From the NCBI GenBank assembly GCA_020536535.1, contig JAHLWZ010000902.1, positions 1 to 53,247 of the forward strand: a DNA stretch of 53,247 nt. The letters are read 5' to 3'. The translations under genes were made by a program, and so were the position numbers. Shown here in pieces: positions 1 to 53,247 of this stretch (position 1 is its first letter; each line of letters opens with the position of its first letter). The notes under the pieces are model-generated. The model searched no databases. It worked only from the letters and a program-made list of their open reading frames with translations, and was not told the origin of the DNA. The stretch comes from Pelomyxa schiedti (Eukaryota > Protista > Evosea).

Positions 1-82
1 AAAAAAAAAAACCCTTCGCATAACAATCAATAATGAGGACCGGCCAGTCTAGTCTGAGGTATGCACAAGTTGGAGAACACCT

Positions 83-159
83 CGAATATCGAACGTCGAA
101 TACCGTTTTTTTGGCCGAATAACGTTTTTCGAATACCATCCTGGCCTATTCGGTATTCG
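83..159. repeat. Cluster of short CGAATA/TATTCG direct and inverted repeats (MITE/TIR-like end)
   Basis: CGAATA at 83, 97, 116 and 130, and its reverse complement TATTCG at 147 and 154. CpG-rich, and directly abuts the point (~164) where the vWA reading frame loses homology. Confidence 0.7.
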
Positions 160-164
160 CGCAG

Positions 165-1100
165 CTTTGGTAAAGACCTCAAGAGTATTTACAGGGTTTG
201 TTTTACTGAAACAAGTTGGTTTAGGGACAAACAAAGAAAGGCTGCACCTTGTTTAATTGGCTCTCCTTCCACACTCCCTGATCTGAAATAGGAGGAGTGA
301 GGGATATTTTGATAAGCACAAAAGTAACCTGTCGACAAGGAATATACACTCTGAGACGGCATCACCTTCGAGCTTGGGGAAAAATGTGAGCATTGCAACT
401 TTGTCACCTTGTTCAGATTGTTGAACTCGGCAATTGATTCTGGAGCATAAATATTTGCGTGGCGCAATGTCTGAACTTACTCGTGCAAGTTGTATCAAGA
501 GTTCAAAATCCTTCCCTGGTGCGAACGGTTTTTCAGCAAGTGTCACTATTGCCCTCGTAGGCTTATCTCCTGGGTCAACAGTGATAGCGATATATGACGG
601 CTCATGTTTTTTCCGCTCAGGGGCAGCAAGGTGGGAAGTAAAAGGTGAGAGGCGTTAATAAAAATACGATATGCCCCTACTTCCTTGAAGTAAATGGCCA
701 CTGGCTGAAAGGGCGTAAAGTGACATCGAAGGGTTCGCCTAAAATGACAGCCGAGAGGAGAGTTCTGTATAGAGTGTGCAGTAACAGTTACTGTGCTTGT
801 ACATTGAGTGCCTGAGATGTCCTCAAAGACTTGGGACTGGTGCACAATTGATGTTCCAGGGGTTTGATTTGTGAGGAACTGTCAGTTTGATTGAAGAAAA
901 ACGTACCAGCCGTTAGGTTATGAGACCTGGTCTCCCCACGTTTTTGCATAGCAACTGGGACCAACATTTCCTTCGCAACCTGAAATAAGTCGTGGAGACA
1001 GCCGTGATGTGGCAGTAGGAGGGAACCTTCTGAGGACCCCACCCAACTGTTGCATCGCGGCAGTTGTCCATAACATCCGAAGAAAAAACCCATGGAATGT
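165..1100 (-). pseudogene. VIT/vWA-domain protein (VWA5A-like), truncated with an in-frame stop
   Basis: Spliced minus-strand exons read ...RAIVTLAEKPFAPGKDFELLIQLA...VAMLTFFPKLEGDAVSECIFLVDR|SGSVEGEPIKQ|VKQTL*ILLRSLPK. This matches the vWA MIDAS start (FLVDRSGSM) and the 'L.LFLRSLP' helix. TAA at 189-191, and homology stops at ~165. The 5' end is uncertain. Confidence 0.65.
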
Positions 1101-1867
1101 CGAAAACGCCAAATAAACTAATATGAGTGTCTCTTGGTACGAAATATTACTCCGAACCCCATAATCCAAAACCGACTGGCATGGACATGTGGCAGTATCC
1201 CCGTCAATCGCACACTAACAAGCCACAACCGACGCACCACATACGTCGTTCTTTCCTTTTATATGCTTTGATGTTATTCGGGGTCTTCCAGATCTGCGAC
1301 TGAGATTAGGACTGGACTTCAACACAACAAGATATGCTGTTGGTCAACAACCGCAACAACAGTCGGCACCCGGGCAGGTCAATAACAACCCCACAGGGAA
1401 TATTCTGGGGGAAAAACGAAAAAGTTCCCAATTTGCAATTACCCCGCCAAACTAATCTCCAAAAAATAATCAAACTAACTCAAAAAAATAAACAAACCAA
1501 CGATGGCCGGACCTCACGACACAAGAACAAACAGAGTAAACATCGGTAAGTATTGCTAATGACTGCAATGTGTCCGTGTCCCCGTGTTCTTTGCTCAACA
1601 TTTTTTGAAAGTTTTTTTTTCCCTTGTTTAAGCACCACAAGAGATCTTCCTTTTGTACTCTCGTTCTAGTTTGCCTTTCTCGTTGTGTAGAGCTGCCTAG
1701 ATCTCTACTGCATTTTTGGCTGCGATCCTAGTTGTAATAGGTTTGCCACAAGTTATCCTCAATACAATAAATTAACTTGGCACAAAGCTAAGTGCCTTCT
1801 CATCTTAGTCTAACTAATACTTACATTTAAATAGGCACCACCAAAGCCGATTTTGCAAGTACATCAT

Positions 1868-1983
1868 ATCACAAGTATCTCATCTCCATCCCCTTCGTAT
1901 TAAAATCACAAGTAAAATCACAAGTATCATCATCCATCCCCTTCGTAAAATCACAAGTATCATCACAAGTAAAATCACAAGTA
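1868..1983. repeat. Degenerate minisatellite (ATCACAAGTA x6, with two CCATCCCCTTCGTA spacers)
   Basis: Six copies of ATCACAAGTA are visible at about 1868, 1905, 1917, 1950, 1962 and 1974. Confidence 0.85.
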
Positions 1984-2200
1984 TCATCAGTCAAGTCTCC
2001 AACAACCACATCCTTCCTTCCTTGACAACAAACAAGCCCCCCAAGCCGATTTTATGGAGCATCAACATTCACCAACGAATTTCAAAGCCAAGTGTAATTT
2101 CAACGAAGGAAAAAAGATGCGGCGTGCAATTTGTACCTTATTTTTTTCCTCTTATTCCTACCATTGCTCTCCCGAAATTCCAGGACAGATACTAGCAGTC

Positions 2201-2646
2201 TCACACTGGTTCCAAGATTCCATCCTGGAACTCCAAACCAAATGTTGGGGTGTGCACGTTACTGAGTCCTAAGGGGGTACTTCACCTCCTGGCAGCGCAC
2301 AACAGCAGTGATTCTGAAACGGATTGACAGGAGCCTGTAAGAAAAACCAGAATGGAAAAAAAAACCACCAAGATGCGGCCACGGCACCTACAGCAACAGA
2401 CACATCACCGGCAGCAAAGGAACCACTACAAACACAACCCGACTACTGTGCCAGATCTTCGCGCCAACCCACCCACTAACTGTAAACCACTTGGCAACCA
2501 GTTCGCAGTCGTAACATTCTTTTTTCGAAACTCACTCGTCCCGCCCGCGACAGAGCACTATCACAGCCACGACCGGTGCGCGTGCACCACTCTGGGGCGG
2601 CGGGGGCGGTGGTGGTGTGCGTGGCGTGGCTAGCGAGAGAGGCCAT
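2201..2646 (-). CDS. Hypothetical small single-pass membrane protein (3 exons, tentative)
   Basis: MASLASHATHTTTAPAAPEW...RAGR|LVGGLARRSGTVVGVVFVVVPLLPVMCLLL|LLSIRFRITAVVRCQEVKY...EPV* using canonical GT-AG sites. The first exon is GC-rich as in other genes. No family recognised. Confidence 0.3.
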
Positions 2647-3650
2647 TTGCACTTGCACAAAGTGGCTGTTTTTTGGCTGGTGGGTGATGGCAGCTGCCGA
2701 AGTATGCTGACGCTTTCTTGTTGTTATATGTCTCACTGGCGTGGTAGGCCTTTGATGCATCAGGCAACGGTTTCGTTGGGAGTGAAGCCTCATAAGGTTT
2801 TTTTCTTTCCCTGTTAATGCACAACCCTTCGTTCACTTTTCTCTAAGAGTAATGTGGCAGCGGCATTGTGGGGTCGGCAAAACGGATGGATGCTTGTCCA
2901 ATTGAAAAAGTGATTTTTCACCCAGTAGCTGGTGATACTTGGTCTACAATGTGCAAAACCCCGTATTGTACCTCAGGGAGTAAAGTGCCACCAGTTCGTT
3001 GCCTTTTGGAACGCCACCAGTGGAAGAATAGTTGTTACTTGGTCTCGCACAACGTTTCTGCTCTGTGACTGGAACAACAGACAAAACCACAGGTAATATG
3101 TTCAAAAAGATGTTTGCACAATGCCGCAAGAGTAATCAATGCTGAACCACATTAAATGAAATCAAGTGACCGGCAAGACTTGGCTCGAGATATACTAGAA
3201 GGAAACTGGCGTGCTGTGTTCTTTGCGCCATCAGAGCTACTGGCTCTGAATATATTACAAGAGCGGTACCAATAACTGAAGCTGCACCCCTGCCGGAGTT
3301 TCTTAAATGCTTTTGGGTGGCAGAGATATCTCTCAACACTTGAAAGTTCTAGAAAACTACTCTGACCAACAAAACCGAGAAAGTATCCTAGGCGATTCCG
3401 CACTTCGGTACATAAAGCGCCCTCTCTTACGTTGCCCACCAATTTTCAAGCTGAGGTGCATAGTATAGGAGCCACTTTATATATGAAAAACCTCCCTCTT
3501 ACTTTTTGTGGGCAGTCCCAAATAATGGCGATAGTGCCAAAAAAACAAGGGAGTTCTCAAATAACCTCACCACCTTGGCTCGTTCGAATTTTCACATAGA
3601 AATAGCCTTAGCCAAAACACCATCAAAAAAAAAACAACAAGCGATCGCCA

Positions 3651-4674
3651 ATGAGGGCGGCCATTGGGGGAGGCAGCTCACTGCCCGCGGAGAAGAGGGA
3701 ATCTGTGAGGATACGGAACGTGTGTGGGTCCACGGCTGGCGCCGGCAGCGGCGATTTTCATATGTATGTGTAATGCAATGTCAATGTGTCAATAGTGGGC
3801 TGCGTTGTGCCCTGTGGTTGTAGTGGTCATTTTTTTTTTTTTTTTTGTTTTCTGTTTGAGTTGTTGGTCTGACTTTGGGGTCTCTAGGTACAGGGCAATG
3901 AGGCGCCATGAAATGCAAAGACTGGAAAACATGGAGAAGGAGGAAAAGCAGAAGAAACAGTTGGAGGAGTGGGAAATCAGGGCGCAGCAGAGGAAGGAGG
4001 CAGAGGAGATTTCGCAGGCACGAAGCAAATCGAGGAGGGAGGCGAAACAGAGGCGGCAGTTGCACGCGAAAATACGTCACAAAGCCGAAGTAGCACTGGC
4101 AAAAATGGAGGCAGATAGCAAGAAGAAATCAGAGGAGGACCTTAAGGTGCCCAAGTCATCTGATTCACCCTCTGAAAAGCCGGCTTCTCAGCATCCAACA
4201 TCAACTAATACAAAGGAACAAGAACCCACCGCAACTACAAGCACAAGCACCGCTGCCGAAAACGTTTCCGCCACCACTACATCTTCCCAACCTCAAATTA
4301 ATGCAACCGGTACAAATGCAGAACCAACCAAGGCCACAACAGCAAGTGCAGATGGAAAAGCCAAGAAAAAGAAGAAGAAGCACAAAAAGTCCAAAAAGCA
4401 CACTGAACAAAAACCTGCTGCACCTCAAAGTGAAAACCCACAAAGCAACCCTACCTCTGCCCCCACACCCAACTCAAAACCGGCATCAACAGCTGAAACA
4501 AAACCAGCAGAACCAACCACAATGCCAACAAGCAGCACAACAGATACCACATCCACCTCTTCATCAACAACCCAAGCAGACCAAGTATCCACCATAACTC
4601 CCACAAATACAAACCCTACCACACAGTCTGAAGTACCTTCTGAACCCACTAATAAAAAGCCAAGGCTCTCCTAA
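3651..4674 (+). CDS. PRKRIP1: PRKR-interacting protein 1 homolog (DUF1168, spliceosome C* factor) with a long S/T/P/K-rich tail
   Basis: Exon 1 (3651-3763) + intron 3764-3887 + exon 2 gives [36 protein letters not shown], the PRKRIP1 signature (NVxGSxAGAGSGEFHxYR), followed by a charged coiled coil. Confidence 0.88.
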
Positions 4675-4845
4675 TTCCATTCGATTGAACTTTTTTCCGG
4701 CTTCTAAGAAAGCAACAAGTTGTTGAATCAAACAAAGTTTCGTAACGGCGCTGGTCTCGGGTGATGTGACACATTGAAACCCCTGCGTATTTTTTAAGGA
4801 CATGTCGAAATCTTGGTCCTGCATTTGTATTATTTATTCGAAGCC

Positions 4846-7694
4846 ATGCAGCGGGCACGACGAGGTGGTAACAACGCAAGAAACTTCACGCGGCCAGTCA
4901 CAAAGGAGATCGTAATAATAAGTGACGGTGACTACGACTGCGACGCCGATGACGAAGATTCGCCCAGAGGCACGCCCGAGCAGAAACATTCACCAGATTC
5001 CATTGTCATAAGTGACGACTCTTGTCCGGAGGAGCCCATACAAGATACCGTTAAAACCGCACGAGGAGGTGTTTCCAGCTCTGCCCACGGCGGGGCCCAA
5101 GAAAGAAGACCCCGGCTCTGTGTACTACGAGCTTATTCGAAAGCTCTCATGCTTCAAGCCCATGAACGTGAAACTCGTCGGACGTCTACTAACCGATTCA
5201 CACTGAAAGCTCCTTCCGTTCCGTGCTCGATTTACCTCAGGCGTATGCAATATGTTGAGCTTCCAGAACCGACTTCCAACCTTCCAAGAACCAGCTTCTC
5301 CACAGCCAAACCTTTGGACACATGTGCCTATGTAGAATACAAGACACGAAATTATGCTGTTGACGACTGGGTTCTATTTTCTCCAAGTGCTGTCCAACGG
5401 GGTCCACATGGCGAAGAACTGGAACGTACTTTCACGGTCAAGCGCTACTGGACAGGGCATATTATGGAGATTATGCCAAGGTCTTCAACCGCAAGTCCTC
5501 TGCTGCGTGTACGGCGGTTTTGGAGCCCTGAAACCACCTTCTGTTACAGGGACGGGGCTTACCCACGTGAACCACGTGAATTGTACATGGGTCATAAGGA
5601 TGACTGGCACTCCTTTGGGTTCTACGAGCAAACTTACATAAGGAAACGATGTTATGTATGAGCCTGTCCACTTTTTGCTACAGAAAAGAAGTGGTAACAC
5701 TATCCTAGGTCAAATACTTCCCCACTCCAAAAGGAGCTGAATTTGATCATTGGGTTGAACAGGATGACCATTTTTTTTATAGATTTGAGTACAACGACCA
5801 GGAGTGAGTGCCTTTTTCACTTTTTTGCTTCTAACCTGCTCTAGTTGTAGCTACACTGATCTATGTGACACTAAACCGAGGGATATCACTCAACCACCTC
5901 GTATCTTGGATCTATTTTGTGGGTGTGGTGGGCTCAGTTATGGTTTTGAGCAGGTATAATTTCTGGGTGGGACGAAAACTTATGACTGTAAAACAGGCAG
6001 GATTCCCTGTTACGTGGGGTGTTGAAATAAATCCTAACATAATGAGAACTTATAGCAAAAACCATCCCAATACCATCCCTATCCTAGGAGATGCTAACTC
6101 ACTGTTAAAGGCTTTAGAAAAGTTGGTGGAAACAACACACAACGGTAACTCATTATTCCTTTTTTGCTATGTCTTACAGAACATAGGCACCAGCCTCAGT
6201 GACCAACAGAAAGAAAGTGACTCCGAAGATCAAGACCCCTGTCTTATTACTCATGTTAGAGATTGGCGCTTCCTCAAACCGCCGGAGGTGGAGTTTCTTG
6301 TTTCTTGGACATCGTCTTCACAACACTTCGAGTCTTGGCTTCCACAGTCTAAAGTGCCTGCTGATAAGATTTCCGAATTCCTGCGTTCCCGCTATAGTAA
6401 CTTCTCACGCAAAGTTGCCGAGAATGCAATGGAGGGACAGGAAATACAATTTAGCAGCGCAGAAGACTCCACCCTTCCATGTATCCCACTCCCAGGCGAA
6501 GTGACAATTCTCATTGGTGGACCCCCTTGCCAAGGGATTAGCCGTAGAAACAAAACGCGATCGTACGACATGCATGACAAGAATAACGCACAGGCTGGTG
6601 TATTTCTCGAATATGCGCGACTATTGCGTCCGGAAGTTGTACTATTTGAGAATGTTCCAGGAATTTTTGATCATGATGCTGCACTGTTGCGGGCGATAAT
6701 GTCAACGTTACTGGCTTTGGGGTACCAAATTCGAGTGGCTCTGCTAAATGCTTGCTCCTTCGGAGTACCCCAGACAAGATGGCGCACCTTTCTCTGGGCT
6801 GCAAGAAGTGGCACAAAACTACCGGAATTTCCTATCGGGACGTACCGACTACTAGACTATAAGGGGTGGGCACATTGCCATTCACAGGTGCCGAAGCGAT
6901 TTCGGAAGTACATCCCATTTCAATTGAAAAAGTATTTCTAAATGCTCATTTTAAGGTTTATTAAATTCCCAAACCCTCGAAACCTGCAAGCTCCTCTAAC
7001 AGTGTACGATGCCGTTTCAGGTTGACCAAATCCAAAACAAACTATAAATACCAACAATTGAGTTTGGCACAGACCTTCCAGAGACCGTTACAGGCCATGG
7101 TCAGGCCCGGTATGCTCACTACTATCTATCCCCATATCAAGCAATGATGCGAATGGGCACCGACACCACAGTCACACTGCACATTGCTAAGCCCGATGTT
7201 ACAAAAGATCCTCCTCCTCCACTTGATCTTCCTCTTTCACTGGATGGTAACCTCCCTGATGGATACCTGCCCCACGTAAGTCCACGCCTTCTTAATGGAC
7301 GAGCTAGTCATATAACATGGGGGCAACCGTTCTGGACAATCACAGGAGATTACAGTACCATGTTGCATCCCCGTGGAAGAAGGACGTTTTCCGTACGCGA
7401 AGTATGCTCTCTCATTGTATCACAGTCAGCCTTGAGACGTTTTTCACCTTTGCTTTTAATAGTGCGCAAGAGCGCAGGGCTTTCCTGACCAGTGGTATTT
7501 TTTCGGCAGTATGACGTTGATGTACCAGCAAATTGGTGTATGACTTGTATGGTTTCTTTTCACTCTAACAACACAACCAGAACGCTATACCCGTGCCACT
7601 AGCTCGTGCCCTAGCCGAGATGTTACAAAAATCTACTCCTTCCCCACCCCCTTCACAGTACCTCCCAGTCACACCACAACAAGAAAACTCCTGA
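4846..7694 (+). CDS. C5 cytosine DNA methyltransferase with N-terminal BAH domain and a chromodomain inside the catalytic domain (chromomethylase-like)
   Basis: Exons approx. 4846-5655, 5709-5803, 5851-5953, 5997-6144, 6187-6907, 6956-7020, 7073-7401, 7463-7537, 7581-7694 form one open frame. BAH (YAVDDWVLF...WTGHIMEI...RRFWSPETT...RELY...FFYRFEY), motif I DLFCGCGGLSYG (~5909), chromo-like segment (~6234-6389), motif IV GGPPCQG (Cys 6528-6530), VI FENV, VIII GVPQTRWRTF, TRD PLTVYDAVSDLP, IX RTFSVRECARAQGFPD, X YQQIGNAIPVPLARAL. Confidence 0.93.
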
Positions 7695-7869
7695 CACCGC
7701 GCAATCGTGGTGTAGCACTAATTCGTGTTTTCTTTATTGAGAAATCCTTTGTCCTGAACCCCAGATTGACTCCTTAATTAGGATACACACGCTTCGTCGA
7801 ATTCTGAACCACGATTCCAAGGGTTTTTAATGCCAAACAAACGAAAAGAAACGCCCTCAAATCGCCGCC

Positions 7870-8451
7870 ATGACTACCGTCACCGACGCAGCAGCCCCCG
7901 AGACCCCATCGTCCACCACCGTGACGTCCCACGTGCCGTCGTCAGCACCAGCGCCGCAACCTTCAACTCTAACAGTCGCCGTATCCGCAGCACCATCAAC
8001 AACAACAACCGAAACCAGTGTTGGTGCTGCCACTACCGAGGCCGTTATCGAAGGCGCGCACGCCGCTGCGACGGCGAGCACGAGCACGGCCGATCTGATC
8101 CGGCTGTGCCACACGCTGTGGGACGTGGTGCTGCCGCAGACGTGCCGGCACAGCTTCTGCGTCGCCGGGTACGAGCACCTGCTGCGGGACGCCGGGCGGC
8201 TGCGGCCGGGCAGCCCGCCCCCGCCGCCGCCGGCGGCGCCGCGGGACGAGGACGTGGGGGCGGAGGTCTGCATGCTGGGGACGGTGGGCGAGGCGTTCTT
8301 CCCGCTCGCGGGGCTGTGCGCCAGGAACGTGGCGAGGTCGCTGGCGACCTGGGCGTCGGTGTCTGAGTACCTGATGCTGCAGTCCGACTTGGACGACATG
8401 TCTCGCGAAAAGAGAAGACGAAGGAAGCACTTTGGTACGCGTAACTACTAA
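7870..8451 (+). CDS. Probable first exon of the downstream ankyrin-like repeat gene (T/S/A-rich N-terminus followed by a GC-rich segment)
   Basis: 193-aa ORF with strong GC3 bias at 8060-8400, followed by an AT-rich intron-like stretch. The exact splice to 8624+ was not resolved. Confidence 0.5.
   Translation: MTTVTDAAAPETPSSTTVTSHVPSSAPAPQPSTLTVAVSAAPSTTTTETSVGAATTEAVIEGAHAAATASTSTADLIRLCHTLWDVVLPQTCRHSFCVAGYEHLLRDAGRLRPGSPPPPPPAAPRDEDVGAEVCMLGTVGEAFFPLAGLCARNVARSLATWASVSEYLMLQSDLDDMSREKRRRRKHFGTRNY
8060..8400. other. GC/CpG-rich island in a 5' coding exon (one of at least 7 in the window)
   Basis: About 17 CpG in 8101-8220 by eye count. Similar islands at ~27400-27800, 31560-31900, 36550-36840, 40840-41140, 44450-44950 and 50600-50830. 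Confidence 0.8.
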
Positions 8452-8623
8452 TAGTAATAGTAATACTACTACTACTACTACAACCTCGTTGATTGTAGCT
8501 ACTATCTTTGTGTATCTCTTATGCTTGGTGTTGTTGGATTTGTTTTTTTTTGTATGTTTGGCATTAGTTTGCTTGCTTGTTTTTAATAAGTAAACAAGTG
8601 GATGGGGCATTTCTAGTTCTAAT

Positions 8624-10693
8624 TTGAAGTCTCGCAAAGGGCGGGATTTGACACAGCAGGATTGTGGTGAACAGGCTGCACTGTCAATCTTTTCTTCAAT
8701 GGGCTTGGTGAAAATGGTGGGGTGGATGCTGACTCATGGTCAAAATTTACCCAGTGACGGATGGGGTTCAGGCTTCACTGATGCAGTTGTGTTGAACGAG
8801 GCCATCAGGTTAGCCAAACTATAAACGCTTTGAGAAAAGTAAGGCTCTTTCCATAGGAAGGGAAAAGTTAATGTTTTGCGTTACATGATGTCACGGAGTG
8901 GGATCCATCCTTTGACCCTGGCGGAACGCTATGACTTGTTATATCATCTGTGCTTTCGTGGGGATACATCCATGTGTCAGTGGTTAATTGACTCCTGTGG
9001 AATTGCCGGCGATAATCTGCGGCCCCTGAAGAACAAGGCCTTTAGGATTGCCTGTTCCAATGGCCATTTCACAATGGCACAGTGGCTAGCAACCCTATTT
9101 TCCTTAACGCCTGAGGATGTAAGAAGTAAAGAAAACTGCGCACTTAGGAAAAGCTGCAGCGGCGGTTACTTGAATATTGTACAGTGGCTTGTTACTCAAT
9201 TTGGGCTTACCGTGGACGACGCTGTAACTCCCGTCAACGAAATAATCGGTACTATTTATTACGCCTGTAGAGGGGGTCATTTTGACGTTGTCCGGTGGCT
9301 AGTCAGTACTTTCAGTCTTACTAACGTACCCCGCTGCGGTGTTGATGCTTTAATGGGCTCTTCCATAGGAGGGCACCTTGAAATGGCGAAGTGGCTATTT
9401 ACAACTTTCTCAATGGAAAGAGTGGATATTAGTTGTTTAAACGAATCTTGCGCCTATGGACACCTAGAGATGGCCAAGTGGCTATGTGATAAAGTCCCTG
9501 TTAAAAAAACTGATGACTTGAGTGAAATGCTGTACCATGCGTGCCGCGAAGACCACTTTGAGGTGAGGAAACTTGTTTTGCTTTCTTTGCTAACATCGAA
9601 AAATAAGGTGGCCAAATGGCTGCACGAAAACTTTACAATCCCATCAGATTCTCATTTTCTTCCAGAGTGCTTAGAAGCGGCATATAATGCAAAAAATCTC
9701 CCGCTGCTGAAGTGGCTTGTGTCCACCTTCCCAATGCCTACTGCTATTGATCCCGCATCTTATCTCCTGGGATATTTTTGGGATAATGACAACTTTGAGA
9801 TTGTGGAGTGGTTCACACAACATTTTACCTTTCCCCCTGACACAGCGGGTGGATTGGGTACTATACCAGAGCTTCCAATACTGCAATATGCCTTGAAGAC
9901 GTTTTCGATCAGCCATTCCTCACTGCGTCGCACTTTGAGGTCTTTGATGGAAATAGGTGCCCTTGACTGCATTTCATGGCTGAATTCCGTGGAACACTTC
10001 ACGGCTGACGAAATGTTCGCCACTAAGGCAGTCCAGTTATTCCCCCACGTTTTACAGTGGGTGGTCACGCAGTGCCCACCCAGTGACATCATCGCGAGCC
10101 ATTTTTCTGAGTCCCTAATAGGGGTGTGCCAATGTGGGAATACTTGCCTTGCGTCTTGGCTTATAGACCAGTTCCACATGATCCACAAGAAGCCGAACAA
10201 GAAAATTTTGGCTCTATTCAATGATACCATTACAAAGGCGTTTGTCGAAAGTTGTCAAGTGGGCAATATAAAGACTTGTGAGTGGCTTCTGGAGAAGTTT
10301 GGAAACAAGCTAGACAAGAAGAGGGACCAAACCACAGCCTTCAAAGCGGCCTGTGAATATGGACACCTAAGGTTTTCCATAACCAAGAAATCATTACTCT
10401 ATTCTGACAACATCACTAGGCTCGCCCAGCTTCTGAGTGACCGGTTCTCCATCTCCAAGCCCCGGGTTGCAGAAGAGAGCTTCTGTGCATTCCGGCGAGC
10501 ATGCCAGAATTCCCACCTTCATGTGGCCATGTGGCTCACTGAGAAGTACAACCTCACTGCCGATGAGGTGAAGATAACTGAAGCCTTCCTTACTAGAAAG
10601 TGTGCCAAACGGCACAGCTTCACTACACTCCTATGGCTTGAGGAGTACTTCAACATGCACACCACTGCTCCTCCACCAACAGATTCTACCTAA
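8624..10693 (+). CDS. Divergent ankyrin-like repeat protein
   Basis: Repeated units such as AFRIACSNGHFTMAQWL, ALRKSCSGGYLNIVQWL, YYACRGGHFDVVRWL, ESCAYGHLEMAKWL, AFKAACEYGHL and AFRRACQNSHLHVAMWL. Confidence 0.82.
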
Positions 10694-10825
10694 TAAAGTT
10701 ATTGGTACCAAACATTCACTTTGAAAGTGAACATAAAAACCGCCGAACAACAAAAACAGAAATTCCAAGAACAACACAACGATTTCGCGCAGAACAACAA
10801 CGAACGAGGCGGGTAGAACGAAACC

Positions 10826-12992
10826 ATGAGGGCGTCGACGGCACTTATCAGTTTTGTAGTAGTTTTGTCCTGTTGCATCAGTGGCAGTTATGGGACCGCG
10901 TACTACGTCAACAGCAAGAGCGGCAGTGACAGCCAGGACGGGAAATCAGAGGCCAATGCCTGGGCCACATTGTCAAAGGTGCAGGACTTCATATGGAGCA
11001 GTGATAACTTCCAACCTGGTGATACATTGTATGTTTGAATTTGTTAACTATTTTTTTATTTTTTTTGTCTTCTTCACTAATACCCAACAAAAATGTATTT
11101 GCAGAAACCTAGCAAGGGGGAGTTCTTGGTCTCAAACTACTGGTGAGTCTCCCCTTTCAACTTCACCCGAGAGTGCTTATGTTGTAACATTCTTGTATAG
11201 CACTTTCGATGGAATGCAGTGGAACTTCTGCTAAAAGAATTGTGATCCAACCTTATGGAGATGCCTCAGCTGCAATGCCACTGATTAAGACCCCCAATCC
11301 AGATGGTGACTACCAAGCTGGGATTGTTCTAGCTGGTGATTACCTCACTATAACAGGTGGGCTGTCACGCAAATTTATATATTTTGTGACAAATACAAGG
11401 GATACATATCAGTGATGTAAGATGGGATGGCATTGTGGTGGACCACCATAGAGTTCATGCAATTGTTTCAAATTGTCTCTCGGACAACGTAGGTTAGCAC
11501 GTGCTCACGTGGATCCATTTTCTCAATTTCACACTCTCCGCCAGATTTTTGTGGGATTTCCCTCTACGGAGGCAATTCAACAATTGAAAACTCTGAAGTC
11601 ACAGATTGTGGATTGGGAATATGCATGGAGGGCTCTTTCAACTTGATCAAAAATAACTCACTCCATGACTTGAGAATGGTGTGTCTGAAGTATGTAACCT
11701 TTCATAGCTAAAGGCTACTAAGGCCGTGAATACCAATGATGGAGGGGAGGATGACTACGGTGCTGTGGGAATTAATGTACTTATTTCTCTTGATTTCGCT
11801 TTGTTTTGCTAACACTCAGATAGGTATTTTCTTCTTGGAATGAAATATCTTACAACACAATGGCCAGATGTGTGGCTCCCTCTTACGATTTTGGAGTTGA
11901 TGGCGGTGTTATAGAATTCTATGGCAACGTTTCTCACAATTGTACGAATCTTCAACAAGTCCCGCCAATCATATGAACTCAGATATCCACCATAATTGGG
12001 GTGAATATTGTGATGGATGGGTGGAAATTGGGGCTGCCACATCGGCGGACGTCTGCAGTGACAATACTTTTGCCTACAACGTGGGTATTATGAATGGAGA
12101 TATTGCGATGATTCATAACGGAGGCACTTTTGGACTGAAGGAAACATCGGTATCTACGAATCCTGTTCGGCAATCAGTAAAAACCGGGTTTTTTTTACCA
12201 ACAGGGGCTTTTGTACGAACATAACACATTCTATGAGGCTCACAAAGGAAGCTACCTGTAGTCATGTAACTCGTTTCATATTCGGAACTTAATCTCCTTC
12301 AGGTACAGCCTTATTTCTTGGGATGAAGATCATGCCTCCAATGTACTTACATTCAGAGACAATATCGCAGTTGTTGGTGATTATTGGTAAAAGAGACTTT
12401 TATTCTGTAACAATTCAACCCCAACATTCTGCAGGTACTTCCTGGACAATTCCCGGGACTGGACCATTGGCCACGACCATAACTTATTTCAACTCCTCAA
12501 TTCCTCCACAGAACTTGGGTTCTCTCTTGGAACTGGTAAGTCCTTTTAATTAAGATTTCTTCTCTCAACACTCTCAAGGAGATGCTCAGGTGACTGATGT
12601 TAAGTTTGTTGATCCCCCATCATCAGACTTCCACTTGCAAGATTCCTCACCAGCCGTTGATACTGCTTCCACACCTTCTGAGTATACCCAGGATTTTGAT
12701 GGCAATCCAGTCCCTTGCAATGACATCCCTGGTACCCCTCTCTATTCATACCTCAGTTCTAAAATTCCCTCATGCAGATAAGGGTGCCTATGAGTACTGT
12801 GAAAGTACCACTAGCACGAGTACAATTAGAAGCACAAGCACCAGCCGTTCACATTCCACATCAAACTCAAACTCCGAAACAGAAGAATCCTCACAACACA
12901 AATCGTCCCTCATTCAGTCTTCCTCAGCCTCTTGTGTCTGTGCACTTGGCTTGCCTTTCTCCTTGTTGTTTGTGCTCATACTTTGTCTCTAA
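10826..12992 (+). CDS. Secreted, probably GPI-anchored right-handed beta-helix (pectin-lyase-like) protein, bacterial type
   Basis: Signal peptide MRASTALISFVVVLSCCISGSYG; YYVNSKSGSDSQDGKSEANAWATLSKV...FQPGDTL; parallel beta-helix repeats (NSTIENSEVTDCGLGI, NLIKNNSLHDL, GGEDDYGAVGI); tail DFHLQDSSPAVD...DKGAYEY; S/T linker; hydrophobic C-terminus SSASCVCALGLPFSLLFVLILCL*. Many short introns. Confidence 0.8.
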
Positions 12993-13066
12993 ACTCAATA
13001 TATACCAAAAAAAGGATCCTCTACAAAAAACCTTTGAGTTTCTCATACATTTACTAAAACAAAAGT

Positions 13067-13984
13067 TCACATTCTCAAAAAAGCACTCAGCTGCTCTTTG
13101 ATTGTGTCTTGTGACAACTTGTTTACTTCCTTATGGATGAAGGAGAAAAAGTGGTGCTTGATTCTACCATCGACTTTCTGAACAATGGGAGCATATTGTG
13201 GCTGTGAGGAGAAACCACTGGAAGCAAGCTTCAAGTACACCTGAAATCTGTGTTATGTTTTGCTATTCCCGTAGGAAGTGCTCATTACCTGCTTAAGAAC
13301 AGAACATAATGAAGAAACAACTTGGAAATAGTCTAGATCATTTGCAATCGGCTTCATTAAAGAAGTTCTTAGTTACCAAAATGAAAGGAAAGGATACAAA
13401 CCATGTAAATTCTCAGGTAGTCATACACTACTCTGTTTCCATACACATTTATTTTTGGTTTGATAACCCCACTGTCATCAGCGCTGGAGCGCATGGAAGT
13501 GGTATGGGCTTGAATAACCTTGATACCCTGCGTGATGTGTCAGTGCAAAGAGGGTGTACTGGCTGGTAAACTGAATTCGAGTTTTCGACCCAGTGGTCGT
13601 ATTCCTCCATCACCTGTGCCAGGGATGCAAGCTTCGGAGGAAGGATGGAGTTAATTGCAATTAAGGTCAGGGAGGGGATGTACAAAGGAATTCTCAGTGT
13701 GCCTGAGCAGGGGTGCGAGACTTAACCCAAGAACAAACCATTGGTGCAACCTTTTTTCAAAAGAGACAGTAATTGGTGAAAAAGTTGGCAGCAAAGAAAC
13801 ATACCAACCTTTTCTTTAAAGACGGGCTTGACAGAAATGCCTCCTTTTCCAACAGTGTCACATTTAGCCACAACAAAGTGCCATCGTGAACTTTGGTCAG
13901 ATAACCAATCGTCTCGTGCACACCGTATAACTGCAACAAAACACGAGTAAGCAACCACACTTCACCATAGCACAACGCGACCAT
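13067..13984 (-). CDS. Hypothetical protein (multi-exon)
   Basis: Spliceable exons LYGVHETIGYLTKVHDGTLLWLNV..., LHQWFVLGLSLAPLL, VMEEYDHW, VYLKLASS...KVDGRIKHHFFSFIHKEVNKLSQDTIKEQLSAFLRM*. Family not identified. Confidence 0.5.
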
Positions 13985-14527
13985 ATCATCTCAGCGCACG
14001 TATGCGTACCGCTTCTTGCATTACACTGAATTAATGATGAATGAGAAAGAAGATCTCCCGAAGAGTTAAAACGTGAATTTAGGCAGGATGACACACCGAA
14101 TTGGTGTTGGTGCTGAGGTGGCGTTCTCAGCTCCCCAGACGAAAACAAAAGAAGATCTCAAACTGGAAGTGATGCCGGCGAAAACACGGGGAAGAAGAAA
14201 TCAACATAAAAATAACCTACACGCTAGCGGTGGCCGGAACGAAAGCAAACACGTAGCCCGAGGTAAAGAGTTTGAATGAATGTTACGCAGGTATGCAGTT
14301 GTCGTCAAGATCTGTGTTGGGTAACGTTTTTTTTTCCCTTTTCCCACCAGATGTGACAAAAATCGAGCTCTCGGGTCTGTGCCATTGGAAGTGTGTAAAA
14401 CAGTTTCTTTCTTCTTTTTTCCTTACGTTTTGAAAGGTTGACCTTCAAACGGCCGTTTTTTCTCCAGCGACTACCTTTGTTAAGGGGGAAACTGTGATGG
14501 TCCCTCGGTCTCAGGGTGGCTTTTCTT

Positions 14528-16560
14528 ATGGCGTCGTTGATTCCTGCAAGGTCTTCGACCGCTGTTTCCTTTTCTCTTCTGTACGCCACACATCACAGAG
14601 GTAAATTTCTTTTTTTTCTGCCGCTTTTTCTTAATGTTTCACTTAGATACCGCGTTGCCTACCCCAATCAGCAGGCTGCTGTGCAGTTCAAAGACTTACC
14701 CAATTTCTGCATTGGTAAACTTCTTTCCGATAGTCCAGTTCCAGCATCATCTTGTGAAGACACTGAGTATCACCCTCGTATTGCATCCTGTACTAACGGG
14801 AAAAAAAGGACTGAAAGATCCCCTGGTTGCTCAGTAAACATTGGAGACTTGCATAAAGTTGTTTTTCTTCCCCGAAGTGGAATTGAACCTGGGTGTTTGG
14901 TTATTGTTCCCCGATCTAGGGGAGGGTTCACATATGGCCGTGTTGTATCTGAGCACCAAACTTTATGTAGAGAAGAGCCCTCTTGCCCTCATACTGTAAT
15001 GGGGTATGCATGCCTTCAATAATAAAAACAGGTTCCCTTATTTTTTCAAATAGAGCTCGTGTTTTACTATCACCACCCAATACCAATAATCCCGTACGAA
15101 AGGACTTACCACTGTGCAGCATTGGGGTTATACCCTTGGATCATGAATTAGATCATGTTACGCAAACCACAAAATACTGCTCGCCTCATTTACCAACTGC
15201 TACAATACCCACTGGCAATAGCACAAGCCCTCCTAATAGTGACGGAACATCCCCAAGCAGTAGCTCTAGTCCCAGTCCAAGTTCACAGAGTGGCCCTGCC
15301 AGCAACCCTTCGAACTCCCCTCAATTTACTGCATCTGATAAGCTGCATTTAATAGCCCAACCACCCATTGGGTTTCAACCTCATTCGCCCGTGACTTCGG
15401 CACGTGAAAGCCTTAGAAATGGAGTTCTTCACGTGCAACCTGGTGTGACTGATTCTAGTAAAGGTGGAGAAAGTGATGATAGTGAAGCTGATGATAGTGG
15501 TGAAGTGGTGCTAATAGGGGAAGAAGGGGAGGAAGTAGTTCTAAGCACAAGCCCAAATGACAGGAACAATTATCCAGAGGTACAACTTCTCACATGTGTC
15601 TAACCGTTTTTCACTTATAAAAACCAGACTGAGTACGCTGCGCATCAAAATTCTGTGATTGCAAATCCGACGGCTACATCGAGTACAGCAACAGAAGTTG
15701 CCTCGACAGGTGCCACGTACCCCGTAGAAAATCCAGTTAGACTTGCTCCTCTACCAGACCAATCCTCCACACGAGCTCAGGCACATGCACCTCAGTCCAA
15801 AAGTGCACCTGTGATTTCACTACCTGAAATCTCTCGGGCAAAAACTAAACCTTATATAGTACTGGATGGGCCCAACATTGCTTGTGTAAGATCCCTCCAG
15901 TTCTGCTTGAATCTAATCCATTGCACAGAAACACTCAAAGAAGTCAAATTTCTCTGCGGCTGGCCTCAAGATAGCAGTTGAGCATTTAAGCAAGGCAGGA
16001 TTTGAGCCTATTGCGTTTGTACCTGAACACTATGTCTCCAGAAAGCAGTCACATGTGGTGGATCCTTCCCACCAAGAAGCTGGTGTGGCAGTGCTAACTC
16101 TCAAAGATTTCATGGTTTCCATTTTCCCTCCAAAAATTCGCGTCTCCTGACCGGTTTTTCAGCCCGTCGTTGACGATACTGCAGTTCTGTCAAGGCTCAT
16201 ACATCAAAAGAAGGTGGTTTTGACTCCACCACAGGTGAAATTTCCGCTACCTTATATAAGCGATGGCCGTATTCCTTCCGGATGCTAAATCCTGAGCAGG
16301 ACCTTGACTCCAGTTACTTCATCAATTTTGCTCGGATGCACGACGCTTGTATAGTTACGAACAACAACTTCTCAGATTTCATTGCCAAGCAGGAAGGGTC
16401 CAACAAACAAATAACACAGGTTCCGACTAGATTTCAACACTAACTCCTTCCCCTCCTCTTTAACAAAGAACTTTTCTCACAGGAGTGGTTGGACAAGCAC
16501 TGTCTTCCTTTCAAGTTCAACAAAAACACATTCCAACTCCTCAGGAAGCCCAAACCGTAA
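14528..16560 (+). CDS. NYN/PIN-fold RNase of the Regnase (RNase_Zc3h12a)-like family with a long N-terminal extension
   Basis: C-terminal exons: KPYIVLDGPNIA, AVEHFKQAGFEPIAFVPEHY, VLTPPQ|DLDSSYFINFARMHDACIVTNNNFSDF, EWLDKHCLPFKFNKNTF. N-terminal part has PGCLVIVPRSRGGFTYGRV and S/P-rich linkers. Confidence 0.75.
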
Positions 16561-16773
16561 ACAACAACCACAACACCTCCCCCAAGGCAAAAAAAAAAAA
16601 CCGAAATTCGCTTGTTTTGCTCTTTCGGGTAATAAGTAGATTTCGAGTCGGAGTAACAAGGCGCCAAGGCGTACATATGCCCAACACCCGATGAAGTAAG
16701 CGCCGCCCTGCGTAAAATTACGGAGCCTATTATGGGCTTTGAATGACCCGAGGAGAGGGCGGTTTGGTGTGAT

Positions 16774-18540
16774 ATGGGCGGCGGCCGCGGCGCTGGCTAC
16801 AGTGGCGTCGCCGAGCCCCCTTCAGATTTAGACGAGTGGTTGTGGCTAGGCACCGAGGAGTGGGTCATTTCGTCTGCTTCCGGGGCGAGAGTGGCTAAAG
16901 ACGCAGGGAGCCTGAGGCGGCTTAGCGTAGGAGCGATGGAGGTCATCAAGGCCGCCTCGGCTGTGGATTCGTGCAACATTGACGACTCCCTTTTGCTGGA
17001 CCTGTTGCTCGATCTGTTGCGAATTATGGGTCCGGAGACTACTGACTGGGACAACATAATGCCGTATTTGGAGACGATTCCTTTTGTATTCCTGGAGACT
17101 AGAATGGACAAATTCCAGGAGATATTCATTGGGCCCTACCCTCAGAAATGGAAGTGGTTCCTTTGCCGGTCTCTTGTGGAATTAGTGGCGGACAGGATTG
17201 GGACTGTGGCACCCAACACGCCCATTGGGCATTTTGAATGGTACCAGACTATAGACTCTATCAAAATACTTATGAACCTTTTAGGCAGCCTTGTGGAATG
17301 TGTCATAATGGGGTTGAACGTCTGTGCCCAAGGTACGTTGGTTCCGAATGTGGCAGAGCTCTATACGTCAGTCATGCATGCCAGTGTGGAACTGCCAAAA
17401 CTGACAACCGAGGCCACCTTGTCGGTTCTAGGTCATTTGTGTTCCATTTCTGCATCAAATCACTCAATCCTTCATGCACTCCTACATTGGGAGACTCTCA
17501 AGAATAACAAATAAGCAGTAGATATTACCCCGAGGTTACTGGAAACTATTCTACTCAAAATGCCTTGCTTTGGATGGTGGAATCAATTCAACCGGTTCAA
17601 CTTTGACATTGTTGAACCTGTTGTAGGTATTACACACGGTTTGGCAGAGGTCACTTAATCAACTCATTTGTCACCCCTCCGATTTGTGCAAGAAAACCTC
17701 AGTTCCAATGTTCCACAAGCCCAGGCATCGGCAGCCCTTTCCCCCATGGCACTTTCTTATACAGATTGTGTCATCTCTCAGGATTTAGCTGAAAAAGTTG
17801 AAGATGCAGGCCTCCGCTCATTTGGTTCTGCTATGTTTTCTGCACACAACGGTCTTAAGAAAACCGCTATTTCCCCCCTTACAACTGACATATTACCGAA
17901 AGTCCGGGGCATGGCACATAAGCCAGCATCCCTTGTGCCGGCAGTGAACGTACCTTGTTGTTCTTCTTTCCAACCCTACTAACTCCAATTTGCAGGTGTG
18001 GATGGCATGGCACACTGTGACTGTACCTGGCCTCCTTACCGCTTCCTCACTCCTGCAGTGCTCTGCTGGGCAGGAGCAGGTGCAGTGAGCCATGCACATG
18101 GTTTTTTCAGTGGTTTCGATCTGATGGACAATGTTCTGTAAAATGAACGCAGTTTCACTTGGGGACGATATGGTCGTACCCCTCAGCCTAGCTTGAAGGC
18201 GCACGAGCAGAATTGCATGCGCCTGTTCTACTGAAACGGGTGCCAATCCAAACCTGATACACAATCGTGGAGTGACACTCATTGAGAGCATTAACACTGA
18301 CGACAATTTTTCATCCATCCCTGGACATAGTAGTTGCTCTGAGGAGAGTGATGAACCTTCTGTGGTGCCACGGGGCTCAAATGTCACCTGAATTTGCCCG
18401 CACCGTTCCACAGCTGTCATACATGCAATTTCCAGCAATGTGGAATCCAGCTCCGCACACGTTCTTCTCCCGGAAGTTCAAGAACATCCTCCAAACGGTG
18501 TTGCTGTGCTGGTACCGTTACGCATTATCATTTTAGCAGG
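16774..18540 (+). CDS. Hypothetical helical protein; 3' part possibly pseudogenised
   Basis: 246-aa Leu-rich ORF at 16774-17514 plus a further ORF at 17668-17982. The continuing frame after the 17950-17995 intron contains four TGA codons. Confidence 0.45.
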
Positions 18541-18947
18541 TTAATCCAGCCAAAGTGACAGCTTCACAACAGCAGGATCAACAATGAGAAGAAGCACAAG
18601 GTGCTGGTATTGAGAGTTGGCACATCATCGGCACTGTCTTTGCCCCTTCTTTTCTTGTCACCTTGCCACTTCTCACACTGAAATGAAAACGATGCTGCGA
18701 AATGGCCTTTGGTACCACCTTTTGTTCTTCAAAAAATAAGAACCAACATAAAAAGGTCATGGACCTTGGGACTGTAATTTCTTTGCAGAAGAAACTCACC
18801 CTCCCCTTGACTCCCAGGTCTCGCTCTGGTCAGTCATTTCCAAGTTCCCTTGTACAGCTGTTTTTTTGGGGTTTTTCTTTTCTTTTCCTGAGCTATCAAC
18901 ATTCCGTGCACCTGCTGTTTCGAATAAGGCCGTAGTTATTTATCTGA

Positions 18948-20035
18948 ATGGCATCGACGGCGGCACCGAGGACAACGGGGGGTGCCGCGACGCCGATGGA
19001 GACTATCAAGATGCTAATAATTGGAGAGACGGGTGTGGATCTACCTTCTTTCCCCCGTTAAGTTATCATTTTGTATATGTGGCTTCAATTTCCTAACTAA
19101 TGCAAGAGGGTGAGTGCTAACGTTAAATGTGGTTTCTAGGTGTTGGAAAGAGCTGTCTTCTTATGCAATTCGTTGACAATACTTTCACAACAAACTTCAT
19201 GTCTACTATTGGGTAGGTGCACCATCGATATCACGGTTATATATATATTCTTCTTTTCCTGACTTTAGCACCAGAATTGACTTCAAGATAAAAAATGTTG
19301 TGCTTGAAGGAAGAAAAGTGAAGCTTCAAATTTGGGTACAAAGACAGTTCATTCTTCATATTTTAACCTTGTAAAAGGATACTGCAGGACAAGAAAGGTA
19401 CGTTGATAATACTTCTAACTTGTAATAACCCTCTTGAATATAGATACAGAAACATTACAACAGCATAGTATGGCCATGTTGCACCCTTCTTTGTTTTTAA
19501 TGCACACCACAGCTTCCGTGGAGCTATGGGGGTATTGCTAGTATTCGATGTTACGGATGAAAGTTCCTTTGCCAGTTTTTCCCCTTCATTGTAACGAATG
19601 ATTAATTAATTCATTCAAGATATTACTTCATGGATGTCAAGCATCAAGGAGCATGCACCTCCTAACGTAAAAGTGGCATTGATTGGAAACAAATGTGATA
19701 TCACTGGATCCCGGGTAGGACTTTATCATTTAGTGTATTCTAAGACTAATTTTTGACCAGGTCGTAACAACTGAGAGAGGAAAAGCTCTGGCGAATCAAT
19801 ATAGTATCCCATTTTATGAAGTTTCCCGATCCCCATACAGGCTAGTTCTAATGTTAACCAGACGTCAGCAAAGGATGCCACCAATGTAAATGACGCATTT
19901 GTTTCCCTGGCAAAAGAAATTGCTGTCAACCTATTTACATCAGCTCCTGCCCCTCCCAAAGATGTCGTTGACATCACCAAGCCACCTCCAACACCCACAG
20001 AGACAGGAAGCAGCAGCAAACCCTGCTGCTCATAA
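18948..20035 (+). CDS. RAB8: Rab GTPase, Rab8/RabE-like
   Basis: GETGVGKS, FMSTIGIDFKIK, LQIWDTAGQER, AYFRGAMGVLLVFDVT, GNKCD, TSAK and a C-terminal CCS prenylation motif, spread over about 9 short exons. Confidence 0.9.
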
Positions 20036-21068
20036 TACAATAATAGCTCCAATTACACAACCCACTGTACATTACATGGGAGTTCAGTGGTGCAGGAATA
20101 GATCAAACCTCACCACGGCTCAGTAAAAACGAAAATACAAGAATACAAGTCCTGGTGGACACCTTTATTTTTTGGTCTTTCTCTCCCAACAAAGCTACTT
20201 GTGTGCACCTGAAATGTTCTATTTCAGCAGAGTAACTCAAGAAAACGAACATCACAGCCAGCCACAAAAAAAAGTTCTTCCAAGCCTGGGCTGCAAGTGA
20301 TTCCATTTCAAGTTCACACTGGCCTTCTCTCAAGTACACAATTATGCAATGAAGTTTCCTGTCCACCCATAACCAAAAAAAACCAACCTCTGGGAACCAG
20401 ATCGAAAAATTGGAATAAAGCAACATTGCAATTACATTTTTACGTAATTGGGAGTGTGTGTGACTCAGATCTGAGATGATGAAGAAGGAAAAAAAAGAAA
20501 CATAGTCATAATCGCAATCACCAAACGGCTGGGCCGCGTGATCCTAGGACCGGTGGACGTGGTGTGTTACGCCCAACCGGCAACCGGGGCGCCGGCCCAA
20601 TCGCAAACAAATGGTTGGCGCGATCATTGTACGGCAACGTACCCTTTTATAATGCGTTCCAATTCTTTTAGTGATGTGTTGGCGGTGCATGGCTGGTCCC
20701 CCCCAACTTCTCCACTATCTAATAGGAGTGCATAAAAAATTAAAAAAAAAAGACTTCATTATCTTCCCCTGTTTTTCCTTCGAGCGCAAAAGTGTTGTTT
20801 TTTTTCTTTACGAGGCCGAGAGCGGCTTGTAGCAAGCTCACAAAGTGCTTTTTCTTCTTACGAGCCGACAATGGCAAAAAAAAAAATATCTCTGTCAATT
20901 TCAACCCTTGTGGTGTTCGTTTTCCCGGAAGGGTAACACACCGAGACCAGATGTGACTTCGAGGAACAAACAGGCCTGATTGGTGGTAAAAATGCACGGG
21001 AACAAAACTTCCTCTTTAAGTGATACTACTTGCAGGTAGTATCTAGTTATACAACAAAACATAGTTAA

Positions 21069-22576
21069 TCATGGGTGCATCTTTTCTAGGTGTGCCACAA
21101 TATCTTCCACAGGGGCTCGTTTCTGGTGTTTAATGAGTGACTTTACCTTCCTTTCAAGAAATGACGGAGGTACCTTGAAATCTTCATTTAAGTAAGCCCA
21201 GGTGATTACTCCATTCGGTGGTGAGGCAATATAGACCGCTGGAATTGGTAACTCGACCGGCTGGTTGCACTCAGTATGGTACTGAAAGTGCAAATCGAAA
21301 CCGGCACGCGCATAGGCATCAATTAGTCCCGGGGTTAGTGTATATACAAGCCCAAATTGCTTCCCTGGGTAGGTTTACTTTTTGCCTAGTTGTAGAGTAG
21401 AATACCAACAACATTATCATAATCCGTCAAAACATCAAAAGCAAACGAAAAACCTCGCATTTCAACGCAGCCTTCTTCAATTTCTGGTGAAACCTAGGAG
21501 TTATGTTACGTGCTGTATTTGATATTTGAAATACCGAAAGGATGGTAGCATATTGCAGGATTTTGTTGCAGTTTTTTTCTAGGGTCAGCTGTGCTATGCA
21601 ACAGACGGGACACCAGTAACCTCTAAAAAAGTTTATAACTACCCAGTGCCCTTGACGGCACAAGTCCAAGGCGCACACATAGCGGCCACTCTGCATTAGA
21701 TAAGAAAAGCACAAGAAAAAAGGCTAAGACAAACTTGATTAGGAAGAGAAAAATCTGGTATTGTATGTCCAGTTTGGAGGGCAATACGACTACGAGGAAG
21801 AGGGCTTGCAGTGGGTCCCCCTCGTAGTACTTCCCTTATATCTTGTGATACACTTCTCTGGCTTAGGCATTCGCCTACAGAGCCTCTGACCTTTTGTGCC
21901 AGAACAAATTCCTCTTGCCATATTTCAGTAAGGATAGGAAGCCGTTGAACTTTTTGCCGCATATCCTGAAGAATAATATCCATTTTCTCTGCATGCGATA
22001 CTGCAGCAGGCAGCATCTTTTTTTTGTAACTTAGACATCCACTAAATGACAATTTAAAGAGGAAATGTCGGTACATACAAGGTAGGGGTTACGTGTAGTG
22101 TGTCCGGGTGTTGTTACAGTGATGATGGGTGGTACAAATCGACCCGTACTGCGGTGTGTGTTACGGGCAGAGCTGCTGTGTGCCGAGGTAGGTGTGAGCA
22201 AGCCCATTTCTCGGTAACTGCCGACTGGCTGTGTGTGACAGCTATTTGTGCTCCGATCTGGAGACATCGCCCGTGGGGTCCGTGACTGTTCGGGAGTAAA
22301 GCCGGGGTACTCGCACTCTGTTCCTCCGCCTCGGTCGCGTGGATGTTTCGGGGTAACCAATAAACCAGTGTCATCTTCGCAACAAACGATCTGGACTTCG
22401 CTCTCTTCGCCGTAGCAGTCATCGTCATCGTCGTCGTCCAATACGTTTTTGCGTCGTCTGTGAGATCCAGATCTCCTCCGACGGAACTTGACCGAGTCGA
22501 TAGAGGAAAGGTCGGATTGCGAAGATCTCGGAGAAAGGGCCGTAGATGTACGGCTGCACGTCGCACCGCATCCCAT
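21069..22576 (-). CDS. AhpC/TSA (peroxiredoxin-like redoxin) protein with MGC lipidation motif and long N-terminal extension
   Basis: MGCGATCS start; GHTIPDFSLPNQ|SGRYV...VVINFFRGYWCPVCC; VELPIPAVYIASPPNGVITWAYLNEDF...PVEDIVAHLEKMHP*. Confidence 0.75.
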
Positions 22577-22916
22577 TGTAATTTCGCTTCGCCGGTTGTC
22601 GGTGTATTTTTTCTTATGTGGTTGTTTTGGTTCTTTTGACAAGGTAGTCCACTAACACCCCTGTGTCGCGCAGTGGGTGTCTTTTTTCGCTGCTCTTTAT
22701 TAAAATTTCGTTTCTTCGGATTGATTTGATTTCGGGGCATGCCAACAATGACACCGAAATCAGAGTTGGCAACACATGATCATGTGAGGTCTTGACTCAG
22801 CACGGAAGTGGAGTACGCTTAGCATAATTATCTCACTCGCCGTGTTGGGATAAAAGGACTGTCGGTTCCGAATTCTGATTGATCACCACCCAACAGATAA
22901 ATTACTATCGCCGTTC
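22577..22916. promoter_or_regulatory. Putative bidirectional promoter (redoxin / DDX1)
   Basis: 340-bp gap between divergent start codons, CpG-containing. Inferred from gene geometry only. Confidence 0.45.
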
Positions 22917-25900
22917 ATGTCAGCATTTGAAGGTACCGCGCGTCGGTCGTTGATCGTAGATCGTAGATGACTCGAAACAAACATGCCAAACAGAATTGGG
23001 AGTGCTGCCTGAGTTGATTAAGGCCGTGGAGGAACAGGAGTGGTTTCTGCCCACGCCGATTCAGTCTGATGCCATTCCACTCATTTTAGGAGGCGGTGAT
23101 GTGTTGGCTGTATGTTCCGTTCTTATTTTTTTACACTGGCATCTTAAGGTTTTTTAGGCTGCTGAAACGGGCTCTGGTAAAACAGGAGTGCGTGACATCT
23201 TGAATCTTTATCCTATGAATAATAATAATAATAAAAAGGCCTTCGCACTACCTGTTATCCAAATTGTGTGGGAGGAACTAAGAAATGTTGCCAAAGGAAA
23301 GAACTCCACAACGGCATCTAGTATGTCCAATTTCTTCCCTCTTTTGCCTTGACTCATGCTTGGTCACAGGTACTGCAATTTCTATTGAGCTAAGTCCGAC
23401 GGATAAAGACCCAGGCATACAGATACAAGGAGGTGTAACTGCTTCAGCGTACACAAATTCCTGGTGTGGTGGAAGAGCCTCAATTGGCGTTCTGCGAGGT
23501 TTCAACCTTAGGATTTTTAGACTGCCGGTTTACCTGTTTTAGGCAAGCACTACTACGAAGTGCATATCATCCATGTCGGTAATGCAGGTCTAGCTCGTGT
23601 TGGGTGGTCCACAGGTGCTGCGCGGTATGATCTTGGAACAGACCAGTTCGGATATGGCTTTGGAGGAACAGGAAGAAAATCCAACTGCCGGTATGCATAC
23701 TTCCACTTCTGGTGGTCTCACTCTGTCAAGTAATTTTGATCCCTATGGGCAACCCTTTGGCATAAGTGATGTCATTGGGTGTTATGCAGACCTGGATTCT
23801 GGAGTTATAGGCTTTACCAAAAATGGTACCTGCTACTTTCACCTTTCTTTCACCCTTAGCACAAGCAGGTAGTGATCTGGGCAGGGCTTTTACTGTTCCC
23901 CCAAATATTCTGAGACAGGGACTCTATCCAGCGATTTGTCTTAAGGTAGTACTGCCAATAAATCCCAGCAGTTAAAGAAATTTATGTAGAATGTGCAAGT
24001 GTCACTCCACTTTGGAGACAGCTGCAGCCCCCTTACATTCCCAGTTCCACCTGGCTTCACTCCTGTGGCAGGTGCAAATCCTGGGGACACAAGTCTGGCC
24101 AATGCTAACCTTTCTTCATCTCAAGGGTACGAAGCACATGGAATTCCAATGTTCTTAACCCTTCCTCAGACGAGCTCCCGTATGTCTCATTCTGGAACCA
24201 TCCTGGGAACTTGCAGAGCAAACCCACAAATCAATAAGTAGTTTTACCAAATATTTACCTCCGCCATCTCTGGAAATGGCTTTGCTGATTGGAGGAGTCT
24301 CCATTCAAAGCCAGGCTCAGGTGTGCATGTGAGTAGATTTGTTAGAGGTGCACCTTTCATTTACCCTTACACAGGCTCTTGCAAATGGTGTTGATATTGT
24401 TACTGGAACTCCTGGGCGTATTGATGGTGTGAGACTCAAAGTCAATATGAGCTTCTTTTAATGCAGCTACAGCATTTGTGAGTGACGGGAAACTATCCCT
24501 TTCCAACATCAGATTCTTGGTTTTGGATGAGGCTGACAACCTTGTTGCTAATAATATTGAAATTATACAAAACGTGCATGCCAAGATTCCCAAGACAAAA
24601 TTACAAGCAAGTCTCTGGTTTGATTTTTCCTAATTTAACTTCTCATTTTTAGGTTTTAATGTTTTCTGCAACTCTTCACTCTGAGGAAATAAAGCAAGCA
24701 GCACAAACTATGTGCCGGTTTCCAACATGGGTGGACCTAAAAGGAAAAGACTCTGTACCAACTGTATGATATTTATTTGGACTTCATAGGCAAACATCTT
24801 TAAGACAGTTGACCATGCTGTGGTCTACATTAATCCCGACAAACCACCTAAAAACCTTGTCTCCCATCAGATTACAACAGATGGAATGCATGGAGGTTGT
24901 TAGGACCTGCCCTTCTTCTCATCTCATCAACAAATTCCAGGAGTAGTACGCGATTTAGCTGAGTCAAAGTCTCACTCCACCAAATTACTAAAAGCCAAAG
25001 TACTTCTCAAAGTAATTGATGCCTTTAAGATGAGTCAGTGCATAGTCTTCTGCAGAACAAAGGTAAAAGACCTCATACAGAACCTTCGTTAAACACTTCC
25101 AGATTGACTGCGATAATTTGGAAAATTTCCTACTTACTGTTGGTGGAGGCAAAAGACGTACTTTTTCCTCTCTGTGGATAGTGCCTTAACCATAATTAGA
25201 TGTGCCAAGTCGTGGAGAGAGTGACTTTGGCCAAGGGGTGTACTCTTGTGTCGTTGTCCACGCTGATCGTCCACCAGCGGAAAGACAAACGAACTTACAT
25301 TCATTCAAGAGTGGGGAGGTGAGGTTTTTGATTACAACAGATCTTGGGGCGAGAGGTATTGATATAAGTGAGGTGCCTTATGTTATAAGTAAGTCCATTC
25401 TCTTCGCCAATAAACTTCACGCTTCTATTAGACTATACTCTTCCCGATAAACCGGAGGATTACATACATAGAGTGGGGCGAGTAGGGAGAGCTGACAGAA
25501 TGGGTTTGGCAATATCTTTGGTTTCCACTTGCCCCGAAAAGGTTTCCCATCTCTTCAAGGTTTTTTTTTAAATCAAACCAACCACCTAAAAAAGGTATGG
25601 TATCACACATGTCCAAGTAAAGGAAAATCTTGCGGCAATCGAGCGCTACGCGATGAAGGAGGATGTGCCATTTGGTGGAATGAGCCTGAGTACTGGAGTG
25701 TATGTCCAAAGTAACTTTCCTTTCTCTAAAACTCGCTAGTCCATACAACAAAGATTGGGAATGACAGTGCCCCAGCTGGATGATAACTTTCAACTACCAA
25801 GCGCCGCGGTACCTCCCAATACTGTTATTAAATAACCAACAAAACCCCAGAGCACCGAACGGTATGGACAGCGAAGAGGAGAGGAAAATACTTTTGTGTC

Positions 25901-26000
25901 ACATTCTGGAGAAATAAGAGACAAAGTAACACAGCTTGCTACCCTAGAAGACAGTGTACAGCTCAATTTTTGGAGCCTGAAAGGAGCGTTTCGATTTTGA
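22917..26000 (+). CDS. DDX1: ATP-dependent RNA helicase DDX1 (DEAD box with inserted SPRY domain)
   Basis: MSAFE|[39 protein letters not shown]|[10 protein letters not shown]|[12 protein letters not shown]; SPRY ([37 protein letters not shown]); VTGTPGR; LDEAD; FSAT; [14 protein letters not shown]; [21 protein letters not shown]; DDX1-specific [13 protein letters not shown]. Confidence 0.95.
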
Positions 26001-26079
26001 CACCTTCCCAAACTTCTTTTGAAAGCAAAGACTTTGAATTGGTTTTGTTATTTTTATGTCTCGGCACATAACTTGTTTG

Positions 26080-27920
26080 TTACCATGAATACTTGCCCTC
26101 GTCCTCTCCAGGGTTTGCCAAGAGTGTATGTCCTCTTTTGTTTGTGTTTGTGACTGTGACTTTGTTGCTATGACCAGTTTTTTTGTCTGAAGCAGTAACA
26201 TCAAGAGCTCCATCTGTATTGATGCAGAATTTAACATTGATGTGCGGGTCACCTTTGGGTGCTGGTGGAATTCCTGAGAGAGAGAACTTCCCGAGTAAAG
26301 TACAGTTTTTTGTCAGGGTTTCCTCACCTTCGTACACTTTTATTGTCACAGTTGGTTGATTGTCCTCAAAAGTTGAGAATATCTGTGTGCGATTGGTTGG
26401 AAGCAAAGTGTTCTTTCTAATCAGAGGGGTCATTACGCCACCGGCAGTTTCAATTCCCAGTGTGTGGGGCGTGACATCAACCAACAGCATTTCGATGAGT
26501 TGGGGGTTATGGATCCCAGAGAGAATAGCAGCCTCCAGTGCGGCCCCATATGCGGCAGAATCTGGAGCCATAATGGTGAGTTCACTACTAGTAAAGAATT
26601 CTTGTAGCATTTGCTGCACTTTGGGAATGCGAGATGATCCACCAACCAGAATGACATCATTGATGGAGGTTTTAGAATATTGACTTTCCTGAAGAACTTT
26701 CTCGACCACTCCAAAGATCGATTTGAAGAGATCAGCGTTCAAATCCTCAAACTTGGCTCTTGTCATCGTGGTGTGGTAGTCCACATCCTCAAACAGCTTA
26801 TCTAATTCAATGGATACTTGCACTTGTGATGACAGAGCCCTCTTGGCTCTCTCACATGCCATAAACAATCTTCGCATTGACTTGGTGCTTCCGGTTAAAT
26901 CTCCGTTGTATCTCATCTGAAAATCTTTGTCTATAGAATGGTGGACCATTGCGTCAAAGTCCACGCCGCCGATATGAGAATCACCAGAAGTGGAATTGAC
27001 TTCAATGACGCCATTCTCAGTTACCATTATTGATGCATCAAACGTGCCTCCTCCCAAGTGAAAAACCAGAGAAATGTTCTCTCGTAAACTCGGATTTTGA
27101 AAACAGTATGCCATGCCCACAGCAGAGGTCTCATTAAGTATCCTAATCACGCGAAGTCCTGCAATTTTGCATGCATTTTTAATTGCCTGCCTCTGAAAGT
27201 CACAGAAGCACGAAGGACAACTAAATTCGTTTAGAAGTTCGGCACATGTTGCCAACCCAAAAAAAAAAAAAAAAAAAAAGCAAAGAAAACGGGAAACAAG
27301 AAAAAACCCACGTAACTACGGCATCCCTGACGGGCGTTCCCAGAAATTCTTGGCGCCATTCGTTTCAACTTTGCAACGAGAACCGCGCAAATTTCTTCCG
27401 GCCACACAGCCCCGTCCGCATCACCTTGTCCTGGCGTTCCCACAATTCCATTCGCAGCCTCCACCGCCGCCGCCTCCTCCGGCAGCAACCCAACGGCAGC
27501 CTCGTCGCCCCGCCTCACAACGGCGAGGAGCCGCCTCCGGCCGTAGTCGGCGGCGTGGGGGTCGTCGTACGCGCGCCCCATCAGGCGCTTGATGTCGTGC
27601 ACGACCAGGTCGCACGGCCCCCACTCGTCCAGGCCCGCCAACGCCCTGCACCCGACGCCGCCGCTCGACCGCGTGAGGGCAACGCACGAGGACGTCGACG
27701 GCGAGCCACGGTTCATGACAACCTGAGGCCCGTCGCCCTGCCACACGGCCACGCGCGAGTCTGTGGTGCCGAGATCGATGCCGATCGCGGCCGGTTGGTT
27801 TGTGCTGCCGCTCGTGGTCGGTTTGTTCCGTGTTTGTTGTCTTGCCCTCCCACAATGAAGGACCCTGTGGCTGAAGTCTCCCAGAAGGTACGGGATTGAC
27901 TGGACCCATTGAAGCCTCAA
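26080..27920 (-). pseudogene. Divergent HSP70-like gene (NBD + SBD-beta, no lid/EEVD) with a +1 frameshift
   Basis: AAIGIDLGTTDS, DIKRLMGRAYDD, PEEICAVLVAKLKRMA then a shift at ~27352 into QEFLGTPVRDAVVT|CPSCFCDFQRQA, RILNETSA, VFHLGGGTFD, VLEKVL...LVGGSSRIPKVQ, TFEDNQPTVTIKVYEGE, GIPPAPKG. No clear in-frame ATG. Confidence 0.75.
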
Positions 27921-28089
27921 TTAAAGAAGCCCGACAACTGAAACTGAGCTTGGGCACATGCTCATAAGTCTTCGACCTCCTTCGATTGCAAGTCCGTCCC
28001 CGGGGTCGGAATCCTTTTTACGGTCAAAGCCAAGGAAACCTAGTTTGGCACCAAGTTTTTTACCTTCTAATTTTACATAAAACATGGGT

Positions 28090-31000
28090 TCAGGTTTTTG
28101 TTGAGGCTTTGGGCCGTGGTGTGGGCACAACGGGTGTTGTTGCAGTCACTTTTGCTCTGAACGATGTGGTTGGGGCTGATGCTGCCGGCTGCGTTATTGC
28201 GGCTGATGATGTGAGGGTGCTATCACCGCTGCTCGCCGGTGTGCTTGCGGAAGAAGTCGTGGGACTAGGGGTGCTGGCAGTACTAGCTGTTGCTTGTGGT
28301 GCAGTGATAGGCTCGGTGGGAGTTGCCGTTGAAGCTGGGGTTGGTGTTGGTGGTGTTGTTGTGATTGGCTGTGGGTCAGGTGTGGATACTTGTGGTGTGG
28401 TTGAGGGCGAAGGAGAGGAGGGTGCGGCTGTTGGGGTGGGTATTGACACCGTTGTGATTAGTGTGGTTGTTGCTGATGCGGCTGGCTGCTGTGGCTTGGT
28501 TGGGGTGCTTGGGGGAGGCGAATCTGTGAGTGAAGGTGTTTTCGAGGAGTGTGAAGAATGCGAGGCTTTCGAGGAGGAGTGCGGCCTGGACGATGAGGCG
28601 TGCGCCGAGTGTGAAGAATGGGAAGAGCGGATGGGAGTACTGGCCGGTGCTGTCACTACTGTAGACATTGTAACTGTGGTGGATGTTGTAACTGTTGTGG
28701 AAGTTGTCACTGTGGCAGGGGAAGCGGGTGGAACTTCGGGTGATTGGGCATTGCTTGCTGAGGCCGGTGAACTAGAGGCCGCTGGTGAGGGGGACGGTGA
28801 CGGTGATGGTGCCTTGATTAGACCGGAAGAACCAGAGAGTTTTAGTGAATCAGAGCCATCACCCTTGGTGGGTGTTTCTGGTGTTGCAGCTTTGAGAGGT
28901 GTCCTTAATCCACCAGTTCTTTGGGATGTCAACGGAGAGGAACCAGGAGGTTGGGGGTTGGGTATTTCTGCAACTGCCTCTGATTGAGACAAGACAGTTT
29001 GTGCGGATTGTAGTGGCGAAGGCATAGTTGGTGGCAGCCTCCCATGTGTCTCCTTATAAAGTGCCGCACTGATTATGCTTGAAAACCACTCGTCAGACCG
29101 TAGTACAGGTGTATTGGTACTGGTGGTTGTACGTCTCGGCTGCTTCATATAAGAATCTGTGGCGCGTTTGGCAATGCCATTGAGAAGGTGTTCAGCTTTG
29201 TCAGTGAGGAGCTTTGGACCTGCTTTCTCAATCACATACCTAAAGTAGTTGAGAACTTGAACATTGTGAGATCGTAATGGGACTACTTCATATCCAGGAC
29301 TAGCTGATGCAAGCCTTCCTGATGAAGTAAAACATTTCTTTGCCAAAATTTGTTCTTGGGGTCGGACATATGAAGTGCCATTTGTTCAATAACTCCAGAA
29401 ACAAGTGGGGCCACCCAATTACTGTGCAAGGTACTGTTTGGAGAACAATAATAAGTTATAAAGTATTACTTGCTTTTTTAGACCTCGAAATTTTTGATGA
29501 TAGGGCCGATATATAGCTGAATAGCCTCACAAACTTTGGCGTTGGTTCAGAGGGTTGCTTTTTGCGTTGTGTGTAATCAGTGTTGGGCCAATCAAGAGCA
29601 TCTTCTTCATTGTTGACGAGATCGCCACCTCTTCGGATGAAGAATGAGAGCATGACGCTGTCCTTAAGCACACAGATTTCGTCATACAATCGAGCAGCAT
29701 TGCAACAGGAGGAACTCAGACGTTTTTCTATCTTATACCAGAAAAGAAGACACACGAGAAAAGGTTAGTTCTAATCATTTTTTGAGCCATTGTACTAAAT
29801 ATCATCTTTATTTATCTAATACCTGTGCTTCCAAACGAGGAACAACAGTTTCAACAAAGTATGCACAGTTTGATATCATAAGAAGTAAAGTATCATCTTT
29901 TAACGACTTTCTTTCTGTCATGGCGGAGCATATTTCCCCAGTATAACGCGTTAAAGACGCGATTAACACTGACATGACTGCATGCAGGTATTCTGGTTCC
30001 AGGATATAACACATGGAATTCACAAATTCCTTAATGTGATAATGAAGCAGAACCTGGCCACTTGAATGAGGGGTTATCTACAAAACTGATGAAACACACA
30101 GCACTTTGAGAGACTTGGACTGTCAAATGCTGAACTGCTGAAGCGGACAGTGGGACAATAGGAGACATTGCCTCTGTTGTTATTGGCTGAACGCGAGAAA
30201 TCCATCTATGAACACATTAAGACATCACCACTTTTGAAAGAGCTCACTGGTCTTCATCAAATAGTTTTGCTGATAAAATCTGCAATCGGTGTCCACAAGA
30301 AAAAATAGCAGTATGAAGCCGTGGAGATATCTGGTGATTGCTTAGCAAATAAAGTAAAAGTTTTTTTTTCCCTCAGCCAACCTTTTGGTTCAAGAAAAAT
30401 GTAAGAGACAAATCGTCAGGAAGCAAAGTTTGGCAGTGAAAGACAGCTTTCTGAATGCACTCACCAATTACTCTAAAATCCTCAGAATAAAACACGCGGT
30501 GATTGAACACTTCTGCAAAATTCTCAACTTGCGCTGCTGCCCACATCACAAATGCTGCCCAAACTATCAACAAAGGAAAAAAAAGAATTAAAACCGTACC
30601 AGACATCATATTTGCATCAGCACTGAAAACAGACATATAGTCAGAGTAGGCGTTCCTGATGTGCCCAAAGACTACTTGGGCAAGTTCGTTGACATGTCTA
30701 CACAAGTCTCCATCGTATTTAATTTTTTGGATCTCCTACCCACAATTTTAATCTGAGAGTTTTGTATTCACTTTGAGGTACCCTGTGTAATAGTAACGTG
30801 CGGGTTTCCAGGAAAGTTTCTTTTGCTCGCTCTTTTAAAGTCAGTCTAACAAGTAGAAGCATTGCTTTCCTAGCCTGTGAAGGTGGAAAGGAAGGATTTG
30901 CTAAATCCTTGCTGATGTGCTCAGCCAGTTCCTGTTGTCAATAAGGTTTCTGAAGTAATAGCATTATTCACGCACATTTATCTTGTTGGCAATATCCCTC

Positions 31001-31916
31001 TTTATAGGGTGCCCTTGCAATGCTTCGTCCAACAGTTTATCTGTTTGGAACAGTGAAGTGGCACGTGAATGCATATCAACGGCCTCCGAAAAATTCCGCT
31101 GTGCCATCAGAATTTCCAACTCTTCAGGCACTTCAAGCAACCAGCGAATGTTGTTGGTCATCTGCTCGCGCCTTTGTTGCTTTCGCTGGGCACGATTTTT
31201 TTGTTCAATGGGGTCCACATTCTGTTGTTGTTGCTTTTGATGTTCTTTTTCAAGTTGCTGTTGTTTTTGTTGCTGTTCAGTACTAGCACGATGAAGGGTG
31301 TCAAGGTTCATGCTGAGAGAGCTGACCAGCTGACGGACTGCATGCATTTCAGTCTAGGGAAAAAAAGTTGACTTACTCCATGCTAAAGAAATTATAACGG
31401 AACAAATATAAAAGAGGAGAAATGAACCTCCAGTGTTGATATTTCCTTTGACGAGGTGATGAACCTATGGAATTGCGTTGTCAAAAGGAAAACTTCACAA
31501 TTAACGCCTTCTCAGGAGTCATACATATGATAGTTGTTGTACACGTTGGCCTTGAGCTGCTCGGCTATTTCCACTTTTTTCCTCAGCAGCTCCCTCAGCT
31601 TGGCTCGCGCCGCCTCCTCGCCGCCCTCCGCAAACAGCTCCCGCGCGTACGCCTCCCCCGAGAACTCCGCCTCGATGTCGAACGGGTCCTGCCGCGCGCC
31701 GGACGGCGCCCCGGCGTTCCCGCTGGTCCGGAACAGGCTCGTCGCCGGCGCCGCCACCGCCGCCATGGCCCCCGCCGTTGTGCTCGCCACCGTGGTCACC
31801 GCGCTCGCCGTCGTGCTCGCCACCGCTGTGACCGCACCGGCAGTCCCGCTCGCCACGGCCGAAACAGCGCTCACTGTCCCGCTCGCCACTGCCGACACCG
31901 CGTTCACCGCAAACAT
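28090..31916 (-). CDS. EXOC8: Exocyst subunit Exo84/EXOC8 with a long S/T/P-rich C-terminal tail
   Basis: FSGEAYARELF...LRKKVEIAEQLKANVYNNYHM|FITSSKEISTLE; RWLLEVPEELEILMAQRNFSEAVD; FVMWAAAQVENFAEVF; these are Exo84-type motifs. Final exon is ORF 28090-29346. Confidence 0.8.
31755..31910 (-). repeat. Coding tandem repeat of about 33 nt (11 aa) at the Exo84 N-terminus
   Basis: VSAVASGT / VSAVSAVASGT / AGAVTAVASTT / ASAVTTVASTT / AGAMAAVA. Confidence 0.75.
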
Positions 31917-32056
31917 CGTTGTTCGGTTTGATAGTTTGTTTTGTTTTATTTTGTTTGTTTTTGTTTTAATCGGTTGATCTTAGCGTAAGTGACAATGCTT
32001 CCGGGGATTTAATTTAGTTTTTTTTTTTGTTTGTTTTTCAGGGTGTGGTTTTTGTG

Positions 32057-33095
32057 CTACGGGCCTTGGGCAAGGTATTTTAGAACATTGATGGGTCCAA
32101 CTTCATTGAGTAGCCGCAGTGCTTCCTCATTGCGCACAAAAAAGGAACCACCAAATCCAAGTGAGTTGGTGGGAATGATGTTGAGGTATGACTCGAACTT
32201 TCTGGGCACAACAAACATCCATTGCCGCGTGAGAAGCATGTTATGGCTAATATCGTTCTCTGAAGTGTTCTCTGTTTGGCCCGGAAGTCTTATGCCAAGT
32301 TCACCAAGTGCTGTGTCATATACGGCTTTCAGACACGTGGCAATAGCTGGATCAGCCTCAAACGATACGTATTTCCGCAAGTCCACCAAAGCGTGAGGGA
32401 AAGGCAGACAAGGGATTTTAATTGTTGCAAGAGCCGTGCTAATAGAAGGTAAAGCACTCAATACTGATGAAGCTGCCTGATAAATAAACATTCTTGTATC
32501 TCCCCGTATGATTTGCATGTGCTTGTGACCCTGGCTTGCACCTGACAGTGTACCACAGTTGTAAAATCCAAGAAGTCCACAACTTGTCCCGGAATTGTCA
32601 CCATCAATGGGCAAACAGGACCACAACGCTGCAAAATCGGATTCATCAAGTGGCTCATGTTGAGCACGATACTCAACAGTAGGTAAAACCACATGACCAG
32701 AAGTGATAGGGAACTCCAAAAAAGAAAAAAAGGGGGGAAATGTACAAGAAGGATAAGTTAGCAAGGTTATAATGGCGCGATAAAACAACCTTATTTAGCA
32801 CTATGTTGTGTGTACCCCTCGGTACTTTCCCAATGAGCAATTCAGGCTGCGGCACCATAAACGGGTCGATTACAGGGAAACCTCGGTCACACGCCGGCGT
32901 CGTAGAATCTCCACCCGGTTTTGCGACAACAACGGCGGCAGTGGTCGGATTTACGGGGGTCCTTACAATTACAGTCCAACCATCGGGGCACGGAGATCCG
33001 GCAGCAACCACCAACACCTTTGTTTGCGTTGTTTTGAGTGCGGACGACGAGATCGCACGGCACACGGCTGCATCTACGACTTCGGCCGTCAACAT
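32057..33095 (-). CDS. ATP adenylyltransferase / Ap4A phosphorylase (Apa1/Apa2-like)
   Basis: DPFMVPQPELLIG...THNIVLNK; EYRAQHEPLDESDFAALW; LGFYNCGTLSGASQGHKHMQII (HxHxQ motif); HNMLLTRQWMFVVPRK; NSLGFGGSFFVRN. Confidence 0.88.
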
Positions 33096-33205
33096 TCTTT
33101 TGATAACCTAAGTTGTCTAAACGTCAATTTCCGAATTCGTAGATGGATCTCGAGATCCTAAAAAACCCAAAAATCCAATAAATCATCGTAGTCGAACGAC
33201 CGATC
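33096..33205. promoter_or_regulatory. Putative very short bidirectional promoter (Apa-like / TRIM)
   Basis: About 110 bp between divergent ATGs. The TRIM start codon is tentative. Confidence 0.35.
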
Positions 33206-36200
33206 ATGAAGAAGGCATTCAAGCACATGAAGACCAAGTCGTCCTCAGGGATACGCAAAGGCATGCAACACACTTCTTTAGTTGTTGCTTTGATTGGCCG
33301 ATTTGCTCCTTTTTCCAACAACACTTTGCAGAGGACGAACCTCCAGGAAGCCCTTTAAACAACCCGTTGACACCTTCAGGTTTATTAATTCTTGTGCACA
33401 TACTCACAACCAGAGACCTTCCTTTTTCACTGACTTTTTTTTTAAGCTCCCACTGCTGGTTTCGCTCCCTTCTTCTCTGCCTTGATGTGTAACTTTGTTA
33501 GAGGATTTGACGTGCCCTATTTGCCATGAGCAGTACTCCAAACAAGCACCAAAAATTCCTCGCGTGTTGGATTGTGGACATTATTTTTGTGAAGGTCTTG
33601 CAAAAACCTAACTAAACTGTGAATTTCACTGCATTGCGAAATGCTCTTTTCACTTAATACTTCCAGAGTGCCTCGACCTTGTATGCACTGCAAGCAACCG
33701 CGCTATATTTTGCGTTACATGCAAACAACCCACAAATATGCCAACTGCCGGTATATCCGGCTTACCTGTGTGCAATGCCATACTCGAAGCTGGTTAGTTT
33801 CTTTCAACTCTTTACCATATTGATTGGTAACCAGTTGCACTGCAAAAATCAAATCCCTCTAGCACTCTTTCAACGCCATCTTCACCTCCATCCACGCCCA
33901 TAGCAATGGGCTCTACTTCCGGATCAAACACTTCTTCACCTTCCCCATCTCCTGTCACTGACGCGGTACCAGCAATACAACCTCTCTCCCTGAGTGGTGA
34001 TTGCACTGCCACAGTCACTGTGGTTGGGGTTCCGCACAACGTTTCTGCCATATGTGAAGAATGCAAGGTACGAAGTGCAACAGTTTACTGTTACAACTGT
34101 CCTGGTTCATTGTGCACCGACTGTTGCAATGCCTCTCATGTCTCAAACTTACAACAGAGACATCAAAGAGTATGCGCTTTATCAGAGTGCATGAGAATAA
34201 GATTATGTACTAGGTACCTGTGCAACACGTTCCCAAGAGGAGATTCTTCTGCAAAGAACACCCTAGTCACTCACTGGATCTATACTGCCAAAATGAACAA
34301 ACTTTAGTTTGTCCAATGTGTTCCGTTGTTGGGTAGAGATTACCTTCGCCATTGATATGGCTCATAGAACAATAGGTCACATAGAGGACACAATGTGTGC
34401 AGTATCGAGGAAGCTGCTTCAGAAATACGAGAGAAACTTAATGAAGTACTTAAAGAATCACAAGACACACTCGTCTCTCTTAAAGACTCATATTCGTCAC
34501 TGTGTGACCTGTGCACTACAAGTGAATCTGCTATCGACAAAGTCTCTCTCCAAATTCAGGTTCATTCTATTGTATTTGTTGCTGACTAAGTAGCACACAA
34601 GACCTTCTTCAGTCAAATCTGCCAAGTAGTAGCAGCCAGAGAAGCAGAGCTATTGTCGGAAGTAGTAAAAAAATCTGGAATAGATAACCTGCGTGCACAA
34701 GTGGATTTGGTAGCATCAAATATCAGTTCTCTGAAAGGGTTAGTGGGAGACAGCAAGGCATTGCTCACAGGGACAAGTGATTTGGAATTGTTGTGGGAAA
34801 AAGAATTCTTGATGGAAAAACTCAAGACTGCAACGAAGAGCCAATCCACGAAACCTTGCTTAAATAGTGTGCCCAATTTTGAGTGTGTATGATGTGAAGA
34901 TGCCTCCACCCATGATTCGCTTTCCCGCCTTTATTTCAAATTTTCCTTTCCAGTGGTAGACATGCACTCAACTTTGCAACACAGAAATCCCACTGGTTCA
35001 ATTTACCGATATCACACCATACATACAAGGAGTGGGGCAAATTGTCATGAGACACTGCTCTCTTAACTTAGGAAACGGGAGTGACGGTACTTTGGTCTGT
35101 ACTGCTCTCATCGTTCTAGCGAGCAAACGAATTAATGCCCCACTAAATAGACCGTTTCTAGTCACATTGTCCTTGATGCGGACATGTGGTATGAATTTTC
35201 TTCTGTGACTGTTACCAAGAGTGGAGTTCTTACAGCCCAGGCATGGGATGGAAGTTCAAAAGGGAATTTACAAATACGGGTGTGTTTTATTGAATTTCTA
35301 TGCATTCCTGTTGAATGGGTTTTAGGTATTGAACACCTTAAAAATTGAACAAGGCGGAGTAATCCACATGACAGGCAAAGGTATTTTGGTGCCATATTAT
35401 CCCAAGATCTTATAGACTCCAGGGTATCTTGGTGGCAGAGCAATATCCCCGTCAAGACAAGGGATTGCATTCCAGGTATACCTCTCCCCTTCGACTGCAA
35501 CGTAATTTGTTAAGGGTGAATCAACCTGGGGAGTTGGCCAGCAAGCTTCTGAGGCAAATGGTGGAGGTGGTGGCGGAGGAACTGCTCAGCCAGAGTCGGG
35601 AACCACTGGTGGAGGTGGTGGAGGCTATGGGGTATCTGGTTGTAATGCAGAACCAGTTGGCAAATTGATGGAAGGCTGCGGGGGATTACCTTATGGGTTA
35701 CAAGATCTATCACCTCCGCACATGGGTGCAGGAGGCGGGTCAGGCCACCCCTTTGGTACAGTAGCTTCTACATATAACATCAATAACCGACTGCTTTAGA
35801 TTCCGTGGGTTCTGAGAAACCGGGAGGGCCTTCTCCGGACTCCGAACAGTCTAATAGAGGGAGAGGAGGCTGCGGCGGCGGCATTGTATGTATTTGTGCT
35901 AGTAGGATAGAAATTGCAGGCATCATTGTAGTAGATGGTGCACCAGGTGAACCAGCAGCACCCAATTCATACGGCTCCGGAGGTGGAGGAGGCGCTGGTG
36001 GCAGTGTGTGGATTCAAGCCGAGGTATGTTCTCCCAGCCTTTACTTTTCCAAGCTTTGACTACCTACCAGGTTCTACACAATGACGGATTGATCTCTTCC
36101 GGAGGTGGGGATGGGGGGATCTGCGGAAGCCCCAATTCAGGCCGGTGCGGGAATGGCGGCATGGGGGCTTGTGGCAGAGTCAGACTCGACTATGTCATTA

Positions 36201-36253
36201 CAGAGGGAAGAGGGACGGTAGTGCCCGAACCCCATATTAATAAACTCACTTGA
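33206..36253 (+). CDS. TRIM/RBCC-type E3 ligase (RING, two B-boxes, coiled coil) with a C-terminal glycine-rich domain
   Basis: LTCPICHEQYS...PRVLDCGHYFCE|ECL...CVTCKQ (RING); CEECKVRSATVYCYNCPGSLCTDCCNASH (B-box 1); FCKEHPSHSLDLYCQNEQTLVCPMC (B-box 2); helical EAASEIREKLNEV...; then NGGGGGGG...GGGGGGYG...GAGGGSG...GGCGGGIV...[12 protein letters not shown]...GACGRVRLDY. Confidence 0.82.
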
Positions 36254-36372
36254 TTCGTAGCAATTTTTTGCCTCTTGAAACGCCACAACGAGCCGAAAAT
36301 AACCTGTCCAATTTAAAACGACAAACATCAAAAAGCGGGAAAAATAAAGGAAATAAAAAAAGAACCCAAGAA

Positions 36373-39300
36373 ATGGCTGGCAAAGCGCCACCCGAACTGT
36401 CGTTGGAGCAATTTCCAGCCCGTAACCCAGCAACGGCTGCCGTCCATTTTGATCCAGGCGCTGTCGATCGCAACACCACCCTTCCCACAATTACGGTTGC
36501 AGCTCCCCCGGCCGACACGCCAGCCGCCACGCGAGCAACTACGTGCACAAATTGCGCCGCCGAAGGTTGCACTTGCGCAGGCGGCGTTGGCGGTTCCGAA
36601 AAGAATATGGCCGCGGCACCCGACGCGACCGGGAAAATGACGACGACTACGACGGCGGCAACCACGACGGCCACCACCACGGCCACGGCCACGACCACGG
36701 CCACGTCTTTTAGTGGCGGGGAGGAGAACTACCGCTCGGCGTCGATCTCTCGCTCTGAGGACGAGGACGCGGAGGGCGGCGCGTCGGACACCTCGGCGGC
36801 TGCCCGCGGCACGCCGTACAGAGCCCCCGTCGCGCCGATTTCTGCCCCCAAACCTCAGCTGCTTGATGTTCAGCAAGTTGTATCGGTACCCGCACAGATA
36901 ACACAAATGCAAGCACAAGCACTAACGCAAACACAAACACAAACGCAAACGCAAATCAAACCGGAGCACAACTGCTTGTGCCAGCATGGCAGGGCGTGCC
37001 TTCCACCTCTCTCACAACTGCAGAATTCACAACCTGTTCAGCTCTTCCAGCCAACCACGCCGCCTCAGAGTTCATCTCCACCTCAAACAAATTTGCTGCC
37101 TCTCCCACCACAGCAACACCAGCACCGAATGGCAAAAAGCTCTGCTAGTGGACAAACTTCAACAGCAAACCCAGCGAAAAAAGCAAGACGGCTATTCACA
37201 AGAGTGCATCTCCTTTAATATTCATTTTCGTAACTCACTCGTACAGGATGAAGACAAAAAAATTGCCCAAGGTGTATCTCTTGGTTTACCGTGGGATGAT
37301 ATTGTGAAGTGGGGAAATTTGGAGCGCACTCCAACACAAGTTGGATGCCGCTATCGACGCCTACTCAAATTGCAACAGCAACCTGCTCCTGTACAAACTT
37401 CTAACACAACATCAAGTACAATACAGTTATTACCACACCCGATACTGACCTAATTACTACTATTATCTTCTGTGTAATGATAAAATCAAGCTACAACTTC
37501 TGGAAATTGCCCGAACACCCAAGGGTGCTCCTGCTTAAATAGTGCCTCGGCTACACCTTGTGCATATTGCAGCCAGCAATCGCTTCTACCAGCAAAGCAT
37601 AGTTCTGACGTTAGGGTACCCTATAATTCTCGATGACAACTCCTAACATGTTTTAGCCTCCTGAAGTGCAACCTCCAGCTCCAAAAGTCAGAAAAGTGAA
37701 ACCAATCGCCCCTCTAAATAGCCCAAACCTTTCACCAACATCTGATGAGCCGCCACCGTGTTGCCAGGTACCACTCTTCTTGTTAATTTAACTTTAGTCC
37801 ATTACTCCCCCTGTCTTCGACATACTCACAATTCCTTTCCCACAGCAAATCCTTCCACCAGACATAGAACAGCTTCAAAAAGAAAAAAAATTTCTTGAGG
37901 TAACATTAATGCAAATTTGATTCCATCTGATTATTTTCAGGAACGAGTAGCTAGTCTCGAACAGCTCATAAAAGAAAGAGAGGTGACTTCCTCCTACGTT
38001 AACGTCTAATTCAGAGTAAAATCAGGAAAGAGAGCAGGAATTCCGCGGACGTTACGACGTTGTAGTGAGAGACGTACTTATAAAAAATTCTACCCTTCAC
38101 AGAGTGCGCTTTTCATATGTCCACCCTATGACCCCTTATTCCCTGTAGAAGCTTTCAAGAGATAAAGTTTCCAGTGACAGTACACAGCTTGGTTTTTCTA
38201 CATATGAAAGGTTTAGATGTGATTCTGCCAAATTCTCACATTTCAACTAGACGTGGTATTGAAATTGTAGAAGTATGGAAAGATGGACAACTCCTCAAAG
38301 AATTGAAGCAACGGATAGTCTGCTATATAAAATCCTTTTCCACTTTTCTTAATCAATGCAGGCCTCAACTTTGGCTGAACGGGATAGACTTGAGCAAACG
38401 TCAAAGTTAGTAAAGAAGAGACAACCTAAAGGTTTACATCTCCTAGCTTCCTATTTGCTGAACCGTTTTTACCCATTTTTCTTTTTGTTTACCAGATCCT
38501 CTTATGCTGGAAGTACTCAAAAATAAGATAGCTGATTTGCGAAAGGTTTGTACAATACCAAACATATCTCTATAAAAAATGTAAACACAGATCTCTTTTA
38601 GTTTGAGGCAGAATTGGAGTTGGAAAAAGAGAAACTGGGAGCAAAAAAGTCAGTTCACGCTCGTGAACTAAAGCGTGTTTCCGATGAAGAAGCATCCCGC
38701 TTTAATGGGAACCCATTACTTAATCAGCGGTACCTATTGTTGAATTTGCTTGGGAAAGGTGCACTGCCTTATTTTTCTAAAATCGATTTCTTATTGCAAA
38801 TCAGGTGGTTTCAGTGAAGTATACGAAGTAGCTAAGAAGTAATAAAAGCAGTACTAATTTGTCACTAGGCATATGACCTGCGTGAACTCCGCTATGTCGC
38901 TTGCAAATTGCACTCCCTCAATCAACAGTGGACAGAACAAAAAAAAGAAAACTTTATGAAACATGCCTTGAGGGAATATAACATTCAAAAGTATATTTCC
39001 AAGTTTTACGTAATTGTCCAACCAAATACAAGGTGCCTGAACCACCACACGGTAGAACAAAATGAGCATTTCACTTTTGTTAAGTTTTTCAGGTTGTACA
39101 GCTTTTTGACGTTTTTGAAATCGACCAAACTTGTTTTTGCACTGTACTTGAGTTCTGTGAGGTATCAACCTCCTTTCTTTTGCACTATTTTGATTTATGA
39201 CAGGGAGGTGATTTAGAAACACATTTAAAGCAACATAAGCTTCTTAGGTAGTGTCTGATCCTTGAATCTCCCTCTTAACCATGATGCAGTGAAAAAGAAA

Positions 39301-40112
39301 CCAAATGTATAATGCACCAGATTTTCTTGGGTCTGGTTTACCTTAATTCACAGAAAAGACCAATTATTCATTATGTATGCCCTAATCCAACACTAACTAC
39401 TCTCATGCTCCAAAAATAACAATACAGGATATCAAACCTTCCAATGTACTGCTTTCCAAGGAGGGTCTAGTTAAATTGACCGATTTTGGGTAATATCCTT
39501 ACTGTTGGCCTTCTTTTTGTAATCGTTTTACAGGCTTTCGAAAATTATGGACGAAGGGGAAGATAACTTGGAATTAACTAATCAAGGAGCAGGAACTTAT
39601 TGGTACCACTAGTGTATTTTCGTTATGATTACTCAGCATGTGCAGGTACCTACCTCCAGAGTGTTTTATCAAAAGTCCTCCACCCAAAATATCCGTTAAG
39701 GTATATTCTCACTTCATCAACAATCAAAGAAAGTAATATCTGTCTAGGTGGATGTATGGTCTGCCGGTTGTTTCCTCACTCCATTTGCCAATTATTCCGT
39801 ACCAACAACTCGAAAATAGGTGTGGTTTTCTATCAAATGCTGTACGGCCGGAAACCATTTGGCAATAACCTATCACAACAAATGCTTTTGACGCAAGCAG
39901 ACCTGTTACTCCATGCTGAAGTGTTATTCCCTCCAAAACCTCCTGTGTCACAAGAAGCCAAGGTGATGTCTTTCAATTTTCTTTCTTGCCTTCTTTCTGG
40001 TCTTGCCCTGACCACCTCGCAGGATTTGATACGCAAGTGCCTATCACCAGACCCTGCAGAGAGGCCTGACGCCTCTACCTGCCTCACTGATCCCTTCTTC
40101 ACTGGGGTGTGA
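36373..40112 (+). CDS. TLK: Tousled-like kinase with an N-terminal Myb/SANT-like repeat
   Basis: [22 protein letters not shown]|[62 protein letters not shown]|DIKPSN, TDFG|LSKIMD...[10 protein letters not shown]|[25 protein letters not shown]: all TLK hallmarks. Confidence 0.92.
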
Positions 40113-40528
40113 CTTTCACTTGTACCTCCATAGACCACCAAACCCTCAGCTAATTGTACATACCGTTAATTTCTACATTCCAATACAAGGAGGAAGTTTT
40201 GCTTTATCCATAGATAACCACCTTACCCGAACCACAATACAGAACCAACCAGGGGTTTCCCGTGGAAAAGGAAAACGAAACCTGCAAAAATTGCTTGGTA
40301 GATTTTCACCAGGCTACTCTGACTTCATAAACAACGAAGTTGTTTGGGAATACAGAATAGCTCTGCTGGTACAACTCCCCTCCACAGGAAAAACCCCAAG
40401 AACTTTTTTTTTTGAAGGTGCCCAGTTTGTCCAAGAGATTACTGGGTGACACAGAGGTTGGGGGAATTTTTTTCCATTCCACGCCTGAGGACTGATGGTT
40501 CCACTCAATCACAACTTTCGCACTTGCA

Positions 40529-43500
40529 ATGAAGCCGAGGCTCCAGGGGTCGGCACTGACGATGGCGGCGTCGGCGGCCGCTTCTGTGGCCAACACCTAC
40601 GCCGCTCAACAGCAGATTGCTCCCGTCCCAAACGCCAACGCCAGCATCATCACAGCCAGCCCCCAGCAGCAGCAACAACCACCACAGCAGCCACCACATC
40701 AACAAGAGGTGGCAACGCACTCGAGCGCATCTGCATCTTCTTGTGCTGCAACTGCAGCAGCAACTGCAGCAGGGGCCACCGACGATGGCGACGACTACGG
40801 GATTGTTGTGGTGGGAGGAGGAGACAGCCCTCCGCAGGGCCACGAGGGTGCCCAGGACCAAGACGACCAGGCGCAGGACCCAGCAGGGGGCGCGGAGGCC
40901 GAGTACGAGGAGGGGAGCAGCCGGGGGGTGGTGGAGTCGGTGGAGGAGGCGGTGCAGGAGGGCGGGGCGGAGCGGGCGGTGGAGGTGGTGGGGATGCTGC
41001 GGCACGAGGACTGGCAGGTGCGCATGGCCTGCTGCGCCGCGCTGGGCGACGCGAGGCTCAGGCTGGTGGGGCCCATGGTGGGCGAGAGCGACGGCGGCGA
41101 GGCCGGCGGCGGCGACGGGGGGGCTCCCCAGAGGGGCGTTAAGTCTCTCGTTCTCAGGCCGTTGGTGGCGTTGCTCGAGGTCGAAAAAATGTGTGTAATA
41201 TTGTGTACTTCTATGCAACGTTGTCATGTGGCTGGTTGTGCTTACTTAGATTTCTCTTTTATAAAAAAAAGGCCACAGGTGAGGGTGGCTATAATAACAA
41301 CGCTTGGATTACTGGGGGACATGCGGGCACTTGCAATTTTGGAACATTTGAAGGTGTGGGTTCTTCCCTCACCCGTTGTGAGACTGGGCATTAAAAAGTG
41401 GTTTGTCCTTTTTTGTTGTAGGTGGAAGGGGACTTACGGGTCAGAGTTGAAGCTGAAAACGCAGTCAACACCCTTTCTATGCAAGCAACTTCACCAGTGC
41501 CACGGAATGATAATGACATTTCCTCTGTATCTGATACAGTGCCTCTGGATCCCCCAAAACCTTGTTCTTCAAGTCATGGGAGCTTTACTTCATCTCACAC
41601 TACTCTGGAGCAATCAATTCATCACGTAGCACACAGCTCAACAGATGAAGCACTGTCAGCTAATCCTCTTTTGGAGGAAGACGATTTGTCTCTGCTTAAT
41701 TGTGGTGGAAATTTTGACCTGAAGCAAAAAAATACTGTGGGAATAGAACAACACTCTGAGGATTCTTCCAACATCTCTACAAGCGACACTTCACGTAGTA
41801 CCTCTGTCCCAAACTCCAGTGCAAGCAGTGAGGACCGGGAGCAACCACCAACAGAGAGCAAACTTTTATTTTCACAAAATACCTTGTCACGATCAAAAAG
41901 AAGACCTACTACTCCAACAAAAACCAGTATGTACTTCAAGTTGCCTGTCAATTTTATCACAATCCTTAAGATCGGGCTTCCAAGAAAAACAGAGCAAGTC
42001 CAAAAACTCCGCCTCCAAACGAAACGCTGGATAAATTTATATATGGAGGAATCAAATCCACTTCCCCACCTCCCCAGCTTAATATATCGAATACTACATC
42101 CAGTTCAACTGGCTCGACTGAGCCTCCCCCAAGTTTGGTGGACCCTCAACCACAACCAGACCAGTCATTCCAATATGTCTCAAGCCACACAAAACGGAAC
42201 CTCCAACCACTGTCCAGTAGAGCTTGCATTTCTAATACCACAAAACGGTCTATACAGGAATTAGTTCAGTCAGCAGTACCTGCACTGCCTAAACCAATAC
42301 CACGCCCATACAGACGGCTTATCGACTTCTCTGTACTTTCCGCTGGTCAAAAGAAGGTGCTATTCCAGAATTTTTCTCCCTATTCTTAAGGTATCTAGGC
42401 CTTGGACATTGCCTTTGCTGGTCAATCCTTCTTCTTCACTGGGGCTGCAGGCACAGGAAAAAGTTTCCTCCTGAGAATTCTTGTTGAGGAGTTGCGGGCA
42501 CGACATCCTCCAGACACTGTATTTGTTACCGCAAGGTAATTTCTACCCACTCGATGTTTCTAACAAAGTCTGAAAAAGCACAGGAATTGCTGCTTGCAAT
42601 ATCGGCGGTGTAACACTCCACTCGTTTGCAGTTTGTCAATTCTCCGCCTTTTTACCCCTGATAGTAATGTACCTCACTACAGGGTATTGGATTAGGAGAT
42701 GGGGCAACAGCAGCATTAATAACAAAGGTGAAAAAGAACACAAATGCTAGGCGGAGGTGGAAAGATATTCATGTATGGTCCAATTTCTACTACGTCACCC
42801 GAACTGAAGATGGAAAAGGTTTTAGTTATTGATGAAGTTTCTATGCTCAGTGGTGAGTTTTTTGATAAGCTCGATGCCATTGCAAAGGAAGTACGCCACA
42901 ATGACAAACCGTTTGGAGGAATCCAAGTTATTTTATGTGGGGATTTCTTTCAACTGCCCCCTGGTACCATTACATAGCTCTAGTACCCAGTGAATGGTAT
43001 TAACCCTTAACAGTTTTTAAGGGCACAGAACAACTTTTCTGTTTCGAGAGTATGGCTTGGAAAGCTCTTGTTACTAGTACCGTGGAAGTAGCTATTCCCT
43101 CTTCTTGATCACCATTAGTAATTTTCATGTTTTCAGTTAGTAAGTATATACCGGCAGAAAGAAAGTAATTGGATCAAGATATTGAATGAAGTGAGGTCAT
43201 TTAATTCATTATTTTTCTTGGTTTTCATTCTAAGATCAGACTTGGAGCGGTTTCACGTGAATCTTGGGAGCGCCTCAAAAAATGTATACACCAGATTCTG
43301 AGTACAGCCGATGGGATAGAACCTACTCGCCTATGTGTGCATCATTTTTTTTTTAAAGTTCATACAAACCATTTCAAGGTCCCATGCGAGCAGAAGCAGC
43401 AGCTGTCAACACACAAAAGCTTTCTCAGATTCCTGTAGAATCAACTTTCCTATCTTTCAGTTGATTTTTCTTAGGGAGCAGAGCACACCTTCCAAGCTAT

Positions 43501-44359
43501 TGACAAGGCTGAAAATGACATTTTTCTTAAAGTTCTATCTGAACATACAGCCCCCACTAAGCTCATACTGAAAGAGAAATCACAAGTACTTATATGCCAC
43601 CTCTATTTTCCTTTTCTCACTGGAGACAGGTAGTTCTTCTCCGAAATATTGACCCCGATGTTGGTCTTGTGAATGGAGCTACTGGCGTTGTTACCGTACT
43701 TTCACATAATTAGTCCCTCTCATCCAAAGATCAATAAGGGATTTGACGCTGAAGGTTTTCCAGTAGTACAATTCAAGTCTGTGACACGCTCAGTATGTCG
43801 AGAGGAATGGAATTACCAAATTGGGGACCAAATTGTAATTATTGAAGACTAATAACAATTGATCACTCACACTTGTTGGTCAAGCTGGCTTCGCGGTCAC
43901 AGGTCCCTCTCCAACTAGCCTGGGCACTCAGGTACTTCATTTGGCCTATTGCTGAGTCTAACTTTTTTTAATTTAGCATTCATAGAAGGTAAGCCTACGA
44001 ATCAAAGGTTTTTTTTCATAGTATACTGTTCAGTCAAGGAATGACCCTGGAAAAAGTGGAAATGAGCCTACGACGGGTATTTTGCCATTCTTCTCAATTG
44101 TGGTCTCAGCTTTTGCCTAGGTGTTTGCCCCAGGTCAAGTGTATGTTGCTCTAAGGTGATGCCTCTTCTTGCCTTTCTCTGCACCTTCACCAATTAATGA
44201 CAAGCCGGGTTACATCACTTGAGGGTGTGTCTATTTCAGACGGCCTGCCTGACCCAAGCCTACTCAAACCTCACATAAAGGTAGCCAACACACAAGTGTA
44301 ACCTAACACACACAAAGGTACAACAATTTTACAGCACAATGGTTGCATCTTCCACGTAA
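40529..44359 (+). CDS. PIF1: PIF1-family 5'-3' DNA helicase with N-terminal HEAT-like repeats
   Basis: [13 protein letters not shown]|[17 protein letters not shown]|[53 protein letters not shown]|IHRS|QGMTL, GQVYVALS|RV. N-terminus has [28 protein letters not shown] and [12 protein letters not shown]. Confidence 0.93.
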
Positions 44360-44433
44360 CAAAGACCAAATTGGAGGTCGTAATAAACAACAGATAGCAG
44401 ATATCTTATTTTTGTTTTTTCTTTCATTGCGCT

Positions 44434-47400
44434 ATGGACCGTTTGACATTGCCGCCGCTTGACGACGCCGGGTTCGGGCCCCGGGACGAGGCCTGCGATT
44501 TGTCTGCCCTTTTGGAAGAGATGGACGAGAGCCACGATGGGCCCCCACGCGACGGGTCGCGAGAAGCGTCGCCCGCCCCGCCCCTTGGATGGAGGCAAGC
44601 CGCGCCGCCTAGCGCCCACCCTGAGCCCGCACCCGCGCCCGACCCCGAGGTGGAAGCTGAGCCCCAGCCTGCCTCCACCACCACGAGCCGGAGCAGCAAG
44701 GGAAAGTCTCCCCGGGCACCCGAGACGCAGCCCGGCACCGCGAGCAAGAGCAAGAGCGCAAGCAAGAGCGGCAGCAGGAGCAAGAGCGGAAAGGTCAGCA
44801 GTAAGGACACCCCCGGGATGGCGTCGCCTGCCGAGTCGGACGACGGGGGGGGCACGGCGTACTACTTGAACGAGCAAGTGGCCGAGGACAGCGTGGACGA
44901 TCACGGCCAGTTTTCCATCCAGCACTCCCAGAGGTGCTCGGCCTCGGCTTCAATTGTGGGACTGGAAAACATCTACCAGAGCCTGATGTATTTCAACCTG
45001 TGCCCGTTCACTGTGGGAATGTCCACTCTGTTCCAGTATATGGTTGAGGCCCCTGCCCCAATTGGCTTGATGATACCAAACAAACACCTGATCGTGGACA
45101 CTCCTTTGGATGTCTATCCCACTGATTTACCTGCTTCTTTACAGGTTCCTCTTTTTTTCTTTTTACTCCCAATCTTCTACCAATCTTGGGGCCGACCTTA
45201 GAAATGACTTTTTTCACCATAGATTCACAATATTGAGGCGGCTTCTCAAAAGGGTTTATTTTCTAAGCCCCTTTTGAGTCGAATTGTAAAGCGACAGGCT
45301 CTTCTTGATGTATAGTTTGATATTCCCATCTTTACCAGTCCTGACGAAAACAAGACAGCTGAGCTTGCAACATGTACCTTCATACATAATATTTCAGCCA
45401 GTTGCACAGTATGATACACCCTTTGAAGCTAATATCCGTGCGGGTTGTAACCCTTCTCCAGTTGAATGGTGTACCTCTGCTATTCTATCCAAGTGGAAAA
45501 ATTCTGCAAATCATGAGTGCGTTGCCAAAGTTAGTTTTTAATCGTACCAAACTACAACAAGATGTCATTATAGTGAGCACTGACCAACCTCACCCATCAA
45601 ACATTGCTTCTGTGGAGCTTCCTGGATCTATCAGACAAATTTGTAGTATGTCGGATTGAAATTTCTACCCTGAGAATTTAATAAAAACCCCGTTAGTTTC
45701 GTTGGATGACAATGTACTCTTTGTTGCATGCAGCACATACTATTTTGTCTATGTATTCAGTGTCGATCTACCAAGTAATGACCAGAGGTTTGCCTCAGCC
45801 CCTTAAACAGGTTTAATGCACTTAATGGCATCAGTCTTTCAAAAGTCAAATTTGAACCCCTGCATATCCTTCCATTTCAAAAAGAAATTTTGTGTACCAG
45901 CATTTCACAGGTCAATGGGATCCCGTGCATTGCAGTGGCGTGCGGTGATAAATCACTATTCTACTGGGACAGCATGTATATTGGACCTTTTTGCTGTTAC
46001 GTATTTCAACTCTTTCAGGATTGGAAAGAAAGTGTGCATAATGGAAACAGAACAACCTGTTGAAACTATGGAACCGGCAACAGACGCCCCTTCCGCAGTG
46101 CCGTTGTCTTTTGCAACCATGGAAACCGTGAAGAAATTTATGGTAGTAGCATTTGGGGCACACTGCCGCCTCTTGATTGTGGCTTCAGCTTGGAATGTTT
46201 TCACCTTGGATTTTACATATGTAGCTTCTTTCAAAACCCTGTCCTAGTTACAATTCATTCTCAGGCCTTCTCCACTGTCAAGAAAAAAACGGACAAAAAA
46301 GAAATACTTACAATAAAAAACGAGCTCTTAAGCACTCGTATTACTGCCATGGCCGTTCACCCACGGAACCCTTTCATTTTCAGTGTTTCTACACCTTCGT
46401 GTATATATCTTTTGGATAGCCGTAAAAGGCAACAACAGGTACACAGCTTAAGTGAATATTTATTTGACTCATTTTGATGAGCCATTACTTTTTTTCGAAC
46501 CAAAAGGGCAGTTCACCAAATTCATGTTTTTCCTCATGCCATGTCCTGAGGATGTCATCAGTTAACCTTCTAAACTTCCACTATGCTCTCAGTCACATAC
46601 CCTAGATACTCTAATTGCATGCCCTGTAAGTGGAAAGATTGTTGCCTATCACTTCAGAACTGTGCTTGTTGTTTCCTCCCAAGAGTCTGAGCAGTCATAT
46701 AGGCTTCCACGAGGTACTGTTGACTGTGCTTACCATAATAACACATAACTAGTCCTGCCTCCTGTGCCTTTGGGGGACCAGCAGCTTCCTTTTCCAGATC
46801 CTCATGAACTGAATCCTGTTAGGGCAAGGTACGGGGGCTCCTGGGTTCTGGCGGGTGCCAGTGCAATTGGATGCTCGTCAAACTTTGCACTCTTTCAAGT
46901 TACTGATAGAGGAGACGTCTGGCGGCAGCACTTCAGCTTCATGCGAGATTGTTATGCACCTTGTTGTAAGTTCTCTGGCTGATTTTATTATTCCTTGTTG
47001 ATATTTGGTACAAAAAAGGTAGGGCGTTTACAAGCAAAGCTTGTTATGAATTTCAAAGAAGCCGGTTGTGTTCCAGTGACACTTTAAAAGACTTCTCTAT
47101 AGTACCAGGTCTCTTTTCCTTTTTCTACGTTTCCTTTGTTGTTTGGCAAACCAAACTTCAGGAATGCAACGCATATGGGACTGTAAGCGCTTCCAACTTC
47201 TGTTGCTTTTGACCTGCAATCAGATATGGACTCTATTTCACCTCTCAAGAAAGTCAGGTGTCCTGCAACTGATGCATTCGAAAACAATGAATCACGGCTG
47301 CAGGAGTTCCGTGATACTTGCAATTTTCCACAGACTTTGTGTGTCTCACACTCGGGGGGGGGGGGGTATTATATTCTTACGTAATGACCAGATTGAACTT

Positions 47401-48006
47401 GTCTAAAAACCATCGTAATTGGACAATTCCCGATCTAGTTAGCACTGCCAACTCCCTGAATGACGAATTATGCCCAGTTAGTGTCGAACGCTTTGAAAGT
47501 ACCTGTCTAGAAACTTCGGAAACTGATTAATCCTTTTCACAGAAATGGCTCCTGCAGATGTTCCTGAATACCTGGCCACAGTAACAACCACTCCATTTGG
47601 GACACATGCTCCCAGAGAACAAGAAGCAAGCACCAGCACCCCGGCTTCTGAATGGTCAGCTCTCATGCTAGAAATATGCACCCCTTACTTCCAGCGTTCT
47701 GAACTAAAACAAATGTCCGAAGAAGCATCAACAGAGGTGGAACATCTGGCTTCCGGCTGGTGTGTTTTGCTCTTGCAGTGCACTCAACACACACCAATCC
47801 CAATCAATTGTCTAATACAAGCAAACTTACAACAAAACATACACCACTTCAGGGAAAAGAAAGGGTATCCAGACCCCCCAATGTCTGAACTCTTGAGGAA
47901 GTGGAACCTGTCTGGAGATCCAGTACCTGACTCGCCAATTGTTGAACCCGACGCCGAGGAGTCCGACGACGCCGAATCTGACTCGGGCACCTCAGACTCA
48001 AGCTGA
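44434..48006 (+). CDS. Large beta-propeller-like protein, possibly TAF1C/RRN6 (Pol I SL1 subunit)
   Basis: Multi-exon frame with WD-like segments (AMAVHPRNPFIFSVSTPSCIYLLDSR) and ALFQVTDRGDVWRQHF, reminiscent of the TAF1C 'xFQxxxxGDxxxQ' region. Acidic C-terminus. Family assignment tentative. Confidence 0.45.
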
Positions 48007-49099
48007 TTCTTTGTCTCGGACCAAACGGCCCCTTTTTCAAAATGAAAAATTTTGTCTTTTTCCTTGGAAGGAGAACACTCACCTATGGTGAGTACGAGGA
48101 CGTACCTGAGTACAATGATTCTGGCTGTCCAAGGGTTGTTGGAAGGCTTGTTGTCGTTTTGGTTGAGGGATTGGCGACGAGGTCATGCCCTTGCTGCTCG
48201 AAACCCTCCAGTGCCCAGGTGCCTCGACGATCCCAGACCGTGGCGTTTGTGTCGTGTCAACCAGCCCAGAGTGTGCTTGTCTCGATAGGAACACATTCTT
48301 GACGAGACCAAAGCGCGGACGTAGTTGACGTCATCTCTTTCACTGCAACTGCGACCAACGAACCGCGTACTGATGCCGCGATTCGAGTTGGTTGCGTAGA
48401 GGTTTTCGAGTAGTGCGTTTATGACTTACAATAGGACAAAGAACGAACAACACAATAAGTTCCAACATCCTCCCGAGACAGAAACTGTTCGGTCACTTTC
48501 ATGCACCTACAGGGAGTGGGATTCAAAGAACACAAGTCCGGGATTGTATGTTCAACGGCCTGCAAAACCCAGGTGCTTTATTTCGCTGCCACTAAACTGG
48601 GTGCTTTAGAGCCTCTATTATTATTGCAATTGAATTTCTCGCACTTGTAGGTGTTGAGGTTGTTCATGTGTATGAGTGAGGGTAATGGGTGATGATGACT
48701 TTGACTTTCAGGAAGAGAATAGGAATGCTCTCATGCCAGCTCTAAGACCAACCCTGTGAAGTCGCTAAGGCCGAAAGCTTCTGGAAGTAAACATAGTGCC
48801 CAGTGGGGTCTTTGTTGGTGTTAGTTGTGTTGTAATTAGAGCGGGTGTAGGCAGGGGAGGAGAACAGAGAGAGATGAAGGGTGAAGGGGCAAACCGCAAA
48901 TATGTGGCCTCAAGGACAGCAAAGTTGGGTCTGAGTTCAAGTTGGAGTAGAATTGGTCCCATGGCATTACTGGGTGCCTTTGCAAGAACAAACCCCCGGC
49001 CGCCAGCCACGTGGAGCGTGCCTTGGTGCTGGGGCACAGCAGCTCTGCTCGAATCATCCTGAGAGTATATGCCACGTGATACATACATTCGGGTCGCTA

Positions 49100-51380
49100 G
49101 AACAGTTGAGACATCTTAACTCATAACTCACAAACCACAAATCACATGACATCACATCGGCATACCTTGGCGGGTTCTATTGCCAAACAATCTTGGATCA
49201 ACTTCACCTGGAAAAAATCATCATCACGAAGAAAGAAGTGGTAAAACCCACCAGGCGCACAGGCAGGGCTTCACGACTCTCCCAGTACTGATTTGGAATG
49301 ATCTTAAGATGATCCCCACCACCATTGGAGAACTTAGAAACAAGAAAATTGTGGTCAACGCGCTCAGGGTAGTAAGGTGGTTTCCTTGAGAGAATCTCAC
49401 ACATAAGTACCCCAAAAGAGAAGCTAAAACAAACATCATCAGTGTGAGTGGGGAAAAATAATGAAGCCTCGTACATGTCAGATTTGTAAGAGATATGCTC
49501 GTACAGGACAACTTCAGGGGATAGATAGGGTACTACAGTGAAGTGATGAGAAGGAAGAATGATGGAAGAATGTACTCACAGGTTCCTCGATCTTGTCCAC
49601 TCTGGTAGATCTGTTCTATTGGTCTGCAATCAGGAATGTCAATGGCAAGTCCAAAGTCGGAAAGCTGTGTTGTGTTAAGGTCATTGATCATTCCAAAAGA
49701 AAAAAAGAGGAGCCGTTACTTTGCAATCCAAAGTTTGAGCCAGCAGAAAATTTTCCGGCTTCACATCTCTGGTTAATTTATTTTTTGGGGATAGATTGTT
49801 ATTGAGGGAGGAGAAAGAGAAAGAGAAACTTGGGGTTAGTTTGAGGGAGGTTATTTAGAATTATTAAGGTGACAGTCAAGCCTACGCACGAGTGAATTAC
49901 TCGATCTTCATGTGCCCAGTGCAGACCCAGAGCCTGTGCATGGGGTGGAAATGAGTATGGTGTGGTGAGTTACGTAGAATAATATTGTGAGAGTGCTGGT
50001 GACAGTATACCGCCTTCTCTGCAACGTAGAGAATGTCAGGCAATGCCAAAAATGGCGAGTTCAAATTCAAGGCCTCTATGATGGATCCTGGTGCACCGCT
50101 GTACACCAGAGCATGAATATCGCATTCCAATAGCTCCAACATCAATGCTAAATCGTTGCCTTGCCAAACGGGTCGACAAAGTTGAACGATATTCGGTCCC
50201 CCATTCACCTTCCTGTTGATGATGATGAATGAATTGTCAACTTGGCGGGAGATAGTCAAGGAGCAAGAAAGACAAACTTAAAGATATTCAACTCATATTC
50301 AGCGCTTGCGAGACTCGTGGCTGATGTTTTGGCATCCTTGAAGAGCTTCATCGCTATCTGCGCACCATGACATGTTCCTTTTTTTTGTTGTTTAGTTTTG
50401 TTGAGAGAAATTCCAGATATACTTTCATCAATCAATCACAAAATTCAAGAGAACACAAGCCAACACATCACGATAAAACCAAGGCAAGACATTAATACAC
50501 ACCTTTATGCACAACACCATAACCGCCAGAGGCCAGTTTTGGCCCAATAGTGGTGTCGTCCGCCGTCTTGTATGCACCAACGCTCGCCGCGGCAGTTTCA
50601 CTCGCAACAGAAGAGGAAGAAGGAGGTGTTGTGGTGGTCGCAACTGCTGCTGAAGACGAAACGACTACGATCACCGGTGGCCTCGGCACCAGAGCCACCG
50701 GCGGCAGCGGGAGTGGGTGGAGTTGCTGTTGCTGATTCACAAAGGGCCCTCCTGAATTGTTGTTGTTTGCCGCGGCTGCGGTGGTTGGTTGCGGTTGCTG
50801 AGGCCCCTGGGACGGCGCGCGAGGAGGAGGAGGTGGTGGCGAGTTATGGGACTGCGGCTGTGCCGAGTAGAGTCCAAGGGGTGAGGCATAATACTTGAAC
50901 GAGAATGACGGGAAATCTGTGGCTATTTCCCACAATCGGCCTTTTTTCCAAAGCATCGTCTTGTTGAGGTGATCAATGGCGGCCTCCATGTCGTCCAGCG
51001 TGTAGAATTTAATGTAAATCTTGCGCCTGCCATCCACGCACACGCGGGCTGTCTTGGGGCCGAGATTGACATAAGAAACGGGGTCCACACTGATCTTTAG
51101 TGAGCCAAATAAAACAACAACAACACGAAAATGGCACCAGAAAACCACGAAGAAGAAGAAGTGGTTTTTGAAAGAGACTTACGCAATTATGGGCGGTGTC
51201 ATTTGACGAAGTGCCTCGACGATGGTCCCGTTCACACGAGCAACATCCCCTTTGTTGCATCTTTGTTCCAACGAAGCGATGTAATCTGGCCTATCGAAGT
51301 AATCTGGGTGGGCGATCACTTGGTTTCCTTGCATGACTCTCTGGTGACGCGCGAGATTTTGCTGGTCGCCCCCGGCTTGT
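49100..51380 (-). CDS. Ser/Thr protein kinase with an N-terminal RRM-like domain
   Basis: KIYIKFYTLDDMEAAIDHLNKT (RNP1-like plus helix); P/Q-rich linker; IGPKLASGGYGVVHKG; IAMKLFK; PNIVQL; RDVKPENFLL; LSDFGLA; YLSPEV; KSD...SFGVLMCEILSRKPPY. Both ends uncertain. Confidence 0.8.
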
Positions 51381-53247
51381 TTGGATTTTTAAGAAAAAGA
51401 AAATCTGAGATCTCTTTCATCACCAGACCATATTTTTGGTGTTAATGAAAGCATGATTGAGGAAGGGCATCTGATGTTACTCGGTGACTGTTGATAAATA
51501 TTTTTTGCTTCTTGGAAGTGTTCTCTCTTGTCGTTTGGGTTTTCAGTTCCAAAGACCATCTCCTTGGAATGAATCATCAGATAGACTAGAATGTAGTGGA
51601 TTTGGTTGTTTCTCTGTGAAGAGGGCACTTGTTGTCGTTGTCGCTACAGTTGTTGGGGGTGTTTGTGCTGCACATGGGGAAGAATGGTGACTCGGTAACT
51701 GGGTAATGCCTGCAGTGCTACTATGCCTCCAGTGCCCTGCAGCAGTTCACTCATCCTTCGCCAGCAAGAGGGAGTTGGCGGGTTTGTCTTTGGCCGTTCC
51801 AAGGCAGTGGCGCAGTCCAGGAATCTCCTCCTGCGAATGTGGTTGTTTGTTTGACTAGCTGACTGTGGTCGCTGTGGCTGTGGCTACTGGCTGGCCATAG
51901 TGAATGCATGGCGCCATCCATTCACTCAAGCATCTGTGAGTGTTGCTGTATTAATCGGCATGGTGCTAGTGGCCTGAACTGAATGTTCGTGACCATGGAT
52001 CCCTCAAGATTGAGTGGAATGTGGTTCTGGCTGGTTCAGAACGTCTGAGGTCCCGGGAGGTTACCCTGGGTGCACGAAATTTATGTTTGCATTCTGTTCC
52101 TGCACTTATGGGCCAGCCAAGCAATTTGGTTTGGCGTGTGATTTGAGCAATCCCATGGTCCAACAGATAGGACTAATGCTAGCTGCCCAAGCAAAACACC
52201 AGCTACAGATATAGATCTTTTTATACATCACCTAGGTCGATTGTCGCTATGCCAGGGGTTGATGGCTAAAACCCTCCCAAGCAAATACCTCCTGCAGATA
52301 GAACCAGAATTTGATTTAGATTTCTAATTTGCTTGCAAAAGGAAACAACCTCTTAGCTTAAGCTGTTGGCTGACCAAAAACCCAGCTAGATTTAGCTGGG
52401 GTAGCACTGCTGTCACAGCCATTGCATGCTTTGGGGTTGATCCTGCCCAAGTGATTAGAAAAGTTATCACCACGTGCATATGTCACTCTGAGGTTTTTGT
52501 CCAATTCAGAACAGCACAAAAAAAACCCAACGCTGTTGATGACACCAAAGGATTTGGTTTCGTTGAACCTGATGATAACGGAGTGAGTTACCGAAAGGTT
52601 TGATTTCCCTGCATTGGAAAATTGCGAAGTTAGAGCGGCGAACCGAGGCGCCAAGGCACGTGATGCACCCCTGGGGCACGTCACCTGTCTTCGCAGTCGC
52701 CTTACATCTTGTTTTGTAGTACTACTAAGTACGGGGAAATAAAAAAAAAACCTACGTTTGCCCGTACGTTCGCGTTCCCTTTTTTTTTTCTTTGTGTCGC
52801 AGAACGAATTTTGTCGCGGCTCTGTGTCAAAAGGGGCGGCACCTCTCACACAGAGATCTTGCCTGGACCCTTTGTCGTCTGTACCGCCGTTACCAACACA
52901 CCGTGCCCCTTTGACCTGACTTTGTAAACCCTCAGTTGCGCAAAAATTTGCGAAATTTCGCCACGTGGTGTCTTTATACTTCAATTTCTTCAAAACAAAT
53001 CATAAAATAAAAAAAACCCAGTGGACCAACTCTACCGCAAGCATCTTCGTAGTCATCTTCGTAGTCGTGCATCGCACGGAAGGTATTACAATTCATTTTA
53101 CATCGAGACGCTTTTCTTATACACCCACGTATCGTTTAAGCACTAATTTACCACAAAATCACCTTACTTTACCTCCACGCCTAATATTGATTTGCAGAGA
53201 GGATGGATGGTCTCTGTAGAAATTCCTCTGAGCAGTATAAATTTCCT

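What the first reader, a model, noticed from the sequence alone, without database searches (positions are those of the whole stretch)
4846..7694. Chromomethylase-architecture DNA methyltransferase (BAH + chromodomain inserted between motifs I and IV) in an apparently non-plant protist
Seen: a complete, spliceable, intron-containing C5-MTase with motifs I, IV (PCQ), VI, VIII, IX and X intact and one N-terminal BAH domain. Between motif I and motif IV lies DPCLITHVRDWRFLKPPEVEFLVSWTSSSQHFESWLPQSKVPADKISEFL, which fits the chromodomain pattern (I..V.D.R...EFLV.W......SW.P...V...I.EF), then LPGEVTILIGGPPCQG. Established: BAH + chromodomain embedded at this position defines plant CHROMOMETHYLASES (CMT1-3/ZMET2), which read H3K9me; DNMT1/MET1/Dim-2 lack the insertion. 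Inference: the neighbours (TRIM RBCC ligase, divergent ankyrin family, tiny introns) look amoebozoan or protist rather than plant. This would then be a CMT-like histone-guided methylation system outside green plants, through ancient origin, HGT or convergent insertion. Its host-style introns argue against contamination.
Basis: partly seen in the sequence, partly recalled or inferred. Interest (0 to 1): 0.93.

Follow-up and report, generated by a model that had tools for sequence, protein, structure and literature searches.

The report
Chromomethylase-like DNA methyltransferase in an amoeba
The anaerobic amoeba Pelomyxa schiedti has an intact, intron-bearing DNA cytosine methyltransferase gene built like a plant chromomethylase (BAH domain in front, chromodomain spliced into the catalytic domain); it belongs to an amoeba-specific clade, so this layout is not confined to plants, although this copy has lost most residues that would read methylated histone.

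Summary
Window 4846-7694 (+) is a nine-exon gene of Pelomyxa schiedti (GCA_020536535.1, contig JAHLWZ010000902.1; GenBank KAH3744754.1, auto-named 'Chromo domain/shadow').

What it encodes:
- A C5 DNA methyltransferase with motifs I, IV, VI, VIII, IX and X intact.
- A divergent N-terminal BAH domain.
- A chromodomain in the loop before motif IV, the same loop as in plant CMT/ZMET2. ZMET2 is the best solved match by sequence and by fold.

Where it sits:
- It does not fall inside the CMT clade. It belongs to a well-supported Archamoebae clade: two Pelomyxa paralogs, Mastigamoeba, Mastigella and environmental sequences.
- Recent transfer from land plants is rejected (AU p 3e-6).
- A sister position to CMT gets 90/95 support in one tree and is unresolved in the other.
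- The BAH and chromodomain sequences show no special kinship to those of CMT. Single origin and convergent assembly remain about equally likely.

In both Pelomyxa paralogs the methyl-lysine cages are degenerate (chromodomain C/W/S, BAH W/R/W). The Mastigamoeba ortholog keeps both cages. H3K9me guidance is therefore plausible for the family and doubtful for this copy.

I found no paper reporting this; a 2025 survey counts the Mastigamoeba genes as DNMT1. The scan already noted the paralog on other DNA (s1-377884).

The parts
4846..7694 (+). Whole gene. Exons: 4846-5655, 5709-5803, 5845-5953, 5997-6144, 6187-6907, 6956-7020, 7073-7401, 7463-7537, 7581-7694. Product is 821 aa in my model.
   Evidence: The model agrees with GenBank KAH3744754.1 except at two places listed as separate parts.
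5353..5801 (+). BAH domain (aa about 170-301), split by intron 5656-5708.
   Evidence: Pfam BAH E 0.07 on exon 1. Alignment with Mastigamoeba P0004, ZMET2 and other BAH domains. The family profile hits SHL, ORC1b and BAHCC1 BAH structures.
5481..5549 (+). 69-nt in-frame stretch that the GenBank model removes as an intron. It encodes SSTASPLLRVRRFWSPETTFCYR, the BAH strand that carries the cage positions.
   Evidence: The segment is conserved in paralog P0002 (PLKIRRLWFPRYTFC) and in Mastigamoeba (WFLARWLWHPSETL).
5903..5947 (+). Motif I (ILDLFCGCGGLSYGF), the AdoMet-binding loop.
6234..6407 (+). Embedded chromodomain (aa 404-461): three strands plus a C-terminal helix. Cage positions are C406, W428 and S431.
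6507..6542 (+). Motif IV (ILIGGPPCQGIS) with the catalytic Cys.
6636..6665 (+). Motif VI (VVLFENVPGI).
6759..6800 (+). Motif VIII (FGVPQTRWRTFLWA).
6801..7380 (+). Short target-recognition region. It has introns at 6908-6955 and 7021-7072. It lacks the long TRD loops of CMT and DNMT1.
   Evidence: Alignment A1.
7381..7489 (+). Motif IX (RTFSVRE|CARAQGFPD), split by intron 7402-7462.
7526..7604 (+). Motif X (QQIG|NAIPVPLA), split by intron 7538-7580.

Best explanation
This is a functional-looking nuclear gene of Pelomyxa schiedti for a C5 cytosine DNA methyltransferase of the DNMT1/CMT superfamily. An N-terminal BAH domain precedes the catalytic domain. An HP1-type chromodomain is inserted in the surface loop between the helix after motif III and the motif IV strand. 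This is the domain order and insertion loop of plant chromomethylases.

The gene belongs to a distinct clade found in free-living Archamoebae (Pelomyxa, two copies; Mastigamoeba; Mastigella) and in a few environmental eukaryotes. That clade lies outside the CMT clade and is at most its sister.

The inferred mechanism has three parts:
- The catalytic core methylates DNA cytosines. This is inferred from intact motifs.
- The BAH and chromodomain flank the core and dock or regulate the enzyme on chromatin, as in ZMET2. This is inferred from the predicted structures.
- In Mastigamoeba both aromatic cages are intact, so methyl-lysine reading (most likely H3K9me) is expected. In both Pelomyxa paralogs the cages are degenerate, so these copies probably keep the domains as scaffold or for a different ligand.

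Sequence context (CG, CHG or other) cannot be inferred. The TRD is short and unlike that of CMT.
For: Host and gene:
- GenBank KAH3744754.1 lies on a 53247-bp contig of GCA_020536535.1.
- The gene has eight GT-AG introns of 41-61 nt.

Catalytic domain:
- Pfam DNA_methylase E 6.8e-54, with all motifs present.
- Best PDB sequence hit is ZMET2 at E 2.8e-26, ahead of MET1 at 1.7e-20 and DNMT1 at about 2e-18.

Structure:
- AlphaFold model of residues 285-796: pLDDT 83.4, pTM 0.86. The insert folds as strands 98-107, 113-120 and 125-131 plus helix 137-161.
- Foldseek's top hits are ZMET2 structures, E 3.6e-35.
- VIA-align gives ZMET2 Z 42.1 with 438 residues aligned, against about 377 for DNMT1. The extra residues match the size of the chromodomain.
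- The full-length Mastigamoeba ortholog model aligns to ZMET2 from the BAH to the C-terminus: Z 37.3, 491 aligned, model 70-738 against chain 169-867.

Chromodomain identity:
- The family insert profile hits HP1/CBX chromodomains at E 3.4e-19.
- hhalign against the CMT chromodomain profile gives 98.2% probability.

Clade:
- The Archamoebae clade has 98/98 and 99/99 support in two trees.
- Members are named from EukProt and NCBI.

Cages: alignments, with ZMET2 numbering checked against C517 in PMC9256654.
Against: - No experimental evidence of 5mC, of enzyme activity or of histone binding exists for any archamoeba in the literature I could search.
- For this protein alone, Pfam Chromo and BAH are below threshold.
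- The predicted domain arrangement may be biased, because CMT sequences were in the alignment given to AlphaFold.
- The degenerate cages and short TRD leave open that the Pelomyxa copies have a changed or reduced function.
- Transcription and the exact splicing, especially of 5481-5549, were not checked against RNA data.
Confidence: 0.75

Rival explanations
1. Single origin. The embedded chromodomain and the BAH were inherited from a common ancestor shared with plant, algal and haptophyte CMTs. That ancestor could be an ancient eukaryotic paralog of DNMT1 lost in most lineages, or the gene could have moved by a very old eukaryote-to-eukaryote transfer before green-lineage CMTs diversified.
For: - The insertion loop and domain order are the same.
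- ZMET2 is the best PDB hit by sequence and by fold.
- With all insert columns removed, the Archamoebae clade is sister to the CMT clade at 90/95 support and in 92% of bootstrap trees.
- The AU test does not reject Archamoebae plus CMT on the other alignment (p 0.34, delta lnL 3.4).
- In BLAST, CMT-clade and Archamoebae-clade proteins are often each other's second-best group.
Against: - The first tree (78 rows, HMM-based alignment) leaves the backbone unresolved.
- AU does not reject CMT plus DNMT1/MET1 with Archamoebae excluded (p 0.215), nor Archamoebae plus DNMT1/MET1 (p 0.12).
- The CMT chromodomain profile scores MPP8, CDY and HP1 at 47-66 bits but archamoebal chromodomains at only 7-32 bits. 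The reverse comparison behaves the same way.
- The CMT BAH HMM scores human DNMT1 BAH1 at 36.8 bits, Mastigamoeba at 7.3 bits and Pelomyxa not at all.
- The archamoebal BAH profile hits SHL, ORC1 and BAHCC1, not ZMET2 or DNMT1.
Confidence: 0.45
2. Convergent assembly. An archamoebal DNMT1-superfamily enzyme independently captured an HP1-like chromodomain in the same permissive loop, and perhaps its BAH as well. The resemblance to CMT would then be analogy.
For: - Neither the chromodomain nor the BAH shows specific similarity to its CMT counterpart.
- Two clade members lack the chromodomain: Mastigella P0072 and Mastigamoeba P0104. In the first tree they branch outside the chromodomain-bearing subclade, which has 83/58 support.
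- One environmental member has two tandem chromodomains in the loop, which shows the loop is plastic.
- The TRD is much shorter than in CMT and DNMT1.
Against: - The core is sister to CMT at 90/95 support in the second tree.
- In that tree P0104 nests among chromodomain-bearing members, which implies loss rather than late gain.
- Independent insertion of the same domain type into the same loop, combined with the same N-terminal domain type, is improbable a priori.
Confidence: 0.45
3. Recent horizontal transfer of a land-plant CMT gene into Pelomyxa, or plant contamination of the assembly.
For: The architecture matches. With the Mastigamoeba query, plant CMTs dominate the named hits across 97-100% of the query.
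Against: - AU rejects Archamoebae plus land-plant CMTs as one clade (p 3.4e-6, delta lnL 103).
- Identity to CMTs is only 25-30%.
- The gene has two paralogs and orthologs in three archamoebal genera.
- Its short introns are host-like, and it lies in a 53-kb contig of uniform composition.
Confidence: 0.01
4. The Pelomyxa copies are catalytically dead or repurposed, for example as an RNA methyltransferase or a chromatin-binding pseudoenzyme.
For: - Both reader cages are degenerate.
- The catalytic-loop residues differ from ZMET2: F523-N524-R525-Y526 becomes R-N-K-T.
- One Mastigamoeba paralog (P0104) has lost the PCQ motif.
Against: - All catalytic motifs, including PCQ, ENV, QxRxR and GNAxP, are intact in both Pelomyxa paralogs.
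- The two paralogs keep about 52-60% identity across the domain, including an identical chromodomain helix SEFLRSRYSNFS.
Confidence: 0.1

Closest known systems
Plant chromomethylases (CMT1-3; maize ZMET2; PDB 4FSX, 4FT4, 7UBU)
   Same: - A single N-terminal BAH.
- A chromodomain embedded in the loop before motif IV.
- A DNMT1-type catalytic core.
- ZMET2 is the best solved match by sequence (E 2.8e-26) and by fold (Foldseek E 3.6e-35; VIA Z 42.1, 438 residues aligned).
- The core is possibly the sister clade (90/95).
   Different: - It lies outside the CMT clade, which itself has 100/99 support.
- Identity is only 25-30%.
- The chromodomain cage is C/W/S instead of F/W/Y. The central Trp of the BAH cage is replaced by Arg.
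- The catalytic loop and TRD loops that give CHG and 5mC recognition in ZMET2 are not conserved, and the TRD is much shorter.
- The BAH and chromodomain sequences have no special similarity to those of CMT.
DNMT1 / MET1 maintenance methyltransferases
   Same: - The same superfamily of catalytic domain. VIA Z is 41 for mouse DNMT1, tied with ZMET2.
- A BAH precedes the MTase domain.
- The 2025 survey files the Mastigamoeba genes under DNMT1 (PMC12344493, Table S1).
   Different: - There is no RFD/RFTS domain, no CXXC and only one BAH.
- It lies outside the DNMT1/MET1 clade, which has 100/98 support.
- It carries an embedded chromodomain that DNMT1 and MET1 lack.
- Most clade members keep the 'PLxDxxN' segment after motif IV, where DNMT1 and MET1 have a two-residue deletion.
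Haptophyte and chlorophyte 'CMT-like' DNMTs (e.g. Emiliania huxleyi)
   Same: These are non-land-plant relatives of CMT. They are discussed in the literature as possible products of eukaryote-to-eukaryote transfer (PMC12344493).
   Different: - They fall inside the CMT clade by phylogeny. The amoebal genes do not.
- The Emiliania cluster has an RFD and no detectable chromodomain. The amoebal genes have the chromodomain.
Fungal DIM-2
   Same: A DNMT1-superfamily enzyme with a BAH, coupled to H3K9me heterochromatin.
   Different: - DIM-2 reads H3K9me3 indirectly, through a separate HP1 protein (PDB 9BAQ title). Here an HP1-like chromodomain is built into the enzyme.
- It belongs to a different clade.

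Membership tests
Plant CHROMOMETHYLASE (CMT) | C5-MTase catalytic motifs I, IV (PCQ), VI (ENV), VIII (QxRxR), IX and X | tested here: met
   Pfam PF00145 E 6.8e-54. Motifs were located in the window and aligned.
Plant CHROMOMETHYLASE (CMT) | Chromodomain embedded in the MTase domain between motif I and motif IV | tested here: met
   - Same loop as ZMET2 in the alignment.
- AlphaFold gives three strands plus a helix.
- CBX5 E 6e-5.
- Family profile E 3.4e-19 to HP1.
- hhalign to the CMT chromodomain gives 98.2% probability.
- Pfam on this protein alone is subthreshold, E 0.03.
Plant CHROMOMETHYLASE (CMT) | Single N-terminal BAH domain | tested here: met
   - Pfam BAH E 0.07 on exon 1.
- The ortholog P0004 scores E 4.3e-6.
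- The family profile hits BAH structures, with SHL at E 1.2e-5.
- The P0004 model aligns with ZMET2 from residue 169.
- The domain is divergent: the CMT-BAH HMM does not detect it.
Plant CHROMOMETHYLASE (CMT) | Phylogenetic placement of the MTase core inside the CMT clade | tested here: not met
   The CMT clade (land plants, Chlorokybus, chlorophytes, haptophytes) has 100/99 support and excludes the Archamoebae clade. The Archamoebae clade is sister at best (90/95; unresolved).
Plant CHROMOMETHYLASE (CMT) | Aromatic cages for H3K9me2 in the chromodomain (ZMET2 F441/W466/Y469) and the BAH (Y203/W224/F226) | tested here: not met
   - Pelomyxa A has C/W/S in the chromodomain and W/R/W in the BAH.
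- Pelomyxa B has W/L at the second and third chromodomain positions, with the first position unaligned or non-aromatic, and W/R/W in the BAH.
- Mastigamoeba keeps Y/W/Y and W/W/W.
- The identity of the ZMET2 cage residues is from my memory of Du et al. 2012. Residue types and numbering were checked against the sequence and against C517 in PMC9256654.
Plant CHROMOMETHYLASE (CMT) | CHG-specifying catalytic-loop and TRD residues (ZMET2 F523, N524, R525, Y526, Y776, R804, H808) | tested here: not met
   The catalytic loop reads R-N-K-T in place of F-N-R-Y. The TRD is shortened, with no alignable counterparts of TRD loops I and II.
Plant CHROMOMETHYLASE (CMT) | H3K9me2 binding and non-CG (CHG/CHH) methylation activity | not testable with these tools
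   This needs biochemistry or methylome data.
DNMT1 / MET1 | RFD (RFTS) domain and two BAH domains upstream of the MTase domain | tested here: not met
   Pfam finds no DNMT1-RFD and only one BAH-like region.
DNMT1 / MET1 | Placement inside the DNMT1/MET1 clade | tested here: inconclusive
   It lies outside the 100/98 clade in the ML trees. AU does not reject grouping them as sisters (p 0.12, delta lnL 22).
HP1-type chromodomain | Three-stranded antiparallel sheet packed against a C-terminal helix, with a sequence profile match | tested here: met
HP1-type chromodomain | Three-residue aromatic cage | tested here: not met
   Only the central Trp (EFLVSW) is retained.

The most novel reading that the evidence does not exclude
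The BAH-plus-embedded-chromodomain methyltransferase arose once, early in eukaryote evolution, before Amoebozoa and the green lineage separated. Direct coupling of DNA methylation to histone-lysine methylation by a chromomethylase-type enzyme would then be ancestral rather than a plant invention. Archamoebae (with Mastigamoeba keeping both reader cages) and plants would be its surviving carriers.
Probability: 0.22. Interest if true: 0.85.

Novelty: new variant of a known kind. Interest (0 to 1): 0.62.

Why it matters
Chromomethylases are treated as a green-lineage innovation. The latest broad survey calls the chromodomain an addition 'in plant CMTs' and files the Mastigamoeba genes under DNMT1 (PMC12344493).

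An amoebozoan clade with the same three-domain layout leads to one of two conclusions:
- The chromomethylase design is much older or more mobile than thought.
- Evolution hit on the same solution twice, by wiring a methyl-histone reader into the same loop of a DNA methyltransferase.

Either way it gives a non-plant system in which to test how reader domains steer DNA methylation. Mastigamoeba has intact cages. Pelomyxa is a natural 'cage-dead' variant. It also predicts that free-living Archamoebae have nuclear 5mC, which has not been examined.

Tried and rejected
- **Pfam on single exons.** This gave only subthreshold Chromo and BAH hits. Family profiles and structure prediction were needed.
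- **Bacterial 700-770-aa hits.** They ranked above plant CMTs in two searches. They are tandem double methyltransferases whose two domains add up in score, not close kin.
- **First run of the MAFFT-based tree.** It had kept about 24 chromodomain columns, so I discarded it and rebuilt with the whole insert removed.
- **Heterolobosean insert.** The Acrasis and environmental insert in the same loop is not detectably a chromodomain (hhalign probability 0.9%).
- **Full-length fold of my corrected protein.** I could not fold it, because a spliced protein has no reference. I used the GenBank protein from residue 285 and the Mastigamoeba ortholog instead.
- **H3K9 methyltransferase or HP1 genes in Pelomyxa.** I could not look for them.
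- **Du et al. 2012 (ZMET2 cages).** The paper is not held. The cage residues are from memory, checked against sequence numbering.
- **Literature searches.** Searches for chromomethylase or DNMT with Archamoebae, Pelomyxa or Mastigamoeba found nothing relevant.
Full report
**Where the window comes from**

An HMMER search of 1.84 billion representative proteins used the longest ORF of the locus (5997-6938). It returned a 796-aa protein, 99% identical. That protein is GenBank KAH3744754.1, 'Chromo domain/shadow [Pelomyxa schiedti]', seen on one contig of 53247 bases, the length of this window. A look-up by exact sequence gave the record as GCA_020536535.1, JAHLWZ010000902.1, with the gene at 4846-7694. 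The host is therefore an anaerobic archamoeba (Amoebozoa), not a plant or alga. Earlier scan notes had suggested this organism, and one search confirms it.

**Gene model**

Three-frame translation and splice-site inspection give nine exons and eight GT-AG introns of 41-61 nt:
- 4846-5655
- 5709-5803
- 5845-5953
- 5997-6144
- 6187-6907
- 6956-7020
- 7073-7401
- 7463-7537
- 7581-7694

The GenBank model differs in two places. It uses an acceptor six bases downstream at exon 3. It also removes 5481-5549 as an extra in-frame intron.

Those 23 codons (SSTASPLLRVRRFWSPETTFCYR) are conserved in the paralog (PLKIRRLWFPRYTFC) and in Mastigamoeba (WFLARWLWHPSETL). They form the BAH strand that carries the cage positions. 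I therefore treat them as coding, which gives an 821-aa product. RNA data were not available to settle this.

**Checking the observation**

All C5-MTase motifs are present with their key residues: FCGCGG, PPCQG, ENV, QTRWR, RECARAQGFPD and GNAIP. Pfam DNA_methylase scores E 6.8e-54.

The stretch between motif I and motif IV is 177 residues, against 82 in human DNMT1. For this protein alone, chromodomain evidence from sequence is modest:
- Pfam Chromo E 0.03, below threshold.
- Human CBX5 chromodomain E 6e-5 in a PDB sequence search.

Three further lines settle it:
- A profile of the inserts from six family members hits HP1/CBX chromodomains at E 3.4e-19.
- hhalign of that profile against plant CMT chromodomains gives 98.2% probability.
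- An AlphaFold model of residues 285-796 (pLDDT 83.4, pTM 0.86) folds the insert as three strands and a helix, with pLDDT 76-89.

The BAH is divergent. Pfam gives E 0.07 on exon 1. It aligns with the Mastigamoeba ortholog, which scores Pfam BAH E 4e-6. A family profile hits the BAH domains of SHL, ORC1b and BAHCC1.

**Resemblance to chromomethylases**

ZMET2 is the best solved relative by sequence, at E 2.8e-26, against 1.7e-20 for MET1 and about 2e-18 for DNMT1. It is also best by Foldseek, at E 3.6e-35. VIA-align gives Z 42.1 with 438 aligned residues for ZMET2, and Z 41 with about 377 for DNMT1. The roughly 60 extra aligned residues match the chromodomain.

A full-length model of the Mastigamoeba ortholog (pLDDT 75.7) aligns with ZMET2 from the BAH to the C-terminus (Z 37.3, 491 residues). 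One caveat applies: CMT sequences were in the alignments given to AlphaFold, so the relative placement of the domains may be borrowed.

**The family**

The nearest proteins are:
- A Pelomyxa paralog: KAH3766369.1, auto-named 'CMT-type DNA-methyltransferase', 52% identical.
- Two Mastigamoeba balamuthi proteins.
- A Mastigella eilhardi transcript.
- Several unnamed environmental sequences.

They form a clade with 98/98 and 99/99 support.

The chromodomain is present in both Pelomyxa copies, in Mastigamoeba P0004 and in the environmental members. P0003 has two in tandem. It is absent from Mastigella P0072 and from Mastigamoeba P0104, which has also lost the PCQ motif.

**Origin**

Tree 1 used 78 rows and 363 HMM-aligned core columns under LG+C20. 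It gives strong clades for Archamoebae, for CMT (land plants, Chlorokybus, chlorophytes, haptophytes; 100/99), for DNMT1/MET1 (100/98) and for fungi. The backbone is unresolved.

Tree 2 used 58 rows from a MAFFT alignment, with the whole insert region removed and 422 columns kept. It puts Archamoebae sister to CMT at 90/95 support, and in 92% of bootstrap trees.

| AU test (grouping forced) | p | delta lnL |
|---|---|---|
| Archamoebae + land-plant CMT only | 3.4e-6 | 103 |
| Archamoebae + all CMT | 0.34 | 3.4 |
| Archamoebae + DNMT1/MET1 | 0.12 | 22 |
| CMT + DNMT1/MET1, Archamoebae excluded | 0.215 | 9.5 |

Recent transfer from land plants is therefore rejected. Sisterhood with CMT is favoured but not established.

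The accessory domains point the other way:
- The CMT chromodomain profile scores MPP8, CDY and HP1 at 47-66 bits, but the amoebal chromodomains at 7-32 bits.
- The amoebal profile scores HP1 at 58-71 bits and CMT chromodomains at 25-37 bits.
- A CMT BAH HMM scores human DNMT1 BAH1 at 36.8 bits, Mastigamoeba at 7.3 bits and Pelomyxa not at all.

I rate single origin and convergent assembly as about equally likely.

**How it probably works**

Intact catalytic motifs in both Pelomyxa paralogs predict an active DNA cytosine methyltransferase. The paralogs also share an identical chromodomain helix, SEFLRSRYSNFS. Activity is an inference.

In ZMET2 the chromodomain and BAH both bind H3K9me2, and the BAH-H3 contact allosterically activates the enzyme (PMC9256654). 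At the ZMET2 cage positions:

| Protein | Chromodomain (ZMET2 F441/W466/Y469) | BAH (ZMET2 Y203/W224/F226) |
|---|---|---|
| Mastigamoeba P0004 | Y/W/Y | W/W/W |
| Pelomyxa A (this window) | C/W/S | W/R/W |
| Pelomyxa B | first position non-aromatic or unaligned, then W/L | W/R/W |

The BAH Trp that is replaced by Arg corresponds to CMT3 W148. Mutating W148 to Ala abolishes H3K9me2 binding (PMC9256654).

Methyl-histone guidance is therefore a reasonable prediction for Mastigamoeba. It is unlikely in the canonical form for this window's protein.

Target sequence context cannot be inferred:
- The ZMET2 catalytic-loop residues F523-N524-R525-Y526 read R-N-K-T here.
- The TRD is far shorter, with no counterpart of the loops that recognise the +2 guanine and the template 5mC.

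**Novelty**

GenBank's automatic names already flag a chromo domain and 'CMT-type'. I found no paper that links chromomethylases or DNMT architecture with Archamoebae.

The 2025 survey in Mol Biol Evol lists Mastigamoeba with four DNMT1 genes and no CMT. It describes the chromo domain as an addition in plant CMTs. A 2023 eLife survey calls CMT plant-specific.

The scan has already reported the paralog on another contig with the same reading (s1-377884). The present work agrees with it and adds four things:
- The cage analysis.
- The rejection of recent plant transfer.
- The reciprocal domain-profile tests.
- The gene-model correction.

Noticed in passing
window 5481-5549: GenBank model KAH3744754.1 removes this 69-nt in-frame stretch as an intron. 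It encodes a BAH strand that is conserved in the paralog and in Mastigamoeba. This is probably an annotation error or an alternative splice. Removing it hides the BAH from Pfam.
   Followed up: partly
P0104 (Mastigamoeba balamuthi EP00727_P006930): This second Mastigamoeba member of the clade lacks both the chromodomain and the PPCQ catalytic motif, reading VPPEALNS in its place. It is either a pseudoenzyme or a faulty gene model.
   Followed up: partly
P0004 residues about 391-416 (Mastigamoeba ortholog): AlphaFold predicts an extra three-stranded beta module directly after the chromodomain helix, inside the same insert. Pelomyxa and the CMTs have no such module.
   Followed up: no
L002:1331-3472 (Logan SRR24962750 contig, protein P0003): This environmental clade member has two tandem chromodomains in the insert. 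The gene is intronless and sits on a tightly packed eukaryotic contig next to a Syja_N phosphatase gene. The organism is unknown.
   Followed up: partly
P0408 / P0118 (Emiliania huxleyi cluster): The haptophyte 'CMT-like' enzyme falls in the CMT clade by phylogeny. It carries a DNMT1-RFD domain and has no detectable chromodomain. 'CMT' outside plants is therefore defined by the tree and not by architecture.
   Followed up: partly
P0138 (Acrasis kona) and P0020: These heterolobosean-type DNMTs have an insert of about 65 residues in the same loop before motif IV. It is not detectably a chromodomain (hhalign probability 0.9%).
   Followed up: yes
P0271-P0284, P0155, P0297 and similar (bacterial, 700-770 aa): These are tandem fusions of two complete C5-MTase domains. 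Their summed scores push them above true relatives in whole-protein searches.
   Followed up: yes
window 7870-10693, 10826-12992 and 14280-16560: The downstream neighbours in the GenBank annotation are an ankyrin-repeat protein, a beta-helix protein and an RNase_Zc3h12a-domain protein. All are on the + strand and all contain introns.
   Followed up: no
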